Positions 1 through 58,499 of a stretch of 58,499 nt of DNA are shown here, one piece after another. The notes under the pieces are model-generated. The model saw only the letters and a list, made by a program, of their open reading frames with translations. It ran no database searches and was not told the origin of the DNA. The DNA is taken from positions 1 through 58,499 of IMG/VR virus record IMGVR_UViG_3300027777_000004, one strand, 5' to 3'. Within the stretch, counting starts at the first letter, position 1. Each line of letters opens with the position of its first letter. Source of the DNA: a virus (taxonomy: Duplodnaviria; Caudoviricetes). A program made the translations under genes and the position numbers.

Positions 1-99
1 GTACTTCATCGAAAGGGTAGACGTTCTCTCGGGAGGCGGGAGCTACTGGAAAAGCCCGACGTTAGTTGTGTCGGGCGGCAGTCCATTGAAGTCTGCCCA
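1..99. repeat. Terminal overlap identical to 58401-58499 (circular-assembly overlap)
   Basis: First 99 nt match the last 99 nt; the reading frame is continuous across the junction. Confidence 0.97.
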
Positions 100-3000
100 A
101 CTACGTGCGGTGGTGCAGGGCGGCAGCGTCGTCAGTGTCAATGTCGTTGACGGCGGCTCGGGATTCACTGGCCTGCCGACCATTACAGTAGACGAGTCAG
201 GGGTGAAGGGCGGCGGGTTCTTGGGCTTCGCCGTGGTGGGCACAGACCCCGGCCAGCAAGGGTTCGCATCCGCGCTCAACAAGACTTGCAGCGTTTCCAA
301 CAGCGGTGGCTTGAGCTACTTGAACTTTGCCAGCACTGCCGACCGGGATGCAGTGAAAGTAGGGATGTCAGTATTTGGCACTGGCATGGCCGCAACCTAC
401 GTAACTGCGGTTTCTACGTCCACTACGCAGGCTACGCTCGGGGATGTTCGCGCGACATTGGCCAGCACCACTATGACGTTCTCGTCGGGCGTGGTGACGG
501 GCAGCTTCACGAAGAACACCCACGCCTACACTGACGATCTTGCCAACACGACTATCGCCATCAAGAGTGGCAGCGACACGACTTCGGTGCCCGCCACGTA
601 CTCGGGTTCGAGCTACTCGGCCATCATTCCGCTGATTACTCAGGGGGCAAGTGCGGGGAAAGGTGCTTCCGCTCTTGTCTATTTCGACAAGACCGCATCT
701 TCACCGCTCAACTACCAGCTCGGGGGAAACGACTTCTGGACGGGGTCGGGCAATGGCTTTGCCAGCTTCGGCACCAGTAGCACAAGGTTCAAAGTATATG
801 ACGGTGAGTATTTCTACAATCGGGCCAGCCCCATCGCTCGCCCTACGCCCGAGAACACCAACATCGTCGGCTATCGCTATTGGTGGGACAACAAGGATTT
901 ATTCGCCGCCATCACGCCGGGGTTCACGTATAGGTTTGCCGGTCGCCAGCCGTTGAATCGCGTAATCAATGTCAACGGCAGCGGAACCCCCGGCTACACA
1001 ACCGGCCTAGCCTATGTCCCTGACTACTACACTATTTCGTATCGATATTTCACAGGTGCCCGCTCACAGATCGGCACCAGTGCGGACGCCGCTTCCTTGT
1101 GGCAGTGGGGCGAGGCCACTGTGCAGATTAACGGTGGAGTGCCCTACGTAGACATTACCCTCACGCCCGCACAAAAGACCCCCGGCGTGGCGTATGGCAA
1201 GGGTGCTGGCTACGTTGCCCCCCGGGTACGCATCTGGCTGCGGTATTGTCCTGCCTCTTGGCTTTGGAACGATCAGCCTGACGCTGGCTACACCCCTGTC
1301 AACACAGTAGAGAACGCCCAGCCTCAGACGGCTAACCAAGCCATCAACTTCTATCACGGCAGCTACGCTCAGTGGCTACGCGGGACTTCGGGCTACGCCA
1401 TAACAACAGGTGCCCCAGCCGACACTAACAAACGCTGGTGGCATCCGGGCAGCACCAGCAACTCGGCGGGCACTCTCAAACGCCCCATCGTTGACTTCCG
1501 AACGTCATTTGCCGCAGACGCGGCAGGCATAGCGAACGGCACAGTCGAGATTCTGGACTACGGAACGGGCCTAGAGTCGGGGACACTTTTTGCTCTGCAC
1601 TTTGAGCAGGCCAACTCCAATCATGTCGGCCTGTTCAACGTCGTCAACGTCGGCAACAACAACCGCACTACGTATTTCAATAGAGGAGCCTACGGCCCGC
1701 TCTGGTACGCGGGGCCTTCATATCAAGACAACAACCCCGCCATGACGCGGTACGATAGTGCCGTCCAAAATATAGGGGCGTTCCACGACCAAAGCGTAGC
1801 GGCGACCGCCCTCGGCTCTCAGCGGTTCTACTTCGGGGCCAACACCACTGGTGGCGGGCAGACGGGCATCCCCGCGCGAGTGCTGACCAGCCCGCTCCCG
1901 ACCGTCATCTCGGGCGGCGGGTTTTTCAAATCCGGCGACACCGCGAGCTTCACCCTGCGGCAGCGGGATATTGGCACTACGGGGTTTACCGATTCCGAAA
2001 CTTATACGTTCAGAGCATCGCAACTGACATCGCCCGGAACCCAAACGCAGATTACTCGCGTCGATGTTTCCCAGCCGGGGGCAGGGTATCTGTCGGCCCC
2101 GACCTTGGTGGCGACGGGTGGCGGCGGGGTGGGATTGCAGCTTTCTGCTGCGGTGAGTGGTGGGGCGATTGCCTCTGTGAGTGTTGCCGACCCGGGCACT
2201 GGCTATTCCTCGGGGCCGATCATCACTACCGACTCCCGCACAGCGCAGCTCATCCCTGTCATGCGGCCCGCGATGCGGGGTGCGTACCGTTGTGCCTACC
2301 GCTTCGCTGATTGGTCTGCCACCGTTATTTCCACAGTCACCGCAACAACGGTCAACGGCAGTGCAGCGGTCTTCGTGAGTTCCGCGACGGGCATCAAGCC
2401 GGGGATGGTACTTGAGGGTGAGGGCCTCCCGTGGCAGGCCAAGGTTGTCTCCATTGCGGGGGCAACACTGACGCTGTCTAGCCCAGCCACCATCGACGGG
2501 TCCACCTCTGCCGTGGTGCGGGATATGTCCAAGCCCATCACCTACAGTTCGTTCTCCCCGATCACTGACGTTGATACTGCCTCGTCTGCATCCGCCGCCC
2601 CCAGCCAGATGGTGTGGTCGCTGGCTGGTGTTCAGCCGCCCGCACGCGCGCAGGTGGTTGAGTTCTTTCGCACCTCTGCCGATCAGTCGCTTGTGTTCTA
2701 CCGGCTAGAGCAGTACGGCCTGTGTGCAGGTGGGGCTATCACTCAGGTTGGCACAGACACCCTAACTGACGAGCAGCTCTTCGATGCGAGCCGCAGATTC
2801 TATGCCGCCGTCCCGGTAGTTTTGCCCAACGGCAATCTGAACGCCTATCGGTTCGGCGTTCCGCGATCCGACAGGAGTGTGTGCGTGTCTTATGGCGACC
2901 GGCTTTGGTACGCAGTCTCCACTTCGGGGGATAAGTGCAACACTGTGTCGTTCAGTGAGTACGATGAGTTTGAATCTTGTCCAGACATCAACGAAATCAC

Positions 3001-4321
3001 CATCCAAAACAACGTAGTCAGTGCCGACACAATCACCGCCCTAGTGCCGTACTCGACTAGCCTCATGGTGTTCCAAGGGAGCCACTGCTATTCCCTTGAC
3101 TACAACACTAGCCCGCTGGATGACCCCGCCATCTCCCTCATTGCACAGCGGGGGTGCTTGAACCAACGATGCCATGACATCTTTGACTACAGTATGTATT
3201 GCATGGATGAACGGGGCATCTACGCCCTATCGGCCAGCGGCGACGTTGAGAACCTGTCCGACACCATCGGCAACTACTTCTATGACAACTTGATTAAGTT
3301 CTCACTCAAGCACACCTTCTTCTTGAAGGTTGAGAAGTCTACGAAGATTCTGCGGGCGTTTGTTTGCGTCAATTCAACTACGTATCCAGATACCGCCCTC
3401 TGCTATCGGATAGGGGAGAAGACTTGGTGGGTGGAGACTTTCCCGACCACCCTCACCGATTCATGCGAACTGCGTAGGCTCACGCGCGAGCAGCCCGTCT
3501 ACGCCAGCGCGAGCGGGGATATTTACGCCTTCACGGGCAACACTGACATAGCCTATCGGAGCCTATCTGCGGCTGGAGTCAGTGATGCTGGCGGCGGGTA
3601 CATCACGCCACCTACTGTGACGGTGGACCCCTCAAATGCCTCTGGGGTTGGCGTCGGGGCTAGACTTCGAGCGATCATCGCAGACGGTCAAGTCACAGAG
3701 GTTCTCGTCCTCGACGGCGGCTCGGGTTACGGATCATTCGGTACTGCCGGGGATGACGGCATAGTTCCATTTGTCTCGTCGGTGCCGCTTCTTATAGGTG
3801 CGCCGCCTGCGGGCGGGACGCAAGCGATTGCAGCCGCTACCGCCCTTGCCCCCGACATTCGCCGGTATCAGACGGTCAACTGGTCGTTTAAGAGCGGGGC
3901 GATGGAATTCCTCACAGACGGCAACACTCGAAACGGCGAGCGGATGACAGACCGATCTGTGATCCTCACCTACGAACCCACGGCCACCAGCCACCGCGTC
4001 GATCTAAGGGAATACTTCAACAACGCACCCTACCCACGCAGCAATACCATCCACCGCGACCGGGGTACGGGCTTTGTGCAGGAGCCAGACGGGGCCAGGA
4101 CGAGTTTGGACATCTCGGCAACTCGCAGTGCCTTGGGCCTTGCAACCGGCGTGGCTAAAGCCCAGTTCGCGGGCAGGAGTTACGAGGACATGGCCAGCTC
4201 CGACAGGCACATAGCGGTCGAATTTGCCCATATCTCACAGGCGATAGACCCAGCAGTCAGTACGCCATCGCAGGTTGTCCTCCACTCCGTAGACGTTCGA
4301 GGAGTGCAGGAGAATGGCTAG
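1..4321 (+). CDS. 3' part of ~1605-aa tail nozzle / tail tubular protein B-like virion protein (starts at 57904, crosses the junction)
   Basis: Frame continuous with ATG 57904; follows the adaptor gene; C-terminal beta-propeller-like segment (GDRLWYAVS...ITALVPYSTSLMVF); repeated GxGYxxxPxVxV beta motifs. Confidence 0.7.
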   Translation, partial: YFIERVDVLSGGGSYWKSPTLVVSGGSPLKSAQLRAVVQGGSVVSVNVVDGGSGFTGLPTITVDESGVKGGGFLGFAVVGTDPGQQGFASALNKTCSVSNSGGLSYLNFASTADRDAVKVGMSVFGTGMAATYVTAVSTSTTQATLGDVRATLASTTMTFSSGVVTGSFTKNTHAYTDDLANTTIAIKSGSDTTSVPATYSGSSYSAIIPLITQGASAGKGASALVYFDKTASSPLNYQLGGNDFWTGSGNGFASFGTSSTRFKVYDGEYFYNRASPIARPTPENTNIVGYRYWWDNKDLFAAITPGFTYRFAGRQPLNRVINVNGSGTPGYTTGLAYVPDYYTISYRYFTGARSQIGTSADAASLWQWGEATVQINGGVPYVDITLTPAQKTPGVAYGKGAGYVAPRVRIWLRYCPASWLWNDQPDAGYTPVNTVENAQPQTANQAINFYHGSYAQWLRGTSGYAITTGAPADTNKRWWHPGSTSNSAGTLKRPIVDFRTSFAADAAGIANGTVEILDYGTGLESGTLFALHFEQANSNHVGLFNVVNVGNNNRTTYFNRGAYGPLWYAGPSYQDNNPAMTRYDSAVQNIGAFHDQSVAATALGSQRFYFGANTTGGGQTGIPARVLTSPLPTVISGGGFFKSGDTASFTLRQRDIGTTGFTDSETYTFRASQLTSPGTQTQITRVDVSQPGAGYLSAPTLVATGGGGVGLQLSAAVSGGAIASVSVADPGTGYSSGPIITTDSRTAQLIPVMRPAMRGAYRCAYRFADWSATVISTVTATTVNGSAAVFVSSATGIKPGMVLEGEGLPWQAKVVSIAGATLTLSSPATIDGSTSAVVRDMSKPITYSSFSPITDVDTASSASAAPSQMVWSLAGVQPPARAQVVEFFRTSADQSLVFYRLEQYGLCAGGAITQVGTDTLTDEQLFDASRRFYAAVPVVLPNGNLNAYRFGVPRSDRSVCVSYGDRLWYAVSTSGDKCNTVSFSEYDEFESCPDINEITIQNNVVSADTITALVPYSTSLMVFQGSHCYSLDYNTSPLDDPAISLIAQRGCLNQRCHDIFDYSMYCMDERGIYALSASGDVENLSDTIGNYFYDNLIKFSLKHTFFLKVEKSTKILRAFVCVNSTTYPDTALCYRIGEKTWWVETFPTTLTDSCELRRLTREQPVYASASGDIYAFTGNTDIAYRSLSAAGVSDAGGGYITPPTVTVDPSNASGVGVGARLRAIIADGQVTEVLVLDGGSGYGSFGTAGDDGIVPFVSSVPLLIGAPPAGGTQAIAAATALAPDIRRYQTVNWSFKSGAMEFLTDGNTRNGERMTDRSVILTYEPTATSHRVDLREYFNNAPYPRSNTIHRDRGTGFVQEPDGARTSLDISATRSALGLATGVAKAQFAGRSYEDMASSDRHIAVEFAHISQAIDPAVSTPSQVVLHSVDVRGVQENG

Positions 4322-5258
4322 TCAGTCTGGCAATCTGATCCAGAACCTTATTTCTGGGGGCATGGCAGCACCGCTGGCCAAGCTTGTCGCCAACGCTATT
4401 GCCAACGGCAACACGGGCCAGTTGTCGAAGGGGGGCGACTCCGTAGACGGCACGCCCGCGCGGGCAATGCGAATGATCGACGCCGACGCTCGCCGGTATC
4501 AGTTCCCGAATCTGGACTACTCCCCCGACCAGCCCTATCAAGACACTCTCGGGGATAGTCCGGTGCAATATACGGACGCAACCGGCATCCACCCGTACCA
4601 AGACTCGCAGCCTGTCAAAGCTAGTCCACCATTATCGCAACCTGCGATAAAGGGCGGGGCCTACATCGACGCTGTGCCGGGGGTCGAGAACAACGCCTCT
4701 CAGACGATGGTGAGTCTGAGAATCAAGCAGGGGGACGGCACGCACTTGCGGCTCAATCCGGCCACCAACGGCATCGACAGTGTGCCGCTGACGTTCAGCT
4801 CCCCACAAGGGATTGTGGCTGGAAGTGTCTCGGAAACAGAGGCAGGGACAGAGATCACCCTGTCAGTGCCAAATCAAACCCTGCTCGGCATCTTGTCGGT
4901 CTACAACCGGCCCGTCTATCAGTGTCGGGCGTGGGCACTGTTTTCAGCCAAGAAAAACACGGCTGGCACTGACGACATCTCCACCCTGCCCCTGACCAAT
5001 CGGCTCATACGCAACAGCGGCAATGTGTCCAGTGTGCTGCGGGCCAGCTCGGGTGTTTACCAAGTGTTTTTCACGACGCCCATGCTGACTACCACCTACG
5101 CCGTGATGGTAACGACTAGTGCCGAAACAGTTGTATTGTCAGGGCGGGCAGTTACGGCGAATCACACGACCACATATTGCCAAGTTTTCCTCACGAATGC
5201 GGCCCAGACCGCAGTCGAGAACAACAGCGACTACGTGCATGTCGCCGTATTCGAGTAG
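4314..5258 (+). CDS. Virion/tail protein with C-terminal tail-fibre-type domain
   Basis: C-terminal CRAWALF...SGNVSSVLRASSGVYQVFFTTPM...YAV motif common at phage fibre tips; overlaps upstream stop. Confidence 0.55.
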   Translation: MASQSGNLIQNLISGGMAAPLAKLVANAIANGNTGQLSKGGDSVDGTPARAMRMIDADARRYQFPNLDYSPDQPYQDTLGDSPVQYTDATGIHPYQDSQPVKASPPLSQPAIKGGAYIDAVPGVENNASQTMVSLRIKQGDGTHLRLNPATNGIDSVPLTFSSPQGIVAGSVSETEAGTEITLSVPNQTLLGILSVYNRPVYQCRAWALFSAKKNTAGTDDISTLPLTNRLIRNSGNVSSVLRASSGVYQVFFTTPMLTTTYAVMVTTSAETVVLSGRAVTANHTTTYCQVFLTNAAQTAVENNSDYVHVAVFE

Positions 5259-5285
5259 CTGTCCAGATAAAGGGTAGGAGTTGCC

Positions 5286-5858
5286 ATGCTGCCAAAGCCA
5301 AAGTTCGCACAACCGCCCATGAAGCAGGCCCCGGTCACGCCGGGGTTGACGGGCAATTTCGGCTCTAGCATCCCAACCGCCGCACCCCTCGCCGGATCAC
5401 AAACGCAGCAATATTCTGCGATGAAGCCTGTTTTTCAGCCCCAAGGTGGCGGATTCGGGGCGGCAGACCAAAGCCGCAGCGCGTTTGCCCGGGCCCTCTC
5501 GGACTCCGCTAATGTCGGCACTCAGGCCGATATGCAGGAATTCAACCTAGGGCTACAGCGAAAGAGCCAAGACGCGGTAGCCAGAGACGTACAGCAACAG
5601 CGGCAGATCGGCACAGACAGATTCGGGATGGGGCGGCAGGCAGATACCGTTCGGGCAGACATTCGCAATCGCCGCGCTCAGGGCATGGCCGACATTGCTA
5701 CCAAGTTGTCTATCAGCCGCAAGAACGCCAACGCTGCCGCACTGGACAACGCCGTAAATTTTACGACGGGGGCTATGAGCCTCTTTAGCCCCACTGGGTC
5801 TTTTAGGACGGGTGCCCACGCAGCCAGCGGGATGCTTGGCGGATTGATGAGTTATTAA
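5286..5858 (+). CDS. Putative internal virion (ejection) protein
   Basis: AGGAG RBS; Q/A/G-rich helical protein downstream of the nozzle, as in podoviruses. Confidence 0.5.
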   Translation: MLPKPKFAQPPMKQAPVTPGLTGNFGSSIPTAAPLAGSQTQQYSAMKPVFQPQGGGFGAADQSRSAFARALSDSANVGTQADMQEFNLGLQRKSQDAVARDVQQQRQIGTDRFGMGRQADTVRADIRNRRAQGMADIATKLSISRKNANAAALDNAVNFTTGAMSLFSPTGSFRTGAHAASGMLGGLMSY

Positions 5859-6355
5859 TGTTTTCTACAGGCAGTTACACACCGACATACGCCGCGCCCA
5901 TCAAGGCGACGGGCGAAGTTGCGCGTCGCCAGCGTAACGACGCGATGGGCCAGATGGCCTTTTACGGCGATAAACGGCAATACAACCAAGACACTGCCGC
6001 AGGCAAGGGCGTGGCCGCTGGCGGGCTGGGGGCTCAGTTTCGGGCGGGCCTCACCGGGGACATGGCCGCGAGCAAGCGGGCCACTCAGGCCCAGGCGGGC
6101 ATGCTGGACTACCTCAAGGACTCGGCTGGCGAAGACCTACGTTTTAGTAGCGGACGCGCGGAAGAAGCTAATTCTTTGAGCAGTCTGCTATTGGACAGAG
6201 ACAAGACCAATCTCGACTTCAACCTCAGTGGGCAGAGGCGGCAAATGGAGTCGCAACTCGCACAAAGCCAGAGGGATGCCGAAAGCAAAGCCGCCGACAT
6301 GCAGCGTAAAACTCGGACCTCACAATCTATCCTTGGCCTATTTGGATTGGCATAG
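5858..6355 (+). CDS. Putative internal virion (ejection) protein
   Basis: TAATG coupling; A/Q/G-rich with a hydrophobic Gly-rich C-terminus. Confidence 0.5.
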   Translation: MFSTGSYTPTYAAPIKATGEVARRQRNDAMGQMAFYGDKRQYNQDTAAGKGVAAGGLGAQFRAGLTGDMAASKRATQAQAGMLDYLKDSAGEDLRFSSGRAEEANSLSSLLLDRDKTNLDFNLSGQRRQMESQLAQSQRDAESKAADMQRKTRTSQSILGLFGLA

Positions 6356-6359
6356 AACT

Positions 6360-6707
6360 ATGAAACACGAACCCCAGAGTGAAGTAGAACTCAACTATGA
6401 GTTCGACCTGTCGGACATCAAGCCCGAAGTGGTTACCCGCATGTTGAAGCAGGCCATGAAGCGCGAGGCCATGCGGTCGCTCCCATCGGACAAGCGGAAG
6501 GCCGCTGCGGAGGAAGACGACGGGGAGGGGTCTGACGATAGCGAAATCGGGGAGGAGATGGGCAAGCTGGCCGACCTCAAAGAAGAGTCAGGCAAGGCCC
6601 CGCCCATTTCGGTGTCGCCCGAGGACATGGCTAAATCTACGGCCAAGAAACTAGCCGGTGACCTAGCTGCGGCCCGTGACAAGAATGCCCCCGGGAAGAA
6701 GTCCTAA
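6360..6707 (+). CDS. Hypothetical charged protein
   Basis: ATG 6360 in frame with the track ORF; TAATG coupling to the next gene. Confidence 0.55.
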   Translation: MKHEPQSEVELNYEFDLSDIKPEVVTRMLKQAMKREAMRSLPSDKRKAAAEEDDGEGSDDSEIGEEMGKLADLKEESGKAPPISVSPEDMAKSTAKKLAGDLAAARDKNAPGKKS

Positions 6708-8506
6708 TGTCCAAAAAGAAGCCGCCGAAGCCCACGAAGGCCGTTCAGACCAAGCCGCCGAAGGCCATTCCGGCAGCACAACAGCCACTCGACGGTGGTC
6801 TGTCCCGGCAAGTGGACCCCGAGGATGCCCTGCTTCCGACGCCGCCGCCGCGCAACATGGCCGGGAAGATCACTATTGGGTCGTCGCTGCGAGGCTTGTT
6901 GCAGCGGGCCAAGAAGTCGGGGGATTATTCCGGCATACGGGCATACGCAGAGCGATTGGACATTGAGCAGCAGCGCAGCCCCAATGAGCCCATCGCCGCC
7001 CCGTTCCATGAGGCCCTCAATCAGCTCCCGTCTGCCGACCGCGAGGCAGTAGAGGCCATGCTGAGTGACCTGCCGACATTCAAGGCACTGGACAGCACGG
7101 CCTTTGACGACTTGCGGGACGCTACCGGAGCAGTCACTCCAGTAGAGGACGTTGTCGATCCTACCGCTCTCGCAGGGATGCAGCGGCTCAACGAACTCTA
7201 CAACGCTCAGTCAGAGCTGCGCGTCTCCGTACCAGACTTCGACGCCACTCCTGACGGCAAGCGTCTACAGAGTGAGATTGAGCAGCTCTCGCGGGGTAAG
7301 GACTTGTCAGAGATGGCTGGGCCTGACCTGACAGTCGTTGACGCCCCAGATGACATTGAGCCGGGGCCAGCCGCCCCGTTCGAGGTGCCGCTTGACCGCA
7401 GGCTATCCACCTACGCAGGCCGAGAGGCCATGCAGAACACCAAGCTCAAGACTAAGTTCGAGAGCGACCCAATTCGTGAGCTGCGGCGATTATCCCCTGA
7501 GATGCAGGATATTCGCCGCGTCGAGCAGATGCAGGAAGCTGCCGACAAGGGTGGCGTGAATGTTGATGTGTTCCCCACCCTGCCAGCGGCAGTCGAGGGT
7601 ACATCTGCCAAGGCTAAAAATACTGCGGCTCGTCTGGCCATCGAACGGGCCGGTACTCAAAGCACTATCGCCCAACCCGGCACCCTCTCGCCCGAATACA
7701 ACAAGCCGACCCAGCTTGGTGTTCCTTTGCGTGTTGGCGCATCGTCCGACAGGATTGGCGACCTTAATGCAGAGCGGAGCATGAGGCACCCCGCCGACCA
7801 ACTCCTGAGAAACCTCATTGAGGCGACAGGGGCCAAGACGGGCTCAACTGGTGCGCTTGACACTTTGAGCAGAAGTGACACGGGTGCCTACAGCATCGCG
7901 GACATGGATGAGGCTGCAAACACGACTGTCAATCTCGACTCTATTTTCCCCCAAAGCCGTGGACTGTTCCCTTCCATAGGCGCGGACGGGACGACTACGC
8001 ACGAACAGGCTACGGCTGATCTCATAGCCAGACTGCTAATTGGCAAGATTGAGGCAGCGCAGGGGGTGGAACTTGGGCCAGATTACGTGACCAAGATTAC
8101 GCCGCTGATTGAGCGAAGCCTGCAAGAGAGTGCCGACACTCGGCCCCGCACCCCAGAAGCCCAGAAATTCTTGAACTACAAATTTCAGCCCGGGCCGCAG
8201 GGGATGAAGTTCCTGTCTAAGCAAGCAGGCAGCAACACTTTGAACATCGGCGGGCCTGCCCAGCCAGCACTCCCCGCGCCGCCTGCGGCACCACCCCCAC
8301 CGTTCATGCTGGATGACATTGAGGGCGTACCGCCAGAGCTAGAGTCGATGCCGCAGCCGCCGCCACCGGGACAGAAGCGGCCAGTACCGCCCCCGCTCGA
8401 CCTTAGTCAGATGGGTATTCCAGAGCAGTACGGTGCAGAAATGCTTATGGGAATGCCCGACCAGCAGATGAGTCCCCTTCTCCGTCGCATCCTCGCAAGG
8501 ACTTGA
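6707..8506 (+). CDS. Hypothetical Pro-rich protein, putative internal virion protein
   Basis: 599-aa ORF in the late operon; poly-Pro C-terminus. Confidence 0.6.
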   Translation: MSKKKPPKPTKAVQTKPPKAIPAAQQPLDGGLSRQVDPEDALLPTPPPRNMAGKITIGSSLRGLLQRAKKSGDYSGIRAYAERLDIEQQRSPNEPIAAPFHEALNQLPSADREAVEAMLSDLPTFKALDSTAFDDLRDATGAVTPVEDVVDPTALAGMQRLNELYNAQSELRVSVPDFDATPDGKRLQSEIEQLSRGKDLSEMAGPDLTVVDAPDDIEPGPAAPFEVPLDRRLSTYAGREAMQNTKLKTKFESDPIRELRRLSPEMQDIRRVEQMQEAADKGGVNVDVFPTLPAAVEGTSAKAKNTAARLAIERAGTQSTIAQPGTLSPEYNKPTQLGVPLRVGASSDRIGDLNAERSMRHPADQLLRNLIEATGAKTGSTGALDTLSRSDTGAYSIADMDEAANTTVNLDSIFPQSRGLFPSIGADGTTTHEQATADLIARLLIGKIEAAQGVELGPDYVTKITPLIERSLQESADTRPRTPEAQKFLNYKFQPGPQGMKFLSKQAGSNTLNIGGPAQPALPAPPAAPPPPFMLDDIEGVPPELESMPQPPPPGQKRPVPPPLDLSQMGIPEQYGAEMLMGMPDQQMSPLLRRILART

Positions 8507-8512
8507 CCGGCC

Positions 8513-9370
8513 ATGGCCCCACGTAAACCACCTAAACCAAAAGTTCCGACACCTCCGAAGAACACCACGCCCCCGCCGCTGAACCTAGGGGACGCGATCA
8601 CGGGGGACCGGCAGAGCAATCAAGTCACCAAGAATATGCGGACTGATCTGACCAAGTTGCTGGTCGATCAGGCCAAAGCTGCCGACCCTAACGCTGATGT
8701 GTCCGCAGTCGCCCCCATGGTCAAAGCCATGGATGTGACCGCCCTTGGGGAAGCACTAGATAGGGCCCGCAACCCCGATCCTATTTCTACGGATGCGGAT
8801 TTAGGCCCCCTGCCACCAAAACCAATCGTAGTGCCCAAGAGGGGCCGCAAGAAAGCCGCTGATACAAACACCCCGCCAGATACCACTCCCGCGCCCATCG
8901 AAGTTGAGAAGCAGCGAAAGAAGAAGCAGCAGCCGCGCGACCCCGCGAAGCAGACCTACTCGAAGCCATTAGGCCCACTGCCGGAAGCTCCGACGCCCAA
9001 AAAGAGGGCGACTACAGCTAATGACCCGCCCCCTCCTGTGAATGAGGGTACGGAGCCAAGGTTTGGCCAGTACGATCCAGTGGTAACTCTCGGGCGACTC
9101 GGATTGACGGGTCTTTTCCACTCCCCGACAGGCATGGTCGCTGGCGGGGCTGCTGCCTTGTACGCTCTTAATAAGCTAGCCGAGATGGGGCGAACTCCAC
9201 CCCCGGGCCAGCCGCCGTTGCCCCCAGACATCGGCAACATGCCACCGGCATCCCCGCCGCCGCCCCCGGGCGGCACACCGCCCGTTCCGTTCCCTATCGA
9301 CGAGGAAGACGACGAACAAAAGCTACAGCAATTACCACCAGACGATTACCGCCGATTTCTCAAGAAGTAA
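8513..9370 (+). CDS. Hypothetical Pro/Lys-rich protein with one hydrophobic segment
   Basis: 285-aa ORF, low complexity, GMVAGGAAALYAL segment. Confidence 0.55.
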   Translation: MAPRKPPKPKVPTPPKNTTPPPLNLGDAITGDRQSNQVTKNMRTDLTKLLVDQAKAADPNADVSAVAPMVKAMDVTALGEALDRARNPDPISTDADLGPLPPKPIVVPKRGRKKAADTNTPPDTTPAPIEVEKQRKKKQQPRDPAKQTYSKPLGPLPEAPTPKKRATTANDPPPPVNEGTEPRFGQYDPVVTLGRLGLTGLFHSPTGMVAGGAAALYALNKLAEMGRTPPPGQPPLPPDIGNMPPASPPPPPGGTPPVPFPIDEEDDEQKLQQLPPDDYRRFLKK

Positions 9371-9387
9371 CCCCCTAGGTAGTCCCA

Positions 9388-9732
9388 ATGGCCATCACGC
9401 ATATTGCCCGAGTCACTGAGACGTTTACTAATCCTGTTGGTGCAGCAACAACGGTTGGGGCTGCGGACGCCTTCAGCCTCAATACGGCGGTAGGTGCTGT
9501 TCTGAGATGCACTGCCACCACCGGAAGCACTGCTGTGGTGGTGAAGTTCTATGTCTTAGGGACTGCGGACGGCACGGGCTTCGAGCTACGCGACGCAACC
9601 AATACCGCAGTCAGCGTTACAGTCGCTCCAAATTGTGCCTACGAACTTCCTTCAGAGCTGTTCGCGGCCCCATTTGTTAAGATGATTACTGCGACGGGCA
9701 CCGCCACATTCACCATTTCCACCAAGTCGTAG
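9388..9732 (+). CDS. Small beta-rich virion protein
   Basis: 114-aa T/A/V-rich ORF in the structural region. Confidence 0.55.
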   Translation: MAITHIARVTETFTNPVGAATTVGAADAFSLNTAVGAVLRCTATTGSTAVVVKFYVLGTADGTGFELRDATNTAVSVTVAPNCAYELPSELFAAPFVKMITATGTATFTISTKS

Positions 9733-9739
9733 CCATGCC

Positions 9740-9937
9740 ATGCCACAAGACCATCGCAAGCTGCGGCCAAGAAAAAAGAAGGTCATTGTTGCCGTCGTCG
9801 CCTTCTACTTAGGGACAGAAGGTTCGCCGCCGGATCGGATCACTACGGAAACCAATGACTATCTGATCTGTGAGCAGACGGATATTTCGACCAGCACTAT
9901 CACGTATTTCGACTTCATCAACTTCCGCTTCTTCTAG
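9740..9937 (+). CDS. Hypothetical small protein (fibre-adaptor-like motif ITTETNDYLICEQ)
   Basis: Fills the gap in the operon. Confidence 0.45.
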   Translation: MPQDHRKLRPRKKKVIVAVVAFYLGTEGSPPDRITTETNDYLICEQTDISTSTITYFDFINFRFF

Positions 9938-9952
9938 TAACAGGTAGCACTC

Positions 9953-10312
9953 ATGGCAGTACCGAATCTCAACGCATCGACCACTACCGTCAATGGCAAG
10001 ATGACAGTGACCGCGCTCACCACCTCGTCGCAGAACATCGTCAGCGTCGGCGGCGGTGAAGTTCGCTCTGTCCGCGTCCGCGCTATGTTCGTCACCAATC
10101 GAACGGCCATTACGCAGAGTGCTACGCTCAACCTTGTGCGGGGGGGCGTGACATACCCTATGGTTTTCGAGGCGTCTGTCATTCGCAATTCTATCTACAA
10201 CATCGCCAGCCTTGACGATGCGCTGTACCTCGAACCCGGCGACACCATTGCCGCAGCAGCCGGTGCCGCATCGGCCATTACCCTGTTCATTAGCTACGAG
10301 GACTGTTTCTGA
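9953..10312 (+). CDS. Small virion/tail-fibre accessory protein
   Basis: C-terminal LYLEPGDTI...ISYE motif typical of small phage structural proteins; TGATG coupling. Confidence 0.55.
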   Translation: MAVPNLNASTTTVNGKMTVTALTTSSQNIVSVGGGEVRSVRVRAMFVTNRTAITQSATLNLVRGGVTYPMVFEASVIRNSIYNIASLDDALYLEPGDTIAAAAGAASAITLFISYEDCF

Positions 10313-13212
10313 TGCCTAAGAGTAATGCGGGCCATCGGAATGGAAGTCCCGATGCTGCGGATACGCTGACGCCTACTCGCATGGTCGAGCTGGGTGGCAG
10401 CATCCCAATGTCACAGGTCCAAGAACTGCGCAAGATTCCATCTGCGCTGCCGTCCCTGTTCCCGCCGTCCAGAGTGCAGAATTACTTCCTCGACATTGCG
10501 GGCCCCACATCGCTGCGTCTTACGTGGACTGCTCCTGCCAGTAACGGCGGCTCGTCTGTTTTGGGCTACAAGATTCGTGTCATAAATCAGTCCACAAGTG
10601 CGACTGTGTATGAGTCGGCTACCTATGACACATCGCCGTTCACGGCCACTGGACTGACGGCGGGCGTGAGCTACCAAGTGCGGATCGCTGCCGCCAACGT
10701 CATCGGCCAAGGCGAGCAAGACTATAGCGATTCCATTCCCGGCGCAGTCAGCCCCGGTGCCCCAACAGCCCTGTCTGGCACTGCCGGTGACGGGACGGCG
10801 TCGCTTACATGGTCTGCCCCTGCCAGCGATGGTGGCGCATCCATAACCGGATACGTAGTGGAATACACCCCGGCGGGCGGCTCCGCCCAGACCTCGGGCA
10901 CCGGCTCGGCAAGCACTTCGTTCCAACTGAACTCTGGCAACTCGACTATCACGAACGCCGTTGCTCAATCTATTAGGGTTGCCGCTGTGAATGCTGCGGG
11001 CCAAGGCCCATACGGCAGTGCCGTCAGTGTTACACCCCGTACCGTTCCCGGTGCCCCAACCGCTTTGGCGGCTACATCAAACGCAGACTCCTCTGTTCCG
11101 CTCTCATGGTCTGCCCCGGCAAGCAATGGCGGTGCATCCATCACTGGCTATGTCGTCGAGTGGACTCCAGCCGGTGGGTCTGCATCGACTGTCAGCACTG
11201 GCTCTGCCAGCACTAGCTATACCAAGACCGGACTGACCAATGGCACTGCCTATGGCTTCCGGGTCGCAGCGGTCAATCCTGCGGGCCAAGGCCCGTACAG
11301 CGGGTCAGTCAGTGCCACGCCGCAGACTGTAGGCGACCCGTACTACCAGAAGGTGGCTCTACTGTTGCACTTTGACGGCATAAATACCGCAAATGGCGAA
11401 TCTGGTCTTACCGATAGTTCGCCATTCCAGAGGTTCGCCTATTTTGCGGGAGGAACGCTGACCACAGATGCCGCAGACCAAAGCCCTGCTGGCGGCACTG
11501 CATGCCTGCACTTAAGCACCACCTCCGACTATAGCGGCAATCCTCCGTTTCCGCTCGGTGCCCGCGACCTTGGCCTAAATGCTGGCACTGGCGACTTCAC
11601 TTTCGAGTGGTGGGGAAACCACATCGGAACGGCTGACACGAATCAGACGATGCCGACCGGGGCTGTGTGGTCTACGGAGAGCGACGAAGCGGGGCGACCG
11701 GTAATCTACATCGACAGGCTCCAGAAAACACAAAACGGCCAGTGGGCTGTGGTGCTGACATGCTGGCGGCGGCAGACCGACTACCCGTATCACGAAAATT
11801 ACCGCTGGGCTGTAGACATCACAGCCCAAGTGGGTCAGTGGACGCATTACGCGGTTAGTCGCACTGGTGGCGTAACTCGCGTTTTCATCAATGGTGCGTT
11901 AGCAACCCTTGGCACCACTAGCATGTCGCCCGACTCTCCCGCGCGCGCCTTCGACACGACGGCTACCTCTGTAGCCGATCCATGCGTGTGGAATTTTCCA
12001 TCTGGAGCTTCTCAGTATCACAACATAGGCATGTCCCTGTTTGGATACCGCTGGGCGAAGGTTGGCGGGTTCGCAGACGAGGTCAGGTACACTGTCGGCG
12101 TGGGTCGCTATAGCGCATCCTTCTCGGCCCCTACTGTTGCGTTCCCCGACACCGGACCAAACCTCGCCCCCGACGCACCCACCAATTTGGTCGGAACGGG
12201 TGGCAACGCGCAGATTGCCCTCACTTGGACGGCTCCTGCGCGCACCGGCGGCGCGGCGATCACTGACTATGTCGTTCAGTATTCCAGTAACGCGGGCTCA
12301 AGCTGGACGACGTTCGCGGATGGCACCAGCACCGCCGCGTCCGCGACTATTACGGGACTGACCAACCTCACGGGATACCTCGTCCGCGTTGCCGCAGTCA
12401 ATAGTGTGGGCACTGGCGACTATGTAACATCGGGCACCGTCACGCCAAGCGAACCCATCAACATCACGCAACAGCCACTCAACACCTACACTGGCACTAA
12501 CAGTGCTACGGGAACCCTCTCCGTAACGGCTACTGGTGGCGGCGGCTCACTGACCTACCAGTGGCAGTGGTACGGACCTGACTACCCGAACAGTGACTAC
12601 ACAAATCAGTGGCGAAACCTGCCAGATAAGACCTCATCATCGGTAGTCCTGAGTTCCGACTACATCACAGGCACCATCGGATACTGGGACTTCGATTACT
12701 CTCCTAGCGTCCAGATTCGCTGTGCCGTTGCGGTATCCGGCGGCAGTCCGACCTATACGCAGGCAGTGCGATTCCTGTGCCTGCAAAACGCCCACCAGCC
12801 ATATCCCAATTGGTACAACGGGAGCAATGGCGGCGGGGCAAACTACGGCCAGCCGCAGACGATGTCTCCCGGCTCTACGGAGTCTGTCAAGGTGGACATC
12901 AACGACTACTCTTACGGCGGAATCGACATGAGTTGGTTCTCGGGAAACGATGTCACCGTCAAGGTGCAGGTGGCAACCAGCGGATATACCGACGCGGCCA
13001 ACTGGTCAGACCTGTCCAGCACTGGCTATCGCGGATCGTTCTATGTGGGCGGATACGAGATTTTCCCCAGCACGGGCACTAAGTATTACCGCGCCATAGC
13101 CGTAGTTAAGTGGCCGTTTACGGCTACGAACGGCACCTCGTCATTCACGCCGGGGTCGCTGCACATTTACTCCCACAGCAACTACGATGCGTTGCAAGTC
13201 ACTTGGCCATAA
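10312..13212 (+). CDS. Tail fibre/adhesin with four fibronectin type III domains, a LamG/concanavalin-A-like domain and an Ig-like domain
   Basis: Repeated LTWxAPASxGGxxITGYxVEY...RVAAVNxxGxG; DFTFEWW...WTHYAVSR...VFING...GFADEVRY; ITQQP...LTYQWQ. Confidence 0.85.
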   Translation: MPKSNAGHRNGSPDAADTLTPTRMVELGGSIPMSQVQELRKIPSALPSLFPPSRVQNYFLDIAGPTSLRLTWTAPASNGGSSVLGYKIRVINQSTSATVYESATYDTSPFTATGLTAGVSYQVRIAAANVIGQGEQDYSDSIPGAVSPGAPTALSGTAGDGTASLTWSAPASDGGASITGYVVEYTPAGGSAQTSGTGSASTSFQLNSGNSTITNAVAQSIRVAAVNAAGQGPYGSAVSVTPRTVPGAPTALAATSNADSSVPLSWSAPASNGGASITGYVVEWTPAGGSASTVSTGSASTSYTKTGLTNGTAYGFRVAAVNPAGQGPYSGSVSATPQTVGDPYYQKVALLLHFDGINTANGESGLTDSSPFQRFAYFAGGTLTTDAADQSPAGGTACLHLSTTSDYSGNPPFPLGARDLGLNAGTGDFTFEWWGNHIGTADTNQTMPTGAVWSTESDEAGRPVIYIDRLQKTQNGQWAVVLTCWRRQTDYPYHENYRWAVDITAQVGQWTHYAVSRTGGVTRVFINGALATLGTTSMSPDSPARAFDTTATSVADPCVWNFPSGASQYHNIGMSLFGYRWAKVGGFADEVRYTVGVGRYSASFSAPTVAFPDTGPNLAPDAPTNLVGTGGNAQIALTWTAPARTGGAAITDYVVQYSSNAGSSWTTFADGTSTAASATITGLTNLTGYLVRVAAVNSVGTGDYVTSGTVTPSEPINITQQPLNTYTGTNSATGTLSVTATGGGGSLTYQWQWYGPDYPNSDYTNQWRNLPDKTSSSVVLSSDYITGTIGYWDFDYSPSVQIRCAVAVSGGSPTYTQAVRFLCLQNAHQPYPNWYNGSNGGGANYGQPQTMSPGSTESVKVDINDYSYGGIDMSWFSGNDVTVKVQVATSGYTDAANWSDLSSTGYRGSFYVGGYEIFPSTGTKYYRAIAVVKWPFTATNGTSSFTPGSLHIYSHSNYDALQVTWP

Positions 13213-13225
13213 TTAAGGAATACTC

Positions 13226-13489
13226 ATGGAACTAGCTACGCCCGTGACGCTGACCGTAGGTGCCGCACAAATGACACTTGAGCATCTTGATCCCGTCTGG
13301 ATTGACGACACCGCTCGCCGGATTGTGTTCGCCCGACTGCATCCTGCCCTGCGGCTTATGGTTATTTATCGCGGAACTGGGTATGACGCGATTGGAGATT
13401 GGACGCAGGCCGGTGCAGAGGGAGCTGTAACTGCGCAGCTTGGCGGCGATCCGCAGTCTGTGCTGCAATCATTGGTTTATCAAGCGTAA
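13226..13489 (+). CDS. Hypothetical protein (possible fibre assembly chaperone)
   Basis: AAGGA RBS; lies between two fibre genes. Confidence 0.55.
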   Translation: MELATPVTLTVGAAQMTLEHLDPVWIDDTARRIVFARLHPALRLMVIYRGTGYDAIGDWTQAGAEGAVTAQLGGDPQSVLQSLVYQA

Positions 13490-13519
13490 AGACACACGTA
13501 CTGAGAGCAAGAGGACGCC

Positions 13520-14554
13520 ATGCCCGACGTAAAGATTAGTGGACTGCCCGCAGGAACAGTGACGGGGGCCAGCACTGTAGCCGCCGTGATTAGCGGCGTA
13601 ACATCTAGAACAACAGTGGTGGCGTCTACGCAGGCCGCACTGAGCGGGCTTGGGGTGTATACGGGGACAGACACCGTAAGCATCGGCACGGCCACTATCG
13701 CGACGGGGCCTCGGCTGCGGGTCTATGGGGCTATCACCGGGGCGGTCGGCTCGAACGCTGTCGTCTGTGACTCCTACGTTGCCGCTGATGTGACCAGCTC
13801 GGCGCGCAGTTTCCTCGCGTACCCCTCCACGACGGCAGCGGCTTTTACCCTCGCGCAGCTTGTCAGCTTCTATTCTGGATTTAATAGCAAGGGGGCGGGG
13901 TCCACCATCACCTCGCACATTGGGTTTCTGGCCGAGTCCAGCATGACGCAGGCCACAAACAATTACGGCTTCGTTGGCAATATCGCCGCCGCCACGGGGT
14001 GCTGGAATCTTTACTGCGGCGGCACGGCCCAAAACTACTTCGGTGGCAGAGTCGGTATCGGAACTACAGCCCCAGCATCATCGCTGGAGGTGATGCCAGC
14101 GATTTTGACGACCGGGAATTCGCAGGGAATAAACGCCTTCATGTCCAACACGGGCAACGCAGTCACCTATGCCGTGATGGCCCAATCGGTTGGAACGGCT
14201 TCCTCGGGTTACAATACTGGTTTTTATGCCAATGCCTATGGTGCCGCATATAACTACGCAGTGCGGATCGTCAACCCATCGTCCGCAAGCGCAAGCAATT
14301 GGGCCATCTATTCTGACGCGACCGCGCAGTCCTACTTCGCTGGCAATATCGGGATCGGTACATCAACCCCCACCAACCAGTTGGATGTGAGTGGCAGTTC
14401 TATACGCATTCGTACAGCCAGTTCCCCGACTTCCGCTGCAACGGCGGGCAACATTGGTGAGATTCGCTGGGACTCTGGATTTCTGTATATCTGCACGGCC
14501 ACCGGGGTTGCGGGGTCTGCGACTTGGAAGAAGGTTGCGCTCTCCGCAGCCTAG
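13520..14554 (+). CDS. Tail fibre protein
   Basis: MPDVKISGLP N-terminus; GRVGIGTTAP and GNIGIGTSTP repeats; GEIRWDSGFLYICTA...WKKVAL C-terminus. Confidence 0.8.
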   Translation: MPDVKISGLPAGTVTGASTVAAVISGVTSRTTVVASTQAALSGLGVYTGTDTVSIGTATIATGPRLRVYGAITGAVGSNAVVCDSYVAADVTSSARSFLAYPSTTAAAFTLAQLVSFYSGFNSKGAGSTITSHIGFLAESSMTQATNNYGFVGNIAAATGCWNLYCGGTAQNYFGGRVGIGTTAPASSLEVMPAILTTGNSQGINAFMSNTGNAVTYAVMAQSVGTASSGYNTGFYANAYGAAYNYAVRIVNPSSASASNWAIYSDATAQSYFAGNIGIGTSTPTNQLDVSGSSIRIRTASSPTSAATAGNIGEIRWDSGFLYICTATGVAGSATWKKVALSAA

Positions 14555-14609
14555 TGCCGCTGGTCGGCACCCAGCGACCATATCTCTATAGCCACACTAG
14601 GAGTCTGCA

Positions 14610-15851
14610 ATGGGCCCGATCCGCGATCTAATCAGCCGCATCCGAGAACGCCGCATGGAGCGGATGGGAAGCCGCCAAGGGCTGTTTCCCCGGCTGCGCA
14701 ACCTCATCAATCCACTGGATTCGCAGTCCATGATGGATCGGGCGCAGGGCACCAAGGTCGGCACAGCGTCCCCTGCCCCCCTGTCCTACAACAAGCGGCT
14801 ATTCCCCAGCCTTGCCGGTGGCACCGCTACTGCCGCACCCAAAGTAGCAGGAAAGCCCGCCCCGTCGAATCCGGCGCAGGAAGACTTGGCCTCCCTCACG
14901 CCGCCCGGGATCGATGACCTCCACTCGCAGTATGCGGATGCTCAGAAAAGAGAAGCTATTGCGCGGGCGCGGGCCGATGTCCCCGGGCAACCTCCCGAGC
15001 GTCGCGCTGAGTTTATTGCTGAAGCGCAGTCGCACGCGCGGCGGGCGCAACAAATCAGCGGCCAATTCGGTACGCTCGACCTATTGCGGCAGGAGAGAGC
15101 AGACAAGAAGAAGCCCGCGCTCACCAGCCAGTTCGAGTCTCAGCAGGATGTAGAGCGGCGGATGTTCTCCGGTGAAACGACGCCCGCAGAGGGGGCGATG
15201 GTTATTTTTACGGGCTTGCAAGCAGGCCGCCAAACACCACTTACTGGGCAGGCAGCGGACGCGGAGCGGCTTGAGATTCAGCGTAGGCTGACCATGCCGT
15301 ATTTGGCTGGGCAAATGAGCAATGGCCAAGTGCCGACTCCCGGCACTCCCTTGGGTGCGCAGTTAGAAGTGGCACTGTCTGGCCTGCCCGCCGAGCAACG
15401 ACAGCCGTACGTGACCGCGTCACTGGGCCCAGAACTCACCAAGAGTTTCATCAGCCGCGTTCAAGCCTCCCATGCCGCATCCCAGAATCCTCGCCCTTTG
15501 GACATGGCGGCGGTGATGCAAGCTGCGTCATCCCATTCCCAAGCCGAGCTTGCGAAGATCAGCCCATCGTTCTACGACGATGCTCAGAGCGGTAACATGA
15601 TAAAGTTCTTTGGGGACGCTGCCAAAGGAGCGGGTCAATTCCTACCAGATGGTGGGGATATAGGCCGAGGTGCTACCAGCCTAGTCAACCAAATCTTTGA
15701 CCGTCCCGCTGCCAGTGGTGCATCCCCAGTTGGCGCAGCACCCGCTACTCCTATGGCCCCGCCGGTAGCTGCCCCTGCACCCCCGAGTGATGTGTTTACA
15801 GAAGGGCCGTTCAAGGGCCGGAAGCGTCCCAAGCCCATCACAGTAAAGTAG
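14610..15851 (+). CDS. Hypothetical protein, putative internal virion protein
   Basis: AGGAG RBS; 413 aa, A/P/Q-rich. Confidence 0.6.
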   Translation: MGPIRDLISRIRERRMERMGSRQGLFPRLRNLINPLDSQSMMDRAQGTKVGTASPAPLSYNKRLFPSLAGGTATAAPKVAGKPAPSNPAQEDLASLTPPGIDDLHSQYADAQKREAIARARADVPGQPPERRAEFIAEAQSHARRAQQISGQFGTLDLLRQERADKKKPALTSQFESQQDVERRMFSGETTPAEGAMVIFTGLQAGRQTPLTGQAADAERLEIQRRLTMPYLAGQMSNGQVPTPGTPLGAQLEVALSGLPAEQRQPYVTASLGPELTKSFISRVQASHAASQNPRPLDMAAVMQAASSHSQAELAKISPSFYDDAQSGNMIKFFGDAAKGAGQFLPDGGDIGRGATSLVNQIFDRPAASGASPVGAAPATPMAPPVAAPAPPSDVFTEGPFKGRKRPKPITVK

Positions 15852-15856
15852 TACCT

Positions 15857-16090
15857 ATGTATCAACGTCAGGGGCTCCTACCGTTTCTCATGGCCCACAT
15901 TCGGGCGCGGCAGAAGGCTGCGCGCGGCCCAGAGCAATCGGCCACCAATGAGTACCAGAGGCAGCAGAAGGCCGCTCATAGGATGATCATGCAGGCTTAC
16001 GGGTCTGCGTCTGACGATACGGAAGCGGACATCCCAGACTACGGACAAACCCTCGCCAAGGCCCTCATGTCCATGCAAAGGGGGGACTGA
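15857..16090 (+). CDS. Hypothetical protein
   Basis: Operon fit, TGATG coupling. Confidence 0.5.
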   Translation: MYQRQGLLPFLMAHIRARQKAARGPEQSATNEYQRQQKAAHRMIMQAYGSASDDTEADIPDYGQTLAKALMSMQRGD

Positions 16091-16458
16091 TGCTCGAAGG
16101 ACTGTCTGGTGGAACCACCCGTCGCGGCAAGCCTGCCCCCGCTGCCAATCTCCTAGGTGGACTGCGGGCCGACAACGCCTTTGTGCCGATGGTCAACGGG
16201 GTAACTCAGTCGGTGCCAGACTACCCGCCGCAGCAGCAGATCGACCCCGAGGACATGGGTGACTACGGCGGCAAGATGCGAGTGAGCGACACGGGCATCC
16301 TAGGGTTTGGGGCAGAGCCAGTGCCCGCCCCTCCGGCCGATTCAGCCGACGAAAGCCCGATGCTCTTCACCACGCAGCCAGAAGCCCCTGTGCAGGTGCG
16401 TCAGTCGCTACCCGAGCTACTGATCGAAGCCTACCGCCGCAAGTATCCCATGAGGTAA
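16090..16458 (+). CDS. Hypothetical protein
   Basis: Operon fit. Confidence 0.5.
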   Translation: MLEGLSGGTTRRGKPAPAANLLGGLRADNAFVPMVNGVTQSVPDYPPQQQIDPEDMGDYGGKMRVSDTGILGFGAEPVPAPPADSADESPMLFTTQPEAPVQVRQSLPELLIEAYRRKYPMR

Positions 16459-16462
16459 TGCC

Positions 16463-19400
16463 GTGGCACTACCGGGAGACATCTACGGCGACCCTTATGC
16501 TCCGCGTCCCCGCCGCAGCAGGACGCCCAAGGAGTATTTGCCGCAAGAGGAGCAGGAGTCGCTGCTCGCGCAACTCGCACGGCAGTCAGGCAGCTTTGTT
16601 GAGAGCCTCGGGCTTGCACTGGACACCCCGGGTGCTATCGCCAGAGGTATTCTGGCAGGAGAGCCCCTCTCTGGGCTCAACTGGGACTCCGATAAGCGCG
16701 TGTCGGGCGAGGAGCTACTCTCGGCCTACGGGATCGACGGCTACTCTGGCAACAAGTCGCTCGACAGCTACCTGTCTGTGCCTATTGGCTTGGCTACAGA
16801 AATAGTGACCGACCCTTTATTCGCCATTGGGGGGCCGCTCAAGGCGTACACGAAGGCGGGCAAGATCGCGGATCGCGCGGGGCTTATCAATCTAGCCTCG
16901 CAAGCAGCACAGAATAAGCTGGGCACTCTGGCCGCTCGAAACACTCGCACGGGCCAAGGCACAGTAGAGGCGTTCAAGAAGGCGGGCCTCAAGGAAACGG
17001 CAGGCAATCTAGCGGCTCGTCCCTACATTGGCCCTCGACTCGCCCAGAACACTGCCACCCTGAGCGATGTGATCGCAGCGGCACCGGACACCGCCAAGGC
17101 CCGAGCTGACGTTGAAGCCGCCATCAAGGCCCTAGGTGGGACATTCAATGACGTTGCCAATCAGAAGTTAGGCGGGGCGTTTGGGTTTGGCCTGTTCGAC
17201 CAAACCGCCGTGCAAGTGCCGGGGGCCGAGGGCTTTCTGGATATGCTCGACTCTACTGGCAATGCCATCCAGTGGTCAGCACCCGCCCGCTATCTGAGTG
17301 CGGCTTTTGATAAGCGTATTGGCACGAACAATCTGGACATGGCATCGCAGGTTGGAGCCATTCGCCGCAGTGCCCTCGAAGAGAATCGGATTAGTGGTAG
17401 ACGGGGGCTGGCCAGCAAGCACCTCCAGATCATCAACGATGTGAAGCTCTCCCCGCAGGCCAAGCAACTGCTTGGTGCCGACTCACTGAGTAGCAGAGAG
17501 GGCAACGACTTTCTGACAAGACTGTCTGAAACCAAAAGCACGGCCAACGACAAGCTCATCCTGCGGGCCGCACCCGAGCTTCTCAAGTACCGCCGATCAT
17601 GGGGCCAACTGCGCCGCTTGATTGGCGAGGAGCGCAAGGCTTTTGGTATCGCTGGCAACATAATGAAGAAGGACAAGTTCGGAGGACGGTATTCTCCGCG
17701 CTATGGCGATGAGTTTGACCTAGGCCCCCAAACCCGCAGCGGTGGGGGCAAGGCCGAGTTCTCTACCACCACGCCCGAGGCTATGGGTCGCCGGTCGGAA
17801 TACATGACTCCCGGCGGTACGGTTGACATGCGAGAACTGTCGGAACTGCCCGACATTCGCAAGCATGCAATGCTGGGGACAGCCTCGACGCTGAGTGAAG
17901 ACAATGTTGCCGACATGGTAAAGGATTACTTCACTAGCAAGTACGGTAGTCAGATGGTGTCTGACAATGATGCTAGTCAGATTGCCCGTCTCATGGGGCG
18001 TATGAACAAAGACCTGCCGGGGAACGTCCCGGCGTTTGCTGCCCATCCGGCGAATGCACAGGCCCGGGCGATCATTAACTCTGCTAAGAGCCGCGCCAAT
18101 GCGGAGTTTATCTATCAGAGCTTGGGCGAAGCCGCCGAGCAGGTGGATGCTGGCAGCATCGCGGGGGCAGGCTACCGCAAGGCCGACAATGCTTTGAACA
18201 TGGTGGCCAAGGCTACGGGGCTCAAAACGCACAAAGGCAAGGCCCAGCCCCGGGTAAAACAGCTACTACAAGAGAGCATCGCCAAACAATACAACATCGC
18301 TGACCCCGCCACTATCGATCTGGCCAAGTACGCCATATCGGAAGACACTGTTAACCGACTCATCAAGGTACAAGGGTTCTACGAATCGCCCGAAGTGCAG
18401 AAGCAGGTGCTATCGCTCTTTGATAAATACACGCGCGTATTTAAGGGCTTTGTCCTCGCCTTTCCGAGTCGCTTCGTTCGTGATAGTTACAGTAATCTCT
18501 ATAGTAACTGGGTAGTAGTTGGCGATGCCAACCTAGTCATCAACAGCACCGCAGAGGCTTCCAACATCCTCGCGGGCAAGATTGACAAGGTGTTACCATC
18601 ACTGGCGTCGATCCCCCGTTACAGCGGAAAGTCTCTGGACGAGGTCAAGCAACTATTCCTTCAAGAGTCGGGCGGCTCCGGTGTGTTGTCTGGGCTTTCC
18701 ACTAGCGACTTACTGAAGAGCGCAGTCGAGGGCGAATACTCGCAGCTTGTCCCCGGGTCGCGGCCTGTGTCCATCTCGGCGGGCCTCAAGACGTTAATAC
18801 CAGACGGCAGTCGCAGTCTGGGCCAGCAAGTGGGTGACTTCGCCAACATCCAAGGCGTGACTAATAACTACACCACACGCAACGCCCTGCTACAGAGTAG
18901 TAACCAGATCGGTGATGCCATCGATAGTATGCACCGACTAGGTGGGTACATCGCATTGCTAAAGAAGGGCTACTCACCGGAGCAAGCGGCCAAGGAAATC
19001 AAGCGGGCTTTGGTGGATTACGGCAGTCTTACAAGTGTGGAACAAAACCTGTTCAAGGCCCTGTTTCCTTGGTGGAGTTTTACTAGTAGAACGGGCAAGT
19101 TCGTAGCAGAAGAGTTGGCGACGAAGCCGGGAGGTCGCTTTGCCCAAACGCTCAGGGGGCTCAATGTCACACAGCGGAGTGACGACGACCAGTATGTGCC
19201 TGCGGCACTACGCAGCCAGTTTGCCCTGCGTGTCCCCGATGAGTTCCGGCCCTACATGGGCCTGCCGAAGAGTGATGCTACTACCTTCTTAACCGACGTA
19301 GACATCCCCGGTGTGGACATCTTGAATCTAATACGTACCACGGGCGGTACACCTAGTCTGCTTGGCACTGTGCAGAGTGTGTTCGGTCAGGCCAATCCAC

Positions 19401-19885
19401 TGATCCGCTCTGCCGCCGAGCTAGCCAGCAACACCGATTTTTTCACTGGGCGTCCGCTGGGGCAGTCAGTAACGCGGGCCGACCGCATCTACCAAGGACT
19501 GACGGGCCGTACCGATACACTCAATCCACTACTCAAGGCGACGATCAACAACCTGCCCCTGCCCCTGCGGGCGGTCAACACTATCGGCGGGCTCATGGAT
19601 ACGCGAGTCCCGCTGCAACAGCGATTGGTGCGTGAGGGGGTGAATGCGTTTGCGGGCGTGAAGTTGCGCGACGTTGACCCCGAGTGGCAGCTCCAAGATG
19701 CAAAGAGGCAGGTGGACGCCAACCTTGGCGAGTTCACGCGCAACAGTGTGCAGAGCTTCATCCCCGAGTCGCTATTGCCATACATATCGCCAGAGCAACT
19801 GGCCCAATTCAATCTGGGCAAGGAATTGGACAGGGACATCAAGGGCATCAAGGCCCAGAAGAAGGCGCAAGGAGCAGGGCTATGA
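16463..19885 (+). CDS. Large internal virion / DNA-ejection protein
   Basis: 1140-aa helical protein; C-terminal features typical of podophage ejection proteins (ALVDYG...LFPWWSF, DFFTGRPL); GAGG RBS before GTG. Confidence 0.7.
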   Translation: MALPGDIYGDPYAPRPRRSRTPKEYLPQEEQESLLAQLARQSGSFVESLGLALDTPGAIARGILAGEPLSGLNWDSDKRVSGEELLSAYGIDGYSGNKSLDSYLSVPIGLATEIVTDPLFAIGGPLKAYTKAGKIADRAGLINLASQAAQNKLGTLAARNTRTGQGTVEAFKKAGLKETAGNLAARPYIGPRLAQNTATLSDVIAAAPDTAKARADVEAAIKALGGTFNDVANQKLGGAFGFGLFDQTAVQVPGAEGFLDMLDSTGNAIQWSAPARYLSAAFDKRIGTNNLDMASQVGAIRRSALEENRISGRRGLASKHLQIINDVKLSPQAKQLLGADSLSSREGNDFLTRLSETKSTANDKLILRAAPELLKYRRSWGQLRRLIGEERKAFGIAGNIMKKDKFGGRYSPRYGDEFDLGPQTRSGGGKAEFSTTTPEAMGRRSEYMTPGGTVDMRELSELPDIRKHAMLGTASTLSEDNVADMVKDYFTSKYGSQMVSDNDASQIARLMGRMNKDLPGNVPAFAAHPANAQARAIINSAKSRANAEFIYQSLGEAAEQVDAGSIAGAGYRKADNALNMVAKATGLKTHKGKAQPRVKQLLQESIAKQYNIADPATIDLAKYAISEDTVNRLIKVQGFYESPEVQKQVLSLFDKYTRVFKGFVLAFPSRFVRDSYSNLYSNWVVVGDANLVINSTAEASNILAGKIDKVLPSLASIPRYSGKSLDEVKQLFLQESGGSGVLSGLSTSDLLKSAVEGEYSQLVPGSRPVSISAGLKTLIPDGSRSLGQQVGDFANIQGVTNNYTTRNALLQSSNQIGDAIDSMHRLGGYIALLKKGYSPEQAAKEIKRALVDYGSLTSVEQNLFKALFPWWSFTSRTGKFVAEELATKPGGRFAQTLRGLNVTQRSDDDQYVPAALRSQFALRVPDEFRPYMGLPKSDATTFLTDVDIPGVDILNLIRTTGGTPSLLGTVQSVFGQANPLIRSAAELASNTDFFTGRPLGQSVTRADRIYQGLTGRTDTLNPLLKATINNLPLPLRAVNTIGGLMDTRVPLQQRLVREGVNAFAGVKLRDVDPEWQLQDAKRQVDANLGEFTRNSVQSFIPESLLPYISPEQLAQFNLGKELDRDIKGIKAQKKAQGAGL

Positions 19886-20046
19886 GCGACATCATCCGAA
19901 AGAGCAAGGGTCTGTACGCCAACATCCACGCCAAGCAAGAGCGTATCGCTAACGGTAGCGGGGAAAAGATGCGGAAACCGGGGGCTGAAGGCGCACCGAC
20001 AGCCGCCCAGTTCCGCGAGTCAGCTAAGACTGCCAAGAAACGCTAG
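19882..20046 (+). CDS. Small basic conserved phage protein
   Basis: GLYANIHAKQERIANGSGEKMRKPG..GAPT motif, recalled from aquatic phages; ATGA coupling. Confidence 0.7.
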   Translation: MSDIIRKSKGLYANIHAKQERIANGSGEKMRKPGAEGAPTAAQFRESAKTAKKR

Positions 20047-20886
20047 TCATTTGGCCCTGCGAATAGAGGGTGGCCCCTCTGGCATGTCCAACAAAGTTTG
20101 GTCGAGGTAGTGCTTCCAGACCAGCTTGGGATCGGAGTGCGAGAGGTAGTCGCTGGCTTGCCCCGGCGACTTGCGTTGCACATAGGTTGCACAGCTACGC
20201 CGCAGAAACTTCGACGAGCCGCTGAATTTATGCTCTGCCAGAAATCGCTGCCACATGACGAAGGCCCGCCGTCGCGGCACTGCCCATTTGAATAGCGTCC
20301 CATCCGGTGAGTGCTTGAATAGCAGCCCCACCTCTTCGCCCGTCTCCTCTGACACGGGGCGAATGGTCGTCTTGCCCGTCTTTTGCGCCGTGACTGCCAC
20401 GCAATTATTTCTAAAGTTCTTGATGGTTAGGGCGTGAACGTCCGCAAACCTCAACCCAGTATCGAAGGCCAAGCCGATCCACGCCGGGATGACCATCCTC
20501 CGGGTGACATGAGGCACCCGGAGGCTCACGGGTGTCTCGTCCCGTGCAGCCACCGCAATCATCCGCTCCAGCGTCGTCATGCTCCATGCCTCCACAGGGC
20601 GGGCCCTCACCTTGATCCGGTGTAGCCGCAGAGGGGGGCTCTCAGACCACTCGCGGTCAAAAGCCCACTTCCACAACGTCAGAATTTCTCTTCTGATGTT
20701 GTGTTTTGTGGCGGGAGTTAGCTGCATTTCTGCCAGGGCAGTGTTGACCGTCGTCGCGGACAGTTGACGAACTAGATGCAAACCGTATGCTGCGAACTTG
20801 CGGGCGGTTCTGCATAGATTTGCCCTATAGCCGCCGCTTGCTGCGTTCTCCGCAGAATAAGCGACCGCCAGCTCAGTGAGCGTCAT
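20047..20886 (-). CDS. int: Tyrosine recombinase / integrase
   Basis: DTGLRFAD (Arg I), QKTGK (Lys), KFLRR (HxLR box variant), LSHSD...KHY (His, catalytic Tyr); adjacent tRNA fragment; start ATG 20886 inferred. Confidence 0.88.
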   Translation of the reverse strand: MTLTELAVAYSAENAASGGYRANLCRTARKFAAYGLHLVRQLSATTVNTALAEMQLTPATKHNIRREILTLWKWAFDREWSESPPLRLHRIKVRARPVEAWSMTTLERMIAVAARDETPVSLRVPHVTRRMVIPAWIGLAFDTGLRFADVHALTIKNFRNNCVAVTAQKTGKTTIRPVSEETGEEVGLLFKHSPDGTLFKWAVPRRRAFVMWQRFLAEHKFSGSSKFLRRSCATYVQRKSPGQASDYLSHSDPKLVWKHYLDQTLLDMPEGPPSIRRAK

Positions 20887-21049
20887 GGAGGATGATGTGC
20901 CAGTGCCAAGGACGGGAGGAGCGAATTCTGCGCGGACAGAAGAGTGTGTGGACATAGCTTCGTCTTTCGAGGGGACTGACCCCTGCCAAAAAACCTTAGA
21001 CCCACCAAAGACAGGATGTTCCAGCGGAACACGCCCCCTTGGGGGGACG

Positions 21050-21952
21050 GTGGAACAGGGCGGTTTCCATCAGCTTCCCAAGCTGGATGTCGAGGGTTCG
21101 AGTCCCTTCGCCCGCTTTTTGTTTCCATCGCGGGGAAATTTTATTTCCCTGACGGTAGAGGAGTCAAGCCTCTATCACACTTGGCCGGAACCCAGTTGCT
21201 CCGACCTAAAGTTACTGGACGAAAGTCCCGTTGCTTACTACGAGCGCAAGGTCGCACAGACCGCGCCGCCCCGCACTGGCGAGGCTCTGTCCTACGGGAC
21301 ACTTTTGCATTCGTGGGCCGAGATCGGTGACGAGGCATTTTGGGCGCGGGCTGTCATCTGCCCCAACCAGTACGCCACAAGCACTGGCCTGTGGGGCAAG
21401 GTTACCGATGCGTGGGCGAGAGAGTTGCCGCCCGATGCTCTGCCGCTCGCGCCCGCTGACGGGCACAAGCTCAGGGCCCAGACCCTCCAAGTCCTTGCCA
21501 ACCCCGCCGCCCGCAAGCTGCTGACAACGGCCATCGTCAAAGAGGCCAACGTCCGGTGGCGTTGGAACGGACATCTAGTACGGTGCCGGTTCGACGGGGC
21601 GACAGAGGAGTGCTGGTGGGACATCAAGACCACCCGCGACCAGAAGCCGTTGGAGTCTTTTTGGCAGAGCGTCAAGACGTTCCGCTACGACATGCAAGCG
21701 GCCATGTATGAGTCAGCCATGGTGGCATGTGGCTGGGACTACCACCCGCTTGTTTTCATAGCCACATCAACAACGTACCCGTACCACTGCTCTGTGGTGA
21801 CGCTGCCGCCCTCTGTGACTGCCAGAGGGAAGGCCCGCTGTCTGCGGCTCCTCGACGAGCTTGAGACGCGCATCGACTTCGACCACTGGTTGCCCAGCGA
21901 CTACGGGCAAATCCAAGAACTTCCCTGCCCCCGTTTCTTCAAGGAGAGCTAG
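21050..21952 (+). CDS. PD-(D/E)XK exonuclease (RecE/Exo VIII-like); start uncertain
   Basis: YH...SCSDLK, GTLLH, RCRFD...WDIKTT, YDMQAAMY motifs. Confidence 0.8.
   Translation: MEQGGFHQLPKLDVEGSSPFARFLFPSRGNFISLTVEESSLYHTWPEPSCSDLKLLDESPVAYYERKVAQTAPPRTGEALSYGTLLHSWAEIGDEAFWARAVICPNQYATSTGLWGKVTDAWARELPPDALPLAPADGHKLRAQTLQVLANPAARKLLTTAIVKEANVRWRWNGHLVRCRFDGATEECWWDIKTTRDQKPLESFWQSVKTFRYDMQAAMYESAMVACGWDYHPLVFIATSTTYPYHCSVVTLPPSVTARGKARCLRLLDELETRIDFDHWLPSDYGQIQELPCPRFFKES
21068..21116 (+). other. attP: Putative attP core: 3' two-thirds of a tRNA-Gly(CCC)
   Basis: Anticodon arm TCAGC-TTCCCAA-GCTGG, T arm GAGGG-TTCGAGT-CCCTT, acceptor 3' strand CGCCCGC-T; non-canonical 5' half; ~180 bp upstream of int. 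Confidence 0.8.
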
Positions 21953-21954
21953 TT

Positions 21955-22620
21955 ATGGAAATAGGTATTAGACCAGCCCGCAAAATCTTTCTGTATAGGG
22001 AGAAGTCCGACCACACTGGTGAGCTGTATACGGCACTGGCCGCAGCAACAATGGCGTTCCTGCCCGTTGAGAAGGACACTGACGGTGAGTTCGGCAGGTA
22101 CGCCAGCCTGTCATCGCTGCACCGCTCGACCAAATTGCAATGTGCAGAGGTTGGGCTGGTAGTTACTGGCGAGACAACGCCCATCGACGGTGTTATCAAT
22201 CTGGCCGCTACCCTAGTCCACGGCCCATCGGACCAGTGGGTGTGTAGTGTCGTCGGCATCCGCGACAACGGTGACATCCGCAGGACGCTGGCAGACATTG
22301 GCTGGTGGAGAAGGACGCACTACGCCCTGCTCCTCAACCTCACTGCCGAAGCCGAGGGTGAGTCGCTACCGCCGTCCACAACGGTAGAGGGCGAGGACAG
22401 CCAGCCCGCCGCCAGTAATGGCGATTGGCTCATCCAACAACAGCTTGCCGTGGACGCTATTACCACGGCCACGACGACAGCCCGCATCAACAAGATTCTC
22501 GCCCGGGTGCGGGACAAGATCGTCGCCGGGGACATGAACCCTCATGGCCTTGGAGCCCTTGAGGCCATGGCCCAGCAACGCTTCGAGAACATCGCGGCAG
22601 AGAGGGCGGTGCCCGCATGA
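21955..22620 (+). CDS. ERF-like ssDNA-annealing protein (divergent)
   Basis: LYTALAAA...VEKD...YASL, LVHGPSDQW, WWRRTHYALLLNL resemble ERF; directly follows the exonuclease. Confidence 0.6.
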   Translation: MEIGIRPARKIFLYREKSDHTGELYTALAAATMAFLPVEKDTDGEFGRYASLSSLHRSTKLQCAEVGLVVTGETTPIDGVINLAATLVHGPSDQWVCSVVGIRDNGDIRRTLADIGWWRRTHYALLLNLTAEAEGESLPPSTTVEGEDSQPAASNGDWLIQQQLAVDAITTATTTARINKILARVRDKIVAGDMNPHGLGALEAMAQQRFENIAAERAVPA

Positions 22621-23063
22621 TCGACGCCGCTGAGTATATCCAGCTTCGCCAGCGGGTTCTCATCGCCGCCGAGGCTGCGCATCGCATCGCAATAAGCCCA
22701 CATCAAGTGGTGTTCTACGAGCAAGAGGATTACCAGACGGTGTTACATGCAATGGTCTGTCTGAAGGCAGACATTAGGAAATTGGTGTTCGAGTGTCAGA
22801 TTTTACGGGGAGCTAGTCATGGAGGCAACGATGGAGTCGCTGTACGTATTGTGGGAGGAGTGCCAGAGGGAGCCGATCACACGGGTAGCACTACGCAACG
22901 GCTACCCGTCGATGCAAGCCCTGCTATCGGAGTTCCGGCAGGCGGGCCTGACGGGGCGGCGACCAGCCGACCCAAGTCCCGACGAAATACGGGCCGAAAC
23001 CGAAAGCCTGCGGCAGAAGTGGTCAAAGTCAGTCGAGCAAAGCCGGTGGATCGGTCGCGGTAG
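22617..23063 (+). CDS. Hypothetical protein (3' half overprints the next gene)
   Basis: ATGA coupling to the ERF-like gene. Confidence 0.55.
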   Translation: MIDAAEYIQLRQRVLIAAEAAHRIAISPHQVVFYEQEDYQTVLHAMVCLKADIRKLVFECQILRGASHGGNDGVAVRIVGGVPEGADHTGSTTQRLPVDASPAIGVPAGGPDGAATSRPKSRRNTGRNRKPAAEVVKVSRAKPVDRSR

Positions 23064-23067
23064 GTAG
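22819..23067 (+). CDS. Hypothetical protein, possible HTH
   Basis: GGGAG RBS; DPSPDEI...W motif recalled from small phage proteins. Confidence 0.55.
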   Translation: MEATMESLYVLWEECQREPITRVALRNGYPSMQALLSEFRQAGLTGRRPADPSPDEIRAETESLRQKWSKSVEQSRWIGRGR

Positions 23068-23130
23068 GGATCGGCGTAGTCACTGGAGTGACTAGCACAG
23101 GAGTGCGTGTTCGCAGGGAGGTTGAGCGGT

Positions 23131-24693
23131 ATGAGTGGTCTACTGTTTCCTGAGATGGCGGCGGGGGGGGCGAAAACTCCCCCTCCGCTGCTAACGCTAC
23201 GGCCATACCAGCGGCAGGCTGTAGTCCGAGTCGTCACTGTCCTGAGTGACGCCCGGGCATGTCTAGTGATTGCTGCTACTGGTGTCGGCAAGACAGAGAT
23301 CATCTGTTCGCTCATAGACACACTAGATGGTGCCATGGAGGGTGCCCTAGTGATAAGCCCCCTCAAAGACTTGACTGCGCAGACAGCGGCGCGACTGAGG
23401 TCTAGGGGGGTGGCCTGCGGTGTCGAGCAGGGGACTAACTACAGTGCCGCGCCCGTAACCGTCGCGTGTTACAACAGCCTTCTCTCCCGGGGCCGCTACC
23501 AGAAGTATCTTGGCACGACCAAATTGGTAGTGGTGGATGAAGTCCATCTGAACTACTCACCCCGTAGCCTTGAGATGCTGCGGCAGTTCCGAGAGTGCGG
23601 AGCCCAGATTGTCGGGCTTACCGCCAGCCCCAATCGAACAAAGGGCGATCCGCTCACGGCCTTCTATGGGCCAGTGGCATACGAGTACCACTACCGGCAG
23701 GCGGTGGAGGATGGCTGGCTTGTGCCCGCGCGCGTGTGGATGACGGTTGTCGAGAGCCTCGACCTGTCAGCTTTCAAGAACGCCTTCGGGGATTTTGATC
23801 CGGCCAAACTAGCGGCCATCATGCAGCGGGAGACGGTCGTGCAGGGCATCGCGGAGATGATTGCCCAGCACCATGACGGTCAGCCGTCAGTGGTGTTTGC
23901 TGCGTCCATCCGGCAGGCCCAGCTAATCCAAGAGCTACTGCACCGGCGAGGCATCGTCGCGTCCATCGTCCACTCCAACATGGAGCCAGACGAGCGGGCC
24001 TACAACCTTTATCAGTTTGAGCATGGCGACAACAACATCATCATCAACGTCGGGTGTCTGACTCTAGGCTGGGACTGCCCTGCCGTCCGCAAGCTTTTCT
24101 TGGCCCGACCAACATCCTCGCCAAACACCTATATCCAAATGTTCGGGCGCGGCACCCGGGCACTCCCCGGCGTAGTTGATGGTCTGGCGACCCCTGAGTT
24201 GCGTCGAGCCGCTATCGCTGCGAGTGCCAAGAGCCACTTCGAGGTGTTCGACATCACCGACAGCAGCCGCCGTAACGATCTCTGCACCGCTCTTGTTGTG
24301 CTGCGCCCCGACATCGACGAGGAGCTGGCACGACGAACCCGCAAGAGGGGCGAGCAGGCCCCTAGGTTGCCCGAGGAGGTCGATGCGGTGGTCGAGCAGG
24401 AGAAACTGCGGATGCTGGCCGAGCAGGCTGCACTGGACGCCCTGACGGCTCAGAAGCGGATGCAGTTGACGGCCCGCGCCCAGCTAGGTGTGTACGAGCG
24501 CGACCCGCACGCGCCCGCCGAGGTGGTCGAGAAGGCCAAGAACTACTCATACCTGCCGTTCGGCAAGGCTCACAGAGGCAAGCCACTGACCCAAGTTCCT
24601 TCGGGCTATCTCCAGTGGGCCCTCCGCGAGGCCAGCCTTTCCAAGGGTTTGCGCGAGTCCATCCAGCGCGAGGTCAATCGCCGCCCCCACTAA
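23131..24693 (+). CDS. Superfamily II DNA helicase with C-terminal DUF3820-like domain
   Basis: LRPYQ, ATGVGKT (Walker A), VVDEVH, LTASP, GWDCP, QMFGRGTR; C-terminal PFGK..GKPL..VPSGYLQW. Confidence 0.92.
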   Translation: MSGLLFPEMAAGGAKTPPPLLTLRPYQRQAVVRVVTVLSDARACLVIAATGVGKTEIICSLIDTLDGAMEGALVISPLKDLTAQTAARLRSRGVACGVEQGTNYSAAPVTVACYNSLLSRGRYQKYLGTTKLVVVDEVHLNYSPRSLEMLRQFRECGAQIVGLTASPNRTKGDPLTAFYGPVAYEYHYRQAVEDGWLVPARVWMTVVESLDLSAFKNAFGDFDPAKLAAIMQRETVVQGIAEMIAQHHDGQPSVVFAASIRQAQLIQELLHRRGIVASIVHSNMEPDERAYNLYQFEHGDNNIIINVGCLTLGWDCPAVRKLFLARPTSSPNTYIQMFGRGTRALPGVVDGLATPELRRAAIAASAKSHFEVFDITDSSRRNDLCTALVVLRPDIDEELARRTRKRGEQAPRLPEEVDAVVEQEKLRMLAEQAALDALTAQKRMQLTARAQLGVYERDPHAPAEVVEKAKNYSYLPFGKAHRGKPLTQVPSGYLQWALREASLSKGLRESIQREVNRRPH

Positions 24694-24775
24694 AACAATA
24701 CTCATCTTGATAAGAGCGGTTCATTTTCTCGCAGCACCCGCCACTGTTAATCAAAAGCGCGAGCCTAAAGAAACG

Positions 24776-24971
24776 CCTGCCTACGCAGGAGCGGCTAGTC
24801 CGCGAAAGTCAGTAGACCCAGCACGAAATACCGGGCAACGGAACCGTACTCTGATCGGTGATAGCCCTACGTCCCGGTGGTGTTGAACTAGGCCAAATAA
24901 GGCTGGGCGAGCTTCCCAATACGGGACGACGAGGAGGCGACGGGCCTTCTCAGAACGGAAGCGGTCTAGCC
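24776..24971 (+). ncRNA. Candidate structured non-coding RNA or ssDNA element
   Basis: Nested stems 24793-803/24961-971, 24844-854/24950-958, 24864-867/24942-945, 24870-876/24922-928 in a 320-bp intergenic gap; strand assumed. Confidence 0.45.
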
Positions 24972-25014
24972 CCACCATTGCATAGTGCCAGAGCCAAACC
25001 AACAGGAGTTTTCC

Positions 25015-25272
25015 ATGAGAGAGATTGGTCATGCGGTCGGTTTTCTTATTAGGCGCACCAGTACGTGGACAGGAACGGCGCATCTATACGATGGCAAAGA
25101 TACCCACTGTCGAATGTGGTCTACCGGGGGCATGAGGAAGTCGAAATATGACTACTATCCAACCATTGATGCCGTACTTTCGGTCAACCAAAACGCCACA
25201 ATCTGCACCCTGTGCGCGGCCCGTGGCGTAGATGACGGCCCCGTCCACCAACAGGTCGGTGGTAGCTCTTGA
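25015..25272 (+). CDS. Hypothetical Cys/His protein
   Basis: AGGAG RBS; AHLYDG...HC...CTLC. Confidence 0.55.
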   Translation: MREIGHAVGFLIRRTSTWTGTAHLYDGKDTHCRMWSTGGMRKSKYDYYPTIDAVLSVNQNATICTLCAARGVDDGPVHQQVGGSS

Positions 25273-25323
25273 CACGCCCGTACAACTAAGAAAGACGGAC
25301 AACCCTAATAAGAGGAGCTGACG

Positions 25324-25671
25324 ATGCAGGTTACCTACAAGCTATCCAACTGCGAGCTGACCGTTGATGGGCCCGACGCCAAGGCTGTGTTTGATGAATT
25401 GGCCGGTGCCATGGAGGTGTTCGGCCACTCGCACTGCGGGGCCTGCGACTCGACTCGAATTGGTCTGGTAAGCCGTGACTATGAGGGCAATACGTACCGC
25501 GAGTGCAAGTGCATGGACTGCGGCTGTGTGCTGGGACTTGGCCAGCGGAAGGACGGCAAGCTGTTCCCCAAGCGGAAGGACAAGACCGGCGGCTGGATGC
25601 CCAATAACGGCTGGGCGAAGTATGGCAACAGGGACAACGACGCCGCCGATCCCTTCATGGAAAAGCATTAG
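25324..25671 (+). CDS. Zn-ribbon protein (possible ssDNA-binding protein)
   Basis: GAGGAG RBS; CGAC...CMDC; acidic C-terminus containing DPF. Confidence 0.6.
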   Translation: MQVTYKLSNCELTVDGPDAKAVFDELAGAMEVFGHSHCGACDSTRIGLVSRDYEGNTYRECKCMDCGCVLGLGQRKDGKLFPKRKDKTGGWMPNNGWAKYGNRDNDAADPFMEKH

Positions 25672-26201
25672 TGAAGCCCGACGCTGTATTCATCGGAAAC
25701 TTACGGCAGGCCGAGGAGGTCGAGCGTCTCCTATACACCCTGCTGCGTCCGCTGAATGCAGAGCTTCGCCCCAAGCCCCTTATCACTACGGGTAAGAAAA
25801 TAGTGATAGGGTTCGAGGACGACGGCGACATGACGTTCACGGGCAGAGTTGAGGTCAAGCACCGCAAGATCAAGTTCACTAATCAAGCTGACTTCCCCTA
25901 CCCTACGGTCATTTTGGATGAGACATACAAGTTGCGTCAGCCCCATGTGACACAGGGTATGTGGGAGCAGTTCTCGCACCGGGAGCAGCTAGCCCATATT
26001 CGGTGGTTCCACTCCTACTGGATTGTGTCTAGCGATATGAGATACGCCGCCGTGGTCAAGCCTCACACCAAGTCTCATTGGGTGCAGAGGCAAGTAAGAG
26101 ACAGGACAGAGGATCGTATGTGTCTGAACTACGAATGCCCCGTTGAGCATTGCCAGTGGGTAGGTATGACGCCGCAGGGTGTACGGGAGGCCCTCCAATG
26201 A
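25671..26201 (+). CDS. Putative PD-(D/E)XK nuclease
   Basis: E...DDGDM...VEVK motif. Confidence 0.5.
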   Translation: MKPDAVFIGNLRQAEEVERLLYTLLRPLNAELRPKPLITTGKKIVIGFEDDGDMTFTGRVEVKHRKIKFTNQADFPYPTVILDETYKLRQPHVTQGMWEQFSHREQLAHIRWFHSYWIVSSDMRYAAVVKPHTKSHWVQRQVRDRTEDRMCLNYECPVEHCQWVGMTPQGVREALQ

Positions 26202-26446
26202 ACGTCCCCTCCCAGCCCCCAGCTTGTTGCGGTAACTGTGTTCACTACCAGCCAATCGACCCACTGGCCGAGGGCGAACAGCTAGAGCTGTCGGGCGACA
26301 ACAAGCCCGGGGAGATCGGTCGCTGCACCCGGTATCCACCCGCGTTCTTCTACCCCAAGTTGCTTAATGCCGAGTTCCCGGTGGTGGGTGAGGAAGTGTG
26401 CTGCGGCGAGTTCAAGCTGCATCCCGAGCTAGAGGGAGTGCTGTAA
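26198..26446 (+). CDS. Small Cys-rich phage protein
   Basis: CGNCVHY...GRCTRYPP...CCGEF. Confidence 0.6.
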   Translation: MNVPSQPPACCGNCVHYQPIDPLAEGEQLELSGDNKPGEIGRCTRYPPAFFYPKLLNAEFPVVGEEVCCGEFKLHPELEGVL

Positions 26447-26919
26447 TGCTGCACATCCAGTGCTTCGACCCGCCACCCAGAAACCTGCTGCCAATGGCCC
26501 AACAGTTGGCCCACCTGTGCAAGCACGGCAGTGAAATGCAGGAGTTGTTCCGTAGCGTAGCTAACCAGCAAAGCCTGCCCCCCGCCGCCTATTCCCTGCA
26601 CATAGCGATAGCGTTTGTCCTCGACGAGGACGCGAGCCTAGAGCCGTGGGGATGGTCCGCACTCTCCATGTGGGACGGCCAGCTCTGCCTTCAGCAGTTC
26701 GTCGCGCGTGAGAAAAGAGAGCGTCATTTAGCGACTGCCCTCACCACTGCGCTGTTTCTGGATAGGGGTTGTCCAGAAACCCTCTGCGTGTTCGCGCCAG
26801 CATCAGCCCGTATTGCAACACGCCTTGGAGTAGCCGATGTGCGGCTGTTCAAGCGGGTGGCCGACGGCTGGCTACGGAGCGACCATGCAGACAGCCAACG
26901 AAGAGATGAGCCCGAATGA
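26446..26919 (+). CDS. Putative GNAT-fold acetyltransferase
   Basis: FVAREKRERHLATAL resembles GNAT motif A; TAATG coupling. Confidence 0.45.
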   Translation: MLHIQCFDPPPRNLLPMAQQLAHLCKHGSEMQELFRSVANQQSLPPAAYSLHIAIAFVLDEDASLEPWGWSALSMWDGQLCLQQFVAREKRERHLATALTTALFLDRGCPETLCVFAPASARIATRLGVADVRLFKRVADGWLRSDHADSQRRDEPE

Positions 26920-27268
26920 ATACATGCTGCTGCACGACTGCTGCGCGGTGTGTCACTGGCCTGCCCAGCGGCGGGGCAGGTGGATGGAGCTACACCACAT
27001 CGTCGGCGGCTCTGGCCGTAAGGACGTTGAGATTAACTATCTGTGTCTGTGCTGCCGCTGCCATCATGCCGTCCACAACAGCCTGCCGGGATACGGTGAG
27101 CTTCCCAAGGGGTGCTTGCTCGCAGCCAAGCGGGAGCAGGACGGTGCCGTTGACGAGACAGGGCTGGCTGCACTCAAGGGGCGGCGCGGACTCCCGTATG
27201 ACATCTGTCCCATTCCAGAGAAATTCCTAGCGGATCGCACTCAGAAGGGTGGAAGGTCATGGCCATAA
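26906..27268 (+). CDS. HNH endonuclease
   Basis: CAVC...ELHHI...NYLCLCCRCHHAVH. Confidence 0.8.
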   Translation: MSPNEYMLLHDCCAVCHWPAQRRGRWMELHHIVGGSGRKDVEINYLCLCCRCHHAVHNSLPGYGELPKGCLLAAKREQDGAVDETGLAALKGRRGLPYDICPIPEKFLADRTQKGGRSWP

Positions 27269-27645
27269 ATTCGAGACAGAAGGGCAAGACAGGCGAACTT
27301 GAAATTGTCCGTGTCCTCAAAGAGCTATTCGGTTGGAGTGGAAGGCGCACACAGCAGTTCAGCGGTTGGGCCAAGGGCGGTGCGAGTGCCGACATCTACG
27401 TTGACCAGACTCCCGACCTGTTCTACGAAATCAAAAGAGTCGAGCGGCTGAATATCAATAACGCCATGGCCCTGGCGGTAGAGCAGGCCGACCGCAAATG
27501 CCCAGTAGTCCTACATAGGATCAACCGCAGCCCAGATTGGTTGCTGACGATCCGGCTTCAAGACCTACCTCGACTCGCACACGCATATGAAGCGGCGGTG
27601 AACTGTGGCGACGGACATTCACAGGACGATTCGGTGGCTCCGTAG
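27259..27645 (+). CDS. Holliday-junction resolvase-like PD-(D/E)XK nuclease
   Basis: NSRQKGKTGELE...ADI...YEIKRVE. Confidence 0.75.
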   Translation: MAINSRQKGKTGELEIVRVLKELFGWSGRRTQQFSGWAKGGASADIYVDQTPDLFYEIKRVERLNINNAMALAVEQADRKCPVVLHRINRSPDWLLTIRLQDLPRLAHAYEAAVNCGDGHSQDDSVAP

Positions 27646-27910
27646 GCACTTCCAGCCCCGCACCCCGACCATGGTTAGGGTCGTGGATCGGTTGCCGGGA
27701 TGCCACGGCATCTGCTTGATTGGCGACGGACGCGCCCTTATTAAACTAGCCAAAGCAACAAAGGCCGTGATGGATGACACACTGATTGAGGAGTTCGCTC
27801 ATGTCCTGCGGCATGACTGCCCCCTGCCCATCACCGAAGACGATCACGACGCCCTCTTTTGGGCTATCTATGGAGCCATCCAAGCCAAGTGGCGAGGGGA
27901 ATCCCCTTGA
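27605..27910 (+). CDS. Small metallopeptidase-like protein
   Basis: TLIEEFAHVLRH...HDALF (HExxH variant). Confidence 0.5.
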   Translation: MATDIHRTIRWLRRHFQPRTPTMVRVVDRLPGCHGICLIGDGRALIKLAKATKAVMDDTLIEEFAHVLRHDCPLPITEDDHDALFWAIYGAIQAKWRGESP

Positions 27911-27948
27911 CCGTACCTGTCAAGGCAACTGTTGCAATAGGTGTAAAA

Positions 27949-28251
27949 ATGTCATGCGAGAATTGGTGGCACAAGCCCTGTCCTCGGCCCTCCCAGCCGG
28001 AACCGCAGGCTCTACCCGAGCCGCCGGAACCAGCCCCGACCCCAGTGACGCCTAGTCACTATCGCCAGCACCCTTCTGGCATACAGGCGATCACTATTAC
28101 CGAAGGATTTTCGTTCAATCTTGGGAACGTAGTGAAATACGTTTGGAGAAGCGACCATAAAAATGGGATTGAGGACTTAGAGAAGGCCCTATGGTATCTA
28201 GCCCGGGAGATAGACCGGCGCAAGGCGCAGTTGAAGGAGGAGGGCAAGTGA
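27949..28251 (+). CDS. DUF3310 (T7 gp1.7-like) protein
   Basis: PSHY...FNLGNVVKYVWRSDHKNGIEDLEKALWYL. Confidence 0.85.
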   Translation: MSCENWWHKPCPRPSQPEPQALPEPPEPAPTPVTPSHYRQHPSGIQAITITEGFSFNLGNVVKYVWRSDHKNGIEDLEKALWYLAREIDRRKAQLKEEGK

Positions 28252-28631
28252 TCCCAGATACCCTAGAGCAGGTCATACTCAGCGACCTAGAGCCCCTCTG
28301 CCCGCAGGAGCTAGAGGGTGGGATGCGGGCCCTCTGTACGCTCATGGTCAGTCGCACATGCACGGCACTGACGGGCAAGACGCAGCTTCGAGAGGACTCC
28401 ATGGGGGAGAAGCGGGCGGCTCAAGGCTGGCTGGAAGGTGGGGTAGGTACAGTCACATTTGAGCAGGCTTGCTCCCTTCTGGACTATGACTGCGAATGCG
28501 CCCGTAATCGCATCCTGCGATATGTAGCCACCGAAAAGGCCCGTACCATAAAGCTTATACCCCCCAAGGAAACCCGCTCATGCAGGACAACATCTACGCC
28601 TTCGACCCAGAGAGTCAGTCATACGGGTTGA
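28248..28631 (+). CDS. Hypothetical protein
   Basis: GGAGG RBS, GTGA coupling. Confidence 0.55.
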   Translation: MIPDTLEQVILSDLEPLCPQELEGGMRALCTLMVSRTCTALTGKTQLREDSMGEKRAAQGWLEGGVGTVTFEQACSLLDYDCECARNRILRYVATEKARTIKLIPPKETRSCRTTSTPSTQRVSHTG

Positions 28632-28921
28632 GCTGGTCTGCCCAGTTTGAGCTGGTCATGAAGTGGGCACCCGCTATCACATTGCTCACAGCAATAACAG
28701 GGTCGAAGCCGGGGCGGGACAGGGTCATGGCGGTTATGGCCATGCTGCAATACGCAGCGGCACAGACGCCGATCCCAGCGGACGACAAGGTCGCAGCCCT
28801 GACTGCAAAAATGTTGCTGACGGTCGAGGGGGGCGCGCTAGTAGACTATTTACACTCACTGTTCCTAGGACTAGCGGAGCCAAGCAATCATGCCCAGCCT
28901 GATCGACCTGCTGGTACTTAG
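28580..28921 (+). CDS. Hypothetical membrane-associated protein (lysis cassette?)
   Basis: AAGGA RBS; hydrophobic helices. Confidence 0.5.
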   Translation: MQDNIYAFDPESQSYGLSWSAQFELVMKWAPAITLLTAITGSKPGRDRVMAVMAMLQYAAAQTPIPADDKVAALTAKMLLTVEGGALVDYLHSLFLGLAEPSNHAQPDRPAGT

Positions 28922-29174
28922 TGGAATCGGCTGCATAGCCCTTTTCCCATACGCATTGCAGTATCTACGCAAGCTTCCAGCCAGACCGGCCCCGACCCCG
29001 GCGGTTGCGAACCATACGCAGTGGCAGACCCACTGGACTAACACCCTCATTCAGCTTCTCAATGAGCTGGATGAGAGCGGCGATCCCGAGGCAGTTGCGC
29101 TCACCCGCGACCTCATGTGGCAGATTTTGGGAGGCGGGGAAAGAAAGCCCGCCACGCATGGGGGGGTGAATTAA
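28890..29174 (+). CDS. Membrane-anchored protein (holin-like?)
   Basis: N-terminal transmembrane segment. Confidence 0.5.
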   Translation: MPSLIDLLVLSGIGCIALFPYALQYLRKLPARPAPTPAVANHTQWQTHWTNTLIQLLNELDESGDPEAVALTRDLMWQILGGGERKPATHGGVN

Positions 29175-29175
29175 T

Positions 29176-29637
29176 ATGCCCACCCTGCACCCAATCTACC
29201 GGATGGTCGCATGTGCCGCGATGGCCGGGATGTATCTGGTCTACCGGCACGGCGGCGGCGACCTGCGCGTCCCGCTGATCCCTATCCCGGCGGTCGCCCG
29301 AATACCGGAGCTAGTTGAGCTAGCCAAGGGCATGACCGCTCAGGATAAGCGGGCTCTCCGCGAGGCTTATCAAATCCTTGCCCGCTGCATCGCATCCGAC
29401 CCCGCCGACGAGCCGGTGTTCGATACTGTGCTGGCGATACGGGAAGCCCACAGAGCGGCCCTCCTGTGCGTCTGGCGGGGCGTGCTGAACAATCACCCCG
29501 GCAAGTACCCCGGCCTGCGAGAAGCCCTTGAGGGGGCCGTCCAGAAGCGGCTGGGCAGTGACGACGCCGCCGTGTCCCCGCCCATCCGGCAGGATGCTGC
29601 TGCCGTACTCAACGAAATAGCGGAGACGCTTCAGTGA
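29176..29637 (+). CDS. Membrane-anchored / secreted protein
   Basis: N-terminal hydrophobic segment, Pro linker, helical domain. Confidence 0.5.
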   Translation: MPTLHPIYRMVACAAMAGMYLVYRHGGGDLRVPLIPIPAVARIPELVELAKGMTAQDKRALREAYQILARCIASDPADEPVFDTVLAIREAHRAALLCVWRGVLNNHPGKYPGLREALEGAVQKRLGSDDAAVSPPIRQDAAAVLNEIAETLQ

Positions 29638-30653
29638 AGGATCGGGCAACAGCACAATTCGCAGCACCGCAGGACGCCCTCGAACAATACGAGAAGGGCT
29701 TCGTCGGGGCCTACGTTGACCCAGCGGCGACCCTCTCACTAGCCCAAGCCATTCGGGCCCGGGGCCAGAGCCATCTGGCTAGGCAGGCCATCAAAGAATA
29801 CGGCCTTGAGAACACTGGCGAGGGGAAGCTCAGTCTCCCCTACCTCGCAGCCACGACCCTTTACCCCGGCTGTCTGCCGGGACTGCCGCAGCTACGCGGC
29901 GACTGCGTGAGTTTCTCGACACGCACCACGGGACTTGTGTCCTATTGTGCAGCCCTCATGTACGGCGAGAACGATCCCCGGTATGTGGCCCCGGCCCTGT
30001 CCCCCATCGCTATTCAATCTAGCTGCTTCAGTACCGAAGCACTGTTTTTTTTCAGAGGCTATGACGGGGACGGGTGGAGCTGTGCCGCTGCTGCCGAGGT
30101 AGCGATCACCAAGTCGGGCCTAGTGCTGCGACAGAACTACCCTGACTTACGGCTAGACCTAACGGAATACAATCCGCAGACCGCTGGAAAGTGGGGCAGG
30201 GTGGCACCCCCTGCCGACGTTCAGCAGATGACCTCGCAGCATGTGTGCCAGAACGCCACCACTTGCCACTCATGGGAGGAAGTGCGGGACATGCTGGCCA
30301 ATGGCTATGCCGTTAGCACTTGCGGTGGCGAGGCATGGGTCAGTGAGCGCGACGATTGGGGCGTCTGCAAGAGGAGCAACAAGTCTTGGGCACACGCCAT
30401 CTCGGCCATCGCAGCGGACGACCGGCCCGAGACTCACCAGAAGTACGGGTGTGGCTTGATATGCCTCTGCAATTCTTGGGGCCCGTATCTCACTGGCCCT
30501 GACACTGTCCACGGCACGACTAAGAAGATACCGTCTGGTGCTTTCTGGACGCGGTGGTCGGACTGCCGCGATAGGTATTTCATCGCCATCGGTACTGGCG
30601 AGGGTTGGAAGGGAAACAAGTTGCCCGATTGGGGGCTAGGAGGAATCGTCTGA
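29634..30653 (+). CDS. Papain-like cysteine peptidase (C1-like)
   Basis: PQLRGDCVSF (oxyanion Gln, catalytic Cys), WAHAI (His), CNSWG (Asn). Confidence 0.8.
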   Translation: MKDRATAQFAAPQDALEQYEKGFVGAYVDPAATLSLAQAIRARGQSHLARQAIKEYGLENTGEGKLSLPYLAATTLYPGCLPGLPQLRGDCVSFSTRTTGLVSYCAALMYGENDPRYVAPALSPIAIQSSCFSTEALFFFRGYDGDGWSCAAAAEVAITKSGLVLRQNYPDLRLDLTEYNPQTAGKWGRVAPPADVQQMTSQHVCQNATTCHSWEEVRDMLANGYAVSTCGGEAWVSERDDWGVCKRSNKSWAHAISAIAADDRPETHQKYGCGLICLCNSWGPYLTGPDTVHGTTKKIPSGAFWTRWSDCRDRYFIAIGTGEGWKGNKLPDWGLGGIV

Positions 30654-30868
30654 TGAAGAAACTGATTGTTACTTTGGCCTTGGTGGTAGCAGCATGGCAG
30701 GTACAGATGGCTGTCGAAGCTGGAGTCTCCACCGTTTCGACGCGGCATCGCCGTCGCCTGCTACAGCCACGACCAGCACAGGCCGAGTCCCTTTGCCCGC
30801 CGGGAGCCAAGTCATGTCCAGCCGTACCGCCGAAGCCACCGCAGCCGACGACAAATCCAACCCGCTAG
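30653..30868 (+). CDS. Small secreted protein
   Basis: MKKLIVTLALVVAA signal-peptide-like start; AGGAGG RBS. Confidence 0.5.
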   Translation: MKKLIVTLALVVAAWQVQMAVEAGVSTVSTRHRRRLLQPRPAQAESLCPPGAKSCPAVPPKPPQPTTNPTR

Positions 30869-31095
30869 GCGGCGAGTTCCTCCTGCGGACGGCTGAGAGA
30901 TTCGGCGTCCCGGTGGTGCTGCTGATCCTGCTCCTTTGGTGGGCGCGCACTGATATTGTGCAGCCGCTTCTGAACGCCCATTTTGAAATGGTCGGCAAGA
31001 TAGTGGAGGGGCAGGAGACTCATACCAAGGGGCTGGATAGCCTAGGCCGCAAGCTGGATGAGCTTATCTCTGCCACCAAAAGCCTAAGCAGATGA
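30814..31095 (+). CDS. Single-TM protein with coiled-coil tail (holin-like)
   Basis: ERFGVPVVLLILLLWW transmembrane segment. Confidence 0.55.
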   Translation: MSSRTAEATAADDKSNPLGGEFLLRTAERFGVPVVLLILLLWWARTDIVQPLLNAHFEMVGKIVEGQETHTKGLDSLGRKLDELISATKSLSR

Positions 31096-31604
31096 CACGG
31101 CTCACCGCCGAACAGCAGCAGCTAGCAGAAGACGCAATCAGATATTGCGGGCCAGTGATAGCGCAATTCCTCAAGGTCAACGATGACCTAAAGAGAGCGG
31201 CCCGCAGGGTAGACCTAGCCAGCACTGCCATGTACGCGGTGTGCTTGGCGGCAACTACCTATGACGCAGAGAAGTCTAAGCCCTCTACGTATTTCAGTAT
31301 CGCCATTCGGCATGCACTGATACGGGCAGTGCTGCGGCAGCAGAAGCTCGACGGCAGATACATAGCAGTGGAGTCCCTGCTAGAGCCATCGCCCAACGTC
31401 CACCGCACACGGCAGGAGATGCGTGCGCTCAAGGCCCTCAAGAGTCTCTCGGCCTATGATAAGACGCTGCTCGAAGACCGGCTCATCGAAGCCGTTACCC
31501 TAGAACAACTGGGCCTAGAGCAACGACTTGATCCCCGCACCGTAGCCAAGAGGGTATCATCGGCCATCGACAAGCTACGCCGTGCGGAGGACAATCTCCC
31601 CTGA
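31092..31604 (+). CDS. Sigma-70-family RNA polymerase sigma factor
   Basis: Region 2 (DLASTAMYAVCLAATTYDAEKSKPSTYFSIAIRH) and region 4 HTH (LSAYDKTLL...TLEQLG...TVAKRVSSAIDKLR). Confidence 0.78.
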   Translation: MTRLTAEQQQLAEDAIRYCGPVIAQFLKVNDDLKRAARRVDLASTAMYAVCLAATTYDAEKSKPSTYFSIAIRHALIRAVLRQQKLDGRYIAVESLLEPSPNVHRTRQEMRALKALKSLSAYDKTLLEDRLIEAVTLEQLGLEQRLDPRTVAKRVSSAIDKLRRAEDNLP

Positions 31605-32363
31605 CTTCACGGCCTTGATGAACTGCTTGTAGTTGGGAATCTTCGGGTAGCCTGCCTGCCTAGCAAGCAACGCCCACTTCACTTGGCTGGGCGTTGGCAA
31701 GTCCCGCTTGCAGATGATCTCCTTCTGGTGGAATGTCCATAGAGATAGGTTGTCGAGGCTCATCCCTTTGTCCCGCTGATACTTCAGCAACTCCACCATC
31801 TCCCGCTCGGCCTTGTCTATCCGGTAATACTGGTTGGGCCTCTCGCCCCTCTTCTTCCAGCCAATCGGACAGCCATGGGAGTATGGCCTGCCCTGTGACT
31901 TGCGCAGGGCAATGGTTTCATTCGTCCGTTCGCGGGTGAACTCCCTCTCTAGTTCCGATACCGCCAGAAGTATCTGCTTAAAGAACTTGCCCAGCGCGGT
32001 GCTGGTATCTATTTGCAAGTCCATGCTGTGGAACACCACGCCCCGGGCACCGAACATATCCATGGTGCCGATGCCATCTTTGAGGGAACGGAATGCCCTG
32101 TCCAGCTTCGAGCAAACCACATGATCCCCGGGCTGGGCAAGAGCATACACCTGCCGCCCATACTCCCGTTCTGTGAAAGGCTTCTTACCAGATTGAGCCT
32201 TGTCATAGAACCAACCGCCCCACTGTACGCCCTTGTCCCGCAGGGTTCGCTCCCAATATCCATAGCAGCGATGTTCTTGTACCTCTTGGGTTAGCTCCTG
32301 CTTGGCAGTGGAATGCCGCCCATACCCATAACACACGGGGGGCCGACCATTAGGTGTCGCCAT
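31575..32363 (-). CDS. Serine recombinase (resolvase/invertase family) with C-terminal extension
   Basis: YGYGRHST (catalytic Ser), SG, PGD.VV.SKLDRAFR, DTSTALGK, ELEREFTRERT; GGAGG RBS. Confidence 0.92.
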   Translation of the reverse strand: MATPNGRPPVCYGYGRHSTAKQELTQEVQEHRCYGYWERTLRDKGVQWGGWFYDKAQSGKKPFTEREYGRQVYALAQPGDHVVCSKLDRAFRSLKDGIGTMDMFGARGVVFHSMDLQIDTSTALGKFFKQILLAVSELEREFTRERTNETIALRKSQGRPYSHGCPIGWKKRGERPNQYYRIDKAEREMVELLKYQRDKGMSLDNLSLWTFHQKEIICKRDLPTPSQVKWALLARQAGYPKIPNYKQFIKAVKSGEIVLRTA

Positions 32364-32790
32364 CAAAGCCACCATCCTCCCCGGTGTCATCGTCAAGCAG
32401 ATAGCCGCCGCCCTGCCGCGCATCCCAGATGCAGTTATGGATCGTATCGGCCCAAGCTATGTCAATGAACATACTCATAACACTCAGGGCGATAGTGCGC
32501 TCGACCACCCAATGCTCTTCCTCCCACTCGCCGTCGGCCATAGTCTCTAGGTCTAGGTAGACCTCCTTGCAGACCTCAACGAACTCCGCGTCTTTGTCTT
32601 GAGCGGCGACAGCCGCCCGAGTTTCTATAGACGCGGAGATATGAATAGGCTTCGCAGTTGGGTCAGCTTCACGCAGTGTTCCCAAGAACTCGAACGCCGT
32701 CTTGCCTGCCGATGCAGGTAGTTCATAGCCCCCATCTGTCTCAATGATGTCATTGAAAATCCCCACTAGAGCCGCGTCATACCATGCCAT
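32350..32790 (-). CDS. Hypothetical acidic protein
   Basis: GGAGG RBS; D/E-rich. Confidence 0.6.
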   Translation of the reverse strand: MAWYDAALVGIFNDIIETDGGYELPASAGKTAFEFLGTLREADPTAKPIHISASIETRAAVAAQDKDAEFVEVCKEVYLDLETMADGEWEEEHWVVERTIALSVMSMFIDIAWADTIHNCIWDARQGGGYLLDDDTGEDGGFDGDT

Positions 32791-32968
32791 CTTCAGCCTC
32801 CTTCGTCTGCTTAGAGGGGAACAACATATCCATCGCCTTCATGCGGGCTGGTATTACAACCATGTCATTGCATTCGCCGCAGCACCGACCGTCGTTGATA
32901 GGACGGGCATTATTCCCATACCCATAATACTGTTGCTTGCATATCGAACACTTCTGCATCTCCATCAT
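32777..32968 (-). CDS. Small Zn-finger-like phage protein
   Basis: CSIC...GYGNNARPINDGRCCGECNDMVVIPAR. Confidence 0.65.
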   Translation of the reverse strand: MMEMQKCSICKQQYYGYGNNARPINDGRCCGECNDMVVIPARMKAMDMLFPSKQTKEAEDGMV

Positions 32969-33486
32969 TCTCTCCCTTCGTTGTATTTGTTGAACTCAAT
33001 TCTCAACTGCTCTTTGATTACCAGCAACGATTGCATGGTGGATAAATCATTACTGCCATGAACGTACATGCTGGTAATCGCATCGTTCACCACCTTGGAT
33101 AGCACGGCAAAGGTGCAGCCTGCGTACCCATCGCCGGTATTTTTCAACACCAGTGTGTAGGTAACCGGATACGAAAACGGCACAGTGTCGGGCTTGGGTA
33201 CTCTCTGGTACTTCACCGCCGCTGGCCAATGAATGCCCTTGAGCCACGCCTTGAAGTCGGGAACCACATGCTGGGTGTAGCGGGGCGTATAGCCCTTCTT
33301 CTCCAGCTCCAACTCCATCAGCGCATGGGCATCTTCACCCTGCACATACATGAACTCGCCCCGCTTCGGTCGCGTAATGCCAATGCCGCACTCCGTGCAT
33401 ACGGTCATAGGTATCTCTACCCAACTACGCTCATCCTCTGTGCAAATCTGCCGCAGGTCTAGAACCTTCAGCTTCTTCTTCGCCAT
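32965..33486 (-). CDS. Hypothetical protein
   Basis: GGAGG RBS; coupling at both ends. Confidence 0.55.
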   Translation of the reverse strand: MAKKKLKVLDLRQICTEDERSWVEIPMTVCTECGIGITRPKRGEFMYVQGEDAHALMELELEKKGYTPRYTQHVVPDFKAWLKGIHWPAAVKYQRVPKPDTVPFSYPVTYTLVLKNTGDGYAGCTFAVLSKVVNDAITSMYVHGSNDLSTMQSLLVIKEQLRIEFNKYNEGRE

Positions 33487-33701
33487 CAGTCGTCCTCCCC
33501 TTTGGTAATGCCATGGGCGATAGACTTCGCCCATGACTCAATCTCAGAAACCCTACCTCGCACGACCCAACGCAGGTGTGCGTCATACTCATCCCAATCT
33601 TGGAATATGATGTTGGCGTACTGGCGCAGCCGGGGCGAATGCTCCACCCGATACTGCGCTCTCCACTCCACATCACTTGGGTCAATCTTCTTGCCCATCA
33701 C
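33486..33701 (-). CDS. Hypothetical protein
   Basis: Operon fit. Confidence 0.5.
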   Translation of the reverse strand: MMGKKIDPSDVEWRAQYRVEHSPRLRQYANIIFQDWDEYDAHLRWVVRGRVSEIESWAKSIAHGITKGEDD

Positions 33702-34338
33702 TCACCCTTTCTTGTTGGACTAGGTATCGGTCAATCTCGTCGATCACACTCACGACAATCGCTGGCTCTGTCTCTTTGGTCGCTTCACTGAGCCGCCTGA
33801 GAACGCTCATCAGAATCGCCCTGTCGGGATTCAAATACTCCACCCCATGGATAGGGGTATGGGCCAATGGCTGCGTCATATCTCGAATGGCCAGTAGGGC
33901 ATACGGATCATCAGGGTTCAGTGCCCGCTGCTTGGTATTCGGATGCCTATTCAAACAGTCGGCATCCATAATGCAACCCTGCTTGAACCCAAGCTGCAAC
34001 TCTATCCCCGCAGGCAAGCACCATAGGTGGTACTGGTTCGCCTCATCCACCACCCTGCCAGACCTGGGGTACAGCTCAATGGCTTCCCGATCCCGGCCCA
34101 CCAGCTCATCCTTGATACGTTGGAAGTGCCGCCAATCACGCACTGGCTCCCGGTTAGGGGTGCGGATTGACAGGTGAATCCAACCCTGCCCACCCTCTAC
34201 GTTATCCAGACGGGTGAGCAGCACAACGTAGTAGCTGTTCTTGCACAGCACTGTGGTGTTCCTCCCAGCCAAATGCACAGTAGGCTCACTCAACTCCCAT
34301 GTAGTCCACTGTTTACCCTTCGGACGTTTCGTACTCAT
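33682..34338 (-). CDS. Conserved phage protein (DUF7694-like)
   Basis: WIHLSIR...WRHFQRIKDELVG...AIELYP...VDEANQYHLW. Confidence 0.65.
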   Translation of the reverse strand: MSTKRPKGKQWTTWELSEPTVHLAGRNTTVLCKNSYYVVLLTRLDNVEGGQGWIHLSIRTPNREPVRDWRHFQRIKDELVGRDREAIELYPRSGRVVDEANQYHLWCLPAGIELQLGFKQGCIMDADCLNRHPNTKQRALNPDDPYALLAIRDMTQPLAHTPIHGVEYLNPDRAILMSVLRRLSEATKETEPAIVVSVIDEIDRYLVQQERVSDGQED

Positions 34339-34549
34339 CCTTCTCTGCCTCCTTCTCTGTCTCGACGCAGTGAATGGGAACGATCTCTACCTTGTAGCAA
34401 TCGCAATCAGCGGGGTGCGCGAAGTTCACCATCGCCTCCCGCATGGTCTTGGCAGTGACCATCATGGTGTGTGCCCCAGCCCATGGCCCGATAGCACCCC
34501 GTCGCAGCCGGTTCTGCTCCAGCCAGTATGTAATTAAAAACTGCTTCAT
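34313..34549 (-). CDS. Hypothetical protein
   Basis: ATGA coupling. Confidence 0.5.
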   Translation of the reverse strand: MKQFLITYWLEQNRLRRGAIGPWAGAHTMMVTAKTMREAMVNFAHPADCDCYKVEIVPIHCVETEKEAEKDEYETSEG

Positions 34550-34830
34550 TGCTGCCCTGTCCCTTCTGCCTTGTTGATTACGTTCACTGCTCTTTGCGTT
34601 GGCGAGTCGTTATCGGGAGTCGCGCCGCCCAAACAGCGGAGCATCACCATCTCAATCAACGTAGCCAGCAACTCGGGTGCTGCCGCTATGAGTCTGGCAT
34701 CAGCGTCCCCAATATGGCTGGCAACATGAACCCGCGAAGGGGCATCCCCCTCCTCCCTCGCCCACACTTGGGCCCCATCCTCTGCCCCCTCCTCATACAC
34801 CGTCCAGACACCGGGAGTAATGTCACTCAC
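34546..34830 (-). CDS. Small phage early protein (TPGxW...ARLIAAAPELL family)
   Basis: Family motif; GGAGG RBS before GTG. Confidence 0.65.
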   Translation of the reverse strand: MSDITPGVWTVYEEGAEDGAQVWAREEGDAPSRVHVASHIGDADARLIAAAPELLATLIEMVMLRCLGGATPDNDSPTQRAVNVINKAEGTGQQ

Positions 34831-35152
34831 TGGCCACCTCCTCCTCATCCTCATCCTCCTTCTGATCCTCCTCCCAAGTCTCACACCAATCGGCAACCCT
34901 GCGAGACTGCATGCAGGTATAGCTGGTTTCAGTCTCCGTGGGGTCGCCGTCCTGCTCGACATCGCCATCCTCGCAAGAGCCATTATCGTCGATCATGTCG
35001 TGCAGAAAACCATCGCAGTGACAGTCAGTGGCCATGTCAAGGGCCATCTGGTCAGCAGTCTCTTGGTCACGCGCCTCGAAATCGAACTCGACTTCGTGGA
35101 TGCGAGTGACATAGAACTTCACTCTGTAATTCTTCTTCTCACTCGCACTCAT
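34823..35152 (-). CDS. Hypothetical highly acidic protein
   Basis: GAGG RBS; D/E-rich. Confidence 0.55.
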   Translation of the reverse strand: MSASEKKNYRVKFYVTRIHEVEFDFEARDQETADQMALDMATDCHCDGFLHDMIDDNGSCEDGDVEQDGDPTETETSYTCMQSRRVADWCETWEEDQKEDEDEEEVASE

Positions 35153-35462
35153 CTTCGTCCTCTTCGGGGTTAGGGGTGGTGGTATCGTCCTCTTCGTTCT
35201 CTTCCTCGACTTGGTTGTCGGGATCGTCGTACTCCGACAGGAACCACTGCACATCAACCAGCATGCAGTAGGCTTGCTTGAGGCAGTCCTCCTTCTCCTG
35301 CTGCTCCTCAGTCACGCCAGCGATAGGGGTGGTCAACACAATCTTGGGACTCAGCTCCCGAAACGGTGCTATCGTTCTGCGCAGTCTGGCAATGAGAGTC
35401 TCCGTTCGCAGGGCATGGAACATCAGCCCGTTGCTGGGCTTGGGTGTAGTGGACATCGTCAT
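35139..35462 (-). CDS. Hypothetical protein with acidic tail
   Basis: ATGA coupling. Confidence 0.5.
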   Translation of the reverse strand: MTMSTTPKPSNGLMFHALRTETLIARLRRTIAPFRELSPKIVLTTPIAGVTEEQQEKEDCLKQAYCMLVDVQWFLSEYDDPDNQVEEENEEDDTTTPNPEEDEDECE

Positions 35463-35743
35463 TCATCTTCTTTCTTGGTGACGTAGCTACGCCAGTTGTA
35501 GGAAATACCTCGGGCTCCACAGACTGTGACCTCTTTCTTCTTCACTAAATTCTTGACCATCTGAGCAATGAAGTTCAGGCTAGTCCAACCAAACGCCTTG
35601 GCTATCTGACGATAGGACGGCTGGACCCCCGTCTTATCTATCGACATGGCCACCATGACAAGCAGCTCATGCTCACGGGGCGTAAGCCCCTTGGGCGGGG
35701 CGGGCATTGCTGCCCTGCCCCGCCGCCCGGGTTTAGCTTTCAT
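35459..35743 (-). CDS. LexA-like winged-HTH DNA-binding domain protein (no peptidase domain)
   Basis: LTPREHELL...GVQPSYRQIAKAFGWTSLN..AQMVKNLVKK matches the LexA N-terminal pattern. Confidence 0.75.
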   Translation of the reverse strand: MKAKPGRRGRAAMPAPPKGLTPREHELLVMVAMSIDKTGVQPSYRQIAKAFGWTSLNFIAQMVKNLVKKKEVTVCGARGISYNWRSYVTKKEDE

Positions 35744-36141
35744 GCACCCGCCTTTGCCACCTGCGCCGTTTCATTGGCAGCAGCAGTCTTGGTGGGCATC
35801 CGCTTGTGGCAGACCTGCGACACGGCACCGCCGGTGCATTTAACACCCATACGCCGTGCGATGATCCGCCACTTGAGCCCTGTCCCCCGCATTTGCAGAG
35901 CGGCGAGGAGCATATCGTCAGTCCACTTGAGCTGACGATGGCGGCGAGTGCGGCGAGTGACAGTGACCGGCTTGTCGGGAGTCACCCGAATAACCTGCAC
36001 ACCGCCCCGACGCACAGTGCCAGCAGGCTTGTGTGCTACCGCTTTGGGCATTGCAGCAGACAGCTCGAACCCCTGCCGCAGCAGTCGGGTCATTGCCATC
36101 AACTCGGCGGTATCAATCTCTTTATAGATTACGAACTTCAT
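35740..36141 (-). CDS. Basic HTH-like protein
   Basis: WTDDMLLAALQMRGTGLKWRIIARRMGV. Confidence 0.55.
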   Translation of the reverse strand: MKFVIYKEIDTAELMAMTRLLRQGFELSAAMPKAVAHKPAGTVRRGGVQVIRVTPDKPVTVTRRTRRHRQLKWTDDMLLAALQMRGTGLKWRIIARRMGVKCTGGAVSQVCHKRMPTKTAAANETAQVAKAGA

Positions 36142-36206
36142 CACTAGCCTTTCTGGCCATAGGAATAACAATCAACCACGGGGGGTGTCGGACAACCCGA
36201 CACACT

Positions 36207-36234
36207 ACCCCTCGCCCCCGCCCCTTCGGGGCAG
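36207..36234 (-). promoter_or_regulatory. Hairpin + G-rich element, copy A
   Basis: Sense strand CTGCCCCGAAGGGGCGGGGGCGAGGGGT, intergenic, followed by a stem-loop. Confidence 0.7.
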
Positions 36235-36245
36235 GGAATGTCGAA

Positions 36246-37241
36246 TCAACTCACGAACAAAGTGTCTGCCATCGACGCAAGGGTGGGGAGCTGAACGTAA
36301 ACGGCCGTGATCTGCTGACAGTGAACCGCCCAGAACGGCGGGCATGTGGACACACTCATCAAAGTGTCGCCGCGTCGCAGATACAAGGCCAGCGTCGTGT
36401 CATACTGCCCCATCAAGTCACCGAAGTCGATTGGCTGGGCGAAAGCCCATGTGGCAAACTGACAGCGCAGTTGATGGAGTCGAGCATAGGCAGTGCGAAT
36501 GCTATACATATGCTCATCCAGACAAGCCGGTCGGTCGGGTAGCTGCCGCACTGTGTTCAACAGTAACGACCATGAGATGCTATCGACGTACTCTACGTCG
36601 CGTTTGCCGCCACGGCTGGTGTATGTCTTCATGAAGGGCTGGGCATTCTTGCTGTTACCCCTCTGGTAAATCACTGTGCTGGGCAAGTACGCCGCCAGTT
36701 TCTTGAGCATGCACTGTATCTCAGACGGCTTAGGCTTTACGATCACGCCGCATCTTGCAGCTCTCTGAATGTCCTTGAAGGCAATGCGATAGTGCGTGGA
36801 ACTTTCACCGTCGCATGTAGTTAGCCCACTGAGATATTGGGGGTCGGTGCCGCTGTGGTTCGTGCGAGCCCCAAGCGTTTTGCTGTGCCGAAGGTCAATG
36901 TCATCGATGCCCTCATACTTTAGGCTCGAATGCGGACTACGGGGACAGCCCAGCGCAGCAGTGACATAGCACAACTGATTGAGGGCATGCCCGTAATCGA
37001 AGAGCTGATACCGCAGGTAGGCGGCGTTTGCTAGGGCCCAATAAAGCCGACGCATATGCACCGACAGGCCAGAGTCAATAGCGCGGGCATTCACGCAGTG
37101 ACGGGCCAGCATGTCATGCAAGAGAGTCCCGGGGAAATGACCATCAATGCTGCCCTCGGGAGCGGCACAACGCAACTGCGCATATGCGTAGTCAGCGTTG
37201 GCCTTCTCGAAGGGGGTGAGGTCGAAACAATTACCAGCCAT
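36246..37241 (-). CDS. Hypothetical protein
   Basis: 331-aa ORF, GGGAG RBS. Confidence 0.65.
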   Translation of the reverse strand: MAGNCFDLTPFEKANADYAYAQLRCAAPEGSIDGHFPGTLLHDMLARHCVNARAIDSGLSVHMRRLYWALANAAYLRYQLFDYGHALNQLCYVTAALGCPRSPHSSLKYEGIDDIDLRHSKTLGARTNHSGTDPQYLSGLTTCDGESSTHYRIAFKDIQRAARCGVIVKPKPSEIQCMLKKLAAYLPSTVIYQRGNSKNAQPFMKTYTSRGGKRDVEYVDSISWSLLLNTVRQLPDRPACLDEHMYSIRTAYARLHQLRCQFATWAFAQPIDFGDLMGQYDTTLALYLRRGDTLMSVSTCPPFWAVHCQQITAVYVQLPTLASMADTLFVS

Positions 37242-37307
37242 ATCTACTTACTCCCGTTGATAAAAAGGTGGAACACAATTACGGCACAGACAAGGGCGAA
37301 CATGGAG

Positions 37308-38735
37308 TCAGCCTGCATAGCCGCCTCCATTCCGGTACAGATGGACAACCTTGGCCCATGGTGGTGTGGGATAGCCCTTGCATTCCTCAGTAAGTGCGAT
37401 GATGACCCTCGCCCTCGGCTTGGCACACCATCCCGTTTCACCATCGGTCAGCACGACAATCGCATCGGGCCGATCCTCTTTGTCCACCGTCGTTACTGCC
37501 AGACCCATGTCAGTACCGCCGCCGCCCTGCCAGACAAAGTTCTTGAGGCTTTGAACCTCCTTGCGGGCCTGCATTCTGGCATCGAAGCAGGTTACTTTCG
37601 GACGCTGCACCTGCCGTAATCCTGCGGCTAGTGCAACAAGTGCCCGCTGAATGTTGTCACCGCTGGACATGCTGCCAGAAGTGTCAACGATGATCGAACA
37701 CTGAGGGGATACCCTTGTCACGCCCCGTTTACGGGGGCCATCGGGGTCTTGCCGACGAGACAGCTTCTTATAGGTCAGCTCATCCGTTCCGATGGGGCTG
37801 GCAACAGACCTCGCAGCAAACGTCCTGAGTTGCTGAAAGGGGTCAGGCTGGGGACGAAGACGGGCAGCGATAGCTGCCGCCAACGTACCTGCCCCTCTGC
37901 CGGGAGTAGATTGAATGGCCTTCTCAATCTCCTCCAACTGCTGCACCTGACGAGCAATGTCGCCCATCTTGCACGGCTTCTCCCATGGTTTGGGCACACC
38001 GTCAGACGCACTGCCCTCCATGTCGGGGTCATTGTTCGGCCCCTTGGAATCGTTGTCTGGCTGGTCATCACCACTGCCAGTGCCGCCGCCAGACTTCTTC
38101 TTCTTTTGGGGCCCAGGCTGGCCATCATCTCCCGTACCATCAGACCCACCATCGTCGCCGTCGTCTCCGTCCTCCCCCTCTTGCTCATCCTCTGCCTCGG
38201 GGGCCTTCTTCTTGCGGAAGTAGGGGGCAAGCAGCCCGACATAGGCTTCCGTTGTCAAGCCGGAACGCACCATTGGGATGTCCGCAAACGGGCACTCGAA
38301 GTCTGGCAGATGGCTAGACAGTTGGAGTGCATCGTCAGGGAGTGTGGTGTCACGGGCCAGCAGTTGATTAACTGCTAGGTCTGCGGCAATGTTCCACAGT
38401 TTGCACTGGTCTTCAGTGGGCATGCCACCCATCCAATCCTCTCGCCGCTTGGCATGAGAGAGGGCCAGATGGTAGACCTCATGAATCATGATCGCAGCCA
38501 AGTCAGCTTTGGAGCGGGTGCTACACCGCTCTTCGTTGACATAGAGCCTGCCCACCTTGTCCACGGCCATGACCGGGACTTCGGCAGTTATGATTACGGG
38601 CATACCAACAAGCGTCCGGTAGAAGTAGGGGCAGATTGCCCCTGCCAACTTGCGGGCAGCATAGAGCTTCTTACGAATGTCACTGATGGGCTTTCGCCCC
38701 TTGGGAATCGGAAGGATCGAAGTCATGGGTATCAA
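37308..38735 (-). CDS. Metallopeptidase-like (HExxH) + VWA domain protein (DUF2201-like)
   Basis: IHEVYH, WNIAADLAVN, acidic linker, VDTSGSMS, GGGTD, VLTDGE (MIDAS). Confidence 0.85.
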   Translation of the reverse strand: MIPMTSILPIPKGRKPISDIRKKLYAARKLAGAICPYFYRTLVGMPVIITAEVPVMAVDKVGRLYVNEERCSTRSKADLAAIMIHEVYHLALSHAKRREDWMGGMPTEDQCKLWNIAADLAVNQLLARDTTLPDDALQLSSHLPDFECPFADIPMVRSGLTTEAYVGLLAPYFRKKKAPEAEDEQEGEDGDDGDDGGSDGTGDDGQPGPQKKKKSGGGTGSGDDQPDNDSKGPNNDPDMEGSASDGVPKPWEKPCKMGDIARQVQQLEEIEKAIQSTPGRGAGTLAAAIAARLRPQPDPFQQLRTFAARSVASPIGTDELTYKKLSRRQDPDGPRKRGVTRVSPQCSIIVDTSGSMSSGDNIQRALVALAAGLRQVQRPKVTCFDARMQARKEVQSLKNFVWQGGGGTDMGLAVTTVDKEDRPDAIVVLTDGETGWCAKPRARVIIALTEECKGYPTPPWAKVVHLYRNGGGYAG

Positions 38736-39826
38736 CCCTCCAGTTGGGAAACGATGCGGGAGTAACGGGTAAGCAGGGACATGGGGATCTCGTACTGCGG
38801 GAACAGTTCCGTGATCTGTGCCAGTGACGGCACGGACAGCTCGGCCAAGTCGTTCTCGGCCATGGTCACAAGAATTTCCGACAGCTTGTTCAGCCGCTTT
38901 TCGGTGGGGTTCAGTGCTGCTGCACTGAGCAGTGCAGTAGGCAGGCAGGCAAGAACGTCGCCCCGGTCGCCGTCCATTTCGATGACGACCTTGCCGTCGA
39001 GAGCCTCATCGGGATCGTACAAGTCGATAGCATCGACATAGCGGCCCAGCTCCACGGCACAACCTTCACCGACGATGCCTGTCGCCAGCTCCATTCGGAC
39101 ATCGGCATCAGCACCCACCTTGTCGGCACCTGCCAGACAGAGGGACAGGTTGTACCAAGCACGAAGCGACTGAAAACCGAAGGCGTTTTCGTCGATTGTC
39201 TTGGCCTTGCGAAGCCCGACGTTGGCCTTGACCAGATTGCTGGTGAGCCGCATCCACTTGGGCACATAGGCACTGAAGTCACCGACAATCGGCAGGTTTG
39301 TAGGGGGCGAGAACACGCCGCCCTTCTGCATGCCGTCGTACCAAGAGTCAAACGGCAGTGCCCATTGGTGGTGGTAGCACCGATTGAGCAGAGCGGGCTC
39401 AAGCGGAGAGCCATTGGGACAAAGCTCGGGAGGGTTAGCAGCACCAGCCCGAATGGTAGTGGGATGGAACTCAAGCTTGCCAATGCGGCCTTCGTTGAGC
39501 GCACTGAGGAGCAATGGCTTCATCGTCGGGGAGGACGTTGTGATTTCGTCGATCATGAGGAACCAGTTGGGGTTCGTCAGTGCGAGGATGAACTCCATCG
39601 GCAGCATGTCAACGATCCGCTTCAGCAAGTCGGGCACCGGCAGACCACTCAAGTCATCAGCACAGTGCTGGCTGGGCACGAAGCAGAAGAAGTTCATTCC
39701 CAGAGCCCGGGCAATAGCCATGCCCATGGCCGTCTTCCCCTCGCCAACACCGCCCCAAGCGATGGAAGCCACACCGCACTGGAGTGCGATGAAGTAGGAG
39801 ATGTTCAAACAGGTCAACGTATTCAT
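38732..39826 (-). CDS. MoxR-family AAA+ ATPase
   Basis: GGVGEGKT (Walker A), DDLSGLP, MIDEI (Walker B), AANP, LEPALLNR; coupled to the VWA gene. Confidence 0.88.
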   Translation of the reverse strand: MNTLTCLNISYFIALQCGVASIAWGGVGEGKTAMGMAIARALGMNFFCFVPSQHCADDLSGLPVPDLLKRIVDMLPMEFILALTNPNWFLMIDEITTSSPTMKPLLLSALNEGRIGKLEFHPTTIRAGAANPPELCPNGSPLEPALLNRCYHHQWALPFDSWYDGMQKGGVFSPPTNLPIVGDFSAYVPKWMRLTSNLVKANVGLRKAKTIDENAFGFQSLRAWYNLSLCLAGADKVGADADVRMELATGIVGEGCAVELGRYVDAIDLYDPDEALDGKVVIEMDGDRGDVLACLPTALLSAAALNPTEKRLNKLSEILVTMAENDLAELSVPSLAQITELFPQYEIPMSLLTRYSRIVSQLEG

Positions 39827-39898
39827 CAGTCTGTACCTTTGTTCATGCGTAAGTGAAAAAGAACGTCGGGGCTCGGAACACCCGAACCCCGACAGAAA

Positions 39899-39927
39899 AC
39901 CCCTCGCCCCCACCCCTTCGGGGTTAG
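39899..39927 (-). promoter_or_regulatory. Hairpin + G-rich element, copy B
   Basis: Sense CTAACCCCGAAGGGGTGGGGGCGAGGGGT, then a 12-bp stem and T-tract. Confidence 0.7.
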
Positions 39928-39929
39928 GG

Positions 39930-40811
39930 CTATTTCGCCATCTTGATACCTTCAGCACCGATAGCAGCCCGAGTGCTAGCGATAGCACTCTTGCACCGGC
40001 TGAATGGGCGACCGAAGAACGAAGCCATGGTCTTGAGCTGTTGCTCTGACTCCATCAGCTCCTTGATGCGACGAGACTGCCCGTTCTTGCGAGGGGCAGC
40101 ACCAGTGGCATACAGAGCCTTGATCTCGGCCTGCATCTCATCGCAGTGTTGAGTGAGACGCTCCTCGAAGAACTCACTGACCTCTTTGACAAGGTCGAGA
40201 TTCATCTCGGGGCTAAACACAACACGACTCAGCTTCGGGCCATGCTTGGACAGCAGGCCACCGACTGTGATATAGGGGTCCATGTTGTCCCTAGTCACGA
40301 AGTAGACGCCGCCACCATCACGCAACAGCACGCCCTTCATCTTCTTGATGAGCAGCACTATCGCCATGGTCACCTTGTTAGCATCGACCACCGACAGTGC
40401 GGCGGTGAACTCAGCTTGTGCTGCTTCACGCAGTGCCGTTTGGTCGCCAACTAGCAGGGTGTCTACGCTGGGGTCCACTTCCAGCAGCTTCACGCCGCCA
40501 GCCTTGGTAACGCCAAGGCTGAACAGAAACGGGTAGAGGTTCTTCTTCAGCCCCTTCTGAAACTGCCGAACCTCGACGCCGATAGCGTCCCGGTCGGACT
40601 GAAGCGGGCGAATGTCCACCTTGCAGTCATCGGTCAAGCCAAGAGCTTGAGCGACAGTGCGAGCGGCCTCTCGAATGCAGTGCATTTGATCGACCTTGGG
40701 AACCATGTGGCCGAAGCCGATGGCATCGAACGCAGCCTGCAAAAACTGCCGCTGCATTGCGGTCGCCTTCCAGAAAAGGATGGCACCTTCACTACTGACC
40801 TTACGAATCAC
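39930..40811 (-). CDS. Helical protein of the type often found upstream of phage MoxR/VWA pairs (DUF3150/DUF6744-like)
   Basis: LRDGGGVYFV motif; AAGGAG RBS before GTG 40811. Confidence 0.6.
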   Translation of the reverse strand: MIRKVSSEGAILFWKATAMQRQFLQAAFDAIGFGHMVPKVDQMHCIREAARTVAQALGLTDDCKVDIRPLQSDRDAIGVEVRQFQKGLKKNLYPFLFSLGVTKAGGVKLLEVDPSVDTLLVGDQTALREAAQAEFTAALSVVDANKVTMAIVLLIKKMKGVLLRDGGGVYFVTRDNMDPYITVGGLLSKHGPKLSRVVFSPEMNLDLVKEVSEFFEERLTQHCDEMQAEIKALYATGAAPRKNGQSRRIKELMESEQQLKTMASFFGRPFSRCKSAIASTRAAIGAEGIKMAK

Positions 40812-40869
40812 GGGAATCTCCTTACGTCTTTGGGTGTGAAACTCATTGTCTGGGTCTGTCAAGAGCTAC

Positions 40870-40916
40870 AAAACGAAGAGGCCCACTGGCTACGCTCATG
40901 CGCAACCAGTGGGCCT
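40870..40916 (-). terminator. Intrinsic terminator-like hairpin
   Basis: Extended AGGCCCACTGG/CCAGTGGGCCT stem followed by CTTCGTTTT on the minus strand. Confidence 0.55.
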
Positions 40917-40945
40917 TCGTTTACGGTGGTTTCCTGAGTGCTGGA

Positions 40946-41344
40946 CTAGCTCTTCTTGAGCTTGGCCAGCATCTCATCGGCGTTGTCGCGGATCACTTCG
41001 ATGAGGGTGCAGAGAGCATAAGTGAAGTCACCCATGGGATCGGCTTCCTCCTCGTCGTCCTCATCGTCATCGCCATCGTCTTCGTCCTCCTCCTCCTCTT
41101 CGTCGGCCTCATCCTCGACCACCGGGATGGGCCTTCCCCGAAGACTGCCGAGCGTCTTCACCGGGGCGACTTCCTCCTCCTCTTCCTCCTCTTCCTCTTC
41201 CTCTTCCTCCTCTTCCTCGACGGCAACCGGGGCAGCCGGTGCCGAACGACCATTGCGAGGGGCAGCTACCGCCGCCGTCGCCTTGGCACCGCCGAGTTTG
41301 CGGAGATTTTCCAGAGCTTTGCTGCTAACAATCGACTTTGCCAT
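40946..41344 (-). CDS. Poly-Glu/Asp highly acidic protein
   Basis: AGGAG RBS; 16-Glu run plus a second D/E tract. Confidence 0.7.
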   Translation of the reverse strand: MAKSIVSSKALENLRKLGGAKATAAVAAPRNGRSAPAAPVAVEEEEEEEEEEEEEEEEVAPVKTLGSLRGRPIPVVEDEADEEEEEDEDDGDDDEDDEEEADPMGDFTYALCTLIEVIRDNADEMLAKLKKS

Positions 41345-41469
41345 CGAACAGACTCCTACTAACAGGGTGAAAAGAACAACTCCGTCGAGTTCCGACATTG
41401 GAACCCCCTTGTCAAGATCAAGAACAAAAAACACCGGGCCGGTCGGAAACGATCCGACCGGCCCATCGA

Positions 41470-41498
41470 ACCCCTCGCCCCCACCCCTTCGGGGTTAG
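41470..41498 (-). promoter_or_regulatory. Hairpin + G-rich element, copy C
   Basis: Identical to copy B over 29 nt; followed by a 12-bp stem and T6. Confidence 0.7.
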
Positions 41499-41535
41499 TC
41501 AAGGGAATTACTTGTTGTGATGAGTAGCCAAGTAG

Positions 41536-41916
41536 CTACTCGGGCCACCCCGTAATCTCACTAACCGGAATGGTGTTAGAGCTAAACACCATGCCCTGCC
41601 GGTTGATGCCAGCCGCCGAGTGCATGGAGTCAGAGAGAATCTTGACCCAGCGAAGGAACAGTTGCTCCTCACTCCACGACAGACTGCCACTGTTGATAGC
41701 CTTGCCCAGCTCATTGCTCACAGTGGTGACTGCCGCCAACAGCTCCGGTGCAGCCTTGATGAGATGCTGCACTTGACCGGGGTTCGCCCCCTCTTTCGTC
41801 CACTCATTGTTCTGCAACCAGCACACCAAGTGGCCATTCGTATCGTCACTCAAGGCGACCATATACTCATGCCAATCACCCAAAGACCAAGTCGTCTGCA
41901 TTGTTACATTGCCCAT
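41536..41916 (-). CDS. Small phage early protein (LIxAAPELL family)
   Basis: AGGAG RBS; HLIKAAPELL. Confidence 0.6.
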   Translation of the reverse strand: MGNVTMQTTWSLGDWHEYMVALSDDTNGHLVCWLQNNEWTKEGANPGQVQHLIKAAPELLAAVTTVSNELGKAINSGSLSWSEEQLFLRWVKILSDSMHSAAGINRQGMVFSSNTIPVSEITGWPE

Positions 41917-41927
41917 CTGAATAACTC

Positions 41928-42158
41928 CTATCGGCTACGGCGATAACAGCGCAGGGCTTTGCGCTCATCGCCACGGGGGATAATGACAGCAAAGCCCGCT
42001 GTTTTGTGACCATACTCCATCAGCACCATCAATGGAGGCTCGGCACTGCACCCCTTGCAGACCATTGGCCTGCCGGAAGTGCTAAGAAACACTACCCGAT
42101 CCTTGGGCAGCTTGCGATGACAGTGCATACAAAGCTGCGACATAGGGCCAATCTCCAT
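41928..42158 (-). CDS. Small Zn-finger protein
   Basis: CMHC...CKGC. Confidence 0.55.
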   Translation of the reverse strand: MEIGPMSQLCMHCHRKLPKDRVVFLSTSGRPMVCKGCSAEPPLMVLMEYGHKTAGFAVIIPRGDERKALRCYRRSR

Positions 42159-42159
42159 G

Positions 42160-42408
42160 CTAAAAGGGGAGATCCGACATAATGGCCAGCAGATGATCCC
42201 CGGGCACTGTCAGCTTGAACTTGGCGATAGCCGCCAGCAGCTCATAGTTGGTGCCATAGCCCTCGCCAGTTTGACTGCCCACCAAGTCGGTGACCTTTGG
42301 GTAGCCGTTCTTCCTAGGCGTATGCCGTTGCAGGAAATACTCTTGCAAAGGCTTGTCATACCCATATGCGTATGTGACTAGGCCCACTTGCAGGTGATAG
42401 CGGCTCAT
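42160..42408 (-). CDS. Hypothetical protein
   Basis: YGYDKPLQEYFLQ motif; ATGA coupling. Confidence 0.55.
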   Translation of the reverse strand: MSRYHLQVGLVTYAYGYDKPLQEYFLQRHTPRKNGYPKVTDLVGSQTGEGYGTNYELLAAIAKFKLTVPGDHLLAIMSDLPF

Positions 42409-42665
42409 ACCCCATCCCTTTCGTCCCAAGAGGGGAACACGACGGGGCCAGGGCAAAGGCCAGTGGACAGAGCTTCCAGCATGGCGGCGTAATTCGTGAG
42501 TTCTGTGGCCAAACGGCTGGCGTTGAGCTGCCAAGCGTCAGGCCCACAAGTGTCTTGGCAGACTGCGTCACCACAAAGCTCTTGATGCCGCCGCAGGATG
42601 GAATCGCGGTGCTGACTGAGCCGCTGGTGAATGAGATCAGAGAGCCCCTGTTCGGAAGGTGTCAT
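42405..42665 (-). CDS. Hypothetical protein
   Basis: First gene of the leftward operon. Confidence 0.45.
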   Translation of the reverse strand: MTPSEQGLSDLIHQRLSQHRDSILRRHQELCGDAVCQDTCGPDAWQLNASRLATELTNYAAMLEALSTGLCPGPVVFPSWDERDGV

Positions 42666-42737
42666 GTTATGCCCATGAGTAGTGAGATACGGGAACCGAC
42701 CGACGCCGGAACCACCGGAGTGTTTTCCCCGGCGAAA

Positions 42738-42767
42738 ACTCCCTCGCCCCCACCCCTTCGGGGTTAG
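42738..42767 (-). promoter_or_regulatory. Hairpin + G-rich element, copy D (head of the leftward operon)
   Basis: Sense CTAACCCCGAAGGGGTGGGGGCGAGGGAGT. Confidence 0.7.
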
Positions 42768-42995
42768 CCAAGTATCTAGCTAGTAGTGAAGGTATCTATG
42801 ACTAGGTGTATAGGGGCATAGAACAAGCCCTAAGTCACGGCCCGCGAACCAATTATCCCGCGCGACCTGCCCATAGTCCTTATGCCCATACCCAAGTGGG
42901 TACACATGCTGCCCCGACCCCGCATGGGTATGCCTCAAGTAGCTTGAGACTAGGGCTTATCGCTAATCCCATGCGTACTTGAACAAGAGCAAGTG

Positions 42996-43013
42996 GTGGG
43001 GGCGAGGGGTTTT
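42996..43013 (+). promoter_or_regulatory. G-rich element core, copy E (opposite orientation)
   Basis: GTGGGGGCGAGGGGTTTT upstream of ATG 43054. Confidence 0.65.
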
Positions 43014-43053
43014 GTGAGGGACGACCGATACCACAACACCCAAGAGGACAACG

Positions 43054-43257
43054 ATGAAAGCTTCCAAATTCAGCCTACTGCACCAAAAGAATTGGGACGT
43101 ATTCAAGCTGAATTTCAGCACACTGTGGGCCTTCAACACCACAGTCGAAGGATGGTACGTCCAAGCCTACAACCGCCACAGAGTCTATGAGGGCGACTTG
43201 TATGGCCCGTTTGAATCAAAGGCCGCTGCAATCTTCTGGCTTGTAGGCCAGAAGTGA
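43054..43257 (+). CDS. Hypothetical protein
   Basis: GAGGA RBS; GWY...YGPFES motif. Confidence 0.6.
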   Translation: MKASKFSLLHQKNWDVFKLNFSTLWAFNTTVEGWYVQAYNRHRVYEGDLYGPFESKAAAIFWLVGQK

Positions 43258-43268
43258 CCGCACAATGT

Positions 43269-43374
43269 AGCCCCAAAGGCGTTAGCTGGAAGCCTATGGC
43301 CATAGTCTTCTAACCCATAGCCTTACGTGGTACGGCTCATTAGGGCCGGGTAGGTTCGATTCCTACTGGGGTTT
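43269..43374 (+). ncRNA. tRNA-like RNA with canonical acceptor stem and T arm but non-canonical core
   Basis: AGCCCCA/TGGGGTT acceptor, GTAGG-TTCGATT-CCTAC T arm, long internal stem plus a short hairpin. Confidence 0.55.
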
Positions 43375-43494
43375 CTCTCAAAAGCTATCTGCTTCCCATA
43401 CTCCCGGTAGACAAGGCCACTATGGGCAAGCAGACAAGCCTAAGACAATGACGAAAATCCCCTATCTATATAGGCAATGAAATAATCTTTTGTA

Positions 43495-43512
43495 GTGGGG
43501 GCGAGGGGTTTT
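43495..43512 (+). promoter_or_regulatory. G-rich element core, copy F
   Basis: GTGGGGGCGAGGGGTTTT upstream of ATG 43574. Confidence 0.65.
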
Positions 43513-43573
43513 TTAGACCGACGACGATGTCCGTCGCCGGATGATCGATGGGTTTTCTTGAAAGGGTTTTACG

Positions 43574-43975
43574 ATGGCGAAAAAAGTATCCGCGAAGTCT
43601 GTGGAAATGGTCACAGTTCCCCGTGAGGAGTATGACCGTCTCACGGCCGGAAAGGCGACCGGCGGAACGGCGAGCGCGGCCGATGGGACATTCTCTGAGC
43701 CTAAGCCGGATGAAGACTACAACCAGTATGAGCGATGCCGAGTTTTGATCGGTGGCGGCATTGCCCGATGGACTGTCAGCAATGGCGGATGGGTACACCT
43801 CCAGATCGACTTCGTCCCACAAAAGGGCCGGGGAGCGCGAGCCGGATTCGGTGGGTATTTCGGACGCTGGAGGGACCGCTACATGAAGTATTTCCGCTCG
43901 ACCTTGTTCACAGATGACCTTGACGCTTGTCGGCTGAATGGTGCAATTGAAGCACCAACGGCGAAAAAGAAATAG
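43574..43975 (+). CDS. Hypothetical protein
   Basis: 133-aa ORF between element F and a terminator. Confidence 0.65.
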   Translation: MAKKVSAKSVEMVTVPREEYDRLTAGKATGGTASAADGTFSEPKPDEDYNQYERCRVLIGGGIARWTVSNGGWVHLQIDFVPQKGRGARAGFGGYFGRWRDRYMKYFRSTLFTDDLDACRLNGAIEAPTAKKK

Positions 43976-44002
43976 GCCGACGCCCGATTGAACAATCGGC
44001 AG

Positions 44003-44037
44003 AAAACCCCTCCCGGGAAACTGGGAGGGGTTTTTTT
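44003..44037 (+). terminator. Rho-independent terminator (possibly bidirectional)
   Basis: AAAA-CCCCTCCCGG-GAAA-CTGGGAGGGG-TTTTTTT. Confidence 0.9.
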
Positions 44038-44118
44038 ATGCCCATTGTGCAACGTCCGATAATGTTTTGGGCGCGACGGTTTTCCCCAGCCTGTTAGTAT
44101 GAATGGGGGGGTATGGTC

Positions 44119-44286
44119 GGCCAGCAGGCAGGCAGGCCACGCCACGCCATTGCAGGCAGGCCACAGCACAGCAGGCACAGCATCGGCCAGCAGGCAGCAT
44201 CGCACAGCAGGCAGCATCGCACAGCAGGCAGGCAGGCATCGGCCAGCAGGCAGCATATGGGCGCAGTTGTGCGACACTCACAGGCA
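44119..44286 (+). repeat. Oriented short-repeat array (about 13 x CAGGC; 17-bp tandem CAGCAGGCAGCATCGCA)
   Basis: Directly visible; non-coding and T-poor. Confidence 0.85.
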
Positions 44287-44475
44287 ACATTTTGGAACGC
44301 TGAACCGGAACCGGTTCCATGGGCCTTGACGCAAACCCTTTGCAGGAGCGGACTTACGACACGACCGCACCCCGGACCCCCCCGCCGCCGCACCGACCCC
44401 ACTCACATACCCCCTCCAAAATAAATCCAAATTAGCAAAGTGGTTAGTGCCATACCCATTTGATTAACACCCCCT

Positions 44476-44513
44476 TGCGAAACGGTGCCTCAAGAGCCTG
44501 CGAAACGGTGCCT
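44476..44513. repeat. Two 15-bp direct repeats TGCGAAACGGTGCCT with a 23-bp period
   Basis: Copies at 44476-44490 and 44499-44513. Confidence 0.85.
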
Positions 44514-44628
44514 GTTCCATATTCTGGTATCTGGAACAAATGCAGTATTGGGCCGAGTTAGTAGGGTTCGCTGTATATGGCCACACTTCTTGCTGGTAGC
44601 TCTTGACTGCGTCGTGACAATGACGCTC

Positions 44629-44877
44629 ATGACTATGCCAGACGAGAGATACCGTTCGCTGCTGTATGTGCGGGATTTCCTCTATGACCTGCTCGACCCC
44701 GAGATGACAGAGAGAGTCCCCGCAGCGGTGAGACAGCGGGCCAGAAGGATGCTACGCCACTACCCATTGCAACATGAGCTAGAGCTACTAGCCATGAAGG
44801 CCCCCGAGCTACTGGACGGTACGGGCCCCATGCTGTTCACAGACACAACCGCAGCAGCGGGACCGGGACCGGACTGA
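44629..44877 (+). CDS. BPSL0761-like small phage protein
   Basis: MTMPDERYRS...RVPAAVRQRARRMLRHYP. Confidence 0.7.
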   Translation: MTMPDERYRSLLYVRDFLYDLLDPEMTERVPAAVRQRARRMLRHYPLQHELELLAMKAPELLDGTGPMLFTDTTAAAGPGPD

Positions 44878-44926
44878 TAAACCGACACCCCTTACCCCCG
44901 CTGCTGCGGTTCTCTAGGAGCTACCC

Positions 44927-45127
44927 ATGACTGACAACGCTGATAGCAGTCTGGCTATCAACAAGGACGTTCTTGAAAGGGCTACGGCCCACCTAGCATC
45001 CCTGCCGCCGCATCTGCGGGACAGGTACTCGGCACAGTTGATTCTTGCCCTAGCCACTGAGGTAGACCGGCTGCGGCTCAAGTGCTGGCAGTGGAGTAAT
45101 CACGCACACAGGATGAGCGACAAATGA
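44927..45127 (+). CDS. Hypothetical protein
   Basis: AGGAG RBS. Confidence 0.55.
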   Translation: MTDNADSSLAINKDVLERATAHLASLPPHLRDRYSAQLILALATEVDRLRLKCWQWSNHAHRMSDK

Positions 45128-45309
45128 CAGACACCCCCGAGACTACAGACATCCTTGAGAGACTCCGACCTCTCCCTGACCGTCTAGCCAAAGAGGCTTT
45201 GGACGAGATCAAGCGGCTGCGGATGGAGCTGTCTATTGCCGAGGGTCAAAGGAACAAGCTACAGGGCGACGTAGTTGAACTACTCACTAGGAATTCGAGG
45301 ACGACATGA
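45124..45309 (+). CDS. Hypothetical protein (DILERLR...EIKRLR type)
   Basis: ATGA coupling at both ends. Confidence 0.55.
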   Translation: MTDTPETTDILERLRPLPDRLAKEALDEIKRLRMELSIAEGQRNKLQGDVVELLTRNSRTT

Positions 45310-45599
45310 GCGATGACAACTTTTACGATCCCAAGCCCCCTACGCTGGAGGAATGTGCGCGGGTAGTTAAATCCTTGACTCTGGGCATAGCCTTTCTGAA
45401 GCGGGAAAGCCTGCGTAGCTCAATGGCAGAGCAGCAGTTTTGTAAACTGCCGGTTGCTGGTTCAAGTCCAGCCGTAGGCTCTTTGACCCCCGAGGAGCGG
45501 GAAGCGATTCAATGGTTTTCGCAGTTGTCATATGGCGAGGGTGGAAGAGTGCCAGACTACGCCGCCACCCTCCGATCCCTACTAGAGAGGCTGAAATGA
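45306..45599 (+). CDS. Hypothetical protein hosting a tRNA gene
   Basis: ATGA coupling at both ends; GAGG RBS; C-terminal LTPEEREAI...AATLRSLLERLK motif. Confidence 0.55.
   Translation: MSDDNFYDPKPPTLEECARVVKSLTLGIAFLKRESLRSSMAEQQFCKLPVAGSSPAVGSLTPEEREAIQWFSQLSYGEGGRVPDYAATLRSLLERLK
45409..45480 (+). tRNA. tRNA-Thr(TGT), no encoded CCA
   Basis: GCCTGCG/CGTAGGC acceptor, GCTC-AATGGCA-GAGC D arm, GCAGT-TTTGTAA-ACTGC anticodon arm, GCTGG-TTCAAGT-CCAGC T arm. Confidence 0.92.
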
Positions 45600-45862
45600 C
45601 TGACATCACAGACCGGCTTCGCAGTTGGTGCTACACCCCGACCAGTGGTACGGCCCAAGACCTCATGGACGAGGCTGCGGTGGCGATTGAGCGGCTGCGT
45701 GACGCGCTCGACGGCACACTCGACCACCGCGACCTGCTGACGGTGAAGGTCAGTCAATGGGAAGCTGTGACAAAACCTAGGCCCATAGAGATAAGTGCCG
45801 AGGTTTCGTTACACCCCAAAAGTGACCGCATCTACGTGTCAGGCCAAGATTCCGACGACTAA
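45596..45862 (+). CDS. Hypothetical protein (MTDITDRLR...EAAxxIERLR type)
   Basis: GAGG RBS, ATGA coupling. Confidence 0.6.
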   Translation: MTDITDRLRSWCYTPTSGTAQDLMDEAAVAIERLRDALDGTLDHRDLLTVKVSQWEAVTKPRPIEISAEVSLHPKSDRIYVSGQDSDD

Positions 45863-45965
45863 TTGAAGTCTCGGCCCGACAGTCGGCCATATACCTAGTA
45901 GAGATTCCGACCCGCACCCAGTAGCTATCTAGCTACGCATCACAACAGAGAGGGGGTGATCGAAG

Positions 45966-46166
45966 ATGGCGTACCCGAAAAAGAAGAAGAGCGGCTCCGG
46001 TGGCATGTGCAAGGACGGCAAGCCCGTAGTTGGTGGCCAGCCACCCGACCTGCGAGCGAAGCTCATGTCTGCGTATAAGGCCATGGAGTACGGCGGCGGC
46101 ACCAAGACCCCGACAGAGAACAACAAGCCCGTTTATCCCACCAAGGCCAAGCAGAAGGCGAAGTGA
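45966..46166 (+). CDS. Small basic protein
   Basis: Lys-rich; GGGGG RBS. Confidence 0.5.
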   Translation: MAYPKKKKSGSGGMCKDGKPVVGGQPPDLRAKLMSAYKAMEYGGGTKTPTENNKPVYPTKAKQKAK

Positions 46167-46172
46167 GATGAA

Positions 46173-46589
46173 ATGCCACGACCCACTAGCTTCAAGACGT
46201 TGCAGGAATACGTATGGCAGAAGTTGCCACGGCGTCGGACGATGGTGGGCAAGGAAGCTGTATTTGACGCTGTATCTGTGGCTGTTCAAGAATGGCCCAG
46301 CCAGAAGTTTGAGGCGTTCGCGGATAGCGAACAGGGTGAGGCTTCTGGTGAAGAGACTGCTGCGCTCAAAGAGCTAGAGGGCAATATCAAGCGGCAGATG
46401 GACTTGGTCTACGGCGACCGCAAGTTCGGTTTCGTCTGGGTCATAGCCCTCCAGTTCATCCTCCCGATCATCATTCGTCTCATCTACGATTGGTGGAAAA
46501 AGCGGAAGGAGAACAGTGACCTCCTATCGTCATGGCAATCCAAGCTAGTGGGCGACGACTCTAACCCTCCTTCGGTGGACAATGGCTGA
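46173..46589 (+). CDS. Hypothetical membrane protein
   Basis: FGFVWVIALQFILPIII transmembrane segment. Confidence 0.6.
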   Translation: MPRPTSFKTLQEYVWQKLPRRRTMVGKEAVFDAVSVAVQEWPSQKFEAFADSEQGEASGEETAALKELEGNIKRQMDLVYGDRKFGFVWVIALQFILPIIIRLIYDWWKKRKENSDLLSSWQSKLVGDDSNPPSVDNG

Positions 46590-48372
46590 ACCAGACAATG
46601 CCCAGAGGGCTGGCCAAGTATTGACGGACTTGGTCAGACGCCCCGGCGAGAGCCTCGGGTCATACTTGGTGCGGGCTCAGTCCATGACCAAGCCCCAGTA
46701 CCAGCGTCGGGCACCCGATGACCGTACTGCACTGGCCAAGATGACAGGGGATATGACCACTGGCATCAGCGACAATGAGCTTGAAGATTGGTACATGACT
46801 CTGGATGAGAAGACGATCCCCGAGCATGAGCAGTTCAAGGAGAATGTCGCCCGCACCCTAGGCGAGCAGGTCTTTACCATTCCCCCCGTAGACGAATCTG
46901 GCGAGGGAGATGGTTATGTGCCAGCCAACTTCGACCAATTCTTTATGCGAACGATTCTTCCGCAGATAGAGGCCGATTACGGCACTGCTGTCGATGCCCC
47001 GCAAGTGCAAGAGCATATTATGGCCCGACTCATGGGGGAGCCGCACGACTTCCAAGACGAGAACATCAAGAAATACACCACTATGGTGCTGGACAACCTC
47101 AAAGAGGGTCAGTCCATCGATCCGTTCCCGGCTATGAGCCAAGAAGAGGCGGACGACGCCTACGCCAAGTACGGAACGAAGGCCCGCTTCTACATTGGCC
47201 AAGAGAATAGGGACAACTTTGCCCGCAAGAAAGCCTACGGGCTACTGCAAACCTTCGCAGATGGCGAACATGCCCCACCTCTCCAAGGGCTACCCTCTGC
47301 AATAGCGGGCGCGGCGGGGCAGATGTATACGAATGTCGCTGATGTCTTCGCCCCGCGAGACCTTTTTGACCCGCAGCCGGAATTTGTCTCGAACGACGGC
47401 TCGAAGGATGGATACGAGAATGCCCGCGCAGCTACCGATGCCCTCGGCGGGCCGCTCGGGAGGATCAGACAGGCCAACAAGTTCTACGAAAGGGCCACCG
47501 AAGACCCCGAATCTGTACGCGATCCCGTCACTGGGGCCAATTATGCAGACCAATCCAACCTAGGCATGGTTGGAATGGGCAACCATGGGGCAAAGTCGGA
47601 CGGCTACTACCAGTACGCCACCAATGAGCTGAAGAATCTGTTCGACAACACCAAGTTCACAGGTGGGCTAGACCCACTGATGGGATTTACCCACCAGAGC
47701 AACCAGATACAGCCCCCAGAAGTGATGAGTGAACTGTCGCAATATGAGCGCAATAGCAACAGGACGACTCCCATCGTCCCGGGCGGTCGCTATGTCTCTG
47801 AAACTGACAATAAAGACACCAGCCCCGCCGAAGAAGCCGCAGATTTGTTCAAAGGCTACAAGGATCACACGGCAGATGCGTTTAATCGGGGGTATAGGGA
47901 GCGAACGGGCATGAACCCGACCCAATTCCAGAGCAGCATGGGTAATATCCTGCGAGAAACCCTCACAGACCCCGCGACACTTGCTGGAACGGCCCTTTCG
48001 GCAGGGTTTGGTGCCCTGTTTGGTGGCGTGAAGGGGGCGGCAACGCCTGTTACCCTAGGTCTGGGCAGGGAATTACTAGAAGAAGGCGGCTTTACGGGGG
48101 CTTTAGAGTCCCTTTTGACCGGCCCGAGCTACTTTACAGAGCCTCTAGAAGGGGCTGGATATAGCCCTTTTGACCCCCAGAACAAGGCTTTAGAGGCCAT
48201 CCAGCAGTCCCGAGAACAGGCCGATGCTAGTGCTAAAGTCGCTGCGGCTCTGATGCGACAGCAGCGCAGCCCCATAGGTCAGTCACTCCTGCCCGAAGAG
48301 CAGCCAGCACTGCCCCGCCGCAGGCCCTCTATGAACCAGATGCCGCCCAAGTCCAGCCTACGGGATTTGTAG
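46582..48372 (+). CDS. Hypothetical protein, putative internal virion protein
   Basis: 596 aa; Gly/Ala hydrophobic segment TDPATLAGTALSAGFGALFGG. Confidence 0.6.
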   Translation: MAEPDNAQRAGQVLTDLVRRPGESLGSYLVRAQSMTKPQYQRRAPDDRTALAKMTGDMTTGISDNELEDWYMTLDEKTIPEHEQFKENVARTLGEQVFTIPPVDESGEGDGYVPANFDQFFMRTILPQIEADYGTAVDAPQVQEHIMARLMGEPHDFQDENIKKYTTMVLDNLKEGQSIDPFPAMSQEEADDAYAKYGTKARFYIGQENRDNFARKKAYGLLQTFADGEHAPPLQGLPSAIAGAAGQMYTNVADVFAPRDLFDPQPEFVSNDGSKDGYENARAATDALGGPLGRIRQANKFYERATEDPESVRDPVTGANYADQSNLGMVGMGNHGAKSDGYYQYATNELKNLFDNTKFTGGLDPLMGFTHQSNQIQPPEVMSELSQYERNSNRTTPIVPGGRYVSETDNKDTSPAEEAADLFKGYKDHTADAFNRGYRERTGMNPTQFQSSMGNILRETLTDPATLAGTALSAGFGALFGGVKGAATPVTLGLGRELLEEGGFTGALESLLTGPSYFTEPLEGAGYSPFDPQNKALEAIQQSREQADASAKVAAALMRQQRSPIGQSLLPEEQPALPRRRPSMNQMPPKSSLRDL

Positions 48373-48445
48373 TAACAAATTCCTGCTGGTGAGATGGCTA
48401 CATCATTGGGCATACTGATAGCTCACCTCCCTAGGAGTGCTATGT

Positions 48446-49519
48446 ATGGCCGACGATGCAGAAGTTGGGATCGATGACCTGCCGGTAGGGGAACCCGAGG
48501 CTATCGAATCAGATGGGGCATCAGAAGAAGGCTATTCCGGCCCAGACGAAACTGCGGCAGAAGAGACACCGGGAGAAGCGGCCGCGCCTGTTGAAGTCTG
48601 GTCGCATTTCCGACAGCTCCCCCAGTTCAATGGCCAGGACGATAACGCCATTGCAGGGCGGCTCTACCAAGCCCTCCAAAGGGAAGAGTCGGTTGCTCGA
48701 CAGCTCCAGCAGTATCAGTCTGTCATCCCTGTTGCCAGCGAATACCTTGCCAATCGTCCTTCGTATGAGCAGTGGAAACAGTCCCAGCAGCAGCCCCAGC
48801 AGCAGCCGCAAGCCCAAGCGAAGCCGCCGGAAGAGCCGTCCCCGTGGACGCCGCCCAAGCTGAAGGACAGCTACCGACAGTATCTCGTCAAGGACGAGAA
48901 TGGTCGTGACAGTATTGCTCCCGAGGCACCACTTGATGCCAAGGCTGCACTGCAAGAACACATGGCATTTCGGGCCAACTTCGCTACCCGATTGCTCGAC
49001 AACCCAGAAGAGACGTTGCAGCCCATCATCTCGAAGATGGCACGGCAACAGGCACAGGAATTGTTCTCGTCAGAGATCGGTCGGATGCAGGAACAGGGGT
49101 TTGTAGACCAGACCCTCGAAGACAATAAAGATTGGCTTTATGCAAATGGAACAAATGGGGATGCGTCTGCGGAAGGACTCGCGGTACAGAAATATATTGA
49201 GGACATGAAGGGTTACGGCATCCAAGGAGCTGAACCCCGTTGGGAAATGGCGAAGAAGTTATTGGAGCGGGATGTGCTTGAAGCCCATGCCCGAAACTTG
49301 GAGGAAAACCTCCGACGACTCCAAGGACAGATCGCAACGACCCAGCAGGTGCAGCAACAACCGACAGCCGACGCCAAGAACATGGACTACCTGCGACAGC
49401 AGGCGATGCGGTCGGTGAATCGTACAAGTGTTAGCACTACCGATAGCCGAGTACCGCAGAAACCAATGACATTTGCTGACCGCTTCCGAAAAGATTTGTC
49501 CGACGCCGGAATGACCTGA
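48446..49519 (+). CDS. Putative capsid scaffolding protein
   Basis: Acidic N-terminus and coiled-coil; directly upstream of the major capsid gene; AGGAG RBS. Confidence 0.65.
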   Translation: MADDAEVGIDDLPVGEPEAIESDGASEEGYSGPDETAAEETPGEAAAPVEVWSHFRQLPQFNGQDDNAIAGRLYQALQREESVARQLQQYQSVIPVASEYLANRPSYEQWKQSQQQPQQQPQAQAKPPEEPSPWTPPKLKDSYRQYLVKDENGRDSIAPEAPLDAKAALQEHMAFRANFATRLLDNPEETLQPIISKMARQQAQELFSSEIGRMQEQGFVDQTLEDNKDWLYANGTNGDASAEGLAVQKYIEDMKGYGIQGAEPRWEMAKKLLERDVLEAHARNLEENLRRLQGQIATTQQVQQQPTADAKNMDYLRQQAMRSVNRTSVSTTDSRVPQKPMTFADRFRKDLSDAGMT

Positions 49520-49541
49520 CCACCCCAAAGGTTTAATTACA

Positions 49542-50711
49542 ATGGCCTCACCTACAGACTGGGCGCGCGTTATTGCAACAACGATTGTCAACCATCTTCG
49601 TGAAGAAGAGGTGGCGACGTTCCGCAAGTTCAAGGTGTTCGCCTTGCTGGAGTCCAGCGGCAACATTGTAATGAATCAGAGTGGAAGGGGATTCGACTGG
49701 AACGTCCGCTGGAAAAATGCAAGTGTGACAGGTAACACTGGTGATACACCGCGTACCTTCAGCCGCATCAATATGTTCAAGCGGCCCCAGCTTCCTTGGA
49801 AAGGCTTTGTTGCCACCGACGCCATCATGCGGCGCGAAATGCTGGAGAACCGGGGTCAGCAGGCACTTGTTGACGTTGCTGGCAAGATGGCCGAGCGTCT
49901 GCAAGAGTCGCTTGAGCAGCACCTCGCCTACCAGCCGTACAAAGATGGTTCTCTGAATGATAACGACTTCCACGGGCTGGAATCGTTCCTCGGGTTCGAT
50001 GGTACTATCAACGAAGACGATGCAACGTCGCCGTTCGCCAAGCGCAACTCGGGCAACACCAGCGACCGCTATGGCTACCCGTCGGATACGTTCGCTGATC
50101 TGAACACTCAGCTCGGCGTGTACGGTGGTGGCCGAGTCGCTGGCCCTGCTACTCCCCTCTCCACCACTCCGAAATGGCCGAACCATGCGGTTGATCCAGA
50201 GGCGGATTTTTGGTCGCCGGTAATTGTAAACTATAATGCGTCGGGCCTTAACAAGGCTGCCGCCGCTAGCCGAAGCTGGGCGAAGAATTGCACCTTTGCG
50301 ATGCGCGAAGGAATTCATCAGACCAAGAGAAATGATTCTGTGCAGGGGCAGATCGACATGATCGCTCTGGACAGGTCGCTGTATATCCAGTTCCTCAACA
50401 CTTACCGCGACAATGAGCGGCTGGTGGTGTCGAAGGAGAACGGCCTCAAGGCTCTGGGCTTCAATGACACCGTCACCCTCGACGGCGTGGAAGTAACAAG
50501 TGAGTATGCTGTTCCCGCAGGCCGAGGCTACGGCTTCAGCATCGGCAACATGCAGCTCCGATGCCTCGAATCGCAGCTCATGGTGGCCGAGGGCCCCTTC
50601 TTCGACGAAGAGACTCAAGCGTACCGATATGCTTGCTCGACACTCGGCAACTTCTATTTTAAGAGTCCGAGAAATTTCTTTGCCCTCGCCCCTGTTACGG
50701 CTGAAGCCTGA
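49542..50711 (+). CDS. Major capsid protein
   Basis: 389 aa after the scaffold; HK97-fold-like pattern (MLENRG...LQESLEQHL, FHGLES, TLDGVEV). Confidence 0.8.
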   Translation: MASPTDWARVIATTIVNHLREEEVATFRKFKVFALLESSGNIVMNQSGRGFDWNVRWKNASVTGNTGDTPRTFSRINMFKRPQLPWKGFVATDAIMRREMLENRGQQALVDVAGKMAERLQESLEQHLAYQPYKDGSLNDNDFHGLESFLGFDGTINEDDATSPFAKRNSGNTSDRYGYPSDTFADLNTQLGVYGGGRVAGPATPLSTTPKWPNHAVDPEADFWSPVIVNYNASGLNKAAAASRSWAKNCTFAMREGIHQTKRNDSVQGQIDMIALDRSLYIQFLNTYRDNERLVVSKENGLKALGFNDTVTLDGVEVTSEYAVPAGRGYGFSIGNMQLRCLESQLMVAEGPFFDEETQAYRYACSTLGNFYFKSPRNFFALAPVTAEA

Positions 50712-50734
50712 CCCACTTGTAGGAGCATCTCACA

Positions 50735-51328
50735 ATGTCCAGTTTGTTCTCTGATCCTCCGTTCACTCGCGGCTCGACGCTGCTTGGTGGCGAAGTTATT
50801 GAAACTGACGGCAATGGCCCTATTGCGGGTCGTGCAATCGCCGGTCAGGTCAAGATTTTCCAAGACATCAACCCCTCGACGAAGTCACTCAACAGTGATC
50901 GATTGGTGTATTGCGTTGCGGCCCGCTACATGGGCAGCAATGTGGCAGACGTAACGACCATCGCCGGTAACTTGTACGTGTTCGACGCCACAGTGTCGGG
51001 CACCACGCAGGTAGGTGCCTTGGAGAATTTCTCCGCACTTGGAACGTCGTCCAATATCACCAATACGGCGGTCGCATTTGGCGTACTGGACGAGTACCTG
51101 ACCGGGGCCATTAGGACGAACGACATCGTCTGGCTTGTCGTCAAGGGCCCGTGCAGCGTCCGACAGTCAGCAGCGATTGTCGGTGCGAACGCGGCAGTGG
51201 CACCCGCTACGATTGGTAATGTTGCGGCATGGTCAACGGGCCTCGCCATCGGCCAGAACATTGGTTTGGCCACCACGGCAGCACTTCAGTTGCTCCGAGT
51301 CAACATTGCCAGCAATGCAGTGGCGTGA
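50735..51328 (+). CDS. Capsid decoration/cement-like protein
   Basis: Follows the major capsid gene; IVWLVVKGP; A/G/T-rich. Confidence 0.6.
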   Translation: MSSLFSDPPFTRGSTLLGGEVIETDGNGPIAGRAIAGQVKIFQDINPSTKSLNSDRLVYCVAARYMGSNVADVTTIAGNLYVFDATVSGTTQVGALENFSALGTSSNITNTAVAFGVLDEYLTGAIRTNDIVWLVVKGPCSVRQSAAIVGANAAVAPATIGNVAAWSTGLAIGQNIGLATTAALQLLRVNIASNAVA

Positions 51329-51362
51329 GTGTGATGGCACGACCATCCCGCTAACTAAATAC

Positions 51363-51403
51363 GATAACAGCCTGCGGAGAGATACCGCAGGCTGTTATCA
51401 TTT
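51363..51403 (+). terminator. Perfect 15-bp hairpin after the capsid genes (terminator/attenuator)
   Basis: GATAACAGCCTGCGG-AGAGATA-CCGCAGGCTGTTATC-ATTT. Confidence 0.7.
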
Positions 51404-51409
51404 ACTGAC

Positions 51410-52096
51410 ATGAGTGATCGCACATGCACCAACTGCGGGGATACCCGCCCGCTGACCAAGGAATTCTTCCGGTGGCGGGAGCGGGACGGCAAGGGTTTCT
51501 TTACCCCTGAGTGCCGCGTCTGTATTGCGGCCCAGAAGAAAGAAACCGTCCAGCGGATCAAGCAGCGGCGGCGCGATAGCCTCAAGAAGATTGAGGCGGC
51601 TGGCGTTGACTTGTATGTGCAGTCGGCCCAAGCAGGCGGCTCCAACATCCCGCACTCAGCCGAGGTGATTGAACGGGTCTTTCAGTATTTCGGCGGGGTG
51701 GGCGGGTTCTCGGCCATGCTGGTCAAGCAGTATTACGACAGCCCGCCCGGTAGCCCTGCCCGTAACAAGCTCCTAGAGACGCTGTGCCGCCTAGTCAGCA
51801 AGAACGTCGAACAGGGCGGGGCCAAGAAGCCCTTAACCCTATGGTCAGAGGAAGAGCTTGAGCTGGAGCTAACTGACCGTTTTCAGCAAGCAGTCGCCGC
51901 ATTCAAGGGAACCACCATCAATGTCCAAGGCACCGAAACGGCACCCCAAGCTATCGCCGCCGACTATCCCCACTCTGCCGACGATGACCAAGTTCGAGCG
52001 GGACTCCATCCGCGAACTGCAAAGCGAACTCCGCGAAAGAAAACTCGAAGCACTGAAGCTCTACCATCCCAACCAGAATCAAGCGGAGATTCATGA
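51410..52096 (+). CDS. Putative terminase small subunit with N-terminal Zn finger
   Basis: Directly upstream of and overlapping TerL; CTNC...CRVC; LWSEEELE motif. Confidence 0.5.
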   Translation: MSDRTCTNCGDTRPLTKEFFRWRERDGKGFFTPECRVCIAAQKKETVQRIKQRRRDSLKKIEAAGVDLYVQSAQAGGSNIPHSAEVIERVFQYFGGVGGFSAMLVKQYYDSPPGSPARNKLLETLCRLVSKNVEQGGAKKPLTLWSEEELELELTDRFQQAVAAFKGTTINVQGTETAPQAIAADYPHSADDDQVRAGLHPRTAKRTPRKKTRSTEALPSQPESSGDS

Positions 52097-53612
52097 GTGC
52101 AGGGCTAGCGAAGTCCTCGTCATTGGGGGCAATCGGTCAGGGAAATCCCTGTGTACGTTCGTTGAGGATGCACGCGCGGCGACCGGACAAGACCCCTTTA
52201 AGAAATACCCAGAAAAAGATGGGATTCTGGTGATCGTAGGGAAGGATTGGAAGCACATAGGCATGGTGGTGTACCCCATGCTGTTTAAATGGGGGGCTTT
52301 CAAGATCGTCAAGGATAAAGTCACTGGGGATTGGCGGTCCTTCGACCCAACCCGCGACGCCCGGGAGGACGCCCGCCCTTCGCCGCCGCTGATCCCCCCA
52401 AGGCTCATCAAGTCAGTTAGCTGGGTACACAAATCCGCTAACTATATCCAGATGGCCACTATGACAAATGGGTGGGTCATTCACTTCTTCTCTAGTGAAG
52501 GTGATCCCGTACAAGGCTTTCAAAGTGATCGTTGCCACATCGACGAGGACGTTTCAAATGAGCAGTGGGTTTCGGAGTTACAAGCCCGCATTATCGACCG
52601 CAAGGGGACGTTCGTTTGGTCGGCAATGCCCCATAGCGCGAATAATGCACTCCTAGGATTGAAGGAGCGGGCCGACGCTAGCGAACAGGCCCTCGGGGAT
52701 AAGTCCCATATCCGGCAGTTCAAGCTCAGGTTTTTAGATAATCCGCACTTGGATGCCGAAGAGAAGGCCAAGAGCATCGAACGCTGGGCCTCAGTGGGCG
52801 ACGACGTTCTCAGGATGCGGGCCGAGGGTGATTTCATCACCGACTCAGTGCTGTGCTACCCCAGCTTCGACATGCGGATACACGGCATGGATCGGTCGGA
52901 GCTACCCGATGGGCAAGTTCCCTACGATTGGTGCCGCTACGCCGTTATCGACCCGGGCCACGCCGTCACGGCGGTTTTGTTCGCTGCCGTACCTCCCAGC
53001 GGCAACTTCTGGCTGTTGTATGACCAGCTCTACCTGCGGCAGTCAAACGCCATGATCTTTGGGGAGCAGTTCGCCAAGAAAGCGCAGAACCAGCATTGGC
53101 ATGCGTTTATCATCGATGCTCATGGCGGTAGGTTGCGCGACATCGGCTCTGGCAGGCTCCCCGTCGAGCAATACACAGAACAGCTAGTCAAACGCAACAT
53201 CCGCAGCCAGACAACCGGGGCGAGCTTCCTGTCGGGGTGCGATGATATTCCCGCCCGCACGGAATCTACCCGAATGGCCCTGCATATAAGGCCCGAGGGC
53301 ACTCCGATCCTGCGGGTGTTGCGCGACTCCTGCCCCGATTTGGAGCGGGAAATCAAGCGATACCGCAAGCTCGTCAATTACGTTAGCGGCACGGCCATTG
53401 TCACAGACCGGCCTAATACTAGGGGCGAAGTCCACTTGTGCCAGACACTTGAATACCTCTGTGCCTATCGGCCTAGGTATCACCAGCCGCCGTCCCGGTC
53501 TACAGAGCCAGAGCCGTGGTGGGTCAAGTGGCGTGAGAACAGAAAAAAGCGGCTGGGGGAGTCGGGGGGTAGCTATGTATATTTAGGCCCAACACGAAGG
53601 GAGAACCAGTAA
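51921..53612 (+). CDS. terL: Terminase large subunit
   Basis: GGNRSGKS (Walker A), HIDED (Walker B), AVIDPG (nuclease Asp). Confidence 0.9.
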   Translation: MSKAPKRHPKLSPPTIPTLPTMTKFERDSIRELQSELRERKLEALKLYHPNQNQAEIHECRASEVLVIGGNRSGKSLCTFVEDARAATGQDPFKKYPEKDGILVIVGKDWKHIGMVVYPMLFKWGAFKIVKDKVTGDWRSFDPTRDAREDARPSPPLIPPRLIKSVSWVHKSANYIQMATMTNGWVIHFFSSEGDPVQGFQSDRCHIDEDVSNEQWVSELQARIIDRKGTFVWSAMPHSANNALLGLKERADASEQALGDKSHIRQFKLRFLDNPHLDAEEKAKSIERWASVGDDVLRMRAEGDFITDSVLCYPSFDMRIHGMDRSELPDGQVPYDWCRYAVIDPGHAVTAVLFAAVPPSGNFWLLYDQLYLRQSNAMIFGEQFAKKAQNQHWHAFIIDAHGGRLRDIGSGRLPVEQYTEQLVKRNIRSQTTGASFLSGCDDIPARTESTRMALHIRPEGTPILRVLRDSCPDLEREIKRYRKLVNYVSGTAIVTDRPNTRGEVHLCQTLEYLCAYRPRYHQPPSRSTEPEPWWVKWRENRKKRLGESGGSYVYLGPTRRENQ

Positions 53613-53613
53613 T

Positions 53614-53946
53614 ATGTCAAACGAATCTGAAGAAGTTAGCTGGCGTATGCCGCAGCCCAGCATCGGGGACGCGGTGCTATTTGCACCAGATTACAACAGC
53701 ATGAACCGGCCCATACTGGGTCTTATCGTCAGCCCCCCGGGTGATAGTGCTGTGACTCTGGCGGTATTGTCACCTAACGGCATGATGATCCGGTCGGGGG
53801 TCAAGCACATTGATGACCCGGGCTGGAAGCAGGACAACTTCTGGAATGACCTCGGGGTGTGGGATTTCGCCCCCGTCACCAAGTCTATTCGGGCACTCAT
53901 GGAAAGAGAGAAGGTGAGAAATGGTCGAGAAACTGGAGCCAAGTAG
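53614..53946 (+). CDS. Hypothetical protein
   Basis: Between TerL and portal; GGGAG RBS. Confidence 0.6.
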   Translation: MSNESEEVSWRMPQPSIGDAVLFAPDYNSMNRPILGLIVSPPGDSAVTLAVLSPNGMMIRSGVKHIDDPGWKQDNFWNDLGVWDFAPVTKSIRALMEREKVRNGRETGAK

Positions 53947-55972
53947 TCCGCTGCGGCAGATCACCAGCACTTGGGTAGACAAGCTCAAGGCGGCGATGGA
54001 CTACAAGAAACCGTTCTCAGAGGACGCCAAAGAAGCGGGCATGTTCTTTGACGGCGACCACAACTGGATGTGGAAGGACTCCTACAGTCGTGGCGAACGC
54101 GGCTACAACTCCAGCATCGCCCCGCCTTCTTTCCGCATGCAGTTGAATAAGGTGTTCGAGCTGGTGGAGATTTTCGGGGCAGTCATTTACCACCGCAATC
54201 CGGTGCGTACTGTGACAGTCATGGAGCATCCGAACCTCCCGCCCGATGCGTTTGGTATCGACCCCACGCAGCCGATGGACCCCAACGCTCTCACGCCCGA
54301 GCAGCAGCAGCTACTTGGCATGGCGCAAGAGCAGCAGTCGGCCCAGAAGAAAAGGGCCATCGCGTCCCAGCTACTCAATGCGTATTTGAACTGGACGCCC
54401 CAAGAGTTGGACTTGAAGCGGCAGGCCAAGAAGGTGGTCAACGAAGCCCTCATCAAGGGCATGGGGGTGTTTTGGACAGAGTTAGTCACCCTGCCCACCT
54501 CGGGCGACGATCAAGAACGACCGCTTCGTATGGTGGGCAGCTACTACGATACGGTCGATAACCTGTTGATTGACCCCGACTTCGACAACATGGATGACAT
54601 GCTGTGGTGCGCTCGCAAGTGCGTCAAGCCGTTGCTCGAAGTCGCAGAGACATACGGCATCCCGCCCGATGAGCTGCGAAAACACCTAGAGGACAGCAAG
54701 AGCCGGTTGTCCAAAGAGCCCAAGAACACGAAGAAGAAGCAGACCAATGAGCTTCTGACCTACTACAAAATCTGGTCGAAGACCGGCATCGGGGACCGCT
54801 TCAAGGACAGCCCGAAAGAGAACCGGGGTGTGTTCGACAACCTGGGCCCCCATGTCTATCTGATTGTCTGTGAAGGTATCCCGTATCCGCTCAATCTGCC
54901 GCCCGAAGTGATGCAGGAGCCCGTAGACGAGCAACTCGGGTTTCCTCAGTCCATCGTCACCCGTACTGCATGGCCGGTGCCGTACTACGCCGATACGCAG
55001 GGCTGGCCCTTCACGCCTCTCTACTTCCATCCCAAGCCCGGGTATGCGTGGCCCATCAGCCATATCCGTCCGGGGATCGGGGAGTTGCGGCTGTTGAATT
55101 GGGCAATGAGTTTCTTGGCCACCCGTATCGCAACGTCCTGCGAAACAATGGTGGCGGTGCAGAAGGCAGCAGACCAGACGCTCAAAGACCAGATTCTCGC
55201 CCCGAGTGAGGGTGGTTTCAAGATTGTTGAACTGTCCGAATTGGTGGGCAGACGCATCGAAGATGTCATGTCAGTGTTCCAGTTCCCGCAGGTTACGCGG
55301 GACTTATATGACATTATCCAGAGCGTCGGGGAGATGTTCGCCCAACGCACCGGTTTGTCGGAGTTGGTCTATGGTTACACCCGTAACCAATTTCGTAGTG
55401 CAGCAGAGGCGAACATCAAGCAGGAGAACATCAGTGTTCGGCCTGACTCCATGGCGAACGACCTCGAAGACGCCATGAGTCTTCTGGCTCGCCGGGAGAG
55501 CCTCGCCGCCCGCTGGCTACTTGAGCCCCAAGACATCACCCCGGTGCTTGGCCCGCTGGGGGCACTGGCGTGGAGCCAGAACGTCTCGTCTCAGAGCCTT
55601 GTGGCACTGACTAGGGACTTCCTATACCGCGTTGAGGCTGGCAGTGCCCGCAAGCCCAACAAGGCCACCAAGGTCGAACAGATGCAGCTATCTGTGCAGA
55701 CGTTGGGGCCGATCCTGTCGGGGCTAGTTGGGTCTGGAATCGTTGGGCCATTCAATGCCCTAATCCGAGATTGGGCCGAGAGCCTCGACATCAATGCCGA
55801 GCCGTATCTTGTGCCCGAACCGCAACCCCCTGCCGCTGCGCCGCCGCCGTCCTCCCCTTCGGTTGAGCAGGCTGCGGCTGCGGGGGGCGATCCTGCCATG
55901 CCCAGCGAATTACCGCCCGACCCGGGGCCACCACCGCAAGTCCCGCCCGAGCTTGATCCCGCAGCGGCGTGA
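53921..55972 (+). CDS. Portal protein
   Basis: 683 aa after TerL; EALIKGMGV, LLIDPD, RTGLSELVYG...SAAEA, Pro-rich tail. Confidence 0.8.
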   Translation: MVEKLEPSSPLRQITSTWVDKLKAAMDYKKPFSEDAKEAGMFFDGDHNWMWKDSYSRGERGYNSSIAPPSFRMQLNKVFELVEIFGAVIYHRNPVRTVTVMEHPNLPPDAFGIDPTQPMDPNALTPEQQQLLGMAQEQQSAQKKRAIASQLLNAYLNWTPQELDLKRQAKKVVNEALIKGMGVFWTELVTLPTSGDDQERPLRMVGSYYDTVDNLLIDPDFDNMDDMLWCARKCVKPLLEVAETYGIPPDELRKHLEDSKSRLSKEPKNTKKKQTNELLTYYKIWSKTGIGDRFKDSPKENRGVFDNLGPHVYLIVCEGIPYPLNLPPEVMQEPVDEQLGFPQSIVTRTAWPVPYYADTQGWPFTPLYFHPKPGYAWPISHIRPGIGELRLLNWAMSFLATRIATSCETMVAVQKAADQTLKDQILAPSEGGFKIVELSELVGRRIEDVMSVFQFPQVTRDLYDIIQSVGEMFAQRTGLSELVYGYTRNQFRSAAEANIKQENISVRPDSMANDLEDAMSLLARRESLAARWLLEPQDITPVLGPLGALAWSQNVSSQSLVALTRDFLYRVEAGSARKPNKATKVEQMQLSVQTLGPILSGLVGSGIVGPFNALIRDWAESLDINAEPYLVPEPQPPAAAPPPSSPSVEQAAAAGGDPAMPSELPPDPGPPPQVPPELDPAAA

Positions 55973-56523
55973 GCAAACACAGGAAACAAAATAAACGGCG
56001 ACACAACCTTTGGGCTAGGTATCGACTGACACCCGAAGCCCATGCCGAGCTTGTGCGTCGAGCGAATGGACGGTGTGAAATCTGCGGTGCCCCCGGTAAC
56101 TGCGTTGACCATTGTCATGAGAGCAGGCAGGTGCGGGGCTGGCTGTGCAAGTCTTGCAACTGTGCGTTGGCCCGGTTTGGCGACACCATCGGCGGGTTAC
56201 TCAAAGCCCTTAAATACCTAAAGAAACATGATCGAAATACCCGCAGCAGTGCTAAGAGCAGGGCCCGAAGTCGTGCAGTTCTACGTGAAATTACTATCAC
56301 GGGGAGAAACACAGCTATGGGCCGAGATGTGCGCCCTCCAGCAGCCTCCGGGCCTCAAGGGGACAGACCGCTCCTACATGCAGGGCCGTCTAAACAACCA
56401 GCAGTTGGACAACATGGCCCCAGTGCAGGCCCAGAGCCTTCTTGCTCAAGCCCGCCGAGCCGGGATCAGCACCAGCGGGAAATACTACGCCGGGGGGCTG
56501 GCAGACAAGCGGGGGGCCGCTGA
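55969..56523 (+). CDS. Recombination endonuclease VII-like (HNH) protein
   Basis: YRLT...CEICG...VDHCHESRQVRGWLCKSCNCALARFGD. Confidence 0.85.
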   Translation: MSKHRKQNKRRHNLWARYRLTPEAHAELVRRANGRCEICGAPGNCVDHCHESRQVRGWLCKSCNCALARFGDTIGGLLKALKYLKKHDRNTRSSAKSRARSRAVLREITITGRNTAMGRDVRPPAASGPQGDRPLLHAGPSKQPAVGQHGPSAGPEPSCSSPPSRDQHQREILRRGAGRQAGGR

Positions 56524-56758
56524 TCCGGCGGCGTGGGTGGACTCTGTGGCCGATGTGAAGAAGGTTGCTGAGATGCGCAATCTGACAGTGTCGGGGGCAG
56601 TCGAGCATGAAGGACGCCCCCAGCCCCGCCCGCATGTCGCACTAAGTGAGCGGGCTACTCGACAAATGATGCAGCGGGAGCGGGCCAATCATCCAAATAT
56701 GAAGGTAGGCGAGCTGCGCGAGCTTGTCGTTGCCAAGTATGGCCGCAAGAAAAAGTAG
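56228..56758 (+). CDS. Conserved hypothetical virion-region protein
   Basis: 176 aa; DPAAWVDS motif; precedes the adaptor. Confidence 0.6.
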   Translation: MIEIPAAVLRAGPEVVQFYVKLLSRGETQLWAEMCALQQPPGLKGTDRSYMQGRLNNQQLDNMAPVQAQSLLAQARRAGISTSGKYYAGGLADKRGAADPAAWVDSVADVKKVAEMRNLTVSGAVEHEGRPQPRPHVALSERATRQMMQRERANHPNMKVGELRELVVAKYGRKKK

Positions 56759-56767
56759 GCATTTGCC

Positions 56768-57901
56768 ATGTGGACAGCCCAAGATGTCGTTGATTACCTC
56801 CTGACCACCACTGGTGGCGGTGCCCAAGACGGCGAGCATCGGGCCATCCGGCAGGCCGCTATCCATGGTATTCGGGATGTGTTGCAGTGCCGGGAGTGGC
56901 TCTGGCACACCAAGACGGGCTGGCTCCAGACCTATTTCCTTACCACCACGGCCACATTCACAGCAGGCAACAAGACGATTACGGTCGCTAGCTCTGCTGG
57001 ATTCGTGGCAGGGCGGGTTCTAGCGTTTCAGCCCGGGTACTGGAACGTCACGCCTCGCGTAGTGTCGGTGGTTGATGCCACGACCATCACAGTAGACGCC
57101 GCCCCCGTAGCCAACGGGACAGGTGTCACAGTGCAGGCTCAGACGTTCTACGATCTGCCCTACAACCTGCGCAGCATCGACTCCCTCATCAGCGACACGG
57201 CTGGCATGCTGCACTGCTACATCACGCCGCAGCAGTGGCTCCAGCTTCAAGTCAACACCAAGGGTTCCTCGGAGCCCTATTACTACACCATCATGCGAAG
57301 CGACACCGATCCAGACAACTGGCAGGTGCGGTTCGTAGGCGTCCCGGCCAACGGCACCATACTCCACTACACATTTAGATATACGCCGCAGCCCATGAAA
57401 TACATGGGGTTCGAGGGCATCTGCCGCCAAGGGACGGTGACAACGACGGGAACCTCTACTGTCACGGGTACGGGAACAGCATTTCCTACGGACTTTGCCG
57501 GGGCCGTCATCCGCTTTGGCAGTGCCTCTAGCCCCGCCGACTCTATCGGCTCGACGACGCCATACGCATACGAACAGAAGATTGTCACCGTTACTAACGG
57601 TACGAGTTTGACTATGGCGGCTACCGTCCCGGCCCTCACCGGAGTTAAGTATTCCGTCAGCGACTTGATCGACGCTAGCCCCACTATGTATACGGCCATC
57701 CTGTCGAGCGCGGAGATGTGGTACGCCCGCATCACCGGCAAATCAGCCGCCGATGCTATCGCTCTATACAACAAGGATTTGCGGCGGGCCCTCGAAGATG
57801 ACGTTGTCTCGCCGCTGTCGGGCAGGCCGCGAGGCTTTGCCTATCCTACGCCCAGAAGCATGGGCTACCGTTCCGCACTTCTCAATGATATTGGCGGGTG
57901 A
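56768..57901 (+). CDS. Head-tail adaptor (tail tubular protein A-like) with inserted beta domains
   Basis: Position before the nozzle; WLW...YDLPYNLRSIDSL, PYYY, helical C-terminus. Confidence 0.6.
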   Translation: MWTAQDVVDYLLTTTGGGAQDGEHRAIRQAAIHGIRDVLQCREWLWHTKTGWLQTYFLTTTATFTAGNKTITVASSAGFVAGRVLAFQPGYWNVTPRVVSVVDATTITVDAAPVANGTGVTVQAQTFYDLPYNLRSIDSLISDTAGMLHCYITPQQWLQLQVNTKGSSEPYYYTIMRSDTDPDNWQVRFVGVPANGTILHYTFRYTPQPMKYMGFEGICRQGTVTTTGTSTVTGTGTAFPTDFAGAVIRFGSASSPADSIGSTTPYAYEQKIVTVTNGTSLTMAATVPALTGVKYSVSDLIDASPTMYTAILSSAEMWYARITGKSAADAIALYNKDLRRALEDDVVSPLSGRPRGFAYPTPRSMGYRSALLNDIGG

Positions 57902-57903
57902 TA

Positions 57904-58499
57904 ATGCGACATAATGAATGGAAGGGGCTCATCACGGCGGCTAGCCCGTATGTCCTGCCCTCGGGTGTCACTGCCGAACAGTGGAACCTCCAATGCCGCA
58001 AGGCGGGCCAACTCACTAGCCGCCCCGGCTTGGGCGAAGTGGTGGTCGATGTCGCCACCGACGCGCCGATCTATTCCATCTTTCGGCTCACCTACGGCTC
58101 GGGCAAGCAGGAAAATCTGATTGTCTGGCGAAACGGTACGAGTGGCACGTACACACTCGACCTATTCACGCCCGACGCCACCTATACCAACTCGGAGTGG
58201 AGCTACACGACGCTCGCAGCGTTGACGGCCCTACCGGCAAGCAGGCCGTCCATCACCCAAGACCGAAATGGGTACATCTACGCATTCTTCGGGCACGGCA
58301 ATGCACCCGTCATGTATCGCCCTGGCGTTGATGCCGCAGCCAGCCCGATAGGACTCGCAGCCCCCACCGTCGCTCCCTCTGTCACGCCCTCGGGAAACGG
58401 GTACTTCATCGAAAGGGTAGACGTTCTCTCGGGAGGCGGGAGCTACTGGAAAAGCCCGACGTTAGTTGTGTCGGGCGGCAGTCCATTGAAGTCTGCCCA
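57904..58499 (+). CDS. 5' part of the nozzle protein (continues into 1-4321)
   Basis: MRHNEWKGLITAASPY...NLQCRKAGQLTSRPG; open to the end of the window and in frame with ORF 68..4321. Confidence 0.8.
   Translation, partial: MRHNEWKGLITAASPYVLPSGVTAEQWNLQCRKAGQLTSRPGLGEVVVDVATDAPIYSIFRLTYGSGKQENLIVWRNGTSGTYTLDLFTPDATYTNSEWSYTTLAALTALPASRPSITQDRNGYIYAFFGHGNAPVMYRPGVDAAASPIGLAAPTVAPSVTPSGNGYFIERVDVLSGGGSYWKSPTLVVSGGSPLKSA

Follow-up and report, generated by a model that had tools for sequence, protein, structure and literature searches.

What becomes of an early recombination gene when the site at which its phage would integrate lies between its start codon and its body? The question arises from a 58,499-nt stretch of viral DNA (Duplodnaviria; Caudoviricetes; IMG/VR record IMGVR_UViG_3300027777_000004), which is called the window here. 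We consider it fairly probable that nucleotides 21069-21116 are the attP core of a short integrase with a tRNA-Gly(CCC) gene of the host as its target, that this core lies within the 5' coding part of an exonuclease gene, and that integration would split the gene, leaving the exonuclease expressible only from the excised genome.

A short integrase and a RecE-like exonuclease diverge from the same region

The minus strand of the window encodes a tyrosine integrase of a short, putatively 'arm-less' type at 20047-20886. It was short both in length (279 aa) and in the part of the phrog_1 profile that it matched (positions 165-434 of 611; 3e-14), and its PF00589 score of 24.7 bits lay below the cut-off of 27.1. 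In alignment A6, Met 1 was invariant in 10 relatives, and the R, H and Y columns near the C-terminus were conserved. The protein had no match among isolated phages, and no LAA-kind tag was seen at its C-terminus (...IRRAK). Judged by these sequence features, a tyrosine recombinase gene adjoins the attP.

In the opposite direction, 21173-21952 on the plus strand encodes a PD-(D/E)XK exonuclease domain (DUF3799). The protein matched PF12684 with 47.7 bits (cut-off 26) and phrog_412 (exonuclease VIII) at 5e-36, and its predicted fold matched E. coli RecE (3h4r) in Foldseek (E 3.4e-13, TM 0.85 over the target). The D, D-x-K and Q...Y columns, which we take to be the catalytic motifs, were invariant or near-invariant in alignments A5 and A7. 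Profile, predicted fold and motifs together identify the protein as a member of the RecE / exonuclease VIII family. Behind it on the same strand follow an Erf-like annealing protein (21955-22620; phrog_2324, 9e-6), a 148-aa ORF (22617-23063) and a helicase with ResIII and Helicase_C domains (23107-24693; phrog_16, 4.6e-64). This gene order, through to 24693, recurs in related loci.

The predicted attP core is the 3' part of a tRNA-Gly(CCC) gene

Between the integrase gene and the conserved exonuclease domain, 21069-21116 on the plus strand corresponds to positions 26-73 of tRNA-Gly(CCC) and comprises the anticodon arm, variable loop, T arm, 3' acceptor strand and discriminator. Within the exonuclease ORF it supplies 16 codons. 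The 48 nt were identical in the window and in relatives L003 and L009, with flanks that could hardly be aligned; the core of a further relative, L008, differed at four bases, which form two compensatory pairs in the T stem. By these comparisons, conservation of the core exceeds chance and follows the structure of the tRNA, not that of the protein.

ARAGORN called a 76-nt tRNA-Gly(ccc) at 21042-21117. The Rfam tRNA score there was 25.9 bits, below the gathering score of 29; the D arm was missing, and on reading the sequence the 5' acceptor strand paired poorly. ARAGORN found no tRNA in L003, L008 or L009, which indicates that the 5' half is not conserved. What lies at 21042-21117 is thus neither a complete cloverleaf above threshold nor a conserved one, and on the sequence 21069-21116 is a 3' fragment and not a whole tRNA gene. 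The initial annotation had recognised a tRNA-Gly(CCC) fragment, and the Rfam match and the identity in L003 and L009 bear it out for this 3' part. Identity blocks that start at the anticodon stem mark crossover in the anticodon loop at tRNA integration sites. As the 5' strand of the anticodon stem is where the block here starts, crossover would be placed within the anticodon loop, at 21075-21081.

The exonuclease frame is open across the core

The exonuclease frame was free of stops from 20861 through the tRNA fragment, so that the open stretch proposed initially, from the first listed start (GTG 20876), can be extended upstream; the ORF ends at 21952. We propose that the full gene occupies 20885-21952 on the plus strand, with 355 codons from ATG 20885 or with GTG 20897 as an alternative start. 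As read from the sequence, no pair of SD and start in the window was better than that at 20887-20899 (GGAGGA, 4 bases, in-frame GTG 20897). L003 had GGAGGA, 7 nt and a GTG, and L008 and L009 had AAGGA, 5 nt and then the ATG of a CATG. The in-frame ATG within a CATG shared with the integrase start was present in all four sequences, and the codon used appears to vary among close relatives, with ATG in L008 and L009, whereas the window and L003 probably use GTG. The likelier start of the exonuclease adjoins that of the integrase, at ATG 20885 or at GTG 20897 behind GGAGGA.

Two other in-frame codons were considered and rejected as starts. GTG 21050, to which the initial annotation had pointed, does lie in frame with a run of G just 5' of it, but it is not conserved: the aligned codon was ATT in L003, and no start was present there in L008 or L009. 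TTG 21119 is the sole canonical start 3' of the fragment in the window, and it was kept in none of the close relatives (TTA in L008). Otherwise the window contained only ATT 21143 and CTG 21149 as in-frame start-like codons between the fragment end at 21116 and the YH codons at 21173, with no ATG or GTG, exactly as first noted; in L003 and L009 there was no ATG, GTG or TTG between core and YH.

The leader upstream of the core (20888-21068, plus strand) consists of about 60 poorly conserved codons and was without stops in 4/4 close relatives. Its length was 62, 53, 59 and 61 codons, in phase each time with the ATG at the integrase start, and the frame as such was open for 69-98 codons 5' of the core. 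The other two plus-strand frames of the leader had 1-3 stops each in these relatives, and shuffling gave a probability of 0.13-0.16 for an open leader frame at each of the four loci. The leader probably also carries the integrase promoter on the opposite strand. In a consensus promoter scan, a site inside the integrase gene at 20764-20791 on the plus strand, about 95 nt before ATG 20885, had 9/12 consensus matches (two sites found where 0.5 were expected) and is a weak candidate for the exonuclease promoter. A promoter-like site to the right of the core (21138-21167, minus strand; 10/12 matches) would if real read through the core towards the integrase gene; relatives do not evidently keep it, and it is therefore retained as a weak lead only.

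The arrangement recurs across related loci

Among 47 loci with a homologous integrase, the exonuclease gene was divergent and adjoining in 36, and a recognisable tRNA fragment was present in 22. Eleven of the 47 had neither an exonuclease gene within 3 kb nor a convincing tRNA arm. The fragments of the 22 loci represent four tRNA types, with anticodons CCC, CAT, GTG and GAC, and are read in different frames; the same Gly core was read in all three frames across different phages. In every one of the 22, the exonuclease frame was open across the fragment, with an in-frame ATG, GTG or TTG upstream and often a clear SD. No canonical start was found 3' of the fragment in 20/22, and at no locus with a recognisable fragment did the fragment lie upstream of the exonuclease start. 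The idea of an attP within the first early gene's ORF is thus strongly supported, by the close relatives and by all 22 fragment loci alike.

The proteins gave the same picture. An alignment of exonuclease N-termini had been suggested at the outset; of 26 homologous proteins, 24 had a complete N-terminus, and in 23 of these a translated tRNA 3' half preceded YH. An integrase was present at 8/8 fragment-bearing loci tested, and three relatives without a nearby integrase had no fragment and a start that precedes YH by 12-16 codons. At nine loci whose exonucleases are more distant, an Rfam scan yielded a single tRNA-like match (L203, with none in L210-L224); at such loci the rule that attP lies in the ORF may fail, or sites other than tRNA genes may be used.

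Searches for the host gene and for junctions

The initial annotation had proposed naming the host by a search with the core. The exact 48-mer had no match in bacterial genome contigs (one genome per species), nor did the core with up to three mismatches in 401 cyanobacterial genomes. The 22-mer of the anticodon arm occurred at no fewer than 120 loci in many phyla; among the matches listed, the best T-arm/acceptor tails had two mismatches (in one MAG each of Gemmatimonadetes and Zixibacteria), and the core variant of L008 was, again among the matches listed, one mismatch from a Thermosynechococcaceae MAG. Unitigs of tRNA-Gly genes with no mismatch to the core were present at a depth of 50-110 in metagenomes in which the phage also occurs. 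Part of the window was present in seven metagenomes from freshwater or lakes, with no RNA run among them, and Logan unitig contigs broke inside the core, at an unbridged 47-nt repeat, so that junctions are beyond their reach. No attL or attR junction was seen among the related loci retrieved or in the unitigs, and no whole tRNA lay upstream of the exonuclease at any exonuclease locus checked.

A proposed excision-dependent exonuclease gene and its alternatives

A tRNA-derived site between start codon and gene body implies that integration should split the exonuclease gene. We propose that translation would start beside the divergent integrase start, and that the ribosome would reach the nuclease domain after some 60 unconstrained codons, the 16 codons of the tRNA fragment and the 18 of the linker. 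In a circular or replicating genome the gene would be whole. Once the phage had integrated, the integrase gene would keep beside it, at one prophage end, the promoter, ribosome site, start codon and leader, and a start-less nuclease body would stand at the other, directly behind the rebuilt host tRNA. With crossover between start codon and body, the prophage would have no expressible copy, and excision would rebuild one. The exonuclease, and probably also transcription of the block behind it, would then be available from the excised genome only; integration at this site, the promoter location and silencing in lysogens are the parts of this scheme that we infer. The gene after the exonuclease has its own SD and ATG (21955), so that loss of the exonuclease start would not alone silence the block.

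The alternative that survives best, though we regard it as unlikely, accepts that the ORF spans attP and is translated but sees in this a neutral by-product: an integrase-attP module with its own start would have entered a tolerant, disordered N-terminus, with no selected regulatory role. This agrees with the unconstrained leader and tRNA-coded peptide (pLDDT was below 50 for residues 1-74 of the proposed exonuclease in the predicted structure), with the four tRNA types in various frames, which suggest module swapping, and with the ribosome sites kept by downstream genes. Against it stands a depletion of start-like codons specifically between fragment and domain: in-frame ATG, GTG and TTG made up 3/339 linker codons against 223/5170 body codons (binomial P 0.0002), and GTG 2/29 against 81/314 of the Val codons (Fisher p 0.022), in 20 loci that are related by descent and were counted without kinship correction, so that their shared ancestry makes counts and P values overstate independence. 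These counts left out L190 and L194, where the motif pattern was unmatched, and L183, L195 and L196, which are duplicates or near-duplicates. The arrangement was moreover kept by integrases only 28-50% identical to that of the window, the fragment preceded the start at no locus where it could be recognised, and in a P0004-type relative, whose core is degenerate, a proximal Met had been regained.

An improbable alternative, ranking below the by-product, is that a weak or non-canonical codon downstream of attP (CTG 21149, ATT 21143 or TTG 21119) serves as the start, perhaps modulated by a hairpin; the upstream frame would then be untranslated, and integration would remove at most a promoter. All three codons lie in the 18-codon linker between core and conserved domain (21117-21172), as does the hairpin (21133-21149) that the initial annotation had drawn over ATT and CTG. 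The hairpin is real, and three relatives keep it with compensatory changes. All four close relatives had CTG 21149, whose distance of 8 codons from YH falls in the range of 5-16 codons at which homologues start. In the subclade of the window, GC by codon position was also flat in the leader (0.58/0.55/0.56, against 0.59/0.49/0.69 in genes); with its scant conservation, the leader here resembles intergenic DNA that merely lacks stops, and it is predicted to be disordered. However, TTG 21119 and ATT 21143 are not conserved, and in L003 and L009 the CTG has no SD ahead of it. Codons 5' of the CTG change in a synonymous manner, and changes of this type in the linker between the window and L008 were CGG/AGA (Arg), TTT/TTC, TTG/TTA and AAT/AAC. 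The linker-coded FISLT strand (residues 86-90), which begins before the CTG, belongs to the predicted fold. Sister clades argue further against a downstream start, with unambiguous SD and ATG 5' of their fragments and no start 3': L171, L173, L175/L179, L177 and L178 had an AAGGAG-type SD and an ATG a few codons past an in-frame stop, upstream of the fragment, and the His clade had a GGAGG-type SD and an ATG at the integrase start in 7/7 loci. In the His and CAT clades the leaders had a coding-like, low GC at codon position 2. In P0002 the exonuclease frame had been regained on both sides of the core, and the four open leader frames, each with a shuffle probability of about 0.15, are independent. 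The hairpin-gated non-canonical start suggested initially is accordingly disfavoured.

That 21042-21117 is a working phage tRNA-Gly gene with an incidental ORF overlap is very improbable: ARAGORN does call it, and the phage also encodes a tRNA-Thr (45409-45481, ARAGORN), but the subthreshold Rfam score, the missing D arm, the unconserved 5' half and identity with relatives that starts exactly at the anticodon stem speak against it.

We therefore retain the excision-dependent exonuclease gene as the preferred reading for the window. Its extension is more tentative, and we rate it at a little under even chances: a broad clade of uncultivated temperate phages may carry an excision gate in an ORF, with starts purged downstream and at least four kinds of tRNA translated in whichever frame is free of stops. 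If true, this would be a repressor-independent, purely topological switch, by which early recombination functions are off in the lysogen and on only after excision. Fragments of tRNA genes would routinely be translated as protein segments in various frames, and gene callers, tRNA finders and att-site predictors would all mis-handle the locus. The integrases, which look to be small and core-only and to differ in the tRNA that they target, may serve as tools.

Comparison with known systems

The attP of a tyrosine integrase usually carries a tRNA 3' fragment in intergenic DNA. The site described here resembles such an ordinary attP in lying beside the integrase gene and in having a tRNA 3' fragment by which integration would restore the tRNA; it differs in that the fragment lies between start codon and conserved domain, consistently across the clade. 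In the literature searched (subscription journals and supplements were outside its scope), accounts of attP within genes concerned repressors, integrases and filamentous phages only, and none the 5' end of an exonuclease or early gene.

The nearest phage parallel is integration-dependent immunity. According to the portions of the reports cited, attP lies inside the repressor gene of mycobacteriophages BPs and Brujita (clusters G, N and P) and of corynephage CyranoPS, and integration removes the 3' end with its degradation tag and so activates the protein; integration of CyranoPS also deprives the integrase of its promoter (PMC9262239; 10.64898/2026.10.29.762952). Shared with these systems, as far as those portions describe them, are a tRNA 3' fragment attP in a coding region, a tyrosine integrase beside it and a gene product that, here by proposal, is altered on integration, and the core-only attP of BPs-type phages places a small burden on coding sequence. 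The locus here falls outside the BPs type as so described: the site is near the 5' end of a gene for a RecE-like exonuclease, divergent from the integrase gene, no repressor is involved, and the gene to be split is the first early recombination gene, which would lose its start and promoter side and be turned off. The 'suicidal' integrases of SSV-type archaeal viruses, in the passages cited, have the recombination site inside the integrase ORF, which is split on integration (PMC7253208); here the integrase gene stays intact and its neighbour would be split.

The logic of the proposed switch is closer to Tn916, where, in the account cited, integration places a promoter at one end of the element and its genes at the other, the two meeting only once the element is excised as a circle, and where a terminator insulates these genes from host read-through and an RNA antiterminator is needed (PMC11658703). 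As in Tn916 so described, promoter side and genes are proposed to be joined only after excision, and we suspect that the hairpin after the core serves as an insulator. Unlike the Tn916 joint, which that account places in non-coding DNA, the joint here would lie inside an ORF of a tRNA-targeting phage, so that the start codon would be separated too. If true, the arrangement would join integration-dependent immunity to the circle-dependent transcription of Tn916, and would differ from both in that a coding region is split at its 5' end.

Gene context of the attachment site

The 58,499-base window is a complete virus record and carries direct terminal repeats. On its minus strand, a tyrosine integrase gene (int, 20047-20886; PF00589, 24.7 bits; phrog_1, 3e-14) adjoins a plus-strand RecE-like exonuclease ORF ending at 21952 (PF12684, 47.7 bits; phrog_412, 5e-36; Foldseek match to E. 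coli RecE 3h4r, E 3.4e-13), and an Erf-like protein (phrog_2324, 9e-6) and a helicase (phrog_16, 4.6e-64) are encoded near the site. The gene 3′ of the exonuclease has a ribosome site of its own, and the promoters around the site are consensus matches only; both points count against the switch proposed below. Another site-specific recombinase is encoded in the window, a serine recombinase/resolvase of 282 aa (31575-32423, minus strand; PF00239, 99.5 bits), which may resolve dimers, catalyse inversion or offer a second route of integration. The window also carries a phage-encoded tRNA-Thr(TGT) called by ARAGORN (45409-45481, plus strand), and a putative metallopeptidase (DUF2201) that has a VWA-like domain (37308-38735, minus strand) within a minus-strand gene block at ~31.5-42.5 kb.

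A tRNA-Gly(CCC) fragment as putative attachment core

ARAGORN called a 76-nt tRNA-Gly(ccc) at 21042-21117. Because Rfam gave the same stretch 25.9 bits, short of the gathering score of 29, and the D arm is missing, it is a 3′ fragment, as the initial annotation had proposed. Three close relatives keep the upstream region, one viral contig (L003) and two metagenome contigs (L008 and L009), with exonucleases 84-88% identical to that of the window. The proposed common core of attP, 21069-21116, is identical across the window, L003 and L009, and the DNA to its left is hardly alignable. In L008 the core has four changed bases, which make up two compensatory T-stem pairs; this segment tracks tRNA structure and not a protein need. 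ARAGORN found no tRNA in L003, L008 or L009, meaning that the window's apparent tRNA 5′ half lacks conservation.

In freshwater metagenomes containing the phage, phage contigs break within the core, and many other unitigs span only 21068-21122. Some of these match without mismatch at a depth of 50-110, versus 4-14 for the phage, and a matching tRNA-Gly gene is thus abundant in these samples. The loose ends of core-covering unitigs resemble tRNA 5′ halves on one side and, on the opposite side, CCA or a T-rich trailer. A named host bearing the core was not found by exact 48-mer search of one genome per species or at ≤3 mismatches in 401 cyanobacterial genomes, and no prophage junction was seen among the loci and metagenome unitigs examined. 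Separately, in metagenome runs X1-X4, several unitigs covering 21068-21122 share the core and then run on into DNA belonging to neither a tRNA nor this phage (with loose ends at 21073, 21074, 21105, 21106 and 21114); other mobile elements in these lakes may share the tRNA-Gly(CCC) site.

The exonuclease frame is open across the core

The frame had been described as stop-free from 20876 through the fragment; it is open even from 20861, up to 21952, with GTG 20876 as the first listed start. Upstream of the core it stays open for 69-98 codons in all four sequences (window, L003, L008 and L009), and the remaining two plus-strand frames have 1-3 stops each. When each sequence was shuffled by dinucleotides, the frame stayed open in just 13-16% of trials. 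The stretch between the int-start ATG and the core measures 62, 53, 59 and 61 codons, always in phase. The Met of the integrase alignment is invariant at 20886, which places the int start there, and a plus-strand ATG at 20885 overlaps it via a common CATG. L008 and L009 carry AAGGA five bases 5′ of this ATG; the window and L003 have GGAGGA, with an in-frame GTG 4 or 7 bases further on (at 20897 in the window). Given the int Met and these Shine-Dalgarno motifs, the ORF of the window probably starts at 20885-20899. GTG 21050, earlier put forward as a start, does lie in frame behind a G run but is unconserved, and we do not favour it.

Alternatively, the exonuclease could start at a non-canonical codon within the linker, the codons between the core and the conserved domain beginning with YH at 21173. 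As initially noted, this interval (from 21116) has no ATG or GTG, and its only in-frame start-like codons are TTG 21119, ATT 21143 and CTG 21149. CTG 21149 is conserved and occupies a position where homologues start. The leader, between ORF start and core, is barely conserved in the window subclade, is predicted to be disordered (pLDDT <50, residues 1-74) and shows no pattern of GC by codon position (0.58/0.55/0.56 versus 0.59/0.49/0.69 in the phage's genes); leaders in the clades with His and CAT anticodon fragments have low GC at codon position 2. No ATG, GTG or TTG occurs between core and YH in L003 or L009, and TTG 21119 is TTA in L008. Between the core and CTG 21149, changes between the window and L008 are mostly synonymous (e.g. 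Arg CGG/AGA), and the FISLT residues, starting before CTG 21149, form a strand of the folded domain (AlphaFold); together these argue for translation entering from the core or its upstream side. A non-canonical start within the linker is disfavoured.

The arrangement recurs with different tRNA fragments

A protein search with the 355-aa ORF yielded 26 homologues at E ≤1e-20, 24 of them with a complete N-terminus. Comparison of these N-termini, as suggested in the initial annotation, showed that a translated tRNA 3′ half precedes the YH motif in 23 of the 24. The Gly(CCC) core is read in all three frames in different phages, and in one protein (P0002) the frame equals that of the window on both core flanks and differs inside the core, implying two compensating shifts. 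A second fragment group has a CAT anticodon, and both its stop-free frames are used. A 286-aa homologue (P0004, 88% identical; contigs up to 57.5 kb) retains only a degenerate, deleted-looking vestige of the Gly core, within which a Met lies, and may represent a lineage that lost attP and regained a proximal start.

Related DNA came from two further viral-contig scans, with an exonuclease and with an integrase alignment. Among CAT-clade loci, a clear Shine-Dalgarno sequence precedes the first in-frame start that follows an upstream stop, and this start lies 5′ of the fragment (for example in L171, L173, L175/L179, L177 and L178, each with an AAGGAG-like motif and then ATG). A divergent integrase-like ORF of ~300 aa was present at 8/8 fragment loci tested, and three loci (L169, L170 and L174) have no integrase within ~3 kb upstream, no fragment, and a start 12-16 codons before YH. 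The integrase-alignment loci overlap in part with the contigs of the exonuclease scan and include three duplicate or near-duplicate pairs; a divergent exonuclease adjoins int in 36/47 of them. A T-arm and anticodon-arm test recognised a fragment in 22 of these 36 (1 Gly(CCC), 12 CAT, 7 His(GTG) and 2 Val(GAC)). In 22/22 the exonuclease frame reads through the fragment without a stop and has an in-frame ATG, GTG or TTG upstream, and 20/22 have no canonical start between the fragment and the onset of exonuclease homology. As read from its sequence, the His fragment is free of stops in just one frame, and this is the frame used; the His clade has the layout of the window, with a GGAGG-type motif 6-8 nt 5′ of an ATG that is at most a few bases from the int start, followed by leaders of 36-55 codons. 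The observation that the fragment lies within the exonuclease frame is confirmed.

One locus (L203) has an 87-nt, nearly full-length tRNA-like element (2753-2839, int strand; 28.2 bits, slightly below the Rfam threshold) antisense in the open exonuclease frame, in the leader; the target of its integrase may be the opposite side of a long-arm tRNA. A more distant exonuclease subfamily (L210-L224) lies divergent beside a related integrase (24-30% identical), and the arm test and Rfam detected no tRNA-like fragment between the two genes.

A plausible integration-dependent switch

Start-like codons in frame are scarce in the linker, at 3/339 versus 223/5170 in exonuclease bodies and 24/707 in leaders (binomial P 0.0002; 20 related loci, with statistics that ignore shared ancestry). 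Met is found in 0/339 versus 75/5170, and linker Val shuns GTG (2/29 versus 81/314; Fisher p 0.022). These counts fit selection against starts enabling translation in the attL arrangement.

With site-specific integration in its usual geometry, host DNA plus the tRNA 5′ half would be linked at attL to the core and exonuclease body; at attR, int, the divergent control region and the exonuclease start and leader would be linked to the core followed by host DNA. Such a prophage would have no translatable exonuclease gene and its early block would be severed from its promoter; excision would make the gene whole again and return the block to its promoter. Two small hairpins (21133-21149 and 21155-21175) directly follow the core. 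The first, already noticed downstream of attP in the initial annotation, persists in L003, L008 and L009 through compensatory changes, which also swap Ile for Val and use synonymous Asn codons; in loci of the CAT and His clades, a covarying hairpin spans the codons in the YH region. The post-core hairpins may serve as insulator, terminator or protein binding site, and could block read-through from the tRNA promoter. Placement of attP in the 5′ coding part of the exonuclease gene is well supported by the comparisons, and the inferred integration-dependent switch is plausible.

Comparison with known systems

In integration-dependent immunity, as described in PMC9262239 and in the CyranoPS preprint (10.64898/2026.10.29.762952), attP lies in the repressor gene's 3′ end, whereas here it lies at the 5′ end of an early recombination gene. 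PMC11658703 describes Tn916 transfer genes that are expressed only once circularisation joins them to their promoter, with an insulating terminator. SSV-type integrases (PMC7253208) have the site within their own ORF, in contrast to the exonuclease ORF here. Within a literature search that stopped short of supplementary files and subscription journals, no description of attP at the 5′ end of an early recombination gene was found. This placement is consistent across the clade, with at least four tRNA targets, and the present case merges ideas of these known systems in a new location, where an early recombination gene has its 5′ end.

What the first reader, a model, noticed from the sequence alone, without database searches (positions are those of the whole stretch)
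45306..45599. Intact tRNA-Thr(TGT) nested in frame and same-sense inside a translationally coupled protein gene
Seen: a canonical 72-nt cloverleaf (45409-45480; a multiple of three, with no in-frame stop) lies in the middle of a 97-aa ORF. The ORF is ATGA-coupled to neighbours at both ends, has an RBS, and ends in LTPEEREAI...AATLRSLLERLK, a motif I recall from small aquatic-phage proteins. Inference: a dual-coding locus where RNase P and 3' processing of the tRNA would cut the mRNA, acting as a timer or processing site, or a tRNA inserted without breaking its host gene.
Basis: partly seen in the sequence, partly recalled or inferred. Interest (0 to 1): 0.75.

Follow-up and report, generated by a model that had tools for sequence, protein, structure and literature searches.

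The report
Phage tRNA gene nested inside a protein gene
A working-looking threonine tRNA gene sits in frame in the middle of a small phage protein gene, so the same 72 bases probably serve both as a tRNA and as a spacer in the protein, an arrangement so far predicted only for one bacterial gene and some mitochondria.

Summary
A canonical tRNA-Thr(UGU) lies at 45409-45480 (ARAGORN; Rfam 68.6 bits). It sits same-sense in the 97-codon ORF 45306-45599, which has ATGA overlaps at both ends. The ORF uses the tRNA's only stop-free frame.

An open frame through a tRNA is not rare in itself: 6 of 8 control phage tRNAs have one. The case rests on the flanks, which are real protein modules.
- The C-terminal LT.EEREA...LLER module occurs in 30 IMG/VR loci, none with a tRNA.
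- It is the only copy in this complete genome.
- It has dN/dS of about 0.1 against a tRNA-less homologue.
- It begins one codon after the tRNA, with no conserved start of its own.

The tRNA lies in the same frame between varied modules in 4 of 5 DNA lineages and in 17 predicted-protein clusters. It shows compensatory stem changes. One lineage has a frameshift upstream but keeps the tRNA.

Best reading: a dual-use segment in a permissive linker, spread by module shuffling at an 'RLR' junction. tRNA maturation and read-through translation would compete for each transcript. No expression data exist. The closest precedent is tRNA-Sec nested in selB (PMC8124441).

The parts
45409..45480 (+). tRNA-Thr(UGU) gene, 72 nt including discriminator U. 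No encoded CCA. Anticodon TGT at 45441-45443.
   Evidence: ARAGORN. Rfam RF00005 at 68.6 bits. 21 of 21 stem pairs are standard in all 4 DNA variants, with one compensatory A-U to G-C pair and one G.U to G-C pair.
45306..45599 (+). 97-codon ORF that runs through the tRNA. The tRNA overlaps codons 35-59.
   Evidence: Contigs of three other runs are identical. Homologues P0002, P0003, P0005 and P0047 have the same N-terminal module followed by the tRNA peptide.
45297..45301 (+). Shine-Dalgarno-like GAGGA, 4 nt upstream of ATG 45306.
   Evidence: Read from the sequence.
45306..45407 (+). N-terminal module (MSDDNFYDPKPPTLEECARVVKSLTLGIAFLKRE). Predicted helix.
   Evidence: Conserved in P0002, P0003, P0005, P0006 and P0047. 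P0006 has it joined to a B module without a tRNA. AlphaFold2 gives mean pLDDT 88-93 for residues 11-30.
45483..45596 (+). C-terminal 'B module' (LTPEEREAIQWFSQLSYGEGGRVPDYAATLRSLLERLK). It is the only copy in this genome.
   Evidence: B-module HMM, E 1.1e-28, and the only strong hit in six frames of the window. dN 0.086, dS 0.89 against tRNA-less L014. 30 IMG/VR loci carry the module.
45124..45309 (+). Upstream small gene with an 'A module' (..ILERLR..EALDEIKRLR..). Its stop overlaps the start of the host ORF.
   Evidence: Its homologue in P0017 carries the tRNA directly after ..EALDEIK|RLR.
45596..45862 (+). Downstream small gene (MTDITDRLRSW..AIERLR..VTKPRPIE..SDRIYVS). Its start overlaps the host ORF's stop. 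The GAGAGG at 45585-45590, inside the LLER codons, lies where its ribosome-binding site would be.
   Evidence: In relative L001 the homologue of this gene is the one that hosts the tRNA.

Best explanation
A genuine tRNA-Thr(UGU) gene occupies the linker between two modules of a small phage accessory protein. The upstream module is a helical N-terminal or 'A' module that usually ends ..E.RLR. The downstream module is the C-terminal 'B' module, LT.EEREA...LR.LLER. The tRNA is read in its only stop-free frame.

Shown: the tRNA evolves under RNA-structure constraint, and the flanks evolve under protein constraint.

Inferred:
- The 72 nt are dual-use. Ribosomes starting at ATG 45306 read through them as a roughly 24-residue, poorly structured spacer and make the 97-aa protein. 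The B module has no conserved start of its own.
- On other copies of the same polycistronic transcript, RNase P and 3' processing excise the tRNA. That leaves a non-stop upstream fragment and a downstream fragment without a start.
- Each transcript therefore yields either the tRNA or the full-length protein.

The arrangement arose and spread by the module shuffling typical of this gene cluster. Breakpoints sit at the 'RLR' codons. The first 7 nt of the tRNA (GCCTGCG) themselves encode the L and R of that motif and differ at one base from the tRNA-less RLR codons.
For: tRNA is real and constrained:
- (68.6 bits).
- All 84 stem cells are paired in 4 DNA variants, with one compensatory pair.
- In predicted proteins, the two codons that face each other in the anticodon stem co-vary as Q..L, R..P and L..Q. 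These fit CAG:CTG, CGG:CCG and CTG:CAG. This is my inference from the amino acids; no DNA was seen for those proteins.
- The tRNA is 72 of 72 identical between the window and L001. Neighbouring proteins of the two phages are 66% and 51% identical.

Flanks are protein:
- B-module dN/dS is 0.096 over 36 codons and 0.038 over the 26-codon core, with dS about 0.9, against tRNA-less L014.
- The window has a single B module.
- 30 B-module loci carry no tRNA (0 of 30). Many have a direct ..RLR|LT.EERE.. junction.
- P0006 joins the same N module to a B module without a tRNA.

No independent start:
- Only one codon separates the tRNA from the L of LT.
- That L codon is TTG in the window and L006 but CTC in L001.

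Same frame in many contexts:
- 4 of 5 distinct DNA lineages, from 8 loci, are open on both sides.
- 12 of 30, then 4 of 11 fetched, then 1 of 2 fetched predicted proteins carry the tRNA peptide internally.

Other support:
- Permissive linker: AlphaFold2 pLDDT is below 50 at residues 45-54, between helices.
- No promoter-like or terminator-like site lies near the tRNA.
- The same competition model was proposed for selB/tRNA-Sec (PMC8124441, sections 2.6 and 3, read).
Against: - No RNA or protein data exist. Translation across the tRNA and tRNA maturation are both inferred.
- One lineage (L006, L009, L011, L013) has an apparent 1-nt deletion that places TGA 16 codons upstream of the tRNA. Its downstream module is degenerate and its tRNA intact. 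The tRNA can therefore persist without the ORF.
- Protein-database hits can only show open frames, so they carry ascertainment bias.
- Stop-free frames through tRNAs are common (6 of 8 controls).
- dN/dS sums both branches. The B module could have arrived recently by recombination.
- In the window a TTG (45483) preceded by AGG could start the B module separately.
- The structure model has only moderate confidence (mean pLDDT 68.6, pTM 0.29).
Confidence: 0.58

Rival explanations
1. The ORF is a neutral passenger. Only the tRNA matters. It landed in, or recombined into, a dispensable accessory gene. The frame is still open because the event or the recombination is recent. The fusion protein is not made in useful amounts or has no function.
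For: The L006/L009/L011/L013 lineage keeps an intact tRNA with a broken upstream frame and a degenerate downstream module. Open frames through tRNAs are common (6 of 8). The family has no Pfam or PHROG match, so its function is unknown. The cluster recombines heavily.
Against: The only B module of this complete genome lies behind the tRNA. It shows dN/dS of about 0.1 at dS of about 0.9. 17 protein clusters with diverged tRNA peptides, for example P0045, still have open frames with intact modules on both sides.
Confidence: 0.25
2. There are two translation units. The upstream reading is incidental, and the B module is made on its own from an internal start: TTG 45483 with AGG in the tRNA 3' end, or the ATG in the D-loop. 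This might happen from the processed downstream fragment.
For: TTG follows the tRNA in the window and in L006. In L006 the longest ORF begins at the D-loop ATG. P0028 and P0035 start only 5-6 codons before the tRNA.
Against: The L codon is CTC in L001, so no start codon is conserved there. There is no good Shine-Dalgarno sequence. Without a stop, ribosomes from ATG 45306 would read through anyway. P0006 shows the N and B modules as one protein without a tRNA.
Confidence: 0.1
3. It is not a working tRNA. It is a tRNA-like element kept as an RNA processing signal, a recombination or attachment site, or a pseudogene.
For: No CCA is encoded and there are no expression data. All four combinations of the two variable stem pairs occur among 4 variants. 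That fits recombination inside the tRNA.
Against: It gives a full-length 68.6-bit match. All stems are intact in every variant, with a compensatory change. G1-C72, C2-G71 and the UGU anticodon are present (I recall these as Thr identity elements in E. coli). The likely attP is elsewhere: a tRNA-Gly 3' fragment beside the integrase.
Confidence: 0.05

Closest known systems
tRNA-Sec (selC) nested inside the selB ORF of Alphaproteobacteria (Mukai 2021, PMC8124441; abstract and sections 2.6 and 3 read)
   Same: An entire tRNA lies same-sense inside a protein ORF. The ORF's end overlaps the start of the next ORF. The proposed logic is the same: tRNA processing gives a non-stop mRNA plus a downstream fragment without a leader, so tRNA and protein are alternatives. 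That case is also bioinformatic only.
   Different: There the tRNA lies in a C-terminal extension after the functional protein, and the protein binds that very tRNA. Here an ordinary elongator tRNA lies mid-protein with a conserved, selected module behind it, in a phage. It has no visible functional link to the host protein, and it appears in many different host-gene contexts.
tRNA genes inside mitochondrial protein genes (e.g. tRNA-Lys in cox1 of Armadillidium vulgare, as cited in PMC8124441 section 3; original paper not read)
   Same: A whole tRNA lies in direct orientation inside a coding region.
   Different: Those are extreme-compaction organelle genomes with reduced tRNAs. Here the tRNA is a full 72-nt canonical cloverleaf in a 58.5-kb phage.
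Ordinary phage-encoded tRNA genes
   Same: A canonical cloverleaf without encoded CCA (many phage tRNAs lack it: recalled), carried inside an operon. The cognate ACA codon makes up 16% of Thr codons in 24 long ORFs.
   Different: Phage tRNAs are normally intergenic. Examples here are L002 and L044/L045. Annotation practice treats tRNA/ORF overlap as an error (recalled).
Phage attP sites built on tRNA genes
   Same: tRNA sequence in a temperate phage genome. An integrase is present.
   Different: attP carries a partial 3' tRNA segment next to the integrase. In this genome that description fits 21058-21114, not the Thr tRNA, which is complete and lies 24 kb away.

Membership tests
tRNA (Rfam RF00005), isotype Thr(UGU) | Cloverleaf with 7/4/5/5-bp stems that scores above the family threshold | tested here: met
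   68.6 bits against a gathering score of 29. 21 of 21 pairs are standard in 4 variants.
tRNA (Rfam RF00005), isotype Thr(UGU) | Anticodon UGU in a 7-nt loop with U33 and a purine at position 37 | tested here: met
   ARAGORN calls anticodon tgt. The loop is TTTGTAA or TTTGTGA.
tRNA (Rfam RF00005), isotype Thr(UGU) | Structure maintained by compensatory change across relatives | tested here: met
   Pair 28-40 is A-U in 2 variants and G-C in 2. Pair 5-67 is G.U in 2 and G-C in 2. With only 4 sequences the shuffle control is not significant (79 of 500 shuffles reach the observed score).
tRNA (Rfam RF00005), isotype Thr(UGU) | Thr identity elements G1-C72 and C2-G71 (recalled from E. coli work) | tested here: met
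   Pairs 1-71 (GC) and 2-70 (CG) in alignment numbering are invariant. That these are the identity elements is recalled, not tested.
tRNA (Rfam RF00005), isotype Thr(UGU) | Processed, CCA-tailed and aminoacylated in the host | not testable with these tools
   No RNA run holds the locus. The host is unknown.
Nested tRNA inside a protein ORF (selB/selC type, PMC8124441) | Entire tRNA, same strand, inside an ORF without a stop | tested here: met
Nested tRNA inside a protein ORF (selB/selC type, PMC8124441) | The ORF around the tRNA is a real protein gene | tested here: met
   B module: HMM E 1.1e-28 and dN/dS 0.096. N module: conserved in P0002, P0003, P0005, P0006 and P0047.
Nested tRNA inside a protein ORF (selB/selC type, PMC8124441) | Functional partnership between the host protein and the nested tRNA | tested here: not met
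   The host protein has no Pfam or PHROG family. The same family occurs without any tRNA in 30 of 30 loci. No link is visible.
Unnamed small phage 'A-linker-B' protein family | C-terminal LT.EER.A...LR.LLER module, often after ..E.RLR | tested here: met
tRNA-based attP site | Partial tRNA 3' segment adjacent to the integrase | tested here: not met
   The Thr tRNA is complete and lies about 24 kb from the integrase (20047-20955). The tRNA-Gly fragment at 21058-21114 fits instead.

The most novel reading that the evidence does not exclude
The tRNA is an in-frame, portable cassette. It is bounded by the short conserved motifs of an abundant small-protein family: ..E.RLR, whose L and R codons are formed by its own acceptor stem, and LT.EERE. 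It moves between paralogous and homologous phage genes by recombination at those motifs. Only insertions in the one open frame survive, because the downstream module must still be translated. The resulting transcript is a true bifunctional RNA in which ribosome traffic and RNase P compete. The phage's supply of tRNA-Thr(UGU) and of the accessory protein would then be reciprocally coupled to the translational state of the infected cell. In this segment amino-acid covariation is dictated by RNA base pairing.
Probability: 0.3. Interest if true: 0.85.

Novelty: new variant of a known kind. Interest (0 to 1): 0.7.

Why it matters
Annotation practice assumes that tRNA genes and protein genes do not overlap, so pipelines either drop the ORF or miss the tRNA. 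This locus shows a canonical elongator tRNA kept for a long time inside a selected protein gene of a virus, in many gene contexts.

- It gives a compact natural system for testing how translation and tRNA processing compete on one RNA.
- It is an example of protein sequence whose covariation is imposed by RNA pairing.
- It suggests a route, recombination at family-wide motifs, by which phages pass tRNA genes around.
- It extends the single bacterial precedent (selB/tRNA-Sec, prediction only) to phages and to a mid-protein position.

My four literature searches found no phage case. The library lacks most subscription journals, so this is not proof of absence.

Tried and rejected
Searches that found nothing useful:
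- Cultured phages: blastn of 44400-46600 hit only tRNA-like stretches of 60-odd nt. tblastn of the ORF found nothing.
- Bacterial and archaeal genomes: the tRNA T-arm/acceptor pattern gave 0 hits, and the B-module alignment gave 0 confirmed relatives. There is therefore no host clue and no prophage copy.
- Pfam and PHROGs: no family for the ORF or its small neighbours.
- Expression: no RNA holder was listed.
- A 5'-half tRNA pattern in viral contigs added only unrelated intergenic tRNAs, L044 and L045.
- L002 is an unrelated low-GC phage with an intergenic Thr tRNA.

Ideas tested and dropped:
- The alternative linkers of tRNA-less homologues are not detectable tRNA relics. Six such loci (29.8 kb) gave 0 Rfam matches at E up to 1, and ARAGORN gave 0 of 30.
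- The second ARAGORN call, tRNA-Gly(ccc) at 21042-21117, is not a second nested tRNA. It scores 25.9 bits (below the gathering score of 29) and lacks a D arm.
- DNA for P0006, the N-linker-B homologue without a tRNA, could not be fetched.

Tools not available or not used:
- No supplementary files were consulted.
- No complex-prediction job was sent.

Full report
**What is there**

The window is a complete viral record of 58,499 bp with direct terminal repeats. PHROG matches identify an integrase (20047-20955, minus strand), a helicase, a major head protein (49542-50711) and a portal protein (53921-55972). It is therefore a temperate tailed phage. The runs that hold it are freshwater metagenomes.

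At 45409-45480 lies a canonical tRNA-Thr with anticodon UGU. ARAGORN calls it, and Rfam RF00005 matches it at 68.6 bits, E 6.8e-13, over the whole model. It is the only full tRNA in the genome.

The ORF 45306..45599 (97 aa) runs straight through the tRNA on the same strand.
- Its ATG overlaps the TGA of the upstream ORF 45124..45309.
- Its TGA overlaps the ATG (45596) of the downstream gene.
- GAGGA lies 4 nt before its ATG.
- Of the three frames through the tRNA, only this one lacks a stop.
- Contigs from three other runs match with no differences across the ORF, so the frame is not an assembly error.
- The consensus scan found no promoter-like or terminator-like site close to the tRNA. It most likely sits inside a polycistronic transcript.

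**Is it more than chance?**

The open frame alone is not. Among 8 tRNAs in three unrelated phage loci, 6 have at least one stop-free frame, usually at the same offset. None has 30 or more open codons on both sides.

The weight comes from the flanks.

The 38 residues after the tRNA (LTPEEREAIQWFSQLSYGEGGRVPDYAATLRSLLERLK) form a recurrent protein module, which I call B.
- A search of 5.8 billion proteins returned 30 hits, most of which share this module at up to 92% identity behind quite different N-termini.
- An alignment-based scan of IMG/VR returned 30 loci with the module. None of the 30 has any tRNA within 3 kb.
- In several of these loci B follows directly on a helical 'A' module that ends ..E.RLR, giving ..RLR|LT.EERE.. 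(L032/L036/L037, L035, L039, L043).
- Six tRNA-less loci also gave no Rfam match at E up to 1. The other linkers are therefore not detectable tRNA relics.

The 34 residues before the tRNA are conserved in P0002, P0003, P0005 and P0047, each with the tRNA peptide. They are also conserved in P0006, where the same N-terminal module is joined to a B module by an unrelated linker. N and B thus belong to one protein, and the tRNA sits in its linker.

**Selection on both layers**

RNA layer:
- Four DNA variants of the tRNA (window and L001; the L006 group; L010; L012) keep 84 of 84 stem cells paired.
- One pair changes on both sides (A-U to G-C in the anticodon stem). One changes from G.U to G-C in the acceptor stem.
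- With four sequences the shuffle control is not significant (79 of 500).
- In the predicted proteins, the two codons that face each other in the anticodon stem read Q..L, R..P or L..Q (P0001, P0005, P0004, P0038, P0045). P0002 and P0003 read L-I..N-Q.
- These pairs fit complementary codons CAG:CTG, CGG:CCG and CTG:CAG. This is my inference from the amino acids, because I could not fetch their DNA.
- The tRNA is 72 of 72 identical between the window and its syntenic relative L001. Neighbouring proteins of the two phages are 66% and 51% identical.

Protein layer:
- Against the tRNA-less homologue L014, the window's B module has 21 nucleotide differences. Fourteen are at third codon positions.
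- This gives dN 0.086, dS 0.89 and a ratio of 0.096. The ratio is 0.038 over the 26-codon core.
- A B-module HMM finds only this one copy in six frames of the complete genome (E 1.1e-28). The next hit has E 0.005.
- Only one codon separates the tRNA from the L of 'LT'. That L codon is TTG in the window and in L006 but CTC in L001. No start codon is conserved there.
- If the module is made at all, the simplest route is read-through from the upstream start.
- AlphaFold2 (30-sequence alignment, mean pLDDT 68.6, pTM 0.29) predicts a helix over residues 14-46, a stretch with pLDDT below 50 at 45-54, then helices at 62-74 and 82-96. This is compatible with the tRNA-coded residues forming a loose spacer. 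The model has only moderate confidence.

**How widespread, and in what contexts**

DNA census. An exact-pattern scan for the T arm plus 3' acceptor found 2 loci in viral contigs, 5 in metagenome contigs and 0 in 185,579 species genomes. With the window this makes 8 loci in 5 distinct contexts.
- The window, L001, L010 and L012 are open on both sides. L012 runs off its contig downstream.
- L006, L009, L011 and L013 are identical around the tRNA. They have TGA 16 codons upstream. Compared with the window and with P0002/P0003, this looks like a 1-nt deletion in ..INF(L)KRE... Their downstream module is degenerate and the tRNA is intact.

Protein level. These searches can only show open frames. 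The tRNA peptide is internal to the ORF in 12 of 30 hits, 4 of the 11 proteins I fetched out of 23 hits and 1 of 2 fetched from the 'longer' search. That is 17 clusters, counting the window's own.

The upstream partner differs widely:
- the N module;
- several different A modules;
- a junction after ..LKCWQC in P0024;
- a start only 5-6 codons before the tRNA in P0028 and P0035.

The downstream partner also differs:
- at least eight B variants;
- a long linker before B in P0031 and P0047;
- no B at all in P0030, where the VTK.MPKEIS..SDRIYVSS tail follows directly.

In L001 the tRNA sits in the homologue of the window's downstream gene (45596-45862), not of the window's host ORF. One contig of run X5 joins 45128 directly to 45405, a P0024-like context.

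Breakpoints between modules in this cluster fall at the ..RLR codons with or without the tRNA. Compare the window genes at 45124 and 45596 with L001 4444-4698 and 4695-5297. The first 7 nt of the tRNA, GCCTGCG, encode the L and R of that motif. The tRNA-less genes read GGCTGCG at the same place. All four combinations of the two variable stem pairs occur among the four tRNA variants, which fits recombination within or around the tRNA.

**Mechanism**

The statement under Best explanation gives my preferred mechanism.
- Shown: the nested position, the frame, the constraint on the RNA and on the flanking protein modules, and the variety of contexts.
- Inferred from established knowledge of tRNA maturation: RNase P cuts at the 5' end, 3' trimming follows, and CCA is added because none is encoded. 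Excision would sever the message, leaving a non-stop upstream piece and a downstream piece without a start. A translating ribosome would unfold the tRNA.
- Each transcript would therefore give either the tRNA or the 97-aa protein.

This is the model Mukai proposed for selB/tRNA-Sec (PMC8124441, sections 2.6 and 3). A 'timer' function is possible but nothing here tests it.

As to why the phage carries this tRNA, ACA is 16% of Thr codons in 24 long ORFs. Without a host this says little.

**Rivals**

- The passenger reading (0.25) is kept alive by the frameshifted lineage.
- The separate-start reading (0.1) rests on TTG 45483.
- The non-tRNA reading (0.05) is weak, given the score and the compensatory change.

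**Known relatives and novelty**

The closest precedent is the predicted nesting of tRNA-Sec in selB. [quoted passage not shown]

This case differs in four respects.
- The genome is a phage.
- The tRNA is an ordinary elongator.
- The tRNA lies mid-protein, ahead of a selected module.
- It appears in many host-gene contexts, with no visible tRNA-protein partnership.

Four full-text searches found no phage case. Two listed papers that I checked by passage (PMC4939782, PMC9202365) were irrelevant. I rate this a new variant of a known kind, with interest 0.7.

**Limits**

- There are no expression data and no host.
- Only 5 DNA contexts were available.
- DNA behind most protein hits could not be fetched.
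- No supplementary files were consulted.

Noticed in passing
window 21042-21117 (Rfam match 21058-21114), beside 20047-20955 (minus strand): ARAGORN's 'tRNA-Gly(ccc)' scores only 25.9 bits in Rfam (gathering score 29) and lacks a D arm. It lies about 100 nt from a tyrosine-integrase-like gene (phrog_1). It is probably the attP core, carrying the 3' part of a host tRNA-Gly(CCC) gene, which could help identify the host.
   Followed up: partly
window 45124-45862 compared with L001 4444-5297: The small genes of this cluster are mosaics whose breakpoints fall at the ..E.RLR codons. For example, the segment DAL..L..RDLL.VKVSQWEA is in the window's downstream gene but in a different gene in L001. The RLR-coding sequence looks like a recombination joint for the whole cluster.
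   Followed up: partly
tRNA variants: window 45409-45481, L006 6381-6453, L010 1170-1242, L012 1212-1284: The two variable stem pairs (28-40 and 5-67) occur in all four combinations among four variants. That suggests recombination inside the tRNA, or recurrent mutation.
   Followed up: no
window 45585-45590: The conserved C-terminal LLER codons of the B module (GAG AGG) lie where the Shine-Dalgarno sequence of the ATGA-coupled downstream gene would be. Part of the module's nucleotide conservation may serve translational coupling.
   Followed up: no
window 44178-44256: An imperfect 17-nt tandem repeat (4.4 copies, consensus CAGCATCGGCCAGCAGG) lies in a stretch without convincing genes, just upstream of the small-gene cluster. 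It may be a regulatory or origin-like repeat.
   Followed up: no
proteins P0006, P0008, P0011 and P0017; loci L026, L038, L042: A second recurrent linker, roughly ..EKR.NA.T.R..T...GSVQ..G.., appears between modules in many family members. It gave no Rfam match, and its role is unknown.
   Followed up: partly
L015-L020, L024/L025, L030/L031, L034, L041, L042: A third recurrent linker has two cysteines (CP.V.G..T..C.L..(F/L)TLTD), possibly a small structured or metal-binding insert.
   Followed up: no
L044 (reverse strand), tRNA-Asn and tRNA-Thr: Two tRNAs of an unrelated phage contig have a stop-free frame with a long open stretch on one side (74 and 72 codons). I did not examine whether real genes abut them.
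   Followed up: no
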